Assembly (NCBI RefSeq): GCF_037042905.1
Contig: NC_087245.1
Coordinates: forward strand, 8,496,001-8,560,000
Source: Lytechinus pictus
Lineage: Eukaryota
DNA: 64,000 nt
Direction of reading: 5' to 3'
Shown here: piece after piece, positions 1-64,000 of the stretch
Numbering within the stretch: the first letter of the stretch is position 1
Layout: each line of letters starts with the position of its first letter
Notes under the pieces: generated by a model
Databases searched by the model: none
What the model was told of the DNA's origin: nothing
Seen by the model: only the letters and a program-made list of their open reading frames with translations
Translations under genes and position numbers: made by a program

Positions 1-1
1 G

Positions 2-877
2 AGCAGATCAACGGATACCTTGATAACTGGCCTGGCATGTGCAGACTTCTTAACTTCGGTGTTCCTCGTACCTATCCCGATGCCAGCATACATTCCGAAA
101 AACTGGATAGGTGAGATCTATTGCAGAGTTATCATCACACAAAGCTTACTTTGGGCATCCATTATGGCTTCGACATACCTGTTGATGTCTATATCTGTTG
201 AAAGATATATCGCAGTTGTCTACCCTCTTCATTTTAAACGCTTGATCACTCGACGTCGTGTCTCAATTTTCATCGTCATCATTTGGTTCCTCTCTATCTT
301 GTCTGGACTATTCGCTTTCATCGTTTACGGTGTAGACGCCGAAACGAACCAGTGTGCCGAGCAATATACATTCGACAACGCACAAACTATAATTGCCTAC
401 TACTGGTTCTGCCTTCGTCTAGCTCTTCCTTGTTTTACCATGCTCGTTACCCAGGTCCTCATCGCTCGTAACCTCAGTCAACAATTCCGCATCTTCAAAG
501 ACGTTAACAACGCTACAAAAATGACGAATGGAAGCCAAGCGCCATCATTTCACATCGTGGCAAGAAACCGCGTTTTGAAGCTGATGTTGATTGTTATTGT
601 AATCTACATCGTGTGCTGGACACCAAACCAGATTGCATTTCTTGGTTACAACCTTGGATGGGTTCCGGAATCTTATTTGAACAGTACCCTTCATCGATTT
701 CTCACCTTGCTTGGATTCTATAACTCTTGTGCTAATCCAGTCATTTACACAGCAAGGTATCCTGAATTCAGGAATGCTCTCAAAGACATTTTCACCTGCA
801 CTTCTGACAAAAACGATCCTTTGTTTGAAAAGATGTCGAAAAGCACTGCGAATACAAATTCTGACTTGGAAGTTTGA
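2..877 (+). CDS. Class A (rhodopsin-like) GPCR, peptide-receptor-like (galanin/allatostatin-receptor-like group); 5'-truncated by the window edge, no intron in the visible part
   Basis: Frame open from base 2 to TGA at 875-877; TM2 LACAD, TM3 SVERY, TM6 CWTP, TM7 NSCANPVIY and helix-8 EFR motifs. Confidence 0.9.
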   Translation, partial: SRSTDTLITGLACADFLTSVFLVPIPMPAYIPKNWIGEIYCRVIITQSLLWASIMASTYLLMSISVERYIAVVYPLHFKRLITRRRVSIFIVIIWFLSILSGLFAFIVYGVDAETNQCAEQYTFDNAQTIIAYYWFCLRLALPCFTMLVTQVLIARNLSQQFRIFKDVNNATKMTNGSQAPSFHIVARNRVLKLMLIVIVIYIVCWTPNQIAFLGYNLGWVPESYLNSTLHRFLTLLGFYNSCANPVIYTARYPEFRNALKDIFTCTSDKNDPLFEKMSKSTANTNSDLEV

Positions 878-1821
878 CGATATAGTGTGCCGTAGATGGG
901 AAAAGTACATTAGGGCTTTTTTAATGGCCTCCACAGCATCTACTACTTTAAGAGAGATGAGTAGGAGGATCTATGATTTATGTTTTATAAATCGTGTATT
1001 CGACAAAAGGCTTATCAAGTCTTACTTCACTATCAGTTGGAAAATGAAAACACTGAGATAATAATTGGTTTGTGACTTTTTGAGAGATGTTTAATCAAAA
1101 TCTCATAAATCAAATACAATGTACAAACATTCAACAAGTCGCTAACATTCTTCATGACACTGTTTTTATGAAGAAGAATTGTGACATATATTTTTAAACA
1201 TAAATGATTTGGGGAATAAGAAGTACGACAAATTCACTTTCTTAGACATTGATTAGTCATGTTTTCAATTATTTTTTTTTACATTTAATTTTATTTTAAT
1301 CTGAATTTGAATGAAAAATATATCCTTTAAAATAGCAAAATGATTAGATAGGAGACAATGCAATATCTCTGATATTTTCAATTGTTTTATAATGTGATAA
1401 TTGCATTTTTTTATTGATGTCTCACTGCTGTCGCCTCGAGAGAACAATTGGCAAGTTTTAAAACATTTCATTCTCTATTTCATTCCTGTTAATAAATTTG
1501 ATACAATGTAAAGAAATGCAGAGCAGAAGAGGAATATCTGGCCATATTGACATTTTGTTTTGATAAACCTGACAAAAAGCATTTTTGTTATCTCTGTAAT
1601 CAGGGTTTGATCATTGAAAATGTTTTGTTGCATTGGACTATTCACATTTCTCCAATGTTGTTTATCCAGAGCGACATCAATGCCTCGTGCTAACTAGTTT
1701 GCATTGACTAAAGCTAATACAATGTAATATTCGTATCTACCTAAATCATAATTAGTATTACCTTTTAGTTTCTATACGTATATCATTAAGATAAACAGCA
1801 GCAGCTATATGATATCAATAT

Positions 1822-1879
1822 TGTAGTAGTAGAAGTAGCATTCAGTAGTAGTAACAGTAGTAGTATAGTAGTAGTAGTA

Positions 1880-1911
<32 letters not shown>

Positions 1912-2029
1912 TCAGTAGCAGCAGCAGTAGTAGTCAGGTAGTAGTAGTCACTCAGGTAGTAGTAGCAGCAACAGCAGTAGTAATAGTAAAAGTAGTAGTA
2001 GTAGTAGCAGCAGCAGCAGCAGTAGCAGT

Positions 2030-2061
<32 letters not shown>

Positions 2062-2144
2062 CAGTAGTAGTAGTAGTAGTAGTAGTAGTTGTAGTAGTAG
2101 TAGTAGTAGGAGTAGTAGGAGTATTAGTAGTATTAGTAGTAGTG

Positions 2145-2195
<51 letters not shown>
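1822..2195. repeat. (GTA)n/(GCA)n trinucleotide microsatellite
   Basis: Long compound gtagta/gcagca run; source of the spurious poly-L and poly-T ORFs. Confidence 0.97.
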
Positions 2196-2640
2196 TGTGG
2201 TGATGGTAGTTGTAGTCGATTTTGTGAAGATGAGCATGGACGCGCACAATTATTCTCATCTTGTAAACAATAACAATTCAATATAATTCACCGTTTAAAA
2301 AGACAACGGGAAGGTAATTTTTTTCTCCCGCTGGTAAAAAATAGTGATGATCGATGTACGTAGATGATCAACAGAGATCAAGCTCGAGATGTACACATTT
2401 TTATTGGAGTTTGGTCTCCCAAGGCATTTAAGATATCGATTAATCATATACTAATTTTTACTGTATTATCTCTATGAAAATTAAGCCATCAATGTTTTTA
2501 ATTGTATGAATTGTATCGTGCTGTATTGTTTTATTCCATTAATGACATCGATGATTAATTCAAATGTTAACAAGAATATTAAGTGGGTATACTTCATTGA
2601 GTATCACTGAAACCACATTTGAACTTGACATTGGGACAGT

Positions 2641-3448
2641 CAGGGGCGGCGGAACGTAATTTCGTGGGGGGGGGGGCAATTAAAGCAAAAAAGCGCTTAT
2701 AATATGTCGAAATGGGCATGATGTTGAAAACGGATATTTTCACCATTATAATTATTATCATCTGCGTGAACTAGTTTTGTTTTTATTTATTTTTGAAGTG
2801 ATTTCTGATTGATAAGATATATTATTAGGGTTTATTTTATCCGTGAGTGAGCGTAGTGAGCGAGCGGTTTGGAAAAATTCAAATATGAAGTTGTGAAACT
2901 CGGTTTTTGGTCAATTGTGGCGTTAATTACTTAAAAGGGCATTCTTGTGAGATGTTGTGAGCGCGAATCGCGAGCTCAAAGTTTTGGACATTTCATGTAA
3001 TAAGACATGAAAATTAAACATTCCGAGCATTTTTTTTAATCATGAAGGAGATGCTCGAGCGCGAGCTGAAATTTTTGATATACTGACCAGAAAGTGAATC
3101 AGATAAGGACTGCATTTAGTAACTGATTAATAGAATACATATCTCACGAATAATGCGAGCGCGAAGCGCGAGCTGAAAACTGGAAATTCTAAGCACTTTT
3201 TGTAACAAAGAACAGAATGAGTACCGTACTAAAGAATAAGTGATGAGAACGCGAAACGCGAGCCAAAATTGTCGTGATTTTCTAACCTTAAATGTATTGT
3301 TTAACTTCAATAAAAGTATTTCATTGTGATAAAAGGCACGGTTCATTTTTTAAAAAGGGCACTTTTCGTTTTGAAAAACATGCATTTTTCCCTACATAGA
3401 ATAGGGGGGGGGGTAGGTTTCAAGTGCCCCTCGGCTCCGCCGCCCCTG
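2641..3448. mobile_element. Non-autonomous DNA transposon/MITE, probably hAT-type
   Basis: TIRs CAGGGGCGGCGGA...TCCGCCGCCCCTG; degenerate 8-bp flanks GGGACAGT/AGGAGAGT; internal GCGCGAAGCGCGAGC repeats. Confidence 0.7.
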
Positions 3449-3862
3449 AGGAGAGTAGTCACATTTTATATTATGGTGGTGAATGATGATGGTGATGATG
3501 ATGTTGATGGTGGTGGTGGTGGTGATAAGATTACGATGATGGGCAGTTATTTTAATAAAATGCGATGATTGTGGCGATGGTTATATGATGATGGTAATGA
3601 AGACAAACATAATGACGATGACGGTGGAGGTGGCGGTGTGATGAATTAGAATTTACTTAAATTATCTTAAAGACGCCATATGTGCAAAAAATGATAGGTT
3701 TGTGAACGGAGTATTCGTCTACATTTGTTCTTTGTTTTTCTTTACTATAACAAATATAATTTATCATCTTTCAATCATTTCTTCTTTTTAATTACTTGTG
3801 AGGGAATAAAGAATATTCGCTAGTATTTTGTCTTACATCCTGTTCTTTTCTCTGACGCAATA

Positions 3863-4291
3863 TTACACTCTGGTGAATATCCATTGTTGCCACAATGCCC
3901 GACATACATCGGGATTTCTAAAATTGTTAAAAGTATGTGGCAAATTTGGCCAGTGGGTGTCTGTTGCTTTGAGAGTGAATCCAAGCCTCCCAATCTCTAG
4001 GAACATCTTTGAGCGACTAAACCCCTCAGGTGTATGTGTTTGATCGTGATACGCAGTTTCAAGAAACTCCAATCGCATGGAATCTTTTTCGATGTCTCCT
4101 TGAGGAGCAGTTGATAGTCCTTCAAGTTCTTTAATCAATATGCTTTCGAGACAAGATACATTCCTGAGGGTCTCTTTTAAACCGTATATTTTCCATCTCT
4201 GAAACTCATTTACTTTGCTCCCTTCCTGCTTCCAAACAAGTTGACTCCATTGATTTTCATCTTGGAACGATCTAACCTGAATTTCGATTAC
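3863..4291 (-). CDS. KCTD-family BTB/POZ protein, coding exon 3 (last)
   Basis: Acceptor ttttaag|GTA at 4291; open frame VIEIQVRSFQDENQW...QQWIFTRV* joins exon 2 in phase 0. Confidence 0.75.
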   Translation of the reverse strand, partial: VIEIQVRSFQDENQWSQLVWKQEGSKVNEFQRWKIYGLKETLRNVSCLESILIKELEGLSTAPQGDIEKDSMRLEFLETAYHDQTHTPEGFSRSKMFLEIGRLGFTLKATDTHWPNLPHTFNNFRNPDVCRALWQQWIFTRV

Positions 4292-5184
4292 CTTAAAAAT
4301 GATGAAACGATAAGGTTAAAATTAACTTCAAACTATTCAAACAAAAATAAACAAAGGGTATACTAGCTTGTTTTCTCTACCTTTATTATAATCTTGATGA
4401 TATTGTCACAGCGAAAGGCCGAATATGACATGCATTATTTAGAACCCCAAAAGTTATCACTTTTAAAATTAATAATACATATACCACTAAGAAATTCAAA
4501 ACAAATACTAATTAAAGAAAAGGAAGCAAAGTTTTTGACTATTTGATTATTGGTAAACTAAAATAAGCATATCATATTTCACTTTGTTCAGAACTTTTTA
4601 GCAATATGTAGAGATATGAATTACATATATCGCACAATGTCAACATTGATTCCTTCGTAATCATATAACGTTTTAATTTATATATTTGTTTGTTTTGTTT
4701 TAAACACAATTAAAACACTCGCTGTTCTTCTGCCTGTCGGTTACAAAATCATACAATGATAATTATTGCAAGTATGATAGTACGAATACAAATCAAACTT
4801 CAATACACCTGATAAGATATTAACATATTGAAAAAAATATCAAATGTAAACCTGACAAAAAGCCAATCATAATATGAGAATAATCGGGGAGGTGGTGAAT
4901 CAGTAGACGTGTACTAAAAAGATTGAGCATCTACATAAATGTTAGCCTTTTTGCATAAGTTTGCGTTAGGATTTGAATGGTATAGAGATAAATTGTCTGT
5001 GATTGGGCGAAACTTGGGAGGACAGTAAATGTCACAGTATTAAAGCGTTTTTCTTTCGAAATTTGTAAACTGGAATAACAAGGTCTACTCTCAATTTTAC
5101 AGATTATACATTTACTATTATTATGTTTGATCTGAATATGCAACCCCTACACACACACACACATATATATATATATATGTGAGC

Positions 5185-5245
5185 TTTATTGTATCCCTGA
5201 AGAAGACGTATATTTAACGTCGAAAATTTGGAATTCAAAATAAAC
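5185..5245 (+). ncRNA. Minimal type I hammerhead ribozyme-like motif in a short segment between (TA)n tracts
   Basis: CTGAAGA at 5197-5203, stem II GACGT/ACGTC, GAAA at 5222-5225, palindromic AATT stem III, imperfect stem I TTTATT..TCC / GGA..AATAAA. Confidence 0.5.
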
Positions 5246-5371
5246 TGTTGGAACTAAGTACAATGCATTACCACTTTGCCTCATTAATATCATCTATGTC
5301 CAACACGCGGAATGTAATATCGTTATATATATACATATATATATATATATATTAAGAAATAAAAATTGTAC

Positions 5372-5519
5372 CTCGGGATCTGGCTTTCGCAGCAATTGTC
5401 GAAGGGCATCACACATCTGTTCTATTTGGTAAAATTCTGCTTCTAAGAGAAGCATATGAAGTTGTTTAAAATCTTCTGGAATACCCAGCGTTCGATTCCT
5501 TAAGAAGTTTAGAACGTAC
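5372..5519 (-). CDS. KCTD-family BTB/POZ protein, coding exon 2
   Basis: cag|G TAC...GAG|gta; encodes (R)YVLNFLRNRTLGIPEDFKQLHMLLLEAEFYQIEQMCDALRQLLRKPDPE, the second half of a T1-type BTB domain. The split Arg codon matches exon 1. Confidence 0.9.
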
Positions 5520-5830
5520 CTGTAAACATATGAGAATCATCAGTTCATAGTTCCACTCTGCGCATGATCAGAAGATTCTGCGCATGATCAGAGGAAGGTC
5601 ATTTGTACTAAAGTGATATGGTGGTTTAAAATTTAATGAGATAAGCACCATCTTTGATGTCTTGATTATTCATATATTATTTTGAATTGTGTTCTTCATT
5701 TACATCCACAAAAAACAATGCGTCCACGAACGACTGGTTGTTCACAGTTTGCCAAGTACATTGTACAACATGCTATAATATGCATTCAAAGTATAGAAAT
5801 GCAACAAATACCTTAATAGAGTGTTCAATG

Positions 5831-7439
5831 CAGTGGCGTAACAGGCGGGGGGCAGGGGGGGCAAGCTGCCCCCCCTGGCGGATTTTACCGGGAAAATTAA
5901 AAAAAAACGGGAAAAAGAAAAAAAGGAGGGAGAAAGAAAGGGAAAGGGGAGGAAAGGGAAAAGGGAAAGGAGGAAAAGGAAAGGGAAAAGTGAAAAGAAA
6001 AAGATTTTTTTACTGGAAAAGGAAAAAAAGCGGAAAAGGGAACGAAAGAAGAACATTTGAGAAAGAAAAATAATTCTAAAATAGGCCTATGTAATGCAAT
6101 AGCATGATGGGAAATAAATTAAAAGATGACAAAATGGCAAACAATAGCGGGAAACGAAGGTAGAATGGAATAAGTCAAAAGCTGAATTAGAAAACAAAGA
6201 AAAGCGACAAGAAAAAAAATAATAACACGACCGGGCTGCCGAGGATTGAAAATAAAGAGCGGGAAGAAAAATGGAGTGCATACAACATTGTGCTATAAGA
6301 TTGCTAAATTTTATGCAAATAAGCTAACGGGGATTTGCCCCGGACCCCACGAAGTAGGGGCTCTTCATCTATAACCATCAAATGGCTCTATAACGCCCCC
6401 GTTTAATCACGTTCAATCACTAGCGTACAGGCAGGGGGGGGGGGTCTTGGTTCCACACCTAAGAGGAAATAGAAGAAATTATATGCTCTCTCAAATATAT
6501 TTGGTTCATTACGTAACTGGGTTGAATAAATGTGTTGTGTAAAAGCTATATATTCTGTAGGCCTATATACCCGCGATTTGATTGAAATAGCGGCAATCTG
6601 CGAGGTTTAAATGGCTTTGATATCAAGAAGTTCTGGGGGCTCCGCCCCGGACCCCAAACACACAGCACTGCCGTATATGAGAATGGAAGGGCTGGGCCAT
6701 GGGCCCCCAAAAGTTCTACAAACAAGAACAAAAAAGGAGGAAAGAAAAGCAAAGGAAAAGTGTAGGATATCATTTTATTTAGTGAATATAATTTCAAAAA
6801 TATCTCAAAATTAGATTCTCATGAAAAGGTGATTTTTTTCTAGCTCGCTTCGCAAGCTCGGGGCTTATATTAAGCAGCTTTTTAGCACATGTGTCATACT
6901 GCGCCCCTCGTTTTTTTTTACTCTTCACTCTACTGCCACAAAGAATCCTGCTCACAGTGGCGTACAGACCACAAAAAAAGGAATGGAAAGAGAAAAGAGT
7001 GAAATTAATTATTTTCTGGATATCATGTCAAAATCTATCACAAATTTGGATTTTGTATAAAAAAGGTCAAAATTTTTGCTCGCTCGCTTCGCTCGCTCGC
7101 AACTTTTTTTATTCAAGATAAATTCTGCCCGATACGCAATATCTGGCCCTCTCAAAATAGTCGCCTCATTACACCATTACGCCTATTCATACCTAGCCTC
7201 TTGTCGAGGCCCTGGCGGCTGCTTCCCGAGCGAAGCGAGGGATTCCCTAATTCGCAAAGCGAATTAGGCCTGGCGCGATCCTGTCTCGCGGCGCTCTGCT
7301 TCGCTCTCTCCCTTGCTTTGCCATGTTCGCTCGGAAAGCAGCCGACAGGGCCTCGACAAGAGGCTAGTTCATACCATGATATGACCGGGAAATTTTTGGC
7401 TCTTGCCCCCCCTGGCCACCGACCCCTGTTACGCCGCTG
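5831..7439. mobile_element. Non-autonomous hAT-type element
   Basis: TIRs CAGTGGCGTAACAGG...CCTGTTACGCCGCTG with perfect 8-bp TSD GTTCAATG (5823-5830, 7440-7447). Confidence 0.85.
7193..7367. mobile_element. 175-bp fold-back MITE nested in the hAT-type element
   Basis: ~42-bp TIRs CTAGCCTCTTGTCGAGGCCCTG...CAGGGCCTCGACAAGAGGCTAG; 7-bp TSD TTCATAC. Confidence 0.8.
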
Positions 7440-7687
7440 GTTCAATGGTGTGCTTGCTTTGAAATCTGCCTATATCAATGAAAGAAATGAAAGGTCATTT
7501 GACCAAAATTGTCCATGAAGTAACTACGAACTGGTCTATTATTGACTGTCTTGTGAATATTTTGTTACTGTTAAAGTCTTTGGCAACGTTAAAGGGAGTC
7601 AATGTTCCTTTGTGAAATGCATGAACTTTTTATACCCCGGTTTACAAGATACCCGAGGGGGGGTGTATATATATATCTATATATATA

Positions 7688-8103
7688 TATTGTAAAGAAA
7701 TGGATGAAGAGAACAAAGGTAGGCGTAGCTTAAATCAAGGTTCCCCAGAGCTATCTACCCTTTGGTAAAATTGGTGATGCCGAAAAAATGTCTCTGCCGG
7801 GAATCGAACCCGGGCCCCCAGCTTTGAACGCCGGTGCCTTAACCACTAGACCACAGAGACGGGTTAGTGGCTAGGGCGACCCCGATCCGATTGACCGTCA
7901 GATAGACAGATTTTCGACACCACACCAAGTATAATTTCCTTTGTCGGGTGAAGGTGGGTTTTGAACAATGACAAGCCGCCATGCTCTGGGGAACCTTGAT
8001 TTAAGCTACGCCTACCTTTGTTCTCTTCATCCATTTCTTTACAATATTTAAATAAAAAAGAGTTGCCAAAAGCTGTTGTACATGTATAACTTTACACATT
8101 TGT
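7688..8103 (-). mobile_element. tRNA(UCA)-containing retroposed repeat, single copy with an inverted segment, bounded by (TA)n
   Basis: 7688-7983 is the reverse complement of the 419-bp unit seen at 10855-11787; 7984-8103 is part of the same unit in forward orientation. Confidence 0.8.
7789..7860 (-). tRNA. 72-nt tRNA-like gene, anticodon UCA (opal-suppressor-like), body similar to tRNA-Glu
   Basis: Reverse complement identical to the copies at 11196 and 11615; followed by T6 on its own strand. Confidence 0.75.
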
Positions 8104-8126
8104 ATATATATATATATATATATATA

Positions 8127-8169
8127 TAGTTGCTGATGAACCCTCAGGGGGAAACAGTCTGTACAACTA
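8127..8169 (+). ncRNA. Minimal type I hammerhead ribozyme (Penelope-like-element type)
   Basis: Stem I TAGTTG/CAACTA, core CTGATGA (8133-8139), stem II CCC-TCA-GGG, GAAA (8151-8154), stem III CAG-T-CTG, cleavage triplet GTA ending at 8163. Confidence 0.75.
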
Positions 8170-8277
8170 AAATCTAAGCAACTCGCTCCACCCTATTACT
8201 ATACTACATGAAGCTCCTATATGTACATGTAGTTGAGCACTTTTCAGTAACTGCAGTTTCGTATAGTCATTATATAA

Positions 8278-8345
<68 letters not shown>

Positions 8346-9181
8346 TTGGGGCCAGAAGTTTACATACACCTGGTGAAAAAAATATTTATATCATTTTTTC
8401 ATAATTTTTTGTCACTCAAACAATTTTATTGCTAATTAGATCAGAAGAATTGTCCAAATACTTTATGCCCATTGTGTATATTTCATATAAAATACTCAGA
8501 TAAATATAACATGGTTTGTAATATCTATATTTCTGAAAAATCAATCGGTCAAAAGTTTACATACAGTTCACTGTTGTAGTTGTAAAATGCTTTTAAAAAG
8601 AGGTGCCATGGCTTTCAGGTGGACTTGGTTTCCTTTTAATGACTTGAGGAACGTGATAATGCTATAATGTCATTTGAATAATGACTGCAGCATTATGCAT
8701 ACCTTTTCCTGGGACCTTTGAAGCATGATTCACATTCCATCCTTGCCATGCAAAGCTAGAATTTGACCCGATGAATAGGTTTTTGTCTTTTGAATAGACT
8801 AAGGGTAAAGAATGTTGACCAGAAGTTCCTGCAGTGATTCAGTTTTGGTATCTATAAATGCTTCCACCAATACCGTACGTGTTGATCAGTACTGCAACAT
8901 TAGCACCAAGGGGAAGTCAAAGCAATATACCGAAGACCTTAGGCAACGTGTTGTTGATTTACACAAGTCCGGTTCCTCTTTAGAAGTCATATCAAAGACT
9001 CTAATCATACCTCGTGCTTCTGTGCAAACCATAATACGCAAGCATAACACTTTCGGGACAGTGCAGACTCTACCAAGATCAGGGAGAAATCGAAAACTGA
9101 ACCTAGACAGCAGTACGCAGACTTGTCCGTACAGTTTAGCTTAACCCACGGATGACAAAAAAGAGATTTGCCAGGATCTGG

Positions 9182-10851
9182 AGGCTTCAGGAAGCAAGGT
9201 ATCCCCCTCTACCATCAAGTGGGTCCTCCATGATCATGGACTGAGAGGCTGCAGAGCGAGAAAGAAGCCTCTACTCCAGGACCGACACCGTAAAGCCAGA
9301 ATGAAGTATGCTAATGAAAACTTCTGGCAAAACGTACTTTGGTCAGATGAAACCAAGATTGAGCTCTTTTGGGCATAACGACCAACGGTATGTGTGGCGT
9401 AAACAAGGAGAAGCTTTCAATCCCAACAATACAGTGCCGACTGTAAAACATGGCGGTGGCAGCAGTGTTGTGGGGATGCTTTGCAGCAAGTGGTACTGGT
9501 TCACTCCAGAAGATTGACGGCACCATGAAGAAAGAGGACTACCTGAAAATTCTTCAGCTAAATCTGAAAACGTCCGCTAAGAACCTCAATCTTAGTAAGA
9601 ATTTGGTCTTCCAACATGACAATGACCCGAAGCAGTCATCAAAAGTTGTATCGGAGTGGCTGAAGAAGACCAAAGTGAGCCGGTGATGGAGTGGCCGTCA
9701 CAGAGTCCAGACCTGAACCCTATTGAGAACCTATGGACAAAGGCTTCAGGAAGCAAGGTATCCCCCTCTACCATCAAGTGGGTCCTCCATGATCATGGAC
9801 TGAGAGGCTGCAGAGCGAGGAAGAAGCCTCTACTCCAGGACCGACACCGTAAAGCCAGAATGAAGTATGCTAATGAAAACTTCTGGCAAAACGTACTTTG
9901 GTCAGATGAAACCAAGATTGAGCTCTTTTGGGCATAACGACCAACGGTATGTGTGGCGTAAACAAGGAGAAGCTTTCAATCCCAACAATACAGTGCCGAC
10001 TGTAAAACATGGCGGTGGCAGCAGTGTTGTGGGGATGCTTTGCAGCAAGTGGTACTGGTTCACTCCAGAAGATTGACGGCACCATGAAGAAAGAGGACTA
10101 CCTGAAAATTCTTCAGCTAAATCTGAAAACGTCCGCTAAGAACCTCAATCTTAGTAAGAATTTGGTCTTCCAACATGACAATGACCCGAAGCAGTCATCA
10201 AAAGTTGTATCGGAGTGGCTGAAGAAGACCAAAGTGAGCCGGTGATGGAGTGGCCGTCACAGAGTCCAGACCTGAACCCTATTGAGAACCTATGGACAAA
10301 GGCTTCAGGAAGCAAGGTATCCCCCTCTACCATCAAGTGGGTCCTCCATGATCATGGACTGAGAGGCTGCAGAGCGAGGAAGAAGCCTCTACTCCAGGAC
10401 CGACACCGTAAAGCCAGAATGAAGTATGCTAATGAAAACTTCTGGCAAAACGTACTTTGGTCAGATGAAACCAAGATTGAGCTCTTTTGGGCATAACGAC
10501 CAACGGTATGTGTGGCGTAAACAAGGAGAAGCTTTCAATCCCAACAATACAGTGCCGACTGTAAAACATGGCGGTGGCAGCAGTGTTGTGGGGATGCTTT
10601 GCAGCAAGTGGTACTGGTTCACTCCAGAAGATTGACGGCACCATGAAGAAAGAGGACTACCTGAAAATTCTTCAGCTAAATCTGAAAACGTCCGCTAAGA
10701 ACCTCAATCTTAGTAAGAATTTGGTCTTCCAACATGACAATGACCCGAAGCAGTCATCAAAAGTTGTATCGGAGTGGCTGAAGAAGACCAAAGTGAGCCG
10801 GTGATGGAGTGGCCGTCACAGAGTCCAGACCTGAACCCTATTGAGAACCTA
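9182..10851 (+). repeat. Three near-identical tandem copies of a 559-bp segment of the Tc1 transposase
   Basis: Units start AGGCTTCAGGAAGC at 9182, 9741 and 10300; the ORF track repeats with period 559. Confidence 0.95.
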
Positions 10852-11195
10852 AGTAGACATTTTTTCGGCATCACCAATTTTTCCAAAGGGTAGATAGCTC
10901 TGGGGAACTTTGATTTAAGCTACGCCTACCTTTGTTCTCTTCATCCATTTCTTTACAATATTTAAATAAAAAAGAGTTGCCAAAAGCTGTTGTACATGTA
11001 TAACTTTACACATTTGTATTTCTTCTCCCATACGTGTACTGTATCGAAGCAATAGCTTTGATCCAGCTGAGGCATGGCGGCTTGTCATTGTTCAAAACCC
11101 ATCTTCACCCGACAAAGGAAATTATAATTGGCATGGTGTCGAAAATCTGCCTATCTGACGGTCAATCGGATCGGGGTCGCCCTAGCCACTAACCC

Positions 11196-11267
11196 GTCTC
11201 TGTGGTCTAGTGGTTAAGGCACCGGCGTTCAAAGCTGGGGGCCCGGGTTCGATTCCCGGCAGAGACA
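11196..11267 (+). tRNA. 72-nt tRNA-like gene, anticodon UCA (11229-11231)
   Basis: Acceptor GTCTCTG/CAGAGAC+A, D arm GTCT/AGGC, anticodon arm CCGGC-GTTCAAA-GCTGG, T arm CCGGG-TTCGATT-CCCGG; A and B boxes intact; TTTTTT at 11268-11273. Confidence 0.75.
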
Positions 11268-11614
11268 TTTTTTCGGCATCACCAATTTTTCCAAAGGGTA
11301 GATAGCTCTGGGAGTCTGGGGAACTTTGATTTAAGCTACGCCTACCTTTGTTTCGATCTTCATCCATTTCTTTACAATATTTAAATAAAAAAGAGTTGCC
11401 AAAAGCTGTTGTACATGTATAACTTTACACATTTTTATTTCTTCTCCCATACGTGTACTGTATCGAAGCAATAGCTTTGATCCAGCTGAGGCATGGCGGC
11501 TTGTCATTGTTCAAAACCCACCTTCACCCGACAAAGGAAATTATAATTGGCATGGTGTCGAAAATCTGCCTATCTGACGGTCAATCGGATCGGGGTCGCC
11601 CTAGCCACTAACCC

Positions 11615-11686
11615 GTCTCTGTGGTCTAGTGGTTAAGGCACCGGCGTTCAAAGCTGGGGGCCCGGGTTCGATTCCCGGCAGAGACA
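11615..11686 (+). tRNA. 72-nt tRNA-like gene, anticodon UCA, second tandem copy
   Basis: Identical to 11196-11267, 419 bp downstream; followed by T6. Confidence 0.75.
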
Positions 11687-11781
11687 TTTTTTCGGCATCA
11701 CCAATTTTTCCAAAGGGTAGATAGCTCTGGGGAACTTTGATTTAAGCTACGCCTACCTTTGTTCTCTTCATCCATTTCTTT

Positions 11782-11836
<55 letters not shown>

Positions 11837-11989
11837 AGAACCTATGGACAAAACTAAAAAAGTGTAAAGGAAACCAAGGATTGTGACTCAATAAAAATTG
11901 TATGCCATCTGCCAAGAGGAGTGGTAAAAAATCACAGGGGAGGTCTGCAAGAAGCTAGTATCCAGTATCAAGTATATATATATATATGT

Positions 11990-12088
11990 GTGTGTAAAGT
12001 TATACATGTACAACAGCATTGGCAACTCATTTTATTTAAATATTGTAAAGAAATGGATGAAGAGAATGTTCTCTTCATCCATTTCTTT

Positions 12089-12095
<7 letters not shown>
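11990..12095. repeat. Inverted remnant of the tRNA(UCA) element's terminal region between (TA)n tracts
   Basis: Reverse-complement segment TGTGTAAAG...GATGAAGAGAA joined to forward TTCTCTTCATCCATTTCTTTACAATA. Confidence 0.75.
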
Positions 12096-12137
<42 letters not shown>

Positions 12138-12199
12138 ATATATATATATAGGGGACCCCCACCCCCGTCCCCTACTGTGCCCGTTTCCTATACACCTAC

Positions 12200-12387
12200 C
12201 TGAAAAGTTCACCATCCCTGTCGATAAAATAATGACCTTTGACATGGTCTCGTTTGGCCTCAATTCGGCCACTAAACATCCCTCCCAGCATCGAATCTGT
12301 AAATGATGTCAATGTTAACACGGTGGTCGTGTACTCCACCCCTCCAACGCTGAGTGTAACGTAGTCTCCGGGTTCGAAATTAGTCAT
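12200..12387 (-). CDS. KCTD-family BTB/POZ protein (KCTD6/11/21-like architecture, ~254 aa), coding exon 1
   Basis: MTNFEPGDYVTLSVGGVEYTTT...SMLGGMFSG...YFIDRDGELFR, a typical KCTD BTB N-terminal half; donor AG|gtag at 12200/12199. Confidence 0.9.
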
Positions 12388-14854
12388 TTCTCCAGGTTCA
12401 TAAATGCATGTAGACCTATACTTTAACCTGATCGCTTTAGTTTAAAGCCCGGCCCGGGCTGAAAAGGCGCTCTATATTATGTTTATTACAAGGTTTTTTG
12501 TTTCTCAATGCGCTGATCAGGAAAAATTCCATCACCATGTGAATAGTACACCTATATCCTACCACGAGGTGTATATAAATATAATCAAGGATAGACTTTG
12601 GACCCAACATGTAGTACTAAACGCTTCAAACCCCATTATATCGAGAGTATAGGCGTCCCGGGTATATAGGCGTATATAGTTTTCAAATAACGTGCATCTT
12701 TCGTTTTTGTAGTTCGTTCATTATTAGTTTCGGTCAGCGGCGTAACTACGGGGGGGGGGGGGGCATTGGGGGGCACGTCCCCCCCCCCCCTCCCCATCGG
12801 CTGGCAAAAAACGGAGAAAATTGAGAAAAATAGGGAGAAAGGAAGATATAAAGCGTAGTGGGAAAGAAGAAATCGCTGTGCATTATAATGTTATATTATT
12901 ATGTTATGTTATATTACATAAGAAATATTTCTTTCATAACTTTATGAAAATAATTTGCTCAGAACCTATGTGTTCATCATTTCTGGTGCTCGCATTGTCT
13001 GTTTAACGAGATCCGGTTGTACTAAAACATCCTGTTTTCAAGTCAATATACACCAAATATATTTCCTCGCACTTCGAGTTATATACTATATGCCTCTTTT
13101 TCATGACTACTTAAAGTGATTGTCCCATTTTAAGGTCTGCATTTCCTGTCCGTGCTTACTCTCGAATTAGTGGGTTGGTGAGATATGTCTGCTCTTCATG
13201 AATTCCTAAAATCAGGCCTTATATTACAAGTTCACCCCAACAAAAAGTTGATTTGAATAAAACGAGAAAAATCCAACAAGCATAATATTAATACATAAAG
13301 CTATGTATACTCTGTAAATATTATATTCGACAGTTAAAACTGTCTGTATCGCCATTTTATTTAGAAAATATGGGTGGAATCAGAAGGCTTGAGACAAATT
13401 TGTAACCATTATAAAGGTAATGAAGTCATTTTGATAACAAAACATAGGCCTATGTGTTTTCGAGGATTTCCTTTCTATATATATCGAAAGGTATGTTCAG
13501 ATTAAAACATATTGCAGAAAAGGATATAGTGAATTGCAGATGCACATTTCAAAAGCAAAGGTCTCAATTTATGGAATATTATACAGATAAAACATCTATT
13601 TGAAAAAATTCCACCCGTTTGGAAAAGGCAAATGCATTTCAAAGAATAAAATAAAAGGGAAATAGATGTGGAAGAAATGTTTTTCATTGTTTCGGACAAA
13701 ATGTTCCATGTAAGTGAACTCGTCTCAAAAAGATTATATAGAACTATTCTCAATTCCAAGTCACGCCTATAGTTAACAATAAGTCACGCCTGTAGTTAAC
13801 TGGTTAAAAATTTTGTTTAGTTTTTCTGTTAGAGATATTGAAAACATTTTTCTGAGGCCAAGAAAATGTACTTCGAATAGTAAGCTGAGGGAATTTCAAT
13901 TCAAATTGTTACACGGGATTATTTACATGAATCGGGATTTATTTCGTTTTGGCATGGTTTTCACGGATCTATACTAATTTTGTAAAAAAAAAGAGAAACA
14001 TACCGTCACTTATTTTACGATTGTGTACATAGTCGTGGAGGGCATGTAATGACGCTCTTAACTTACCCTGTTTTAAGGAACTGGACAGGAAAGGAATACT
14101 TTTGGTTCACCTTTGGGTGATATAGGGAAGACGTATTTATTAAATCACGTAATTCTGTTTGTTAAATATATATTCATTTCAATCCCAAAGAAAAATATAC
14201 CTCCTTATATAGTCAAGAAGTCCAAGAAGTCAAATAAATTTTAGTAAGAAATCAAATTGAGGAAAAAATGATAGCACTGGATCTTTACATCTCAAAAAGT
14301 AGGAAGATTTTGATTCCGAATGAAGGGCAGATTTTTTAAATTTCTTTTCTCTTCTTCTCTCTCCCCTCCATAAGTTGTATATGCTTAGGGAAGAGGGGAA
14401 TATAGGTTTCTGTTGTGTCATTTGTTTTTTGCAGATTCTATATTTTTTTCCTTCTTCTTCTGCAAGTTCCTTATGCACTTTGCGGGGGCTTGCCTGGGTC
14501 ATGAGGCCGGTATATAGGGAGGGGGGCGTACTGATGGGGTCGGGGAATGGGGAGGGCGGGGCGGGATGGGAGGGGACCTGGGCCCGTATTCCATAAACGA
14601 GATAATAAGCATGATTAAGTCAACAATCTAAGCATTTTGTCTTAATTATTTTCTGTCTACGACAAATTTCTTAGCCAAAACGCGTATTCCATATAGAATC
14701 GGCTAAGAATTTTGTTTTAGAATTTGGCTAAGAGTTTTTGCGCGACTAAGACAGATATAGGATGAATGGCTAAGCAACGTACTTTTCTTAAAACTGCATA
14801 GTCTGTATTCCATATGTATCTCGTATCTTACTAAAACTTGGCAATTCGATCATT

Positions 14855-15490
14855 TTGGCGACCCCGGTCGAACATGAATTTGGCGCCCCGGGTCGAATAT
14901 AAAGTTGGTGCCCAAATCGAACATCAACCCCCCCCCCCCGGTCGAACATCAATTCGGCTCCCCTATAGGTCGAACATCAAAACATCAATTCGGCGCCCCC
15001 TGGCCTAACATCGATTCGGCGCCTTCTAAGTTGAACATCAATTCGGCGCCCCTATGTCGAACATTCTATTCGGCGCCCCCTTGGTCGAACATCAATTCGG
15101 CGCCCCCCTCCTATATGTCAATATTTTCAGCCGCATTTAATTATTTTGGACAGGACATGTATTTCACTATAACCAGGCAATTCGAGCATTCTGGCGCCTC
15201 CGATCGAACATGAATTTGGCGTCCCGGTCGCTAACTTGAAATTGGCGCCCCAAAGATCGAACATCAATTCGGCGCCCCCGATGTTGAACATCAATCGATT
15301 CGGCGCCCCCTAGTTCGATCATCAATTCGGTGCCCCCTATTTTGAACATCAGTTCGGCGCCCCTAGGTCGAACATAAATTCGGAGCCCCTAGGTCGAACA
15401 TCAATTCGGAGCCCCAGAGTTCGAACACTAATTCGGAGCCCCTATAGGTCGAACATCAATTCGGCGCCTCCCGAGGTTGAACATCAAATT
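14855..15490. repeat. ~28-32-bp minisatellite (GTCGAACATCAATTCGGCGCCCCC)n; further copies at ~17830-17960
   Basis: About 20 degenerate tandem units visible. Confidence 0.9.
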
Positions 15491-15964
15491 CGCCAGGATT
15501 TTATTTTGGAGGGGGCGGTCAATTCACGCGAAGTGCGCTCCCTTGGGGGTGGGTGCAGGGAGAGGGAGTTCCCCCCCCCCGCGCGAAGCGCGAAGCATTC
15601 GTTGTTTCATGAATTAAAATGAAAAGGAGCTGTCTTTCTCTAGTACCTATATCAGCTCCAATTCACTTGAATTTATTGTGATTTTGAACCTTGTTTCCGA
15701 AAGTGATCGTGAACGCACAAAAAAGGACAAAATGGAGGAAATCAAAATAATAATTACCCCGCGCGAAGCGTGGAACCTAAAGTGCCTTATCATTTTTTTT
15801 AAATAAAAGGGCCCGGGGAAAAGGGTATTCTATAAGTAATATTAAATGCTTTCCATATAAAGATCAGATTTGATTACAAACAATTTAGCGACAGTGCATA
15901 CTGATATTTAACTCGCAAAACAGAGGAGAAGAATAATATATATATATATATATTTATATATATT

Positions 15965-16019
<55 letters not shown>

Positions 16020-16608
16020 GGGAGGAAGATATTCCTCCCAGCGTAGAGCAATTAAACTCTGAAATTTCAAAGGGCGGACGTTTCATCAAAATAATACAGA
16101 TATCTCTAATACTCCAATCGGCTCTAATTCAATTGATTTTCTAAGATTGCTGAACCTCATCACAAGGAAATTAGAGCGCAAAATGTTGAAACTTCTGTGC
16201 TAGCTTTATTGAAATTACATATAAAAAAGGATCGTGTATACCGGTAATTTCTTTGACTCATCCTGAAGCGTCATTCAAAATTTCAAACTGAGGGCGCAAA
16301 ACAAGACAGGAGACTAGTGCGCAGGGAAATGACAGTTTCAGAGAATCTGATAAAAAAATATTTTTTTTTTAATACGTCACGAATTTTACACCTTCCTCAT
16401 TTTAATTGAGGAATCTGTTTGCCCCACCCCCCAAAAAAAAATTGGTTGTTCAGTAATAAATGAGCTGACATGCAAGAGGGAAAATTTGCCTATTTTGGGG
16501 TAACGGCGGAAATTGATATAAAGATTTTACCCGCCCGGGGCCGGCCCGACCAGAAGTGCGGAAATGTTGCGTGACATGATCAATTAAAAAAAAAGATAAC
16601 TTCATATA

Positions 16609-17068
16609 CCGTAAGGGCACTAGTATTCAACCCGTTTGGAGAGTTTCCTCAAATATATAGATATATAGAATTTACCTGAATTTCAGACCCGTCTTATTTC
16701 CAAGAGCAAATGCTGGTTATTTTTTTTCCGTTATTTTTTTCTTCAACCAGTTGACTGTGTGCGCGGGCGATCGAATTATACGGCGACGGATTTTGGTACT
16801 AGTATTCAACCCGTCGGCACTAGTATTCAACCTAGCGATGAAAGATGGCCCTATCTTTCAATCTGCCCGATTCAGTGCAAAAGGCCATCGCCGCATAATT
16901 CGATCCTCCGCGCATACAGTCGACAGATTGACAAAGAAAATATCGACAACAGATTACCCTGGAAAAAACAAAGGTGTGAAATTAAGATAAATTCCCTATT
17001 TCTAAATATTTTGGGGAATATGTCAAAATCTGTGAATTATGCCGGGTTGAATACTAGTACCCATACGG
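16609..17068. mobile_element. Tc1/mariner (pogo-like) MITE
   Basis: TA|CCGTAAGGGCACTAGTATTCAACCCG...CGGGTTGAATACTAGTACCCATACGG|TA; internal copies of ACTAGTATTCAACC. Confidence 0.75.
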
Positions 17069-18794
17069 TACTTCGGCCTAACCTTACTCTAATTCCATGT
17101 CCTAATGTATGCCTACATTTGAACTTTAACTGGCAAGAAACACACTAGTCCTATAGCCGAGGTGGAAAAACAAGGTTAGAATTCCATAGAGAAAGGGTGA
17201 GGGAAACAAAGGAGAACTGCAATATTGTCGTTTAACCGTAAAAGTAAAATCTATATAGGCGATAATAGGCCTATATAAATTTAGAGCGAGGGTGAAGTAG
17301 TTTTGTTTTTCGCTTTTCCTTTTCTCCTCTCCTTTTTTCCTTTCATGTCTTTTGGGGACGTCTCACTAAGATTGGAAGGCGTCATGATATCACCTGCTAC
17401 GTACTGCAATATCAAGGATGAGACTGTAACAGTACCCTCTATGCGGACGAAAGGAAAAGGTTCATCGCCAACCTTCCTCCCTATATATCTCCAACATGAT
17501 CTTGCCATAACTCCTGCGTCACAAGTCGCAGCAGCTATTACTAATGTTGTACTTCTTGGATTGGACACTCATGCAACTAGTATACATGTTGCTTCAACTC
17601 CCGGCCCAACTTCATTACTATTCTTTTCATTTCTTGCATGAGCTTCATGTCAAGTGTTCTTTGTTGGTAAACAACAACTAGCATGACTAGACAGTCTTGT
17701 GATATTCCACCCTCCTCCTGAGCCTTGCTCTTTTGTCTCTATACATTTTTATCAAATCGCTTTTTCTGCGTATCCACTGGATCCCGCAGTTCTCCAGGAC
17801 TGGAGGAAATCAACAGAAGAAGAAGATCAATTAATTCGGCGCCCCATGTTAATAAAACCCGTAATTCCGCGCCCCCATGCATGTCGAACATTAATTCGGC
17901 GCCCCTATGTCCGTCAATTTGGGCCCCCCTAGGTCGAACATCAATATTTCGGCGCCCCCCCCTTCCTCTTCTTTTTTCCTTCTCTCTTCCCCGTTTTTTC
18001 TCTTTTCCTCTGTAGTGACTTGACTATATCTTTTTATATATCTACATCTATATATTCTTTCCTTGTATATATTTTCATTTATATTTCAACATTCTGTATA
18101 TGTATATAAATTCTTTCTTTTATTTCCAATTTCATATATTCTCACTTGTTCACGCCATGTGTATGTACTACAATACTGTACATTCACAGAGCAAGCCAAC
18201 TCATTTTCTGTCCAAATCTACTTGGCAAACACATTCTTATATTGAGAAACAACCTTTCTTTTGTTCCTAGACTTGGAGCAAACATCCTTTCATTGTTCCT
18301 TGTTTATTGCAATGAACTTGCAGGTATACAACATCACTACAGAGATGCTTGCATGTTTGCTTTTCTCACAGTCTGCTTCTCTCCTCTTTGTTCTTCTCAA
18401 CTGTGTTTTGCCCCCTTTTTGGCGCTTATTTCTTTGTCTCATCTTTTCTGATGTTGGTAAAAACAACTTGTTTTCTCTACCACATCATCACTCTACTCTC
18501 TGCCTTCGTCCTGACCACTGGCATGCTGACCATCTCATCCAGCTGCTAGTGAGGATCGACTCAAATCTTGTGGAGGATCAATTTATACCTATTTCTCTAC
18601 ATTTTCCAATTCTTACTTCTTACCGTCACTTCCACTCCTTCAAAGCCTATATTCTCTGCATATTTAATGAGCTCATTACTTCGCGAGACATTTTGTGACA
18701 TCTGTCCCTTTATCTACTGTATTTGAAATTGTGAAGTGTATATATTTCTATTCACGGATTTGTGCAATTTACCTGAGATTCTGAGCGGCTGGAC

Positions 18795-20868
18795 CATGGG
18801 CGGAAATCCCAGGGGGGACAGGGGGGACGTGTCCCCCCTACTCAAAATAGTAGAGGGGACACAATATCAAATGTCCCCCCTACTATTTTAGGTCTTTTAT
18901 GATGGTAAGAAATACATCATTCTAAATCGAAATAAAACATGTATTTTGGGACGAGATGACCTTACTTTGGCGATGATAACCTTTAATTTTTATTTGCTTA
19001 TCAAATTTTCCCGCCCCAGTGTCCCCATAGGCAGATCCAGGGGGCCGAGGGGCCCGCCCCCCCCCCTCTTGGCGGAGCAAAAAAAAAGAAAAAAGGGAAC
19101 GAAAGAAGGAAAAAAGGAGGGAAAAGAGAGGAGAAAAAGAAAAGAAGGACAACGAGTGCATAAAATAAGATGAGGGGAAGACTTGGAAAAATAAAAAGAA
19201 TCTTTCGTGCCACTATACAAAATTGTTGCTCGCGCTTCGCGCTCGCATTGCCTGTTAGGTGATTTACATATGTTGTTCAATATGGAGTTCGAATATCAAG
19301 TTTGGAAGTCAATATACATAACATATTTCACCTTGGAAATCGAACTTTCAATATTTTCTGTAATTTACCAATTGGTTTTTAAAAAGTGCTCTGAATGTTA
19401 ACATTTGCTGCTTGCGCTGCGCGATCGCAAATTTTGATTTATCAGGTACCTATTATTTTCGTGTATTCCATAAAGTTTTCAAAATATCCCTTTTCAGGTC
19501 TGATTGTCAAGACGTATCAGCTAGCGCGCTGCACGCTCGCATTTTGATTGGCGAGTTATATAAATGTTTCAATATTGATTATACAACAAAGTATTTAAAA
19601 TCCCCTCTTCATGACAGTTTATCAAAAATTTTAGCTCGCGATTTGCGCTTGCATTAATGGTTAAAAATATATTAACTGATGCATCCTATTCATAATCACA
19701 AAAGTGAAATGTCCAGTTTTTATGCCATGATATCATCATATTTCGCGCCCTCATTAGGCATTAATAAATGTTATATTAATTGAATAATTATATTGTCCCT
19801 TTTGTTTCATCTCGCGCTTAGCAAGAGGAATAGAGAGATAGTCATCATTTTCATATGATGACACGTCGTAAGGATGTCCCGGTCCTCTGTCAAAACTCAA
19901 ATTAATAATAATATCAGCTCTTTTTTAAGTGTGATCCATATCCACCTTACAATTTTTCTACAAAGTGCTTAAAATATAAAGCTGAAATTGACTCTTTTTT
20001 TCAGATCGGAATATCAAAGTTTCATGATTTTCATGATTAAAGTTGTATTTAGAATGCCTAGATTCTAGGTCTAAATATGAAACACGCTCGCGCATGTTTA
20101 TTCAGATACTCAACTTGTTCTCTAATTCAAATCATTATCCAGTTTCAGATCACAATATCAAAAATTTTCTACTCGCGCTTTGTGCTCGCATTATTAATGT
20201 AGGAAGACCCCATATTACTCATCCTTTTGATGATTTACAAGACATGAACAGAGTGGCCCATTTTTAGGTCTAAATCTCGAATTTGTTTTCTGCTCGCGCT
20301 TCGCACTCTCATCAATCGTTAAATAATATAGCTATCCTGTTCACGATTACAAAAACTGATTAAAATTTTCCATTCTTTCTTTAGAAAGTTTAAAATTTCC
20401 ATTCTTTAGGTGAAAATGTCAAAAAGAAATCAGCTCGCGCTTCACGCTCGCATTATTTGATTGTTAAATGCTACTTTAACAGGTATCTTTTCCATCAGTT
20501 CATTTCTGATCGCGCTTTTTCGTCGTAGTAATTATTAGGTTGCATACACATCTTTTTTCAGGATAACAAACATTGCCCAGAATCAGTTCAAATTTTAGGA
20601 AAAATACATAAAATTTCCAAAAAGATTTGCTCGCGCTCCGTGCTCGCATCATATGAATAAGGATTATGATATTATATATTAATTTATTAGAATAAAGCTA
20701 AGAAGTGACTAATGAGGACTACCCCTTCAAAGAAACAAACAAAACCATCTTCGAGCTGCTGATCGGGGAAAATATGGCTGAAACAAATTTCCGCCCCCCC
20801 CCCCTATTGGCGAAGGCTGGATCCGCCCCTGTGTCCCCCCTACCTTTTGGGAGAGATTTCCGCCCCTG
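18795..20868. mobile_element. Non-autonomous hAT-type element containing a second related element (~19026-20831)
   Basis: TIRs CATGGGCGGAAAT...ATTTCCGCCCCTG with perfect 8-bp TSD GGCTGGAC; inner TIRs CATAGGCAGATCCAG...CTGGATCCGCCCCTG; GCTCGCGCTTCGCGCTCGC repeats. Confidence 0.8.
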
Positions 20869-21542
20869 GGCTGGACCACATTCTATCCTCTGGAGAGCAA
20901 GAATTAAGGTAGGATCTAACTTTTATATAAATATTAGGAGATTGTATAGCCAATTTCCTAAACCTCCTTTAATTTTTTCTCCCTTTCCTTTTCCTCTCAT
21001 GCATTCCTTTAATTCCCTTTTGGCGCCCCCTTTTCGCCTACCCGGGGGGCCCGCGGGCCCCGCCCCCTGGATCCGCCTATGCATATGATGACAACATGTG
21101 CTTGGCAGCCCAAGGGGTAGGGTCATATCCCCTACCCCCCCCCCCCCCCCATGTTGCCGTGTACGTTGCAATTAAGGAAATTTTTATTTTAGACTTGACT
21201 CGACTTGATGAAAATTTACAAGTAATTATAGATCAATTTTACTTAAACAAATAACTTAATACGTGGTGTGGTGCAAGAAGCAGACCGAATATGAACTGCA
21301 AATTTGCAATTAAATGACCTTCAATTAATGTTGGGACCTATAGAATATTGACTAGCTGAGATTGAGAACATTTAATTTTCAATAAGTTTTTTTTTAAAGA
21401 CTAGTTTCACATGTGAACCACGTGGCACGATATTTTGAGTGTCAGTGATGAAATTGCGCAATCGTTTTGATTAATCGTGAAATTATAGCTGAATCGGAAT
21501 ATTTTAACATCATTTTGTAGGATCTCATCGCGTCACCTCATC

Positions 21543-21618
21543 ATGTCACTTGGCACAATTGGATTCATCGGAGCAGGGAAAATAGCCCAAACAATTACAA
21601 AAGGGCTTTTAGCTGCAA
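21543..21618 (+). CDS. PYCR3: Pyrroline-5-carboxylate reductase (PYCR3-like), exon 1
   Basis: MSLGTIGFIGAGKIAQTITKGLLAA Rossmann GxG motif; donor A|gtacgt, phase 1. The six joined exons give 828 nt (275 aa + stop). Paralog assignment is tentative. Confidence 0.88.
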
Positions 21619-22171
21619 GTACGTATAATAAAATCTCGAAAATTGTTACTTATTCATTGTTAATGTTTGCACTGGCCACTGTCCTGGCACTGCTGCCGCG
21701 GCCGCGCCGGCGGTACGCGGGTAACCCAGGCCAGAGAGCTCCGGCCCGCGAAGCGGGTCGGACCCAGCCCCAGGAATCGTCCGTGTATTACTATTAAATA
21801 TTTAATACTAATAGGCAGAGGGTACTCTCCAAAATGGGGTAGAATGGGGTCACAATAGCACCCCAAATAAAAGGGGGAAAAATAAATTATGCACTTACCT
21901 CGATTATAATATGGATGAAGGTCTATCGTGAAACAGAATCCAGACATCACATTCACATTGACATTGTCATTGACAATGACATGTCATTGTCATTGATTTG
22001 AGGCACAAATTGGGGAGCGTTTCATCAAGATTTTTGTCCGACAAGTTGTCAGATCTGACATCTTTTGTTGATTTTGATTGGCTGTGAGGCATGGTAACTG
22101 TCGGATAAACAGGATAAAACGTCCGACAAGTCCTTTCAGTTTCATGAAACGCTCCCCCAGTCTGACTTCTG

Positions 22172-23196
22172 GGGCCCGTTTCTCAACACATGGACAAGTT
22201 AGTCATATCTTTATCCACCAACCACGGAGTTAGTTCCAATCTTACTAAACCTGTTTCTCGAAAGGCTTCCTAACTAGAATACCTTGATATCGATACTATC
22301 GGTAAAAAGAGCAGACGAGACGTAGCCTTAGTCACAAAATAGCACAATTTTCAAAAAGAAAAATTATGACAAAATTGCAAATATTATGATGAATTGGGAA
22401 ATAAATCTTTTCAAAATAATAACACAGGTGAATTATGCATCATACATACTTAGACTATAAAGACTGGAGCATTCAATTGCAGAGAAAATTTAATTATGAA
22501 TAATTCATTTCATGACTAAAAAATCACTTGTGGACGTTGAGATGTGTACCCCCGGGATATCCAATTTTAATAGTTTACGAAAGTAAACCATAACGGTTTT
22601 CTTTGTAAAATGATGATAATTATACGGTCTTCCACGATTCCAAACATGAAAATATAGTTTAACAATGAAAAAAAAAAAATCTTTGACACCGAAATATACG
22701 ATTTGACAAATTCTATGCATGAATTAGAGATGGAATTTATCCGAATGTTAATAGGGGTCTGGAAACAACAAATACGAGCCCAGTTATGGATGGCCTGACC
22801 TGGTAGAATCTTTATATCGATTAAATCATTTTACTATTTCAAACTGAATGGTTTTGTGGCGTTTTACCGACAGTTTTTATAGTTTCTTTGTATTATGATT
22901 ATTGAATGCATTATCCACTTGTTTTGTGATGTAATTTCAACCTCTTTAATTGATTACGTAAGATTATGATTTTCAAATTTCGAGGCATTTTTGCATGTCA
23001 TAGTCTACCCACGTGATGCCACTACGTCATTGAGAAAGAAGTTATGACAGGTTCGGAGGTGTCATAAATATTAAGTGAGGTTGTACCCGATCTTGGTAAA
23101 GAGGGCTTCGTGAAACGGTTAGCGGACAAGTAGCTAGCTCACTATCTCCGATTTAGTCAAGAATTTAGACTTATGACGGTGTTGAGAAACGGGCCC
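22172..23196. mobile_element. PIF/Harbinger-type MITE
   Basis: TIRs GGGCCCGTTTCTCAACAC...GTGTTGAGAAACGGGCCC, 3-bp TSD CTG; a smaller related MITE lies at ~22012-22158. Confidence 0.7.
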
Positions 23197-26100
23197 CTGC
23201 TAGGGTTCTGGTCCTGGACCCTCAAAAAAAGGAAAAGTTCTGTCTCGTTCGTTCTCCTTTCAAAATTGAAAACAAAATGGCCGATCGATACCGAGAACGA
23301 ATGCGACATACATGTAGGGACCTTATTTTCCTCTTTTTTGAGGGTCCAGTTTGTGCCTTGATGTCCGGATTTTGTGTCACGATAGACCTTCAAGTTCATC
23401 CATATGATCGTGATAATCGAGGTAAGTGCATAATTTATTTTTTCCCCTTTTATTTGGAGTGCTAAAATATATTGCGACCCCATTTTGGAGAGTTCCCATG
23501 TCTGCCTAATAATAGAAGAGTCCTGGGCTCCGGCCCGCAAAGCTCCCCGGGTTAGTAAGTGGGCAAACTGCAGAGGTCTCACATCTTTGGACTTGGAGCG
23601 ACCCGGGCCGGGGTAGACAGCTGGCAGCCGTGCTTCAAGGAGTTTTTTAACATTTTTTTATTTCTCCTCGTACACAGACGGCTCGTGATCGTGCAGCCAC
23701 CATTAGGGGGTTAAAGTGCAAAACCCCCCCGATGGGGCTCATCGATTTTTGTCTTTATTTCATAAAAACATGAAAAGAACTGGACCAAAATTGAAGATGA
23801 TTATTCCGTTATGGCTTGAAATGCACAAAAATGGGGGAAAATAAAAAAGATCAGTGACTTCCTTCCGCTGTTGCGCAACTTAACTTCCCTGGTTTATCAT
23901 AATTTAATATTTAAACTTATGGCCATTGAGTCCCTGTACAGATCGAGTTAGAACTTCGGTTGCTGTAATTGGTGAGTGGAGCCAACAGAGTTCAGCGGAC
24001 CAACCAATAAAACAGAGTCCAAAGCTTTTAGTCTGTAATTGGTGAGTGGAGCCAACGGAGTTCAGCAGAACAACCAATAAAACAGAGTCTGAAGCTTTTG
24101 GTCTAGGGCCGGGGTAGACAGGAATATACCGTTGTTTCTAGGGACTTATTTAAAAATTTCTGACATTTTACTATCATCCCCAGTCACCGATGGTAGTCCG
24201 TTAGTGCGAGCCTGCATGTGTTATCATGTCAATTCGGGTCTAACTATAAAGTTAGTGTTTGGTCTAGACAGCTGGCAGCCGTCTGTTTCAAGGAGTTTTT
24301 TTTATACATTTTTGATTTTTTTATTTCTCCTCGTACACAGACGGCTCGCAATCGTGCAGGGCTAACAATGCTAAATCCCCCCAACGGGGCTCATCGATTT
24401 TTGTCTTTATTCCATAAAAATATATAAAAAGAACTGGATCAAAATAAAGATTATTATTCCGTTTTGGACTGAAATGCACCAAAACAGGAAAAAATAAACT
24501 TAAAAGGGGAAAAAACAGTGACTTACTTGGGCTGTCGCGCAACTCCCACTTCCTTGGACTTATCCAAACTTGATACATAAACTTATGGCCATTGAGTCCC
24601 TGTACATATCGAGTTAGAACTTTGGTCTCTGTAATTGGTGAGTGGAGCCAACAGAGTTCAGCAGAACAACCAATATAACAGACCGAATCTTTTGGTCTAT
24701 GTTTGATCTAGATTTTTATTTATTTTCTAGGTCTAGGCCTAACGTTAATTTATAAATAAACGATGGCCCCCATTTTCGTTAGACTCTAATCTTTCTTTTG
24801 ATACTACGCATATTCCAAGAAAATATCAAATATATGTTACCGATTATTTATTTATTTTTTTTATTTATTGCCGTACAGAAAAAATGGCAGCCGTGCATTG
24901 CTGCCCTCTACGTTCGTTGAGTTAGGTTTTATGAAGGCTTTCCGATTATCCTGGCCAATCAATGTGAGCGTCAAGTTTCGAACGCACGCACATAGACTAG
25001 CGCAACGCAGCAGCACGAATCGCGATATATGACAACTGGTAAAGACGTCTGTAAGAATGATCACATCCAAGATGGCAACATACGATGACCAACGAAAGGA
25101 TCGAGGATAACTATGTTTTGATCATCATTTGAAAGAAATTAACGGTAACTGCGGTCTAAGGTACAATGTTTTTTAATTTTAAATATTTTCTTGTCAAGTT
25201 GGATGTCATTTTTTTTTATAAGGTGAAATTTTATGTACCAAAAAAACTTAATGAAAATGAAAATCTGGTTTCCGCCAATGTTAGATCTGACGTTACTGCT
25301 AATACGTTGTCTTTATGTACGGGCCTCCAAGCTCTTCAGTCTATGTATTGGTGAGCTCAGCGGAACAACCAATAGATCTACAGTCTTAATGAGACTGAAG
25401 CTTTTGGTCTAGGCCCGGGGCAGCATCGTAATGGCATCTGCTTGGAATCCTAATTGAACTAAAAGATTAAACATGAATTTTCAGTTTCCTCTGTGGCTTA
25501 CTTTTAGAACCCATGTCATGTCATGAATCGATTACAAAAATCCTGAACAAAAAATGTACGGTCGTGGGCGTGTTGGGCCCTGGTTGAATCTATGGACTTC
25601 TATGGTTCCTGAAACGAAGGCGAAGACATGACGCCGGAATGCAAATTTCCTGATCCTGGCCTGGGATTGGCACCACCCCTGGCCCCCCGGGGGGCCAGTC
25701 AATTTGCATGTGCACTCGTTAAAGGTATTTTGCAAAATCGGTGCATTGAAGAAAAAAAAAGATCAAAAACGTTGACCGGCCGTATCGTTTGGTTCACACA
25801 CCAAAATAAAGAGTAATGTCTAACTTGACTACTACTTACGTGATTTATATTCCCCCAAAAATGAAACCGATGTAATTATGATGCCTATTCACCATTAATA
25901 TGAAGTTTATTTGATCAGAGTTCGAGTCTTACTCGTCTGCTCGTGCCGAGATAATTTATGCACGATGATTTCAGGAATGGAATTCGTCGCCATCGATCGC
26001 GCATGCGCAGTACTGTGCTTTAATCAAACCAGAAAATTGCCGGAAAATTGACGCGATCAACATAAAATAAACCTTGCTTTTATGAACAATATTGATATCA

Positions 26101-26439
26101 TGACCATAGAACATTATTTAATCGTAATATTTAACAATAATTCACATATGATAGGCCTAATCATTAATATGAATTTAGAGCTTGATGTGAAAGTAAAACA
26201 TGACGGACATCACATAACGAACAATGTAAGTGAGTGCACTTGTCTAAAAAAAATTTATCATGTCAGGATTGATTCTCGAACGTTGTCAACATGCAGAAAC
26301 TCTTTTCAAGATCGTAATATCACCATATAATAACACTTTACATGACAAAACAGAAAATTACGTTTGATATTTTTTTCCATCAATTTGAAGCTAGTTTGTG
26401 CCCAACTAAGGGCTCTGAATTCATGAATGGAAAATATGT

Positions 26440-26783
26440 CATACGTCATCGAATGCACATGCACACCCTCAAGAAATTTACGATCCTCATCATCTAATGT
26501 CTTACAAATTCCAGTTGCTAAGAAATCATGCGGGGAACGGGCCTTCGCTCATGCAGGGCCTAGCCTGTGGAATTCTCTCCCACAAAGTTTGAAAACCCAG
26601 ACTTCAGTGACCACCTTCAAGGCAACCTGAAAACATACCTGTATAAGAGTGTTTTGATAGACATTGACTTATTGTTCAGACATGTATTATATGTAAATAG
26701 TTTTTGTTTTTCTGCTCTGAAGCACCTTGAGCATCTAATCAAGATGGAAAGTGCGCTATACAAATCTCATGTATTATTATTAT
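26440..26783 (+). mobile_element. 3' end of an L2/CR1-clade LINE
   Basis: RNLRSS...GERAFAHAGPSLWNSLP...FK ORF2 C-terminus, GCGCTATACAAAT and (TAT)n tail. Confidence 0.75.
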
Positions 26784-27364
26784 TGTGCTTCTTTTCTCGG
26801 AGACATACAGAGCTGGAAGTAAAACAAAAATTAATGACAGTATTAATACTTCCATATGAACATAACATACTTTGCTGACATCGTCAATATTTTTATTATT
26901 TTTTTTGGCCCTAAAATCTTGTTAAATCGTAATAATTTAACATACAATAATAATTGATATGAATTTAGAGCTCGATCCGAAACAATCGTATTTTATTTTG
27001 ATCGCATGCTCTTGTGTCTAAAATGAAAAATGGATTATCAATCATATAACTTGGGATTAATTCTCGAACATCATCATAACTCATATTCCACAATCTTTCC
27101 TCACAATCGTTATATCAGTAGGCCTATTGAATACCAATTCAAACGACCATCCAGAGAAAATTTAGTATGATATTTATGCCCATCAATTTGGAGCTCATTT
27201 TGGATCCAACTAGATCTACATGTACATCTCAGGCAAATGACAGTGCTCTCCGCTGGTACAACACTTGTTTGCCGGCAAGCACGCCTGTCGTTTCGGGAGA
27301 GTGAGTGTACTGGGTTGCGGACGGGTCTAGGTGTGTGCGAGTCTGGACTGCGAATGCTAGTTAA

Positions 27365-27945
27365 AGGTCAAGTCCATCCCAGATAAATGATGATTTGAAT
27401 AAATAGAGAAAAATCAAACTAGCAAAACGCTGAAGATTTCATCAAAATCGGATGTATACTTAAAAAGTTATGACATTTTAAAGTTTCGCTTTTTTTTCAC
27501 AAAACAGTGATATGAACAACTCAAATGAGACAGTCGATGATGTCCCTCACTCACTATTTATTGTTTGAATTATACAATATTTCATTATTATAGATTTTAC
27601 AATAAGGGCCAACTTGACTGAATCATATAGTATTAAACAATACTCATTTAACATGTTCAGGGAGGAATTAATCATTGTTTCACTTGACAATGAGGAGAAA
27701 AATAGAATATTCCCTAATTTATATAATAAAATACAAAAGAAATATTTAGTTTTGATGACGTCATCAGTCTCCTCATTTGCATATCCACCAGGAAATGCAT
27801 ATAACTGTTTTGTGAAATTAAGAAAAGTTTAAAACGTCATAACTTTCTTATTTTACATCCGATTTTGATGAAATTTTCAGTGGTATGCTTGTTGGATTTT
27901 TCTCTTTTTATTCAAATCAACTTTTTGTTGGGGTGGACTTGTCCT
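27365..27945. mobile_element. TTAA-targeting MITE (Kolobok-like)
   Basis: TTAA|AGGTCAAGTCCATCCCA...TGGGGTGGACTTGTCCT|TTAA; same family as 36505-37098 in opposite orientation. Confidence 0.8.
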
Positions 27946-29303
27946 TTAACCGAAAAATCATTCGGATTGACTCTGCATGATTCATGTCTTAAATATTGTT
28001 TCATTTTAAACTTATATGTTGTCATCTGCAAATATCATTGTTTAAGATATTTTGGGAAGAATTCTGCATTGGTCCCTTTTTTGTGTTTTGTGATCATGGA
28101 AAATACAATAAGAACTTTGCTCTGTCATCTGCTTGTGCAACGTTTACCAAGCTTTTTCCCTGGGGTCATATTCTCGGCCAAAAATGTGTAAATAAAGTTC
28201 GCAAAAAACTTGTTTAGGGAGTTATTTTGCACACAGAGAAAAAACTTGTTTTGGGGGTGTTTTGAAATAATTTGGTGTGTACAGCCATACATTTGACATT
28301 TGACTTGTTTTGAATGCTTGTTGTGTGCCAGACTCCCAACACATGTAACAAGGTCAAAGGTCATTTGAGATCAACGTACTTAATGTACGATATTGTCATA
28401 CAAGATGAAATTTAAAAATGCACATGTATTGTAAACTAGTTCATTTCATATTCTTTGGAGCTAAAGTATTACATATCAGCAATAATGTGAAAAAAATGTC
28501 AGGTCGCTGAATGAAGGTCAAATGTCATTTCACTTTAAAACATATTTGGATGATGACTGATATTTCGTCACAAAATTAAGAATATTTCAAATCCATTCAT
28601 TTCCTTATTCTTAGAGTCTGGTAAAATGTTTCAAATGACAGTTGTCCAAGTTCAAACTGTAAATTTTTAAGAGAGAGAATATTTGATATTTTCACTCGAT
28701 GTCACATCAACACTGCTGTTGTAATTGAATTGCAGAATGCGTGCAAAACTGCCAAGGGCAGTCCAGTTAGTTGTGTTTTCAGACCCAACATACTCAGGGT
28801 TTTGTGAGGTGTCTGTGTAAATGACTTTGCTCAAACTGTTTGGAATGATTTGGGGAGGGGGTATGAGGTACTACAGAGGTTTGACTGCATGTGTGTTGTT
28901 GCTGGCTCTTTTATACTTCTACTAGGATGGGTAAACATCACAATTTGCGAAGCCTGAGAGTGGATGTGTGCTATTTAGTTTTCTTCCTGTACCTAACTTT
29001 CTTTTTTGACAGACAGTTTGATACAAACATCCATGCATTCAAGTCTGAATCTGAAATAGAAAAAAAAAATAGTAATTCATTCTTTCACAAACATGATTAT
29101 ATGAATACCGATTGATTATACTCTGTCTTTGTAAATTTAATGTTGGTATAGCTTTTGGTGGCTATTTGAATTATGTGTGTTTATCAACTATTAACAATTA
29201 CAGCTTGCTATTGAAAAAAAGTTGCTTTCTCTATTTCTCCCTTTTTAGGAGTTGCACAGACATTCTCATTGACAGTTCATGATATTTTTCTTTTACTTTT
29301 TAG

Positions 29304-29368
29304 ATGCTGTTGCTGCAGAAAGAATAGTAGCTAGTGATCCAGCCAGCCACAATCTTAAAGTATTATCA
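29304..29368 (+). CDS. PYCR3: PYCR3-like exon 2
   Basis: tttag|AT GCT...TCA|gtaagt; (N)AVAAERIVASDPASHNLKVLS; phases match the neighbouring exons. Confidence 0.85.
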
Positions 29369-31589
29369 GTAAGTTGTATTTTTTTTCACCTGCACTTTAT
29401 TGAAAAACAGGTTGGATTAAAATGCCTTTATTATTAATTGTTTTGTAAAGCATGTTTTGTAATATACAGTCTGGTTTAATCGAAGAAATGAAATGCTTGT
29501 TATTTGAGCTCAACAGTGAGAAGATGTAATGCTGCAATGTGTTCTTAGCATTGTTCCCCCTCTCCCCTATTTCTTCAAGATTGAAGATAGCCAGGGCTCT
29601 CTTAACTCTTTTTAAGTGTTTAGTCTAGCCCCATCTTCCCAGTTTCACCTGAACGGGTTGATATTCTTTAATGTGTCCTATCAACATGTTCTATTTTTTT
29701 AAGTTAGTGACTAGCATTTTATATTTTATACAAAGTTTTTTTGATGTACGGTATTTGAAAATTGCATTTTTTTGTGAGTTAAGAACGGTTTCCGCCCGCG
29801 TGGATGGATAACGGTTTTAATTTTTCGGGTTCAGGTATCCGTGGACACTGATTCACCACTTTCCTGTCACAAAAACTCATTAAATTTAGTAAGACTCACC
29901 AACAAAATTTATAAGTTTTAGTCGCCAATATAATCACCAATATCAATTAATCTTCTTCGGTAATATATTCCCGCCGAAAACCATCGTTTTTATATCAGTT
30001 TTGAAACATGACCTTATATCAGTTTTGGAGCATGACCGTCCGTGAATGGAGTAAAGTTCCGTTCTGACAACGATGGCGATTTTACTATGGTGTCGCTTAA
30101 GATCGTTTTTCTTTCCCGTCTTATGTTTTGATGATTTCAAATGCGTAACTCATCGTATATTTTCTTACCTCGACTTTCAATGCGAGTGAAGAATGAAGAT
30201 AATTTGAAACCATTTAAGCGTCAAATAAATGTTGATTGGGTTACTCGGGTGTGTCATGTTGTTTCTTGTAATTTATTCATCAAATGCAAAATGAATTCTA
30301 CTTTTTCTCACAGCAACTTTGGTTACCAATGAAGATGATTATTTTTGATTGAATTAATATTTAATATATAAATTACAAAACACACATTTTCCTTTATTTC
30401 AGTTTAAATGGCATATCCACTATAAATTTTGATATCCATCTTCACGTAAACAACAATACTTAAAAGGCGGTATCATGCCAGAAAGGTTTATGATGTGTGC
30501 CCGCCGAGTATGTGGTCGGTTGTGAATCGACGTGTTTTGCAGTAAAACTTACTGGTGATGAATGTAAGTGATTAGTTACTGTTACTGTGATTAAAATTAA
30601 ATCTTGTCTTGAATCTTTGTTAGAAGTGTGATTATGTTTCAGAAGTTGAGAAATGAGAAGCTTGGCTATAATTTGGGGAATGGGGAGAAACCCGACATGA
30701 ACATATTCCAAGTACGATCCCATTTGAAGGTGTAGCGAGTGTAATGTGACCAAATATATAACGGACGATTCACTCCAGACACGTCCAGACAGGACAGCAC
30801 GTGCGTGAGCTGAATGATGTAGGCCTGTCTGGTTTTAGACTTTTAGTAATAGTAGACTCGCACTTACACTCGCCTCGGTCAAATTCATTGCATCTTATCT
30901 CATTCGATCGGAACTAAAAAATAAACACACATACTCTCGCAACCATTAAATGGGATCGTAACTAGGCCCGACTTGTATAATTCAAATAATAGTCATTTAC
31001 TAATAGCTTACACAGTCATACGATCTACATTTGTAGCCGTAGCCTCACGCTAACTCACATTAGTCAAATCCGATTGCAAAACAGATTCAACCCAAAATAT
31101 TCAGCTTCTCGTAATTTCTTGGTTTTCAGAAATATTTTATTTAGCGCACGCTGACTCTTGCCATCATTGGATAGGTTCAAAACTCAAATATAACTGAAAA
31201 TCTTAAATATAACTCAAATAAGTGCGAATGGATATTATTTTTTATATTTCAGGGTAAAATTTCGGATACCCGTCCGCCGTCCGGTTTTCAGTGTCGGGTA
31301 TCCGAATATTGAAATATCCGTTTCAAGTCAGGCCTAGAAGATACCATTTGAAAATCAACATAAATCATTTTCAAAATTTATAATGAAAACTCAGAGCCAG
31401 GATTCGAAAGAAAGACATCAACCTTATTTTCACTTCCATTTATTGAATTGTTTTAAATTCCCTTTAGAATTATCCATTAGAAATGCTTTTTAAAGAGTTG
31501 AAATATGATGGGACAATCACACCACCTGAAAATAATCCCCCCCCATCCAATGTTGCACGGAAAAACTCACAACATACATGTATTAATAG

Positions 31590-31870
31590 TAATATGGTCC
31601 ATTTACATAGCGCAGCTACTATAATTGCATACTCTGCTGCGCTTGATGCTTGGTATCATATTATTAACCCAGCTGTAGCTGAGCCGCCATATAGGTGCTA
31701 AATCATTCAAGGAATAAGTCCTACCGGGTACCCATTCACCTCACCTGGGTTGAGTGCATCACAATGTGGGTATAATTTTTGCTGAAGGTAAACACGCCAT
31801 GGCTGGGATTCAAACCCACGTCCCTCTGATTGAAAGACGAGAGTCGTAACAACTAGATCACGACACCTTC
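31590..31870 (-). mobile_element. tRNA-derived SINE
   Basis: tRNA-like head with A/B boxes at the right end; homologous to 53630-53885. Confidence 0.7.
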
Positions 31871-32459
31871 ACGTTGTGGTATTAATTGAATTCCAGTATA
31901 ATTTTATGATTCCTGTCTATATTAGGCCCTATATTTTAGTTTTAAAAAATATCACTGGAACCATTGTTTGAATTGAAACATTAACAAATACTAATTATAG
32001 ATTCATCTTAAGTCCATTTTTGTATTTATCTCATAGTTTGAATGAATACACAAAATCTCTGTTGGGAACTACACTGTACTTATTCTAAGTGTTTCATTTA
32101 TTTTTTCTACAAATTTTCAAAAGTTGATGTGAAGCTGTCCATGTGTGTAATGCATTTCATTTTTTTCTTAGTTTTATACATGTACATGCTTATAATGTTT
32201 AACTTTAATGCTACATACTGATATTATTATCATCTTCTCCTGTAGATGCTTTGTGCATGTCTGTACTGATTTTAGTTTAGTATGGTTTAATCACTCTCTG
32301 TTCTGCTCAGTATAAAGAATATCTGATGATAAAGAAAAGGATTGTTGTATATTATGGCATTCAAATGACCAAGATGCCACCAGCTCCTTAAACAAATCAA
32401 ATGTTCTTCGTGACATTGTATTAAAGAAAACTTGCATCTTTTATTTCATTTTCTTGTAG

Positions 32460-32639
32460 GACTTGGGAACCCAGACTGCCACAAATAATGAGCAACTCCT
32501 CCAGATTGCTGATACCATTTTCTTAGCCACCAAGCCAAACATTGTTGGAAGGGTACTGAAAGAGATTTCCCCACATATCAAGAAAGACCATCTCGTAATA
32601 TCACTAGCAGCAGGCATCACCTTAGACTACTTACAAAAT
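32460..32639 (+). CDS. PYCR3: PYCR3-like exon 3
   Basis: DLGTQTATNNEQ...IFLATKP...VISLAAGITLDYLQN; ag/gt boundaries. Confidence 0.92.
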
Positions 32640-34057
32640 GTAAGATAGAATCAGAATATTTGAGTCTTTAATTCATTATTGAAATTTAAGGGATTTTTCC
32701 CATGTATTTCATTTTTAGAAAATATCTCCTGGAAATGACTGCTCCTGACAAGATCTGCCTATGTAATTGGTAGATATTAGGTATGATGCATTATCAACCA
32801 TAGTTCTAAAGATAAAGTTGCAAAGTAAAGATCACCTGCCTGGCTAATAAAGTTAGCATTGAATATGTTCTCTTGTACTGAAGCCAATAATAGATATTAG
32901 ATACTTCCCAATTTTTCACTCATTGAAACATTAAAAAAAATTAAAATCATCTCATTTTCTTTATTCTAGTGATTTCATATGCAACAATAGCAATGTTAAG
33001 GATTTGACATATTAGTGATGTTGTAAATGTGAATTAGCAAAATAAAACTCTGAAATTGGTGAAGTGTGATTTTCTTTGAATTTTAGTAGGTATAAATGAA
33101 TGCAAGAGGTTAGAGACATTATGATAGGGCCCTTCCTCACATAGCAAACAACACATCACACACTATACAGTAGTTTTACATGTTTGCATTGATATGCTGT
33201 ATGAGTTTTCATCCCCAGTTATGGTGGATGTTTGTTAAAGCTGTTTGTATAGTTCTGATCAGCTTCATGCATGACTGTAACATGTTCAAAGGTGCTAAGT
33301 TAGGTATGTATGAATATATCATTTAGCACAAGAAAGGGCATTTATTCGTGCATAAAGACATACGTAACTTCCAAAGGATTTTATGAAACATCCAGAACAT
33401 CTCAGAAGTTAAATATTCAGCTCCAGGAAGAAGAAAAACTTGAAATACTAATAATTTTGCCATTTTTGTTAGCTGGACGTAATAGATAATAGCTTCCCCT
33501 CTACCAGCTGGATATGAGAAACTTATAATCCTGTAATGTTTAGGTTTTTTGTTGTTGTTTTATTTTCTTTGGCTGCTTACTTGTAAATGCTCTTACCAGA
33601 TGAATGCAAAATATTCTGATTTTAAATCAAAACTCAAACTGGCTGGTCAGAGATTACTGAGCACTGATGCATTTATGACCAGATGCATGAGATGCAGGGT
33701 ATACAACCACCAACTTTGATATGACATGACAATCCAATAATACTGATTTGTCATACAATGCTGTAATATACTCACTATTGACCAGGAGGGAAATGTAAAA
33801 TTGAAAGAAATGGCTTAAGCTGAGGGTGAGGCAGATGTATTACAATTTCCTTTCCCCAAATGGACAGTGTGTGATGTCTTTAGCTTTCCTTTGCTGATTT
33901 ATGACAACTTTTGGCTGTTTGGTTGATCTCTGTAATTATGCGAAACATTCATTTAAGTTAAAATATAGTGAAAGTTTAATGTTATCAGCGTACTGTTCTG
34001 GTTTTTTATATTGATTCAAATATTTCTGGATTTTTGTTTGTTTTGTTTTCCTTGCAG

Positions 34058-34270
34058 AGCTTGCCGGATGAGACAAGAGTGATCCGTGCCATGCCCAACA
34101 CACCATCTATAATCATGGAGGGTGCAACCATCTTCTCAGTTGGTCGGAATGTCCAGGAGGGTGATGGGAAAATGTTCCAGTCATTAATCTCTCAGCTAGG
34201 GATCTGCTTAGAAGGGGATGAAACACTCATTGATGCAGCCATGTCAGTCAGTGGGTGTGGACCTGCATAT
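34058..34270 (+). CDS. PYCR3: PYCR3-like exon 4
   Basis: SLPDETRVIRAMPNTP...SGCGPAY; conserved P5CR motifs. Confidence 0.95.
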
Positions 34271-34905
34271 GTAAGTTACTTGAACATTTTATGCAGCCCT
34301 TTGGAACTTGTTTAATACTGATGGGATAGAAGCCATCAAAGTCTTTGATGTTTCAATCATTGCTCCAGTCACCAGCTTTGAACATTATTTTACATGTTGG
34401 AGCATTTAAGCATTGTCTTTGCAGCATTGCATGTCCTTATAGTTTGATTAAACAATATTAGTAGTACTTGGTTTTCTTTTTCTCCATTGTACAATAAACA
34501 TTGTTTTAATAAGTAGCTTGTTTGCTGGAGACTTTCAAGCATTAATACTGCACTATAAATGAAAATAGAAGTTAAAAGTATATCAAATGAACCATTCACA
34601 TTCACTTAGCATAAACATTTTTCGAGGACAAAAATAAATATTGTGTTCAATTCTGAGACCATACACTACGAACTTTAGTTCAGAATCTGAAGTTAACCCA
34701 ACATCTGTATGTACATTACTTAGTCCATTTATAGACAAATAGTTCTCTCTGTACTTTATGTTTGCATGACATGTTACATGTAGTAGAAGTACACTGCAAG
34801 ATGCTATTTTGATGTCAGTTGATCATGCTGGAATAAAGCCTTGTTAGGATTGTGCCTTTCATCCAGCCTTCTTGAAGTAATCTTTCTTGTTTTTACTGTT
34901 GACAG

Positions 34906-34998
34906 GCGTATGTGGCCATTGATGCTTTAGCAGATGGAGGAGTTAAGATGGGACTACCACGAGATGTTGCTATCAAACTTAGCGCTCAGGCATTATTG
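34906..34998 (+). CDS. PYCR3: PYCR3-like exon 5
   Basis: [31 protein letters not shown]; ag/gt boundaries. Confidence 0.93.
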
Positions 34999-35440
34999 GT
35001 AAGTAAAAGTGATTATTTTTCTTTGTCTATTTCTTTTCATATGCAGTTCTGATTGAAAGAAGTGTGTACCTCATATTGAAAAAAGATACTAAACCATGTG
35101 TCCTCAAGCATGGTCGAGTTAAATGCATTTCAAATTAATTTTTTTTCATTTGACAATTTTACTTTTAGATCCTTTCCCTGTTGTTTCAAGGGGTAGTTTT
35201 ACACAATACATTCCTAGTAGGTATTTCACATAGCTGTTCTTAAGTTACACATGACTTAACTCACAACTGGTGACCATTTCTTGTTCTAAATGATATATCC
35301 CTATGTAGCTGACACCTAAGAACATGTTCAGTCGCGTGTATAATCATTCGTAACTTAGGAATAGTTATACATGTAAGATACACCCAACTGCTATCATAAC
35401 TTAATGTATGATAGGTTAATTTCTATTTCTACCGATACAG

Positions 35441-35641
35441 GGCTCATCCAAGATGGTATTAACAGGTGGTAAACACCCGTCCCAACTCAAAGATGAAGTA
35501 TGTTCCCCGGCAGGGACCACCATTGATGCCATTCATGAACTCGAGAAAGGTGGCTTCCGACGATGTCTGATAGAGGCTGTAGAAGCAGCATGCCTGAAAG
35601 CAAGGCGTCTCAATGCAATGCAACTTTACGATAAAAAATAG
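35441..35641 (+). CDS. PYCR3: PYCR3-like exon 6 (last)
   Basis: GSSKMVLTGGKHPSQLKDEVCSPAGTTI...*; P5CR signature region; AATAAA at ~36104. Confidence 0.93.
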   Translation, partial: GSSKMVLTGGKHPSQLKDEVCSPAGTTIDAIHELEKGGFRRCLIEAVEAACLKARRLNAMQLYDKK

Positions 35642-36415
35642 ATGCAGAGGCAAGTCAGTATCTGCGTTTCATCTGCGTGAGCAAGTTTGTTGGCTTCATT
35701 TGGTTATCTTTCTACATGGGCTACGAATTGGAAAAGCTGGTCTTGGGCACGCACTGTCCTCAATCTATGTTTTACAACACTTCTATTTTCATGATAGACG
35801 CTGTTCTAACTACAGGTGTTAACACAATGACCAGGTTGAGGTTATTCTAGTCCCAGAATTAGCAACTGATCTATGTTTGGGTATAGATACTGTTGGTGGG
35901 ATTTAGATACTGGTCGAATCCTGGGTGAATATTAAGATTAAAATCTGGGATGCTACTCTAATTGAGGTTGTATGGTGAGGCTCAGTTGTAAATGCCATGG
36001 TAGCAGGGCTCAACAGCTAAATATAAAAACAAGATGGTATTAATCATGGCAGTAGTATTACCATTATGGTTCTTGTGCACCACGGCCATTCAGTGTTGTG
36101 CTCAATAAAGTAAAAATGGACTCCAAAGTCATTCACTTTCTAAACTTAGTCCAGGCTTATGAGGATATTGGCAAGGCATATGTTCACTGTGGATGTGCTC
36201 TTAACAGATAAGGCTGAAAATACAAGTGCATTATGTGTAATATGAGGAGACACACCATTTATCATGTTCCAAAATTCTTGTCATACCTTTTATGACTTTT
36301 TATCTTTAATACATAGGTACCACATTTTCATTAGAATTCAATGAATTTCAAATTTTAAATCTGCTAAATTGGTATGATATTTCATATTTCTTCATATATT
36401 TTAATCATCTGACAG

Positions 36416-37986
36416 TTTTGTCTCACCTGCATAGCAGAGTGAGACTGTAGGCGCCGCTTTTCCGACGGCGGCGGCGTCAACACCAAATCTTAACTGAAGG
36501 TTAAAGGACAAGTCCACTCCAGCAAAAAGTTTGTTTGAATAAAAAGAGAAAAATCCAACAAGTATAACACTGAAAATTTCATCAAAATCGGATGTAAAAT
36601 AAGAAAGTTATGATTTTATAAAGTTTCGCTTAATTTCACAAAACAGTTATATGCACATCCTAGTTGGTATGCAAATGAGGGGACTGATGACGTCATCCAC
36701 TCACTATTTCTTTTGTATTTTATTATATGAAATATGAAATATTCTAATTTTCTCCCCATTGTCAAGTGAAACAAGGATTAATTCCTCCCGGAACATGTGG
36801 AATTAGCATTGTTTAGTACTATATGGTTCAGTCAAGTTGGTCCTCATTGTCAAATCTGTGAAAAATGAAATATTGTATAATTCAAACAATAAAAAAAAAA
36901 AAAAAATAGTGAGTGATGGACATCATTGACTGAATGTCACTGAGTTGTGAATATCACTGTTTTGTGATAAATAAGCGAAACTTTAAAATGCCATAACTTT
37001 TTTATTTTACAGCCGATTTTAATAAAATATTCAGCTTTATGCTAGTTTGATTTTTCTCTATTTATTCAAGCAACATTTTTCTGGGGTAGACTTGACCTTT
37101 AAGTTTTTGAAATGACAGCATAACTTAGAAAGTATATGGACCTAGTTCATGAAACTTGATCATAAGGTTAATCAAGTATTACTGAACATCCTGCCTGAGT
37201 TTCAAGTCACATGATCAAGGTCATTTAAGGTCAGTGAACTTTGGCCAAGTTGGGGGTATTTGTTGAATTACCATCATAACTTTGAAATTTTATTGGTCTA
37301 GTACATAAAACTTGGACATAAGAGTAATCAAATATCACTGAACATCCTTTGCGAATTTCAGGTCACATGATCAAGATCAAAGGTCAATGAACTTTGGCCA
37401 TGTTGGGGGTATCTGTTGAATTACCATCATAACTTTGAAAGTCTATGGATCTGATTCATGAAACTTGGACATTAGAGTAATCGAGTATCACTGAACATCC
37501 TGTGCGAGTTTCAGGTCACATGACCAAGGTCGAAGGTCATTTAAGGTCAATGAACTTTGGCCATGTTGGTGGTATTTGTTGAATTACCATCATAACTCTG
37601 TAAGTGTATTGGTCTAGTTCATAAAACTAGGACATGAGAGTAATCAAGTATCACTGAACATCTCATGCGAGTTTCAGGTCACATGACCAAATTCAAAGGT
37701 CATTTAAGGTCATTGAACTTTGGCCATTTTGGAGGTCATTATGAGATTGCTGTCATAACTTTCAAAGTTTATAGATAAAGTGTATAAAATGTTGATATCA
37801 GGGTAATCAAGTATCAATGACAAGTCTTAGGTCAAATGTCATTTATTGTAAATGAACGTAGTATTGTATCATTATATGAATGGTGTTTTTTGTGAATAAT
37901 TATTTCATAGTAGTTTTCAAAGTCAGCACTGCTGCTATATAGAATCACGTGATGCAGGTGAGACTGCCAGAGGCGCTCCACTTGTT
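36416..37986 (+). mobile_element. Helentron-associated (HINE/DINE-1-like) non-autonomous element with internal ~140-bp tandem array
   Basis: T-rich ends, subterminal IRs GTCTCACCTGCAT/ATGCAGGTGAGAC, 5' partial IR GTGAGAC, GGC microsatellite, tandem core repeats. Confidence 0.7.
36505..37098. mobile_element. TTAA-targeting MITE (Kolobok-like) inserted in the HINE-like element
   Basis: TTAA|AGGACAAGTCCACTCCAG...CTGGGGTAGACTTGACCT|TTAA; the sister HINE copy at ~50190 has a single TTAA at this site. Confidence 0.85.
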
Positions 37987-38218
37987 TTTTATGTTATCAT
38001 ACTTCATTCTTAGTATTCATTACATTCCTTTTGGTTTCCTTTAATGATACTCAGTATAATACTGATTTTATATAGTTGCTTTTGAAATTTGCCAAGCTTG
38101 CAAAGTTTACATGTTTAACATTATGCATTGAGAAGATAAGGTTTTGTAAAACGATGACGAATTCATCATCCAAGGTTTTTCAGGGTTTTTTTTTAAAAGA
38201 AAGAACAAATAGTTGTTA

Positions 38219-41192
38219 CATACATGTACATGTACCTGCCAACCTTTGAAGACTAAAAATAATAATCCTTTTTTACTTCTACCCTGTCATAGAATTGTTT
38301 CAAGTTACACTGCTCTCCATACTCTCTGATGTATTTGCGTACTGCTTGGCCAACAAACAACTCTTCATTTCTTTTCTGATTGCTTTCATCTGTGAACTCT
38401 ACTTCATACACTTTTGAATGAGCAATAACTTCTGGTTTCACAAATCGAACAAGCAGTGACTTCATTTGGTTGCACATAACATTATGCATTACATGAATAC
38501 ATGGTTTATCTTTCTGAAGGATCAGGTTACTGTCATCGTACAAAGAAATGGTATTAAAAAAGAGACAATATAGTTTTGTGTTAGGGTCTGTCATCTTCAC
38601 TACACGCTCAGGTTTTGATTCAACTATTGTAACTTTAGCCCCACCTGCAGGTTGACGTGTTGCAGCGGAAGATCGTTTTGAAGCAGATTTTCCAGTCTCT
38701 TTTGCAGCTGATTTTGCAGTTGGTCTTGTGGAAGATGACTTTCTAAAGAACAGGTTTAATGCTGTAGAAAGACCTGAATTATCCTTACTGGTGCTTGTAG
38801 CAGACTTCAATGGTGTAAATTTAGCAGGACCACTCAAAGTACTAATCTTTGTAGCACACTGGTTGCTAGTTGAGCTAGAAGTTCCCTTCATTGTGCTGGT
38901 TCTTGAGAACTGGATGATGTTGATTTATCATGTACATTTGATGTTCCAGACTTGGTGGTGCTTTGGTTGCAAGTTGAACTAGAAGCAACAAGCAGTGTCT
39001 TCTTGGGAATCTTGTAACATGTACTAGATTTTGCAGAACTTGTTCCTTGGAGTGTTGATCTAGTAGGACCATGTGAACTGCCAGGTTTTACAGCAGGGGT
39101 CACCGATGTGCCTTGCTTGGTAGAGGTAGCCAAACTTGGCGATGATCATACCGACTTGGGTTTTTGTTTCTTTCTTTCTTGTTCCCCTTCTTGTGTGACT
39201 CTCTGTCGTTTTGTCCCACTTGTCTTTTCTCTCTCTCCTTCAAAGAAAGGGATAATCGCATCCCACTGCTCCAGGAGTCTAATGATGCACTGTCCGAGTG
39301 AAAGCCAACGTGTGGACACATGCTTGATGATCTTGTGCTGGGGAAGATTTTTCTTGTCTTGGACGGATTTGAATTCTTGCTTCCTCTTGCTGCTCTTTTC
39401 CAGATGATAATAAATATCGATGAGCAAGTCCTCTACTCTACACAGGTACCCGTTTTGCTGCTTTCTCAGCCGCAAGATGCATCAAATGACAAGGGCAGCC
39501 TACAAGAATGCAAATAGAAAACAAATGAGAATATATTTAAATATTTTCAAATTGGAAAAGAAATATCAAAACTCTGTCCATCACTTAGGCCTTTTTATAT
39601 TATACCAGATCTGCACTGTAGCTGCAAGATATTCAACCAACCATTCCAATAATAAGACAAGCGGAGACTACTATATTTTGACTGCATATTCAAAATTATA
39701 ACAAAGACTATTTGTTTTATTTCTTGTCTTCATTTCATTTTGTATTTATCTTATATTTTATTGGTTGGAAACAGGTTTTCCTCTGGAATGCCCTGAAACT
39801 AAGCTGTGGAAATGAACACCACACACACAAATATGTTTAATGATCAGCACAAGCATTTCTTTCATTTATATCTCGTTTATGTTTTTTTGTATGTTCAGTT
39901 TTGCTCTTAATAACATTAAAGATCTAGACCTACACTACTTTATTTAGTATGGTATTCACAAAGACTCACCAGAAATGTACATAGATGGAGCACGCTTGAG
40001 TAGAAACGCCGCTACACCTTTGAACTTGCCCAACATCACCGACGCATTGTCCGCGGAGAAGGATACCAGATTTTCAAACGGAATTTCCAGTTCCTGTAGT
40101 TCTGCCTCCAAAAGCTTGAATATGTTCTCCCCTGTAGATGGCTTATTACACTCCTTCAACGAGAGAAGAACTGACAAGGTACGACCCTCATCCGGGTCAA
40201 AATACCGCACACATATTGGGTACAACTTGACATCATCATAGTCCGTAGACCCATCCGTTGCCAAACTGAATGGCGATACCTTGATGACATCGACAATTTT
40301 TTTCCTGGAATCTTTACCAAGGGTATTGGTGATGCAGCCTGTCTTTGTGCGCCCACATCCATACTTTTTTGCGATGGCCGAATCGGGAAACATTTTCCGA
40401 AACAGTTTATTACAGTGGTCAGCAACACTGAGTGGCCAACTATGTTCAACAATGAATTCGGTCATCAAAACCTCTGCATTAATTACACTCGTGTCCGAAT
40501 CTACCGTGAAGTAACTGTTTAATGATCTACCACTGGTTGCCTCACTAGTGGCTTGATGCTTTTTTGTCTTGATATGTTTCTCGATGTCATGGAGTCCACC
40601 GTGACTGATGCAGAAATCGCTGGAACAGCATTTGCAAAATGCATAGTGAACTCCCAGTTTGGAGCTTGTCAATACAGGAAACCTCTCGGAGTATTCAGCC
40701 CGATATTTCGGGGTAGATTTCTTGGTAGATTTGCTCATTTTGCCATTTCAGGTGTACTGGTAGCAATCAAAATCATGGGCAAATCAAGGAAATCATTGCT
40801 GCTCCACTGCAAAATATATGTGCTGAACTGAACGCATACAGCAATCACTCGCACGTTTTCACATAACAGTCCCATATGTAGTAATCCACATAGTTTGTAC
40901 GGTAAATTTGCACGCGAAACACACATCGCAAGTATTGCGTCGCATGTAGTCACGTCTACCCACACGTACACACGAACATACGCACGCAATCCCCCCGCTC
41001 GTATTACACTCGCTACAAAACGTTGGAATTACGATTCGGCTGCGTTGTTAGACTTGAAGTCCAGTCGTTGTAGACATTTTATTTTTAATAAAATATCAGA
41101 AAATCTTAATTTTGTGACATAAAATCGTAAGGCGTAATTTAAAACAAAAAAACATAATAATTACGCCGAAATCGTAGGAGTTGGCAGGTATG
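38219..41192 (-). mobile_element. hAT-superfamily transposon with a decayed transposase gene
   Basis: TIR CATACCTGCCAAC at the right end (reverse complement, 41180-41192); the left copy is interrupted by two CATGTA insertions; no clear TSD. Confidence 0.75.
38253..40738 (-). pseudogene. hAT/ZNF862-like transposase pseudogene (exon ~39970-40738, exon from 39499 with frameshifts)
   Basis: N-terminal CxxC...H...H zinc finger, LATDGSTD, SADNASVMLG, spliced GCPCH (CxxH), TRWLS; frameshifts near 39445 and 39150; no C-terminal dimerisation domain seen. Confidence 0.82.
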
Positions 41193-44024
41193 TTGGTAAT
41201 AAGGTTGCCTTACAGAAGTTTTGACAAACTATAAGATACAGTGGAAACTTGTGTTTAATTTCTAATTATGTAAGAACACTCATATTTTTTAATAGTATTG
41301 TGTATGGTCAGACTCGGTTATTCTATCTCATGCAAATCCAAATCAATTTGGACTTGATAAATTACAAACAAAGTTTATCTCTTCATGTGTCAAATCAACA
41401 AGAAAACAATCTAGTGATTTTCCGCACTCCAACCGACTGAGCTGCACCTCATTCTTTGAAATCATGATATTGTTGGTGTCTTGCAAATGCAGTTTTAGTT
41501 TCTTGATATTATCGTTTGTACTTTCCCATTTTTTTTTCTAAATAGTCTAACACTTTTGTCTCTTATTGCATTGAACAATGTTATTATTTACCTGGTTGGT
41601 ACAAGTAGGTAAACTGTCAATCTCAACAAATTCAGAGACTGGAACAGTTTAGAAGCTGATCTACATGACATTTTCAAATGTGCCAATTTACAGTATTTCA
41701 ATTTCTATTCTTGATTTAAAAAAATTGAGTGCCAAATTGAGTTAATTACTGTAAATTATGTTTTAATAGATTAGTCTTGTCTTTTTTATGAGTTTTTTTA
41801 TTTCTATATTCTGTTTGCTTTTGTTTAAATTGGACATCATTTAATTAATACTTGATGACACCTGTGAGAAAGCAGAATTAATTAAGTAAAATGTGAGTGC
41901 CAATCATGTATAACTGAAATTGATTGAAATGTCGATAACATATGTGATCACGAAGTATATCTAATTTTGTACATTCTGTTAGGAAGTATTGATTTCTTTT
42001 TAATCATGTATGTACTCAGAGCTGCCAATTGTTAAGAATAAGTTAGAATTAATATGATTTTCATGTCAAATTATGCCATTATGCTTTTGACCCTAATTAT
42101 TACTCTTTTGAGGGTAAATGATAGGTTAACATTTAATACTATATAGTAATACATTTGGCAGTGGTGAAGTCATCTGAAGGTGGCCAATGATGCTCATTAT
42201 TCTCAGATTGTGTATCTTTGTTTACATCACTCTGAATACTGACTTGATCTTGTGGTTTGTTTTCCTCTTGGATTTATCATGGATCTACGCAAAAGAGAGA
42301 GTACCAGAGATGATTCTGAATCTGAGCCTTCAACGAAAGAGTATTAATTTCTTTGTTCTTTGCATGACCTCTTCAAAGAAATTATTAGTATTGCATGGCA
42401 CATATGAACTTATGACTTTTAAGCTTCTGGATTACTACTTTTTACTTTTAAATGTTGGCAGCTCTGTACAGTAGACCTACAGCATTGATGTATTGTATTG
42501 AATTCTGCAAGTTATCAGGTAACTACAAAGGAAACAAAGGGGATGTTATCTACCTTTGGAATTAATTTCATTATTCATCTTGGGTAAAATTTACAATCCA
42601 AGTGTCTAGATTAAAAAGGTCTGGTCTATGAAATAATTTGAAAATATTTAGTATTTAAAATGAAAAAAAAAGTGTGAATTCATTTCCCACAAATGGAATG
42701 TGGCAATAAATTCAGGAAGGAGTATTTCTAATTACCTCTTTGGCAGGCAATCACCAAATTTGTTAGAGAATCATTCACAGGTTTCTTGATAATCAATGTT
42801 ACGTAGAGAGGGGCCAAAAGTACTTATCTGTAAAATTCAAATTTTTTATGTAGACTCAGTAATTGAAAAGTGATAAGTTGTTATACTTTGTATTTGAGAC
42901 TGGACTTTTAATTTTTCAATGTAATGTAATTTTTCAATACATGTACTATCAAAAATGCTCTATTACAAGGCTTTACAGGATCATAATTAGTTAGGCATGT
43001 TGCTCAGGGATCTTGCTTTTCTGCTTGCAATAATTCTTCCTCTCAATAATTCTTTCCTCATTCTCTTGTATTACAGCAGGATCAATTTTTCTCTACAGTA
43101 TGTATTCTCTTTTTTGCTAACATCTGAAACATTGTACAACATAAATAGTGAATATTTCAATTCATGCAATGATACCGAAATCAGATTCTGTGAAAGAGAC
43201 TCTCTATTTACACCTCGTTGTACCATCATCATGCCTTTCGGCTATTTCCTTATGAACCTTTATCAAGATTTAAACCAGGCCATGAGACAATACAAATCAT
43301 TATTTACCACATGGTATTACCTACATGGTCTATTCCCATTTCACTTGTAATTAGTAAACTCTTTGATTCAATTATTTCTCACCTTATTTACCATGTAATT
43401 GATTTACTTTCAGGCTAAAGCCCATTTTGTTGAATGAGCTAATAGACCAAATTATCATGAGCCGAAGTCGTACATGTAGTCAAAACATTAGCTCATTTCA
43501 TGTTAATAAAGTTTTCCCCAATTCATACTTAAGTATCCATGTAATGCTTGGACTTAAGTGCAACTAGACAAAATTAGAAGTAGAAAATGGATCTTGTCAA
43601 ATTAATGTTAAAGATCTTGGAAGAGGCAATTGGATTAGATTTAAATTTGTAGTAATCTATACCAATGGAAATATTCACTTTGCGCTTCTTGGGTACGCTA
43701 CATGGTCACATGTTCTTTAAAACATAATGGCCATTTGACTGTTGGCCAGCCTAGACGACTACAGTATTATTTGCCATTGTAACCCGTCCTATTGTTCATG
43801 GTGGAGTATGCTATTGAATCATGTATATTCATGTTTCATTGCTGTTATGAAGTGACATAGGTATATTGATAGTATGTAAATTGTTTGTGGTGCATTTTAG
43901 TTTTCCTTGTTTGATTAGACAGTTTTGTTTTCTTTTTAATTCTTAAAATGTTTCTTTCTTGTTTCTCTTTGCTTTTTCCCCTTTTATTTTTAAAGGGAAA
44001 GGTAAACATTTAAGTCTTCCTTGT

Positions 44025-44774
44025 GGCTTTTCGATGATGGCGGCGGCGGCGTTGTCAACATCAAACCTTAACCAAAGGTTAAGTATTTGAAATGTCAACT
44101 TAGAAATTATATGGGCCAAGTTCATGAAACCTGGGCATAAGTAGTATTAAATATCCTGCCAGAGTTTGAGGTCATATGACTAAGGTCAAAGGTCATTCAG
44201 GGTCAATGAACTTAGACAATGTTGGGGGAATCAACATCAAAATCTTAACCAAAGGTTAAGTTTTTGAAACGTCATCATACACTAACTTTGAAAATATATA
44301 GTTCATATAACTTGGACATAAGGGTAATCAAGTATTACTAAACATCCTGCCTGAGTTTCAGGTCACATGACCAAGGTCCAAGATCATTTAGGGTCCATGA
44401 ACTTTAGCCATGTTGGGGGTATTGTTGATTTCCATCACAACTTCAAAAGTTTATGGATCAGGTTCATGAAAGTTGGACATAAGAGTAGTCAAGCATCAGT
44501 GAACATCCTGTATGAGTTTCAGGTTTTAAGTTTATGGATCTAGTTAATGAAATGTGGACATAAGGGTAATCAAGTATCACAGATCGTCATGCACAAATCT
44601 TCGGTCACACGATCAAGGTAAAATGTCATTTAGGGTCAGTGAACATAGTATTTTATCTTCATATGAATGGTGTTTTTTTGTGAATGATCATTCTATAGTC
44701 ATTTTCAAAGTCAGCACTGCTGAAATATTGAATCACGTTATGCAGAAGAGACTGCCGGAGGCGCTCCACTTGTT
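44025..44774 (+). mobile_element. HINE-like element, degenerate copy
   Basis: GGCGGCGGCG head, AGGTCAAAGGTCA core units, end ...GAGGCGCTCCACTTGTT. Confidence 0.7.
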
Positions 44775-46024
44775 CCATTTGTTTGGTTATGAACAGTTAA
44801 TATTTTTATGTTTATTTGAAGTGAAATTATTGTACTGAATTTCACTTGGTGTGTTTCAATTTTATTTCATCCAAATGCAGTTTTCATCATAATTTGATAA
44901 CTTCTAGTAGATGATTTAAAAGTCTAGCATCACTGAGCTATCTATAAACCCGGAGTAATTGACACCCTTCATTCTCTTAATTTAACCCTAAATAGACTGG
45001 GCTATTTCGATGCCAAAAAAGACAGGAGGGGGGGGGGGTGTTTCAACCCCCCTTATGATTTCAGCTGTCGCTTGTGTGATTGCAATTGAAAATAATGATA
45101 CATTTATGAATTTTGGCTAAGAACACTATGTACATTGGATTCGTACACGAATTAACGTTTTTGAGCAATTTTGGGTCTGCATGCACTTACAAATGTTGTG
45201 TAACTTCGGAACTGCGTACCCAGGGGTCGCAATTTTGACTTGAATTAAAAAGTCAGCAAACGACAAGGTCAAAAGAATATGTGAATTTATCGCGAAATAT
45301 GTTTAGGGGGCTGGATCAGCCCCCCCCCCCATCTTCTTAGGGTTGTAGGCCTTTATGTTTTATCAGATTCTATTCAATTTGTTATGAAATTGAAATTATG
45401 CTTGCCTTTTTTTCTGCACTATGTAATAATTAATTGTGCCTTGTATTATAGGTGTACATTGTAGTAAAGATTTTAATTTTAAATGTAGATATGAATGTAA
45501 TTGATACTGAAATAACATGATGGTTATATGAAAGAGACAGCATTTCAAGCGAAGTATTAAAGGTCAATTGAAATTATCTCTAAATGAATATTCCTGTCTT
45601 ATGTTGTTCTCACCCTTGGCTGGTCAATGGATAGCTAATTGTGCATTTGAAGTAAATAGACCTTGCAGAAAAGGTAAAAGCAATGTTCCAGTAGATAACT
45701 TGCGACCATTGACCTTTAACCTGCACTCTAAATCAAAACCCAGCCTGTATTTTAATGTGATGTTCATACACTCCAAATAAGGTGAAAACATGTTGAATAT
45801 TCATGTTATCCCCCCCGAGTCAATAAATTTATGAGCTGTGAACTTTGACTATTGACCAGCTTAATCAGAAAAGAATGATAGACCCCCTATCTCTCTGTGT
45901 TTTAATAGGGAATCCAAATTCAAGCTCATTGGCCCGAAGTTCACAAAGGTGGTTTTGAAAAAACCCACGGTTGAATCCATGGTTTATGCAGATTTCCTAT
46001 ATAAATTACAGTTAATTTAGTGCG

Positions 46025-46250
46025 TATCGGGCGCTTGTATAATATATGTCCAATGCTAATGAGCGCTTTTGTCAGTGCGCCAAATTGACGCCTGTTACCA
46101 TGGTTAGATACGCTATTTTATTCATGAGTCCACTGTTTGAAGAGTGGACTCATGAATAAAATAGCTTAGATAACCACGGCAACAGGCGTCAATTTGGCAC
46201 ACTGACAAAAGCGCGCGTCAGCATTGGAATTTTTATACACGTGCCCGATA
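46025..46250. repeat. ~225-bp imperfect palindrome within a MITE remnant
   Basis: Arms centred on GAGTCCACT-GTTTGAAG-AGTGGACTC (~46137). Confidence 0.85.
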
Positions 46251-48819
46251 TGTTGATATAATTTCATACAGTAGGGTGTTCATTAAAAACATGCTCTAGC
46301 TACATACTTATGAAATTAATATCACATTGTGCGTGATAAATCTTATTATATATTTGGTTGTTTGTGCATGCACAAACCATTAGAGACATGGAAATTCATG
46401 ACTGCAAATATGGTGATGGTGATGGTGTTTTAGTGATCAAGGCCCCGTAACACAGAACTTATTGATTGATCATATGACTGACTTTTATGATTGATTAACT
46501 GAGTGTTACCAGGCATTTCTAATCTCACCACGGATGATAGTTCATCAGCCTGTTTTGTGGTGTCAACACCATCACCACCACTCACTGTACTAGACAAAAT
46601 CAAATGTCAACTTAAAGTAATACACAAGTATTTTCTCGTCACTTTCACCTTCACTATTTTTTATTCTCTGCATACTTTATTTAATCAATATTTCATAAAC
46701 ATTAATAACCACACGCTAGTGCACATCTAATAAGAAATACCATCTACAGTTATTGGTGAAAATACATGTACAATAGAAAATTTCAATATAATAATCTTTA
46801 AATTTGAATATAAATGTACAGTACAATATAAACAATACTCAAAACCATTCAAAGAAAAGGGACGAGTTAGTACATGATTCAGTGGCATATAGGATTGGTC
46901 ACTTTGACAGACACAAAACGGTCCTGTTGGAGAAAGAATTGCATTTAATTGGGACTTTAAAATTATGCGCAAGTCCTAAATATCTGATTGGCTAAAAATC
47001 AAGTTGCATTTGATTTATGGAGCTGCGTTCAATTGCAACTCTTTTGTAACAGGCTCAAGAAAACTAATAAAATAATCTGTTAAAAAAGAATCATCTAAAT
47101 GTACACATTCTTTGATCTCCATACAAATACTTTTCAAAAATGTGGTTTTTAACAACAAATGCCCAAAAATTTAAATGCCTTGTTTTCTATGTTTTAAAAG
47201 TGACCACAAAAAGTAATCATACATCATATCAAGACACTATAAAATCGTAAGAAAAATGCATTTTTAAAGGATGTGTAATGATGATTGTACTTCACATTTT
47301 TGTCTAAACTTTAATATGAAAAGCTGAAATGCATTACTTTTTACTTACAATACATACATATTCCTATATTCCACATCCAAGACCAAAGTTGAGGCATATA
47401 TTCTACAGGAAACTAACAAACTCTCTATTTTAAACCACACATTAAACCACTTAAAGAAAAATACCTGACCTATAACTATATTAAAGGGGAATTTTACACT
47501 GACAATTAGTGCTGATCACAAACTGATCACAAAATATACACTAATGTTATTTCAGTTTAATTCAGAGAAATGGGAATATTCTGAATAAATCATTCAAATG
47601 AATTTTAAATTCATGGAAATTTTGACATATTCTTAAACCACACTAAGTCAGACAAGGCTCAGTTCTTTATCAATAATATTCTTTGATTACATCATCACCA
47701 AATGCCATCAGAGCACTGATTTATGAAGCCTGTGAGTACAGACAAGTTTTCATGCACTGACAGTACTTGGGGTAACTGGAGCAGACCAATGCTACTCAGC
47801 TAATCAAAATCCAAAGATACCACTTATATTGTCAGAGCTGAAAACTCAGTCAGTGCTGAGAAGTTTGATGAATCGATTCCCTGATCTCGATAAATTTATC
47901 CAATACGACATGGCCAAAATCTTGGTCCAATCAGACATGAGCATCAAATACAACCAACAAAGAAGAGATTCTGCCAAAATATTAGGCATAATTAATTCTC
48001 ATGTAAATATCCTTATTTTGATGAGAAGTTTGACAACTTTCTAAAACCAGGCATACATGTATAATTTCCATCTTTGTATTAATAAAAAATACAGATCTAA
48101 CAGTATTTCAATTACTGATGGGGCTACCCTTTTAAATAATGACAAATTAAATAACATGAATAACAAATAAATCATGGCAAATTAAATTGGAACAGTAGAG
48201 TAGGCAGTGAATGTTAGTACACATGATATAGGAGCAAGTAAAACTGAAAATCATCACTGATTGTCACAATAACCATTCATGTCCCCCCCCCCTCAATTAA
48301 AATCAAAAATTCATGATCAAGAAAGCTCTAATGATTATAGGCATCTGCAAATGTAGAGGGAATAAATTTGACCATGTATTCAATTGAACATATTTCAAAT
48401 CACGCTGCACAGAATCGATATGACAGAAAAATGAACTCCTGAGCTAAGCTTTATAAAAGCGATATATTCAATGCGGCTTTATTTTAAATCACTCACAATG
48501 CGGCTTTATTTTAAATCACTCACAAGAATAAACATACATGTATATTGAACAATTAAGCTATATTAAATATTACATCTACCATGACTACAACAAGTGGACC
48601 AAAAACTAAAAAAATACCCCCACAAATTAACTAGAAAAATATAAATGGTCTTGAAACATTTCGTTACAGAAAAATACTCTTAGTTCACAATCGTATTGCT
48701 GATGCTTGAAAGAGAGTTGCTGGTCTAATAAATTTTACCCTACATGCATTTTTGCAGAACTATGCAATATTTGGTCATACATGAAAAAAATTAAGACCTT
48801 TGACCTTGCAAAGGATTTC

Positions 48820-48897
48820 CTAGTACAGTTCACCAATTGGAGCATTAGCTAGCCATAGGTCATGTAAGAAGTGATACAACCGGTCACTCACTGATAC
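48820..48897 (-). CDS. NAPRT: Nicotinate phosphoribosyltransferase, last exon
   Basis: [25 protein letters not shown]; typical NAPRT C-terminus. Confidence 0.9.
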
Positions 48898-49491
48898 CTG
48901 TGGAAATTTAATATTAAACAAGAGAGAGAGAGTCAATTTTAAAGGAGTTAATGAGAGATAAAGAGGATACTTGTATCTGGAGAAGGGATGTCAGAGGATT
49001 GACATTTTATTACTTACTTTGAATTTACATCAAACTTTGGTAACAGAAAAAAAAATGTGAAGTATATTGGACTATCATTCAAAGATCCCATCTTACAAAA
49101 GTGAAACGACCATAAATACATTTGATTCTTAAAGAAAACTTTATTTGGCCTGATAATGAAATTGAGCACCCTGTCTGAAATGTTTTTGTTTTGCTTAATA
49201 CAGGCTCTTCTTATATATCAGAAACTTACTTGTGAAGATTCTATCCTATTCCACAATTCAAAAGGGGTTCCACACTAAAAAGAAACATCATGTACTTGTA
49301 TTTTCTTTTTCAACAAGACAGTTTGGATATAAATGTTAACAGATAAATATTTTTTCCATTGAAAACATATATTTTTATGAATACCCGGTATACATTTTCA
49401 TTTTATTTGTCAATAAATTCAAACTTAATTAAACATAAGATCTAACAAAATGAGTCGTTACAAGAATTGTCAAAACAAGTCCTAAACTAGC

Positions 49492-50276
49492 AACAAGTGG
49501 AATGCCTCTGGCCGTCTCACCTGCATCACGCGATTCAATATAGCAGCAGTGCTGATTTTGAAAACTACTATAACTCGCACAAGATGTTCAGTGATACTTG
49601 GTTACTATTATGTCCAAGTTTTATGAACTAGACCAACACACTTTCAAATTTATGGCTGTAATTCAACAAATACCCCAATTTGGCCAAAGTTCATTGACCC
49701 TAAATGACCTTTGACCTTGATCATGTGACCTGAAACTTGCACAGGATGCTCAGTAATACTTCATTACTATTATGTCCAAGTTTCATGAATCAGATCCATA
49801 AACTTTCAAAGTTATGATGGTAATTCAACAGATACCCCCAATTCGGCCAAAGTTCATTGACCCTAAATGACCTTTGACCTTGGTCATGTGACGTGAAACT
49901 CATGCAGGATGTTCAGTGATACTTGATTAACCTTATGTATAAGTTTCATGAACTAGGTCCATATATTTTCTAAGTTATGATGACATTTCAAAAACTTAAC
50001 CTTAGGTTAAGATTTTGATGTTGATTCCCCCAACATGGTCTAAGTTCATTGACCCTAAATGACCTTTGACCTTGGTCATGTGACATGAAACTCAGGCAGG
50101 ATGTTCAGTAATACTTGATTAACCTTATGGCCAAGTTTCATGAACTAGGTCCATATACTTTCTAAGTTATGCTGTCATTTCAAAAACTTAACCTAAGGTT
50201 AAGATTTGGTGTTGACGCCGCCGCCGTCGGAAAAGCGGCGCCTATAGTCTCACTCTGCTATGCAGGTGAGACAAAA
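49492..50276 (-). mobile_element. HINE-like element, complete copy in a NAPRT intron
   Basis: Reverse complement of the 36416-37986 family with both ends present. Confidence 0.75.
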
Positions 50277-50409
50277 AGGGAATAAATTACTTTTTACCAA
50301 TAACTTACATGCATTTTCAGATTATAAATATGCACCAGTCCCCCCCCCAAAAAAAAAAAATGAAATTCACCTCATATGGACATATATCAAGTTTGCATGC
50401 TTTACTTAC

Positions 50410-50517
50410 CTTGTATGGTGTTGGGTTGAGGGCTCTCTTATGGTCATGCCGTAGAGAATCAAGAGAATCCTGAACCAGTTTCTTTTTCTCTTCAAGAGAG
50501 GGCAGTGTTTGGCATAG
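50410..50517 (-). CDS. NAPRT: NAPRT exon
   Basis: LCQTLPSLEEKKKLVQDSLDSLRHDHKRALNPTPYK; ag/gt, phase 0. Confidence 0.92.
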
Positions 50518-51334
50518 CTATAGGGGAATAGAGTATCCAAAAGAACAATCATCAATAGAAGGAATATGGCAAAATGTTTTAGATGATTAATTGCTTACAG
50601 AACATTTCATTTTAGGTACAAAGGCACATAGACAAAAGCCTGGGCCTCGTCTTACAAAGAGTTGTGATTGACCTGATTCACCACAACTATGAAAAGCCAA
50701 CAACGCAAATATATAAAATGTGTGTTTGCTCCAAATGTTGTCAAGGTATGATGTATACCCACACATTTATTGTTGTCTTTACAATCCAGTGTGCTCCTCT
50801 TTAATTAAAAAAATACAGTGTGTAAATTTTCTTTAAAAAAGTTATATTGATGGATTTCCATATAGTTGAGATTGATCACATCAATCACAACTCTTTGTAT
50901 TAAAAAGAACCCTGTAGTATGTTTTGGTAATTTTAAAGTTTATTAATTTTCAAATATTTAAAGTCATTGTCAGAAAATATCAAAGAGGATATCACAAAAC
51001 ATATGATATGTGAACAATGTGGTAAAATACTTCATATTTCTGGGTGAAAAATCTTATAAAAAAATCTTAATTAAAAAAAGTCAGGATCCAAACAAATATC
51101 AAAACGAATTCATTTTTTTATGTTTTATAAAATAACTATTCAAGCATGGAAAAAACAAAATTTTCAAGATGCAGTCTTTGCATGATTTTTTTTTTAGGGG
51201 GGGGGGGTAATCAGTCAATAATTTCATGCGAGTGTTTGTAGTGCTTTTTTATTAAAGAAAAAAGACATAACAAAAAGAGGATGCTAATTGTGATTATGGG
51301 GGAAATTACATTTTTTAAAGATTCAGCCAATTAA

Positions 51335-51926
51335 AGGGGAATCCAGCCTTGGCCATAAATGGTTGTGTTGGGGAGGAGAAAAATAAATTAAACAGAATGG
51401 CGAAAGTTTGAAAGAAATCGGACAAGCAATAAGAAAGTTATAGCTGCTTTAAAATTGAGATCACTAATAGTATGTAGATTTCAAATTGGCAACTGGGTAA
51501 GTAAATTATGACAAGGGGCAAGGGCAACTTTCACATAGGCCATGTACTTTATTATCAGGGATTTGTGGTTTTCTCCTAAGTACCCATTCCACTGGGGCAG
51601 TAATCTTAATATAATCCAGGTAGTATATTGTTTTATGTCCTCATGAAAGAAAAATATAATTTGAAATAAAACTTTTGAGAAAAATGACATTTTAGCCAAA
51701 TGTATTGGAGTACATGGAAGAGTAGTCCTTGCCTTACATCACTATGACATCCCATATGCGGCCAATCTGAAGTCTCCATGGGTATAGTGATTACCAATAT
51801 TTACAACTTTTAAAAATTCATAACTTTCTTGTTGTTTGTCAAATAGTGTTCAAACTTTCACCTATCAACTTGTCTGATTTTTCTTTTTCATATAAAAACA
51901 AGTTTTTATTTGGGTTGGATTCCCCT
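51335..51926. mobile_element. TTAA-targeting MITE (Kolobok-like), second family
   Basis: TTAA|AGGGGAATCCAGCC...GGTTGGATTCCCCT|TTAA. Confidence 0.75.
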
Positions 51927-52375
51927 TTAACAGTCACTGCACATTAGTGAGACTGGGAGTTCAATCAAATTCACATATTTGAATCTTTACCGATTAAAGG
52001 CTTCAGAAATGCTTAATAGCATTTAACAAATCAAATGGTTCATTTCAAATTTTTAATGGGAATGGGTGTTTCACAACACAAGTTTAGTTGGACATGCACA
52101 AGAGTCAATAAGAACATTCATCCTAAAGAGACTCCTGAATACAATTAGTTTATATCCGTTGAACATTATCTGACAAATGTGGTGATGTCACATATGCTGC
52201 AGGTAACAACTTGTAAATGAACTTGAGTGTTTGTATAATCTCTGTGACACCCCTTTCTATGTCTTGACATGAATTTGTGTCACTTGAAAAAGGTCTGTAC
52301 CATCTGTATCGTTGCTACTAATAATTATGTTAGTTTTACTTCTTCTTCGTATTATTTGAACAAATGATAACTTAC

Positions 52376-52447
52376 TTGTCCATTCTTGAGATATAGCTTG
52401 TGTAAGATTTCAACTCGCCCAGCTTTCACATATGCTCTCTTTGATTC
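52376..52447 (-). CDS. NAPRT: NAPRT exon
   Basis: ESKRAYVKAGRVEILHKLYLKNGQ; ag/gt, phase 0. Confidence 0.9.
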
Positions 52448-53516
52448 CTGGTGGAAAAATATATTTACAAAAAAATAGAACTAAAACTATGTGTATAGGG
52501 CTCCATGGTGTACACAAGAAGTTCTTTAGATCTTGCTGTACTATTTCTGTCATCTGCATACATGCAAAGATTCTACATACAATCGTACAGTCTTATGAGT
52601 TTTGCAGTAGCCAAATACAGAACTTCTGAAGCTCTCATGTGCAGTGAAGGTCTGCTGCCACTTCATAGTGGAGAATCACAGAGTTACAAGCCACACATCT
52701 CTCAAATATATTCAACAATTACTATTCAAAATAAACCTAAATTATATGTGGAGTCTTAACTTTTTTCTGTGAACCATGTCAGGATAATAACCCAATATCC
52801 ATTTGTATAATAATGAAAACCAGGTGAATGTTTTATAAAGTAGTTCGTAAGTTTAAAAACGACTTTAAGAACGACTGGTGAACCTTTCTTACGTGCTAAA
52901 TATTAACCAATGAACATTTAATGGTGATAATCATTTACCACAAGGAACAAGAGTCGTTCTTAAAGTCACTCTTAACTTACAAACAGCTTTTTGAAACACC
53001 CACCAGATTTGGTATAGTACTAATGAGAGAAATTGCAATTTCATCGCCAAGATGGACCATGGCGATCTAATTCCAGATTGCCAAAATTTCAATTTGTTTT
53101 CAATGATCAGACAAATCAAATTCTAAACAAAATTTTTAATTTTCTCCTGACTGAAATGGTTTACATAATTTGTATTATTTCCTAAGCTGTGTAGTTGGCA
53201 AATGTAGCTACACTTGTTGTCTGTGTTAATGCACCTGTGATTGTGTGTGCATAGCATCAGATTCATACTCTGTATATGACTATTCTTTCTCCTGTTTTTC
53301 CTTCTCATGTTCAATCGATTGTAAAGTGATGAACAACATTTTACACAGCTCTAGGTACAATCAATAGATAATGTTAAGTTCGAAGTCACCAAAGGTTGAC
53401 ATGATTATCAATTCTATGTAACCTTCTCAGAGAGAGCAGTTAAAGTAGTAACTAGATTGACAATACGTTTATTGAAATGTGAAAGATAAATAAACATGCA
53501 TGATGAATGAATTTAC

Positions 53517-53602
53517 CTCAAAAGGATGCCTACACAGAACTCGTTCCATTGGTTTAGGGGGTTCCTCATCCACCTGCTGCATTAAATCAATCAATGCATG
53601 AC
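53517..53602 (-). CDS. NAPRT: NAPRT exon
   Basis: (G)HALIDLMQQVDEEPPKPMERVLCRHPFE; phases match. Confidence 0.92.
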
Positions 53603-53629
53603 CTGATAAAAACAAACGAAAAGAGTTGG

Positions 53630-53885
53630 ATAATAATAATAATAGCTGGATTTATAAAGCAATTTTTGCCTGAGGATACAAAGCGCTGCTATTATTCCCC
53701 CGAGCTACCATCACCGGTGCATTCAAGGAATTAATCCTGCCGGGTACCCATTTACCTCACCTGGGTCGAGTGCAGCACAGTATGGATACATTTCTTGCTG
53801 AAGGAAAACACGGCATGGCTTGGATTCGACTCCACGACCCTGTTTGAAAGGCGAGAGTCAGAACCACTAGACCATGATGGGCCCA
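53630..53885 (-). mobile_element. tRNA-derived SINE with (ATT)n tail
   Basis: Head TGGTCTAGTGG...GAGTCGAATCC on the minus strand; (AAT)n at the left end; homologous to 31590-31870. Confidence 0.75.
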
Positions 53886-54087
53886 CACATGGATATACAG
53901 AAATGAAGATAAAATGCATATTAAAAAGCAGAATGTGTATATTTTCATATGTGTATCTCCACACTCAGATCCATGTGCTAGAAAAAATCTCAAGTCATAA
54001 GTGCCATATTAATTTGGGTGATGATGTTGTCCTGTCCTGTCTTCTATATTCACCCTGTCCCACTCCCATTTCTTTCACTCTTCTCTC

Positions 54088-54298
54088 TTCGCCTTCCCGC
54101 ACAAAGGCTGTTAGTGTCGCCTTCCTGTGAAAGGGCCGTTAGCATGGAGTGCGCGTCGCCTCCCCGCACAAAGACAGTTAGCGCGTACTGTTCACTGCAT
54201 GATAACGGCCCTTCCGCGGGATGGCAACGTGCAGTGCGCGCTAAAGGCCTTTGCGCGGGAAAGCGATGCTAAAGGCCTTTGTGCGGGAAGGCGACGGT
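54088..54298. repeat. Fold-back element with internal CTTCCCGCACAAAGGC repeats
   Basis: TCGCCTTCCCGCACAAAGGC at the left, GCCTTTGTGCGGGAAGGCGA at the right. Confidence 0.65.
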
Positions 54299-54656
54299 AT
54301 ATACAGAATCAGAAACTTGTTGGACAACTGAAATTTGTGAGACTTTACCAGAGGTAAAGAACATAAGACTGTCCAATCTGACCTGAATAAAAGAATGATT
54401 TGAGTTGGGATAAATAGAATTCTACGGGTTGATTTTTCAAGTCTCAACTCATCCTATCAATATGCCAGCATTCAGCCTTCCTATATAATAGAATCAATTT
54501 ATATGTGTTCTGCATTCTTTTCAGGCATGATGAAATTATTTTTGCATGATAGAACTTTGTGAAAAAGGGAAAACATGGCAAGGTGTGACTTACATACCCT
54601 TTTGTACCTGAATGCACGAACTAAATGGACTATTCATAAAGAGTAATAATGCTCAC

Positions 54657-54759
54657 CTTCACTACTAAACAGTCTGTAGACAACCTTGCGACCTGGGATG
54701 GTGACCTTTGACACGTCTTGGCTCAGTTTGATTCTCGGAACTCCATTGATTTGTACAAG
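54657..54759 (-). CDS. NAPRT: NAPRT exon
   Basis: [45 protein letters not shown] motif. Confidence 0.93.
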
Positions 54760-55503
54760 CTATAGAGCAGAGAGGATTGAAGGTCATTGGTTATACATGT
54801 ATTGCATCAAGTACATTTTTCAAAACTTTAATTTACAATAGCGGATGTTTCAAACCTATCAAGCAAACCAAATGGTTTTTATCAGAGAAAAAAATATATA
54901 ATTTTGATACAAGCACATGTTTGGGCATGCTATTCATATTACTTTTCCGTATAATCTTACACTGTTTTGTATTGTTTTACACACATTACTTTATATGGTT
55001 ATTGTTTCACCCAAATTTCTATTTCCTGTAGCGCCACTTATTAATTTAATTTCAGTGGTTTTTATCAGTGAATAAATTATGCCATTTTGAGTTTATATCT
55101 ATATTTTTTTGCTGTGATAACTTTAACATTTTAGTTATTTTCATGTTATCAATTTATGTAAAAATACTTATTTGTATTACTAAGCATTGCCTAGATAACG
55201 ACTCAGAATTTCATTTTATTTACATGTATGATATATCATATTGATGTAATTTGTTGTAATCAGGATTTTGTTCTCATCAGGTCATTAAGGAGGCTTTTTA
55301 CTGATCTTTTTTACCTGAATAAATACATTCTATAAAAAAAAAATGTGTTTGACTTTTAATGATGATGCAAATAAATATAATTTCATACAATATATTGTCT
55401 CATCTTCCACATAATCTTAAATGCTTGAATTTCTTAAATATGTGAAGTTGACAAAAAGTACCCATAAAATGCTTATTTGAGCACCTACAATAAAAAGGCT
55501 CAC

Positions 55504-55584
55504 CTTACAAACTCCACCAAGGTTGGGTTGCTTTTGGCAGGTAACTAGATGGGTGCCAATACCGTATGCATCAATACCATGACC
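55504..55584 (-). CDS. NAPRT: NAPRT exon (most 5' one found in the window)
   Basis: [27 protein letters not shown]; conserved GIGT..VT motif. Upstream exons were not recognised within the window. Confidence 0.93.
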
Positions 55585-58500
55585 CTGAATGAGTTCAAAT
55601 ATGTTGGATTTCACAAGGGATGGTAACAAAAGGATAATGGAATAAAGAAGTTTGGAAATGATGAAGGGAGAAAAACAAGACAAATGAAAGGAAGAGAGAA
55701 ATGGAATAAAAAATATAGGAAAGAGAACAACAGAGATAAGAGAGAAAGGGGAGATGGAGAAGAGACGAGCAAGAGAGATGGGGGAAGATGAGGGGGATAA
55801 AAGGGCAAGATGGAAATTGAGAGTGACAGGAAAATGGAGAAAAGGGAAGAAAATAGGAATTTAAAAAAAGAGATAGAGAAATTTGAGTACAGAAAAGGCA
55901 AAATGGTAAGGAGAAACAAGGACAAAGAGATAAATATTTTTTTACATTGCCAAAGGAAGGGAAAGGAAGAATGAAAGAAAATATATATAAAGATTTTTTC
56001 TGAATCCTTCTAAAATTACACTGATTCAAAGTTGAAAGATCTTGGTTTTGGCAAGAGAACACCTCAAATATTTCAATACTTAAAATATTAAACTCTAGCC
56101 ATAACAATTAATAGAAAGCAACATTTTGAATATTCACTTATTAGTAATATACTGAATTTTTCCCATTGATTTTTCATTCAGGATATTGTTCACGTTCTCA
56201 CAAAGTAAACTAATATTTGGAAAAGAGAAAAATGTAAGAAAATATAATACATGATTGGACTGGCATAGATAAAGAGATTCATCATGACAAATGTAGAATA
56301 TAAGTTTTATACTGTCACAGGGCATCTACACATTCACAAGAGGAATAAGAAGAATTATTTGAAAATTGGCAGGTGCTGCTGAATACATTACAAGTAACCT
56401 GTAGCAAAATTTAAACAACAAAACTATTTCTTTATTCATCATTTTCACCTTATGTTTATATTAAGGTTATTTCTCTCTTGTGAAGAGTCACCCACATACA
56501 TACAGTATGTGCAACTGCAAGTATGAGATGAGCAGCAACATAAATATGAATGTTTTTGTCAATAAGTTGATTCCAACCTTGAGAACAGAGTTTTTGAATT
56601 CATACAATTTCAATATCATATATTCTGCATGAAACTTTATTATAATTCAACTAGAAAACCTTGGATTTTCATAGTGCATGTAAAAACTAGCTTCTTTTTC
56701 AAATATCAAACTATTTAGGTTTTGGTTAATTCACATACTGTATCTCATCTACAATTATTTAGAGCCAAAACAATCAATCATACCATGAAGTGTATTGAAA
56801 TTAATAAATATTCATGAAGAAAAAATTGAAACTTATATTCAGGCATCAATAATGCATAAATACTACATTTTGCATTGCAAAATGCGTGTAAATTTTGAAA
56901 GGAGTATCTAGTCAATATTGAAATGAGTAAAAGCAAAAACAAAAATAAATGATGTTTGGTACCACGAAATAAAGAATATGGCACTCCGTAAAGGTAAGGT
57001 AAAATTGTTTTGATTAGCGTTTATCACGGACAGACACAAGAATAAAAAGACTGGCACTGAACCTTGGTTTACCATTACATATATACCTTGTGAAGCTAAT
57101 CAGGGCCAGGCAGCATAAATGTTACTATTATACCATGGTAACTTTGCCTTCCAATGGTAACTACCATGGTAATACTCACAGCCAATCAAAAGCAAGGATT
57201 CCATGCAAATTTACCATTTGATGGCAAATTTAGCAAAACAGTAACCTTTATGCTTTAGCTCATTTCCATGCAAATTACCATTGGAGGGCAATGTTAATAA
57301 CTTGTACTACTTCATTATCACTTTCGTTTTTCTTCATTTGTTTTCCTTTCATCCTTGCATTTGCACTTGATGAAGGAAAAAGTCAAATAAATTCCATCAC
57401 ATCTTTTTTCTTCTTCATTTATTACATTTAAAAGTTTGAATTCCAATAGGGCATTAATTCTCTACCGATAAAAACTTATTTACTGTTGTGAAGAGTCTGG
57501 ACACTGTTTAAACTTCAAAAGTATTTATTTCTCTCCTTTTAAGGAAGGTATCCAACATAAATTAACATTCTTACGCAACTTACCATGTAAATGTATTTCA
57601 TAGGTTTTTGTTCTTAAGCTCACATACATGTGAACTAATGCCCCTTTTATAATTGAAATTGTCATTAGAAAGACGATAAAAATGAATGAAAGTATAAAAT
57701 AAGAGTTGAATCTGATATTTTACATACGTACATGTACACACAATTGGGTGCATTTAAATCCAAATAATTCCCATGCAAAATTATAGCATCATATGAAAAG
57801 AAATAAAATGCAACTCTAAATGATTATATATCAATAATATTCCTGATGATTAATGAATTGCAGTAATAAAAGTGCCGATGAAATTAAAGTGAATCACAAC
57901 AAATATTAATTATGTTTCATCTATTATTCTACAGCTGGATAAACTGGCATAATTAGTATATTAGAAATAAAATACACCTTGTTTGCATTGTATGAAATGT
58001 TTATCTTGGCTTTAACAATGACTAGCAAATTAATTTTAATAAATTAATATTACTTGTAAATTGTTTTATGAAGAGTGAAAGAGAAGCAATTAGATGAGCT
58101 CCCTATATTTGGTCATAGTCTAGTAGGGTGACCATACATGTACAGCAAGCATGGTATTAACCTTATTCTATTATCTCCTAATAACAGAGCGGATGCCCAA
58201 TTTAATAAAATAATGTCAAAGGTGGGAAACATTTAAGAAAAACATCTATTCACTTGACATGTATCTACAGGACATTACACAACACTTCTGGCAGTAAAGT
58301 TTCAAAAGATGGCACAATGATGCATCTTGCCAAGAAACAAGGGATTGAATAGTGATTTAGAAAAAATGCAGAGAGGCGACAGTATATGGCATCTATAAAG
58401 AAGTATACTGTAATCTAACTTGCCAACGATTTAAAAAGTATGGATGGTTGGTGTGATATGGTAACCAATAACCATTTGTCAAAAGAAGTTGTATTGATTA

Positions 58501-60150
58501 GGCAACCAAGGATTACATAGGGGAAAAATGAGATACTAGTATGTTATGATATATGGTGATGACATGCAAGGCACGGCAAAATACATTAATCTGAATGAAA
58601 ACATATCAAAAATTTGATCTTGCACTTAGAAAGACAGAGAAAGAAAAAAAAAGGAGGGGAGGAGGGGGCAGACTTTAACAATTAAGAGTAGTGCATTTAG
58701 CTTAATATTAGACACTTTTTATTGTACTCTCTGATTGTACAATAATTATCTTCAATTTGCCTTCAAACAAGAATATGTTGGATCATCCAATACCAATCTG
58801 ATGATATACAAGATGTTCTATTGTCACCAACTTAACCAATCAAAATAAATTCATTTGGTAAGTGTAACTTTAGAACTCTTTGAATAGTATTGTGGGGTTT
58901 CTTTAATTAGTCATTCATCAATTTTTCAGCATCTACAAGTTCAGAAGCATGACAGAGTCTTGAGAACAATTGATGTGGCTTTTAATAATAATTGCTTAAA
59001 AATTCTTGCATGGGCAAGTAGCTCTAAAGCATAGATTAGCAATACCGGTAATTTCACACACAAAAATAAATAAGATTCTACCCTGACATTTAAGCTTTAT
59101 CTTTTAGCTACATTGAAAAGCCAAATCTGAGTGAGTTTGGATGAATTGAAAGTCATACATTTTGAATAGTACATGTACATGTAGGACCCTGAATATTAGG
59201 TGGATGTACAATGTGGGAATTATGAGAGAAGAATGGGTGACATTATTGGCTAAAAAGGGAGAATAGAAATGACAAGGTGACATTAGTTGGAAGCATTGAG
59301 ATATTGACACACTCACCTTTGTTTTATTGGCAAGGATAGTTTGTGAGATCATCTGAGGAAACATGTGGACACATATGGTGCTTAGTATGGTATGAGTGGA
59401 TTAGTCAATTGCACACAACACTTTAAGAACCAACAAATTTTCAAAGGGGTGGGTCAAGGGTAATGATCTGATTTCTGGCTAGGATGAAAATATCTTTGAA
59501 ACAGATTATTGAAGATCAATTCTAATGATAAACAAACCTTAAGCCATACAATATGTGGATTCCATGGGCGTAAAGACATGTCCTACTATTCAAGTGGAGA
59601 GTGGGGGGGATTGCACAATAGTTCACCCCCCCCCCCCGAACAAAAGGTTTACTGCTTGAATTTATGCAAGCGGTGGATTCTGATAGTCAAGGAATAACTT
59701 TGGTTTGCCATTTGTTGCTAAAGCATATTGAAAGTAAGCATCGTTATTTCATCATTAACATGTACTTTGCTCTTAATGACCTTGTAGAACCTTCATTGTT
59801 GTCTTGCTGCAATGGGAACACCATTAACATATTGTTCATATTTTACAGGAATAACCATCAAACAATTTTGTTCAATAGAAAATGAAATTACCGGTAGATT
59901 CTTTATACACATGTAAATAACCTATGTTACAAACTTACATGCTACATGTAGGCTGACTAAAAAGCATTAAAGTTGTGCCACTACAATAAATAATTTCACA
60001 TAGAAATCCTTCACGTTTACAATTTCGTGGAGCTCAATAAATCGCTCTCCTTATTTTTTCGAGGAGCTCAATTGAGCTCCTCAGAATCGCTGGGTCATTA
60101 CGTTTACAAAATATCGCGCTCCTGCTTTAAAAAAAAAAAAAAACTTTACA

Positions 60151-62187
60151 AACAAGTGGAATGCCTCTGGCGGTCTCACCTGCATCACGCGATTCAATAT
60201 AGCAGCAGTGCTGACTTTGAAAAACTACTATAAAATAATTATTCAATACAATACTACGTTCATTGACATTTGACCTTGATCATGTGACCTAAAACTTGTC
60301 AGTGATACTTGATTACATTTACCCCTATATCCACATTTTATACACTATATCTATAAACTTTAAAAGTTATGACAGCAATCTAATAATTACCTCTAAAATG
60401 CCCAAAGTTCAATGACCTTTGACTTTGATCCTGTGAAACTCGCACAGGATGTTCAGTGATACTTGATTACTCTTATGTCCAAGTTTCTTGAGTCAGATCC
60501 ATAAACTTTCAAAGTTATGATGGTAATTCAACAGATACCCCCATTATGGCCAAATTTCATTGACCTTTGACCTTGGTCATGTGACCTGAAATGCGCACAG
60601 GATGTTCAGTGATACTTGATTACTCTTATGTCCAAGTTTTATGAACTAAATCTATATATTTTCTAAGTTATGATGACAATTCAAAAACTTAACCTTAGGT
60701 TAAGATTTTGATATTGATTCCCCCAACATGGTCTAAGTTCATTGACCCCAAATGACCTTTGACCTTGGTCATGAGACCTGAAACTCAGGCAGAATGTTCA
60801 GTAATACTTGATTAACCTTATGGCCAAGTTTCATGAACTAGGTCCATATACTTTCTATGTAATGCTGTCATTTCAAAAACTTAACCTTCGGTTAAGATTT
60901 GGTGTTGACGCCGCCGCCGTCGGAAAAGCGACGCCTATATCAATAAGTGGAATGCCTCTGGCGGTCTCACCTGCATCACACGATTCAATATAGCAGCAGT
61001 GCTGACTTTGAAAAACAAACTTTTAATGATTATTCACAAAAAACACCATTCATTGATACAATACTACATTCATTGACATTAGACCTTGATAATGTGACCT
61101 AAAACTTGTCAGTGATACTTGATTACCCCTACATGTATATCCACATTTTATACACTATATATCTATAAACTTTGAAAGTTATGACAGCAATCTAATAATT
61201 ATCTCTAAAATGGCCAATGACCTTAAATGACCTTTGACTTTGGTCATGTGACCTGAAACTCGCATGAGATGTTCAGTGATACTTGACGACTCTTATGCCC
61301 AATTTCTATGAACTAGACCAATATACTTAAAGAGTTATGATGGTAATTCAACAAATACCCCCAACATGGCCAATATCCACTGACCTTTAACCTTGGTCAT
61401 GTGACCTGAAACTCGCACAAGATGTTCAGTGATACTTGGTTATTCTTATGTCCACGTTTTATGATCTAGACCAATACACTTACAGAGATATGATGGTAAA
61501 ATTCAACAACAAAAAAACATGGCCAAAGTTCATTGACCTTACATGACCTTTGACCTTGATCATGTGACCTGAAACTCGCACAGGATGTTCAGTGATAATT
61601 GATTACTCTTATGTCCAAGTTTCATGAGTAAGATCCATAAACTTTCAACGTTAAGATGGTAATTCAACAGATACCCCCATTATGGCCAAAGTTCATTGAC
61701 CTTTGACCTAGGTCATGTGACCTGAAATGCGCACATGATGTTCAGTGATACTTGATTACTCTTATGTCCAAGTTTCATGAGTAAGATCCATAAACTTTCA
61801 AAGTTACATGTATGATGGTAATTCAACAGATACCCCCATTATGGCCAAAGTTCATTGACCTTTGACCTAGGTCATGTGACCTGAAATGCGCACATGATGT
61901 TCAGTAATACTTGATTACTCTTATGTCCAAGTTTCATGAGTAAGATCCATAAACTTTCAAAGTTATGATGGTAATTCAACAAATACCCCCAATTTGGCCA
62001 AAGTTCATTGACCCTAAATGACCTTTGACCTTAATCATGTGACGTTAAACTCATGCAAAAAGTTCAGTAATACTTGATTAACCTTATGGCCAAGTTTCAT
62101 GAACTAGGTCCATATACTTTCTAAGTTATGCTGTCATTTCAAAAACTTAACCTTTGGTTAAGATTTGGTGTTGACGCCGCCGCCGTC
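60151..62187 (-). mobile_element. Two head-to-tail HINE-like elements (~60151-60940, ~60941-62187) with expanded core arrays
   Basis: Each begins AA(C/T)AAGTGGAATGCCTCTGGCGGTCTCACCTGCATC and ends near GACGCCGCCGCCGTC on the plus strand. Confidence 0.75.
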
Positions 62188-64000
62188 TTTACATCTCTAA
62201 ATCCATGAAATGGCCATCTATTTTCCATAATTCCTTGAAATTAGTTTTATTTTAATAGTTGAAAGCTGTCAGGAAAAATGAAGAATATTCAGCTCTTTCT
62301 TGACTCTGATTGATGTTACAATCGGTAAATATTGTAGTCCCACATGTAGTCTTCCATGGTGTTGCAAACATTAACTGAAAACGATCGTTGATCGTTTTGA
62401 TCATTTTACACTTGGTCAACACCATGTAATAACCACATAATAATTACAAGCTTTAAAGTTAACTTTTATCATAAATTAAATACAGGTCAAATTATCACTA
62501 CATGTACAATAAATAGTATCCAAATAAATTACAATCTAACACTTCATTATTTCATTTGCCTGAAAGCAGACTGGAACAATCACAAATGTTAATATTTGAA
62601 TCAAATCGAATAATTACCAATAAGTTATACAAAATTCTTTTTAAAAAACTCCTTCTCATTGTTCCTTTCATTTAAATGTCCAACTCTGCTCTCCTAATAA
62701 GCAGCAGTAGCAGTAATTGTAGTTGTAGATGTACATAAAATTTTAATTTTTAAAAAGGAAGAAGACATTTTCCCTAATTGTGTGCAATAAAGAACTGAGC
62801 CCTATGGAAAATAGGCCTTGCCCTAGAAATATCAAAACTTAAGACCTGGGATGTGATTTGCTGTCTTATTCTCAGATTTCAGAAGCATTTAAAAATTTAT
62901 AATTGTCAACCATTTTTAATTGTACATAATCCAACCTTGTATCATGTGTATACGGTTGCAATAAAGATTGAATTGAATTGAAATAATTTCAAGAGTATTT
63001 CAAGGTTCAGCAAAGTGGTTATCTTCTTTCCACTGGAGCCCCCGTTTTCAACCCCCTTCTTATTTAGATTTGATTATCCACATGATAATTAACTATTTGA
63101 GACTTGATGAAAATTGAGCTGCATAGCCTTTAATAAGGGATATTTGTACATGTTCATGGCATTACAGAATTATGATACAATCCTGAAAATATAATGTCAG
63201 CATATCCTTAAAAAAACATGTACAATATGCTTCACTGAAAGTGATAAAAGAGAAGTGATGAGAAATACCAGAATATTATTTCCCACAAAGTATTCTTTTT
63301 AAACAGTTCACTTTCAGGATTTAAAAGAACAAAAATACCACAAATCATTTCCAATCCTGGATATCTATATATCATACAATCAACAGTTACATACTATGTT
63401 CATGTAACTTTTTTCCCTTTTGTCATGCTTAAGCTTTATTAAAGGTGAATGACATCAAGAACATTCTTATGAGGAAAATGCATATGCATGAGATTTTGCA
63501 TGTATCTAGAAATTTTGAGTTTGTATGAGCTTTTAAAAAATGTTATTTTCCTTTTTTTTCTCACTATACAATCATTCTTACAAGTTTAAAAATCCTATTT
63601 CTCAGGGAAAATCCTATATAGTGTCATTTTCCCCTTGAAAAACCTGTTAAATAGAATTAAAACCTACTTATTGGCAGCTGTGTTTATATTAACATAACCA
63701 CACATTTCTTCCGAATGGAATTGCTGAGATGAAACAAAGGAGAAGAAATGTTCAGAATATACCCATCACATATGTGAGTTTATCTACAGATAATGAAATG
63801 CAACCTGCATGAAAAATATGCTGAAAATATGAGGCTGAATACTTATCTAGAACTATAGATTTATATATTCTAGGTGGATATTAAATAGCTCTCTTGTTAG
63901 TTATTCCCCTATTAAACATCTTTACAGTATAATTTCTGCTCAGTTAGTAAAAAATGATATAGTATCGACAAATACATGTACATACCAGATTTTATTTTCT

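Follow-up and report, generated by a model that had tools for sequence, protein, structure and literature searches.

An insert within a broken Tc1 transposon in the window, that is, in the 64,000-nucleotide stretch of Lytechinus pictus DNA analyzed here, belongs to a family that our data support as a dispersed, multimeric, non-autonomous element with the insertion marks of Penelope-like elements (PLEs), with an internal tRNA and without a hammerhead. The family has a unit of 405–409 bp and more than 2,100 copies, which range from fragments to arrays of 40–400 units, and multimers occur at other loci, so that the dispersed element proposed in the original prediction is borne out over a mere local duplication. 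As to how the family moves, we favor a tentative reading whose chances we would put a little short of even: a hammerhead-free 408-bp tRNA repeat is mobilized by a Neptune-type PLE, one monomer is re-read, and the TA tail is written by the reverse transcriptase.

Layout of the Insert and Its Empty Sites

The insert consists of 2.26 units together with a 13-bp target-site duplication and a TA run (Table 1). The original prediction had described about 2.2 tandem units between 13-bp duplications, beginning in the last 5 nt of a tRNA copy, and both statements agree with the coordinates found. Its unit length of about 419 bp is correct for unit 2, which differs from unit 1 by three substitutions and by insertions of 8 nt and 3 nt, but not for the family; the partial unit 3 shows no differences from unit 1. 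The Tc1 coding sequence that the insert was said to interrupt does surround it, but this Tc1, identified as such by its Pfam transposase domains, was already broken, and a 559-bp internal piece of it stands in three head-to-tail copies that are 100% identical over 300 nt.

Table 1. Features of the insert, its host and two further insertions (positions in the window)
Feature	Position	Strand	Remark
Host, three tandem copies of the 559-bp piece of broken Tc1	9182 to about 10851–10858	+	
Left target-site duplication TATTGAGAACCTA	10839–10851		TA at both its start and its end
5′ junction, three untemplated bases	10852–10854	+	read from the sequence
Unit 1, 408 bp	10855–11262	+	starts with last 5 nt of tRNA
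Unit 2, 419 bp	11263–11681	+	
Unit 3, partial, 106 nt	11682–11787	+	ends at short (S) 3′ end, unit position 106
22 TA units in neither element nor empty site	11788–11831		
Right target-site duplication	11832–11844		Tc1 sequence resumes after it
tRNA-shaped gene, copy 1, 72 nt, anticodon UCA	11196–11267	+	
tRNA-shaped gene, copy 2	11615–11686	+	
T6 run, putative Pol III terminator	11268–11273; second 11687–11692	+	directly after tRNA
tRNA antisense	11145–11195; second 11564–11614	+	D arm, T arm and 3′ acceptor strand, without anticodon arm
AUAU(U) motif at S end	10958–10962 (unit 104–108)	+	putative priming and slippage site
ACACA...TAT motif at long (L) end	11008–11019 (unit 154–165)	+	end used by other copies
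Separate head-to-head insertion, same 408-bp family	7680–8105	−/+	7680–7984 minus, S end; 7983–8105 plus, L end
tRNA within minus arm of the 7680–8105 insertion	7789–7860	−	
Separate short head-to-head insertion	11991–12102	−/+	minus 11991–12066, L end and CA run; plus 12067–12102, S end and TA run

The 13-mer occurs singly, followed by TGGAC and without a TA run, in both upstream tandem Tc1 pieces (positions 9721 and 10280), and the same holds for all three other Tc1 copies found in the genome. Since these five empty sites hold one 13-mer each, the duplication is real, and since they lack a TA run, 22–23 TA units derive from neither the element nor the target and arose with the insertion. The proposed tie between the (TA)n tail and the insertion is thereby supported at this site. 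In the whole run (11786–11833, 24 units) one unit belongs to the element and one to the duplication. Both marks are visible because this copy landed outside a TA repeat. Most family copies are flanked by TA runs on both sides and show no visible duplication; a non-simple repeat of at least 7 nt across the site was present in 4 of 93 insertions (null, 16 of 1,286), and a duplication of more than 8 nt in one of the 93, the window copy itself. Long target duplications as a family trait, as the original prediction had it, are thus not visible in other copies. The 13-mer has TA at either end, so that within a TA run no trace would be visible of a staggered cut made at two TA sites. Read from the empty site, the stagger at the window site appears to be 13 bp, from TA to TA.

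Elsewhere the window contains a degenerate 25–27-bp tandem repeat in two blocks (14849–15492), a tandem repeat family of 153–163 bp (37119–37820, 49572–50215, and 60349–62128), minus-strand frames of 223 and 263 aa that by eye resemble pieces of a hAT-type transposase (38253–40747), as well as proC-like and NAPRT-like exons.

Copies, Ends and Arrays of the Family

Two exact 19-mers from the family gave 2,137 and 2,151 matches genome-wide, whereas controls gave none. The genome search yielded 973 candidates, of which 36 were scored. Loci were drawn in three samples: sample A comprises 31 loci from the best matches, is biased to long copies and leaves out the long arrays as well as two loci whose flanks duplicate another locus; samples B and C were chosen by position, B with 51 loci among the matches of the tRNA pattern and C with 16 loci among those of the post-tRNA pattern. 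Altogether 162 arms of at least 45 nt were counted at 98 loci. This genome-wide tabulation of units, ends and duplications, which had been suggested as a check, gave, besides the single long duplication, 5′ ends that vary over the whole unit and two fixed 3′ ends, S and L, about 55 nt apart. The 3′ end falls in S (unit 100–114) or L (unit 148–170) in 140 of the 162 arms, and in 127 of these 140 a microsatellite follows directly. More than one unit is spanned by 35/53 arms in sample A, 21/88 in B, and 3/21 in C. The layout has the traits of non-autonomous PLEs: 5′ truncation with partial tandems, an inverted 5′-truncated copy (56 head-to-head pairs in 51 of the 98 loci), and an optional tail from two internal start sites, seen as the S and L ends; both ends could be assigned to a class in 39 pairs, and 34 of these join one S with one L end. 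A metagenome search for the unit gave no matches, and no look-alike was found in the other genomes scanned. A query with the tRNA DNA, in a search that passes over common words, likewise yielded no candidates.

An ordinary tRNA-headed SINE, or the 3′ end of a LINE, moved by a LINE and occasionally in tandem, would go well with the intact A and B boxes, the simple-repeat tail and the 13-bp duplication of the window copy. However, the tRNA sits inside the unit with T6 behind it, it is not where copies begin (one of 158 5′ ends lies at unit 340–344, the tRNA +1), 24 of the 109 arms in samples B and C exceed one unit, and head-to-head arms are common. SINEs are defined in SINEBase (PMC3531059), as far as its available text goes, by a tRNA-derived 5′ head, interspersed non-tandem copies and Pol III transcription; the unit has neither the head nor the non-tandem arrangement, given its arrays and multi-unit arms, and is not a SINE by these features. 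The start distribution refutes this explanation unless a LINE with the same 3′ end exists, and we consider it highly improbable. A different, degenerate tRNA-like head with a body, at about position 1318 of locus L124, is likely an ordinary SINE.

The long arrays are a palindrome with arms of about 17 kb (C17), an array of about 18 kb (C2) and one of about 172 kb (C28), which was sampled in eight stretches; that three array arms are all close to 17 kb may be an effect of read length, and this agreement was not used as evidence. The C17 palindrome (G000:C17:10087315-10121384) spans 34 kb and about 84 units, its left arm ending in L and its right arm in S, and a short PLE-end piece lies just beyond the right TA run. 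The C28 locus (G000:C28:784977-957414) is an apparent array of about 425 units without terminal TA runs, in which 58 distinct sequences were present among 112 sampled units; it is possibly a source locus. Arrays of about 42 units (17–18 kb), the part-sampled one of about 172 kb and the later variants shared inside arrays are what one would expect of a DNA satellite that never passes through RNA and spreads by unequal crossover and by DNA circles outside the chromosome. Against this stand the polarity of the insertions, their two fixed 3′ ends next to 5′ ends that vary, the head-to-head S and L arms and the staggered duplication with its new tail, all of which matches autonomous PLEs, as well as the clustering of 5′ ends in the T loop (14 of 158, unit 392–402). 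A DNA-only route is largely refuted for dispersal and stands for array growth; as an account of the family it is very improbable.

Several loci record further insertions. At L084, L094, and L113/L158 an element with CACAGTG ends, which we take to be Transib-like, has inserted three times independently at tRNA positions 28–32, each time at the same 5-bp site in the anticodon stem, which was duplicated. L084 had been considered as a chimera of element and PLE produced by template switching, but this was rejected, its 5′ edge being the insertion site of another element. At L013, L050, L148, L151, and L160 a single TA run separates the element from the end of a PLE, the PLE family differing between loci; elements thus pile into each other's tails.

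Origin of the TA and CA Tails

S ends run into TA in 48 of 52 cases. Of 30 arms with their end in the CA motif, 16 have at least four CA units, whereas the template has two to three. The repeat that adjoins the element thus matches the local template, TA after S ends and CA after the CA motif. A test of 138 flanks gave four more loci at which the run is followed by the interior of a repeat, other copies of that repeat being free of the run; these loci match on one side only, and two-sided evidence for a new tail comes from one locus. It is likely that the TA run of the window copy was written at insertion by the copying enzyme, a reverse transcriptase. Growth by slippage after insertion from a two-unit seed is unlikely on general grounds. 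The tails in a mosquito SINE study were reportedly made by slippage. Microsatellites next to PLEs have been described, in the text available to us, as targets and not as insertion products (Craig et al., 2021, PMC8557442).

Penelope-Like Elements as Putative Helpers

GIY-YIG frames gave 142 matches in the genome, 70 of which were fetched; most of these 70 loci have a C-terminal endonuclease with a CX2-5CxxC motif, which is given for Neptune and Nematis PLEs in the accessible part of Craig et al. (2021, PMC8557442). The assignment of the genome's PLEs to this clade was made from domain order and this motif, not from a tree. Two whole autonomous insertions (L251 and L252) encode RT and GIY-YIG in frames of 954 and 982 aa, and both share the layout of the unit, namely head-to-head arms with one short and one long end within TA runs; their ends lie 86/142 and 73/109 nt after a hammerhead. 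According to the parts of Frangieh et al. (PMC11167929) at hand, both strands are cut and extended in vitro by a PLE protein, and synthesis begins at two sites within the RNA, which gives an optional tail; hammerhead cleavage is dispensable for insertion in vitro, and unprocessed RNA is the main substrate. An unprocessed multimer may therefore do as a template.

An autonomous RT element that shares the terminus of the unit, as looked for on the suggestion of the original prediction, was not found among the 70 fetched of 142 GIY-YIG loci (at best 65% over 60 nt, E 0.04), nor was homology of the unit to a PLE pseudo-LTR found in the same set. The hammerhead cores CUGANGA and UUGANAA are absent from both strands of the unit dimer, in line with the earlier statement that no clear core is present, and permuted hammerhead orders with that core are thereby excluded as well. 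Rfam reported no ribozyme in the unit, which is a weak test, as the same search missed the hammerhead at 8128–8170. A hammerhead relic was also considered and rejected: there was no profile match, scores where the relic should lie did not exceed those of shuffles, and genome-wide no intact hammerhead lies upstream of the unit's tail motif. As no shared terminus was found and the tests for a relic failed, it is the insertion marks that point to a Neptune-type protein; mobilization by the genome's Neptune-type PLEs is likely. The designation as a retrozyme or Penelope-like element can be kept as regards PLE-type insertion marks and multimers, but the hammerhead of a retrozyme is missing, and its pseudo-LTR homology was not found among the 70 loci.

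Two side observations concern PLE ends. A short motif before the S end seems, by eye only, common to some PLE families, and we make no claim on it. At 8128–8270 the window has a type I hammerhead-like motif (CTGATGA...GAAA with a flanking stem), which adjoins the 7680–8105 copy, is followed by a TA run after about 140 nt and has the look of a terminus from another PLE or retrozyme; it was unreported by Rfam and had no match among 30 PLE loci.

The tRNA Module

The tRNA folds as a canonical 72-nt cloverleaf with 7/5 stems, a 4-nt variable loop and all 21 stem pairs formed, and its best Rfam match is RF00005 (60.9 bits). The A and B boxes are intact by sequence. The original prediction of a unit-internal tRNA with anticodon UCA is correct, and the anticodon is UCA in 88 of 90 loci. 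tRNA-Sec has a long variable arm and extended acceptor/T stems, and the ARAGORN label tRNA-Sec was rejected on stems, loop, length and Rfam match. Compared with four host tRNA types, the sequence is identical to tRNA-Glu(UUC) at 48 of 72 positions and to tRNA-Gly(UCC) at 49 of 72. Relative to tRNA-Glu(UUC), 7 of the 21 pairs are changed on both sides, three on one side, and none is broken; this would indicate a maintained fold only if the ancestor was a gene like tRNA-Glu(UUC).

It might be that the tRNA persists because it functions as a UGA suppressor, serving either the host or a helper element, as the nearly invariant UCA anticodon, the complete cloverleaf and the terminator would suggest. 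G1:C72 and A73 presumably resemble Trp identity elements, which would suit a suppressor, whereas G32, which we take to be unusual, would not. However, the tRNA shows no extra conservation among copies (divergence 0.0185, compared with 0.0197 and 0.0187 in the flanks), and the two young PLE frames have no in-frame stop, so that a suppressor role is hardly probable at all. A selenoprotein or suppressor link to Naiad-type elements was rejected on the same two frames and their C-terminal endonuclease.

RNA Fold, Cleavage and Template

The 51 nt before the tRNA are its antisense minus the anticodon arm, with a duplex energy of −48.3 kcal/mol that 3 of 500 shuffles equaled. As the antisense precedes the tRNA, the monomer is predicted to fold as a rod. 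In the models, the circular plus strand of six representatives folds at −129 to −135 kcal/mol, compared with −99.8 ± 5.2 for 25 shuffles, and the minus strand at −106 to −123, compared with −98.3 ± 5.5 for its shuffles. The tRNA +1 is predicted to lie in the end loop of the rod. A cloverleaf is predicted only with the antisense absent or already used and would be masked in read-through or leader RNA; in a modeled tRNA-spacer-tRNA transcript, forcing the cloverleaf costs 4 kcal/mol on the second copy and 6 on the first. No compensatory change was found among 13 variable paired columns of the rod.

The tRNA had also been proposed as an RNase P/Z cut site. This is not reflected in the 5′ ends, which do not pile up at the tRNA edges: next to the single one at the tRNA +1, one of 158 lies at the tRNA end (unit 5–7), and the cloverleaf is predicted to be masked. 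RNase P and RNase Z leave ends that RtcB cannot join. The cluster of 5′ ends in the T loop fits either a modified A58 or the strongest helix of the rod; a stop at m1A58 (7 of 158 5′ ends at unit 398–400) was not retained, being ambiguous, as the site was chosen post hoc and the strongest rod helix starts there. The proposed multimeric, continuous template is corroborated by arms that run through the tRNA and past one unit; 52 of 93 arms, in a sample chosen for holding the tRNA, extend beyond the tRNA +1.

Units differ by a median of 2.8 changes within a locus (20 loci), compared with 14 between 37 loci. The 49 units sampled from the two C17 arms show no differences, a variant without counterpart in the consensus of the related C28, the nearest array, is common to the 42 C2 units, and private variants common to all units occur in 5 of 15 small multi-unit loci. 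Eight of the 42 C2 units share a later variant, which shows array growth at the DNA level. Near-identical units fit the re-reading of one monomer, but they can equally stem from source arrays that were uniform or from growth in DNA at a later time. In three RNA-seq runs, 1,633, 1,161, and 830 reads per 12.9 million matched the family on both strands, whereby 36–63% of reads continue into unlike sequence and no end pile-up was seen at the tRNA; such libraries are poor at showing a small circle, and tandem and circle give identical junction reads. Variant motifs from the RNA reads were absent from the assembly.

A serious though somewhat doubtful competitor is that a PLE mobilizes unprocessed linear read-through RNA, with the tRNA as passenger or promoter, the rod as an old head-to-head remnant, and the multimers made or homogenized as DNA. 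The lack of 5′ pile-up at the tRNA edges and the arms that pass the tRNA +1 are in keeping with it, as are the homogeneous long arrays as possible sources, the alignment of the unit with its own reverse complement, the RNA-seq reads that carry flanks, and unprocessed RNA as the main in vitro substrate in the available text of PMC11167929. It is opposed by the many distinct haplotypes, each uniform per insertion and across both arms, by the better predicted fold of the plus strand over the minus strand in six of six representatives, by an antisense that lacks exactly the anticodon arm, and by 21 of 21 stem pairs kept even though ten differ from host tRNA-Glu(UUC).

Proposed Course of Insertion

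Our favored reading, movement of the tRNA repeat by a Neptune-type PLE with re-reading of one monomer, can be divided into three steps. The first, nicking of TA sites by a PLE and internal priming, is very probable as a whole: the PLE protein would cut both strands at TA sites 13 bp apart, and priming at unit 104–108 or 154–165 would give the S and L ends, 5′ truncation and head-to-head pairs. The second, addition of repeat units by a 4-nt pairing and slippage, we regard as probable. Here, judging from the sequence, the nicked bottom strand would pair with the RNA at unit 105–108, beside AUAU, such that the nicked end pairs over 4 nt with UAUU, slips on AUAU and adds TA units before entering the element, while slips on ACAC would add CA units; the same cut inside a TA run would hide the duplication.

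The third step, with the tRNA as Pol III start and RNase P cut, the rod and re-reading, is tentative and may be wrong slightly more readily than right. The tRNA would provide a Pol III start, and a transcript leaking through T6 would make the antisense segment, which would zip the first tRNA into the rod and leave the second free for RNase P. An exact monomer could result, whose ends meet in the end loop of the rod and which is closed or re-read several times; afterwards, some arrays would grow at the DNA level. Against such a leak, T6 and T5 runs should stop Pol III. The full picture of a ribozyme-free viroid-like RNA, i.e., a 408-nt monomer defined by Pol III and RNase P, a rod-hidden tRNA, rolling copying by a PLE and telomerase-like writing of (TA)n and (CA)n, is unlikely when taken together, and it would include that many TA microsatellites of the genome are products of PLE insertion as well as targets.

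Relation to Known Elements

Animal non-LTR retrozymes, in the accessible parts of their descriptions, carry a type I hammerhead per unit, are marked by abundant circular RNA and are related to PLE pseudo-LTRs (Cervera and de la Pena, 2020, PMC7229834; for non-LTR retrozymes see also Li, Clavereau and Pollet, 2026, bioRxiv 10.64898/2026.07.22.740005). Like them, the family has non-coding tandem units of a few hundred bases, from monomers or dimers to large multimers of hundreds, with movement by PLEs proposed; unlike them, it lacks the hammerhead and pseudo-LTR kinship and has a tRNA with its antisense. Non-autonomous Chlamys PLEs (MRC1) and Naiad insertions, as presented in the available text of PMC8557442, likewise have no canonical hammerhead, head-to-tail multimers, inverted 5′ copies, an optional tail and microsatellite association. 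That text mentions no tRNA module, and the non-autonomous Chlamys PLEs described there usually resemble an autonomous partner at the 3′ end, whereas the unit has no such partner among 70 loci. The genome's Neptune/Nematis-type PLEs L251 and L252 agree with the unit in head-to-head arms, a short and a long end and outer TA runs, but they encode RT and GIY-YIG, carry a hammerhead 73–155 nt before the end and share no sequence with it. Schistosoma Sm-alpha, as far as described in the parts of PMC2770079 at hand, also has tRNA-derived sequence in a high-copy retroposon, also called satellite DNA, but with an active hammerhead. Helenus/TRIMp3 (Kojima, 2024, PMC10886601, accessible text) resembles the unit in being non-autonomous, in having a tRNA-like Pol III promoter in its interior and in not being a SINE; it is an LTR element with 4–5 bp duplications, whereas the unit has neither two LTRs nor such a duplication and would be its PLE counterpart. 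As the unit has neither the hammerhead of a retrozyme nor the head of a SINE, it is best filed as a non-autonomous PLE.

In our literature searches, with Dfam and Repbase outside their scope, no tRNA-bearing PLE parasite was found. What is new at the window is the empty-site evidence for a 13-bp stagger and a newly made TA run: the window copy is a rare natural experiment, in which a known empty site lets both be read directly. tRNA scanners would count about 2,000 "Sec" or suppressor genes from this family. With this family, the parasites of PLEs include, besides retrozymes with a ribozyme, a form with a tRNA that hammerhead searches miss, and if the enzyme also writes microsatellites, this would amount to a telomerase-like activity of a PLE.

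What the first reader, a model, noticed from the sequence alone, without database searches (positions are those of the whole stretch)
11196..11686. Intact-looking 72-nt tRNA with a UCA (UGA stop-reading) anticodon carried by a mobile repeat
Seen: three identical copies (7789-7860 minus, 11196-11267, 11615-11686) fold into a complete cloverleaf with a 7-bp acceptor, 4-bp D, 5-bp anticodon and 5-bp T stem, intact A/B boxes, and T6 directly after the discriminator base. The only register that pairs the anticodon stem gives loop G-U-UCA-A-A. Known: tRNA-Sec also has UCA but is ~90 nt with a long variable arm, so this is not tRNA-Sec. The D and T arms resemble eukaryotic tRNA-Glu. Ordinary SINE heads lose the acceptor stem and are not followed by a terminator. 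Inference: a repeat-borne opal-suppressor-like tRNA, or a tRNA mimic kept for Pol III transcription or processing. G32 is atypical and argues for caution about decoding.
Basis: partly seen in the sequence, partly recalled or inferred. Interest (0 to 1): 0.85.

Follow-up and report, generated by a model that had tools for sequence, protein, structure and literature searches.

The report
Repeat-borne tRNA gene with UCA anticodon
The stop-codon-reading tRNA gene is real, but it is a built-in part of a young, very abundant mobile repeat of an echinoderm genome, and its copies decay like junk DNA, so it is probably not a working stop-codon suppressor.

Summary
Observation confirmed. Three identical 72-nt tRNAs with anticodon TCA, each followed by T6, lie at the stated coordinates (ARAGORN; Rfam tRNA 60.9 bits). 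That score equals this genome's own tRNA-Glu genes (62.2 and 59.5 bits).

They belong to a 406-419-bp repeat. Its 41-nt tRNA core occurs 1593 times exactly and 2338 times at <=3 mismatches in the 812-Mb genome.

Both tRNAs in the finding's span come from one insertion. It consists of 2.3 tandem units, 5'-truncated, with a (TA)24 tail and a 13-bp target-site duplication. Paralogous empty sites in the same window prove the duplication. This is a retroelement with Penelope-like insertion habits, not a DNA transposon.

The tRNA is a mosaic: tRNA-Asn acceptor stem, tRNA-Glu D and T arms, and an anticodon arm of its own.

In 35 flank-anchored copies the tRNA decays like the flank. 20 of 27 changed pairs are broken, and TCA is kept by descent in 34 of 35. 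An old inverted half-copy that has decayed suggests the tRNA was kept intact in the master lineage.

No RNA evidence for a mature tRNA was obtainable.

The scan found this family before, on other windows of the same genome.

The parts
11196..11267 (+). tRNA-like gene, anticodon TCA (first full unit of the array)
   Evidence: ARAGORN; Rfam RF00005 60.9 bits
11615..11686 (+). identical tRNA-like gene (second full unit of the same insertion)
7789..7860 (-). identical tRNA-like gene in a separate, head-to-head insertion
11268..11273 (+). T6 run directly after discriminator A73 (Pol III terminator-like). The same run follows the other copies at 11687-11692 and 7783-7788(-)
   Evidence: sequence
10852..11833 (+). 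one insertion: AGT filler, 5'-truncated unit starting 5 nt before the tRNA 3' end (10855-10904), two full units (10897-11315, 11315-11731), tail piece (11724-11795) and (TA)24 (11786-11833)
   Evidence: blastn map of the unit on 7400-12400; the repeat finder
10839..10851 (+). left target-site duplication TATTGAGAACCTA inside a Tc1-like transposase remnant
   Evidence: Paralogous uninterrupted sites at 9721-9733 and 10280-10292 read straight through
11832..11844 (+). right target-site duplication (its first two letters merge with the TA tail)
11126..11186 (-). old inverted, diverged copy of tRNA positions 39-72 + T run + about 14 nt downstream. It is part of every unit and its B box is destroyed
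   Evidence: local alignment against 1000 and 2000 dinucleotide shuffles, (3 of 2000 shuffles reach the score with the family consensus)
7680..7984 (-). 5'-truncated unit (unit positions 176-416 plus 1-72) carrying the third tRNA, ending in a TA run
7983..8128 (+). inverted 123-nt 3' tail of the unit joined head-to-head to the former, followed by (TA)13 (8103-8128). These are the apparent 'terminal inverted repeats'
   Evidence: the repeat finder I4
11991..12130 (.). third small insertion: two short unit tails head-to-head (11991-12066 minus, 12067-12102 plus), flanked by TA runs, without a tRNA

Best explanation
The UCA tRNA is the tRNA-gene module of a young, abundant, non-coding retroelement. 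The unit is 406-419 bp, and the tRNA occupies unit positions 300-371 followed by its own T6.

How the element spreads. It spreads by target-primed reverse transcription of RNAs longer than one unit. Priming occurs in TA-rich sequence, so copies arise as 5'-truncated pieces, head-to-tail runs and head-to-head pairs that end in (TA)n. This is the insertion style described for Penelope-like elements. That it is a retroelement is shown (about 0.85). The Penelope-like partner is inferred (about 0.5).

What the tRNA is. It is a mosaic: Asn-type acceptor stem, Glu-type D and T arms with perfect A and B boxes, and an anticodon arm of its own. Its UCA is inherited by all copies from the founder.

What happens to copies. 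Inserted copies are not maintained: they decay like their flanks. So the hundreds of intact genes are not a host opal suppressor (about 0.9).

Why the tRNA is intact. In the master lineage the tRNA seems to have been kept intact while an inverted half-copy beside it decayed. I therefore take it to serve the element in cis. It could act as a TFIIIC/Pol III-bound unit, or as a tRNA fold recognised by RNase P/Z or by the reverse transcriptase. In that reading the anticodon is irrelevant. This last step is inference (about 0.5).
For: Family size:
- The 41-nt tRNA core has 1593 exact matches and 2338 at <=3 mismatches; the control gave 0.
- A downstream 41-mer has 2873 matches and an upstream 41-mer 2197. 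This is a 3'-to-5' gradient, as expected from 5' truncation.
- There are arrays at 406-bp spacing, for example about 43 exact cores at C2:8866141-8883639.

Retro-insertion in this window:
- A 13-bp TSD is proven by two paralogous empty sites.
- The insert has an AGT filler, a 5' truncation inside the tRNA 3' end, and a (TA)24 tail.
- Head-to-head forms with arms of unequal length exist.

Link to Penelope-like elements:
- The literature describes a (TA)n insertion bias, complex tandem/inverted insertions and a lack of hammerheads in Naiad PLEs (PMC8557442, passages).
- PLEs are present in this genome: 59 GIY-YIG matches with open frames up to 1026 aa.
- 3 of 30 PLE loci hold unit pieces. In L068 a truncated unit abuts a truncated PLE at a TA-rich joint, and that PLE family also ends in (TA)n.

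tRNA quality: 60.9 bits, against 62.2 and 59.5 for the genome's Glu genes. The head of the Glu-derived SINE scores nothing.

Mosaic: identical to Glu-TTC at positions 6-21 and 45-67. The acceptor GTCTCTG/CAG(A/G)GAC is that of the genome's tRNA with an Asn (GTT) loop.

Neutral decay (35 of 40 upstream-anchored copies):
- 12 of 35 tRNAs are perfect.
- Substitution rates are 37/2487 in the tRNA and 52/2414 downstream (p = 0.087).
- Stems are at 1.9% and loops at 1.0%.
- 20 of 27 changed pairs are broken.
- In the tRNA, CpG sites change 2.8 times as often as other sites.

Master-lineage constraint: the inverted half-copy matches at 44 of 54 ungapped columns plus 7 gapped columns; 3 of 2000 shuffles reach its score. 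The tRNA arm is still letter-identical to the Glu gene over the B box.
Against: - No autonomous partner was identified. The unit shares no sequence with the 3' ends of the 30 PLE loci examined, apart from inserted unit copies. A LINE partner is therefore not excluded.
- The T6 and a T5 further on mean that Pol III starting at the tRNA cannot transcribe the whole unit. The tRNA is thus not the element's promoter in the SINE sense, and its cis role is undefined.
- Element 3' ends lie in the TA-rich tail, not at the tRNA borders. This does not fit simple RNase P/Z unit-cutting.
- The master-lineage argument is weak. About 3 changes would be expected in the 23 nt identical to Glu, so P(0) is about 0.04 by my estimate. 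Gene conversion, or an already diverged donor arm, could also explain it.
- The tRNA is not significantly better kept than the downstream flank in copies.
- RNA-seq shows only flat coverage of the whole unit in both directions. That library type cannot show a 72-nt tRNA in any case.
Confidence: 0.55

Rival explanations
1. Pure passenger. A mutated tRNA gene with about 300 bp of flank happened to lie at a TA microsatellite. It was copied into a tandem/inverted retro-insertion and then amplified. The tRNA does nothing for the element and looks perfect only because the burst is recent.
For: Copies decay neutrally. The tRNA and the downstream flank do not differ significantly. The tRNA has its own terminator, so it cannot drive unit-length transcription. 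Short tails without a tRNA also insert (11991-12102; L116, L121, L124).
Against: The family consensus keeps a flawless cloverleaf and A/B boxes, while the inverted half-copy inside the same unit has lost its B box. Both non-Glu stems are fully paired. Tail-only copies are expected dead ends of truncation and say little.
Confidence: 0.28
2. Working opal suppressor or low-level UGA decoder. Some copies are transcribed by Pol III, processed, charged and read UGA. Charging could be by TrpRS, given G1-C72, A73, C35 and A36; these identity rules are recalled, not tested here.
For: All Pol III signals are intact and the score equals genuine tRNAs. U33 and A37 are present. TCA is kept in 34 of 35 copies. 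By extrapolation, roughly a third of about 2200 copies carry a perfect 72-nt tRNA (12 of 35; 2197).
Against: There is no purifying selection on copies; broken stems are as frequent as expected by chance. The excess of CpG transitions suggests germline methylation, which is unlike active tRNA genes. G32 is rare at that position (recalled). The mosaic carries no complete identity set for AsnRS or GluRS, both of which read the anticodon (recalled). Hundreds of active suppressor genes would be hard to tolerate in an animal that uses UGA as a stop; the GPCR exon at 20-877 ends in TGA. In-frame TGA codons in PLE copies are CGA-to-TGA decay, not recoding.
Confidence: 0.05
3. DNA transposon of the MITE or foldback type, whose terminal inverted repeats flank a captured tRNA gene.
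For: The copy at 7680-8105 shows 72-nt inverted ends that are 97% complementary (repeat finder I4). Many loci show inverted arms.
Against: The inverted arms differ in length from locus to locus and are 5'-truncated copies of the same 3' tail. The tandem insertion at 10852-11833 has no inverted ends, a 13-bp TSD, a filler and a microsatellite tail. There is a 3'-to-5' copy-number gradient.
Confidence: 0.04
4. The tRNA-like RNA is used by the host or the element as a small RNA, for example a tRNA-fragment or piRNA source, or a mascRNA-like processed product, rather than in decoding.
For: The fold is tRNA-like, with a weak mascRNA-menRNA match of 20.8 bits, below the 42.5 gathering score. Family sequences are present in RNA-seq.
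Against: The mascRNA match is what any tRNA gives. RNA-seq coverage is flat and runs on into unrelated flanks in 42-67% of laid reads, as for passive co-transcription. No small-RNA library could be laid.
Confidence: 0.08

Closest known systems
Non-autonomous derivatives and insertion style of Penelope-like elements (Naiad/Neptune type; Craig et al. 2021, PMC8557442, passages read)
   Same: Bias for (TA)n. Complex tandem plus inverted, 5'-truncated insertions. TSDs often hidden in microsatellites. No hammerhead in Naiads. PLEs with a CxxC linker and GIY-YIG domain are present in this genome, and one family ends in (TA)n.
   Different: No sequence shared with any PLE 3' end examined (30 loci). 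It carries a complete tRNA gene, which is not mentioned in the passages I read.
Animal non-LTR retrozymes (Cervera & de la Pena 2020, PMC7229834, passages; 2026 bioRxiv preprint 10.64898/2026.07.22.740005, one passage)
   Same: Non-coding tandem units of about 170-400 nt. TSDs longer than 4 bp. Co-existence with PLEs. Strongly self-paired unit RNA (unit fold z = -5.8).
   Different: No hammerhead or other ribozyme family at gathering score or at E <= 5. Circular RNA was not testable here. A tRNA stands where the ribozyme would be.
tRNA-derived SINEs, such as this genome's own Glu-derived SINE (L031, L036, L041, L042)
   Same: tRNA-related A/B boxes. Retroposed with TSD and truncation. Thousands of copies that tRNA finders may report, sometimes as 'suppressors'.
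   Different: In SINEs the tRNA part is the 5' head, has lost its cloverleaf (no Rfam hit) and runs on into the body. Here the tRNA is internal, scores like a real gene, and is closed by its own T6.
tRNA-Sec and natural or engineered opal suppressor tRNAs
   Same: Anticodon UCA.
   Different: 72 nt, 7/5 acceptor/T stems, 4-nt variable region and A73. G73 is described as essential for tRNA-Sec (PMC5330540, passage). No evidence of charging or decoding.

Membership tests
tRNA (Rfam RF00005) | Cloverleaf and sequence profile at or above the gathering score of 29 bits | tested here: met
   60.9 bits over model positions 1-71 for all three copies. The genome's Glu-TTC scores 62.2 and Glu-CTC 59.5.
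Pol III type-2 (tRNA) gene | A box, B box and a T-run terminator after the 3' end | tested here: met
   Positions 6-21 and 45-67 are letter-identical to the genome's Glu-TTC gene. T6 follows A73. Actual transcription was not tested.
tRNA-Sec | About 90 nt, long variable arm, extended acceptor stem, G73 | tested here: not met
   72 nt, 4-nt variable region, 7-bp acceptor, A73. The G73 requirement is from PMC5330540. ARAGORN's 'SeC' label reflects only the anticodon.
Functional nonsense-suppressor tRNA | Aminoacylation and read-through of UGA | not testable with these tools
   No tRNA-seq or small-RNA run could be laid. The poly(A)/cDNA reads cannot show it.
Functional nonsense-suppressor tRNA | Purifying selection on gene copies (stems and anticodon kept better than flanks) | tested here: not met
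   Substitution rates 1.5% against 2.2%, p = 0.087. 20 of 27 changed pairs broken, none doubly compensated.
tRNA-derived SINE | tRNA-related region at the 5' end acting as internal promoter for the whole element | tested here: not met
   The tRNA lies at unit positions 300-371 and is followed by T6 and a T5.
tRNA-derived SINE | Retroposition marks: TSD, 5' truncation, simple-repeat tail | tested here: met
   13-bp TSD with empty paralogous sites, truncated start, (TA)24 tail.
Non-LTR retrozyme | Hammerhead ribozyme in each unit | tested here: not met
   No ribozyme family at gathering score in the window, nor at E <= 5 in 10850-11800.
Non-LTR retrozyme | Tandem non-coding units of a few hundred nt expressed as circular RNA | tested here: inconclusive
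   Tandem 406-419-bp units: yes. Unit-junction reads occur in RNA-seq but are equally expected from genomic arrays. Circles were not testable.
PLE-mobilised non-autonomous element | Microsatellite target bias with tandem and inverted 5'-truncated insertions | tested here: met
   The description of PLE behaviour is in PMC8557442.
PLE-mobilised non-autonomous element | 3' end shared with an autonomous PLE of the same genome | tested here: not met
   blastn of the unit against 30 of 59 GIY-YIG loci found only inserted unit copies in L064, L068 and L070. Other PLE families were not examined.
MITE / foldback DNA transposon | Terminal inverted repeats of fixed extent, a short fixed TSD and no 5' truncation | tested here: not met
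   Arms are of variable length. The array has a 13-bp TSD and no inverted ends.

The most novel reading that the evidence does not exclude
The tRNA is the working part of a ribozyme-free 'retrozyme'. In multimeric transcripts of the repeat, the host's own tRNA-processing enzymes (RNase P, RNase Z) or tRNA-binding factors act on the embedded cloverleaf, as the hammerhead does in retrozymes. This would give the RNA defined ends, stability or access to a Penelope-like reverse transcriptase. The master lineage has therefore kept a perfect tRNA, with an irrelevant UCA anticodon, while an inverted half-copy decayed. The modest pile-up of 5' ends of insertions within about 9 nt of the tRNA 3' end would be its footprint. 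That pile-up is the window copy plus L115, L116, L121 and L124, out of about 11 truncated copies.
Probability: 0.15. Interest if true: 0.8.

Novelty: new variant of a known kind. Interest (0 to 1): 0.45.

Why it matters
- For annotation. By extrapolation from 12 of 35 sampled copies, several hundred perfect 'suppressor' or 'SeC' tRNA calls in this genome are repeat modules. They should not be read as a code change or as extra tRNA-Sec genes.
- For mobile-element biology. A complete tRNA gene with its own terminator sits in the middle of a tandem, TA-seeking, apparently Penelope-style non-autonomous retroelement. This is neither the SINE layout nor a hammerhead retrozyme. If the tRNA proves necessary, it would show a second way, through host tRNA enzymes, to run such elements.
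- For tRNA evolution. The Asn/Glu mosaic with fully paired new stems is an unusual natural chimera.

Tried and rejected
- Whole-genome DNA search with the 72-nt tRNA found nothing, because very common words are skipped. I used pattern searches instead.
- I first guessed a bivalve Helentron or MITE satellite. Papers from searches gave nothing relevant. PMC5874043 only uses tRNAscan as a method (passages).
- The look-up of sequencing runs: no RNA holder listed.
- Read laying on two raw cDNA runs and two contig runs. Coverage of the unit is flat, the two directions are equal, 42-67% of reads run into unlike flanks, and there is no start or end pile-up at the tRNA. This says nothing about a mature tRNA. 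My first impression from the read variants, that the tRNA is far better conserved than its flanks, did not hold up on genomic copies.
- Origin from the canonical tRNA-Glu tandem array (L113, 11 genes): the flanks are not homologous.
- ORFs next to copies: 17 of 44 ORFs of >=110 aa were scanned. Only one sub-threshold zf-RVT hit appeared.
- Idea that the UCA tRNA serves in-frame UGA codons of PLEs: the TGA codons in L043, L060 and L063 stand where other copies have Arg, which is CGA decay.
- Literature searches (sea urchin / suppressor / tRNA-derived / Penelope) returned no description of this family. Repbase could not be searched, and supplements were not opened.
Their isotype is therefore my reading of the loop CTGTTAA, not a tRNA-finder call.

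Full report
**Observation.** ARAGORN finds three tRNAs in the window, at 7789-7860(-), 11196-11267(+) and 11615-11686(+). All have anticodon tca.
- Rfam's tRNA model matches each end to end at 60.9 bits (gathering score 29).
- The copies are identical, and each is followed at once by TTTTTT.
- Energy folding alone is weak: z = -2.0, and the MFE lacks the D stem.
- The score equals that of this genome's genuine tRNA-Glu genes (62.2 and 59.5 bits). The head of a Glu-derived SINE of the same genome scores nothing.
- It is not tRNA-Sec. It has 72 nt, a four-base variable region and A73. G73 is reported as essential for tRNA-Sec (PMC5330540, passage).

**The organism.** The window lies in an 812-Mb, 368-contig eukaryote assembly.
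- A GPCR exon at 20-877 (Pfam 7tm_1) has its two nearest Atlas clusters dominated by Echinodermata.
- Earlier notes of this scan call the genome a sea urchin. I did not verify that beyond the phylum-level hint.

**Family size.** A 41-nt core of the tRNA, including the anticodon, occurs 1593 times exactly. It occurs 2338 times with up to three mismatches, against 0 for the reversed control.
- A 41-mer just downstream occurs 2873 times and one just upstream 2197 times, both at <=3 mismatches.
- Copy number therefore falls from 3' to 5' along the unit.
- Copies are dispersed on all large contigs. They also form arrays at 406-bp spacing, for example about 43 exact cores at C2:8866141-8883639.

**Anatomy in the window.** The two tRNAs of the finding belong to one insertion, 10852-11833. 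It consists of:
- three filler bases (AGT);
- a unit truncated 5 nt before the tRNA's 3' end;
- two full units of 419 and 417 bp;
- a 72-nt tail piece;
- (TA)24.

The insertion sits in a Tc1-like transposase remnant and is flanked by TATTGAGAACCTA on both sides (10839-10851 and 11832-11844). Two paralogous copies of the same remnant in the window (9721-9733, 10280-10292) read straight through ...CCTATTGAGAACCTATGGACAAA. The duplication and the insert borders are therefore proven.

The third tRNA (7789-7860) lies in a different kind of insertion. A 5'-truncated unit (7984 down to 7680, minus strand) is joined head-to-head to an inverted 123-nt copy of the unit's 3' tail (7983-8105). Both arms end in TA runs. 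A third, tRNA-less pair of short tails lies at 11991-12102.

The 'terminal inverted repeats' are thus the outward-pointing 3' tails of two truncated copies. Their lengths differ from locus to locus.

**Kind of element.** Four features are marks of target-primed reverse transcription, not of a cut-and-paste transposon:
- the TSD;
- the filler;
- variable 5' truncation with constant 3' ends in TA- or CA-rich sequence;
- multi-unit inserts.

The combination of a (TA)n bias with tandem and inverted truncated copies is what Craig et al. describe for Penelope-like elements, especially Naiads, which also lack hammerheads (PMC8557442, passages). Evidence on a PLE link in this genome:
- The genome holds PLEs: 59 GIY-YIG matches (150 of 468 candidates scored), with open frames up to 1026 aa and frequent head-to-head pairs. 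They have a CxxC linker and a C-terminal endonuclease.
- Of the 30 loci fetched, three contain unit pieces.
- In L068 a truncated unit abuts a truncated PLE across a TA-rich joint, and that PLE family itself ends in (TA)n.
- The unit shares no sequence with these PLE 3' ends, so the partner is not identified. A LINE remains possible.
- No ribozyme family matches the unit.
- The unit RNA is strongly self-paired (z = -5.8).

**The tRNA itself.** Aligned with the genome's own genes, it is identical to tRNA-Glu(TTC) at positions 6-21 and 45-67 (A box, D loop, variable region, whole T arm). Elsewhere it is different.
- Its acceptor stem, GTCTCTG paired with CAGAGAC (CAGGGAC in a common variant), is that of a genomic tRNA whose loop reads CTGTTAA, i.e. 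Asn(GTT). Of the 14 matches to that pattern, 3 are this tRNA and 11 are family variants. The isotype is my reading; the loci could not be cut.
- The anticodon arm (CCGGC / GTTCAAA / GCTGG) resembles neither parent.
- Relative to Glu, an extra A stands after GGTTA and one T fewer stands in the loop's T run. TTCA is therefore read as U33-UCA rather than as UUC-A. The UCA is not a simple point mutation of a Glu anticodon.
- Flanks of the canonical Glu genes, including an 11-gene tandem array (L113), are unrelated to the unit.

**Are the copies maintained?** I took 40 of the 100 listed places that match the upstream 41-mer exactly, skipping neighbours within arrays. This anchors the sample outside the tRNA.
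- Five rows were dropped because they had less than 85% identity over -115..+147 (L081, L087, L098, L110, L111).
- In the remaining 35, 12 tRNAs are perfect and 34 keep TCA. One carries a deletion.
- Substitutions run at 37/2487 (1.5%) in the tRNA and 52/2414 (2.2%) in +79..+147 (Fisher p = 0.087).
- The rate is 130/2548 (5.1%) in -115..-42. That stretch contains three subfamily polymorphisms and alternative junctions.
- Stems (1.9%) are hit more than loops (1.0%).
- Of 27 changed pairs, 20 are broken, 7 became wobble pairs, and none is doubly compensated.
- Within the tRNA, CpG sites change 2.8 times as often as others, as in methylated DNA.

The inserted copies therefore decay neutrally. The uniform anticodon reflects youth and common descent.

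**Was the tRNA maintained in the master lineage?** The 61 bases at -9..-70 of every unit are an inverted, diverged copy of tRNA positions 39-72 plus the T run and about 14 nt beyond.
- There are 44 matches in 54 ungapped columns, plus 7 gapped columns.
- The score is 26, against 14.8 +/- 2.2 in shuffles. 3 of 2000 shuffles reach it. With the window copy, 6 of 1000 reach it.
- In that arm the B box is destroyed. The tRNA arm is still identical to the Glu gene over the same stretch.
- If both arms had drifted alike, about three changes would be expected there. By my estimate P(0) is about 0.04.

This is suggestive, not strong, evidence that founders needed an intact tRNA. The fully paired non-Glu stems point the same way.

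**RNA.** No run on record as RNA holds the unit (tried, no conclusion). Two raw cDNA runs were laid (1034 and 796 reads of 12.9 million records read from each).
- Coverage is flat over the whole unit, and the two mate directions are equal.
- 42-67% of laid reads run on into unrelated sequence.
- There is no pile-up of ends at the tRNA.

This looks like passive co-transcription within longer RNAs. Such libraries cannot detect a 72-nt tRNA.

**Mechanism.**
- Shown: a retroposed, tandem-forming repeat carries a Pol III-competent mosaic tRNA gene, and its copies are unconstrained.
- Inferred: a Penelope-like partner (about 0.5).
- Inferred: the tRNA has a cis role for the element (about 0.5). It cannot be a SINE-type promoter, because T6 and a later T5 would stop Pol III. 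The role would rather be TFIIIC/Pol III occupancy, or a tRNA fold used in RNA processing or template choice.
- A small excess of insertion 5' ends near the tRNA's 3' end fits either RNase Z-type cutting or stalling of the reverse transcriptase at the fold. The excess is the window copy plus L115, L116, L121 and L124, out of about 11 truncated copies chosen by hand. The steeper count drop between the downstream and core patterns points the same way.
- A working suppressor is unlikely (about 0.05) for the reasons given under the rival explanations.

**Comparison and novelty.** The kind is known: tRNA-related retroposed repeats that tRNA finders report. This layout differs from SINEs and from hammerhead retrozymes. 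It has an internal, complete tRNA gene with its own terminator, an Asn/Glu mosaic, 406-bp tandem units and TA-seeking insertions.
- My searches found no description of it. Repbase and paper supplements were not searched.
- The scan itself has met the same family on other windows of this genome. Those notes gave me the Penelope lead, which I tested here on independent loci.

Noticed in passing
window 9182-10599: Three 559-bp tandem copies, 100% identical over the 300 nt compared, built from a fragment of a Tc1-like transposase gene (...SPDLNPIEN...). The repeat insertion hit the third copy, so the other two serve as empty sites.
   Followed up: partly
window 20-877 (+): Open frame of 285 aa with a rhodopsin-type GPCR domain (7tm_1, E 6e-37), ending in TGA. 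Its nearest Atlas clusters are echinoderm-dominated.
   Followed up: partly
L031, L032, L036, L041, L042 (genome loci): A separate, decayed tRNA-Glu-derived SINE family. Its head is GGGCGTCGTGGTCTAGTGGTTATGAC..., its loop still reads TTTCAA, and its body begins ...CAGCAAGAAATTTA. It makes up most of the 171 pattern hits and has no Rfam tRNA hit.
   Followed up: no
L113 (C16:2591500-2599500): Eleven canonical tRNA-Glu(TTC) genes in 8 kb, most at a spacing of about 380 bp. This is a tandem tRNA gene array unrelated in its flanks to the UCA repeat.
   Followed up: partly
L068, L117, L118: The same chimeric joint occurs at three loci: an unrelated sequence ending GGCCCACTGTG, fused to the tRNA from position about 28 (CGGCGTTCAAAG...). 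A truncated, chimeric copy has therefore itself been propagated.
   Followed up: no
L068, L070 (C16), and pairs: A Penelope-like family with a CxxC linker, a C-terminal GIY-YIG domain, a pyrimidine-rich 3' UTR of about 540 nt and a (TA)n end. Several PLE copies lie in head-to-head pairs (for example C8:37400803/37401754 and C2:28666679/28667453).
   Followed up: partly
window 10897-11312: One unit, folded as RNA, gives a long rod-like structure (-139 kcal/mol, z = -5.8). In it the tRNA's 5' half pairs with the upstream inverted arm, and the T6 trailer pairs with GGAAATTATAATTGG...CGAAAA upstream. This fold competes with the cloverleaf in long transcripts.
   Followed up: partly
table 3: In one cDNA run a particular subfamily dominates the reads (for example 11020-11022 TTC>ACT in about 90% of reads). 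This suggests that a few loci inside expressed genes supply most of the RNA signal.
   Followed up: no
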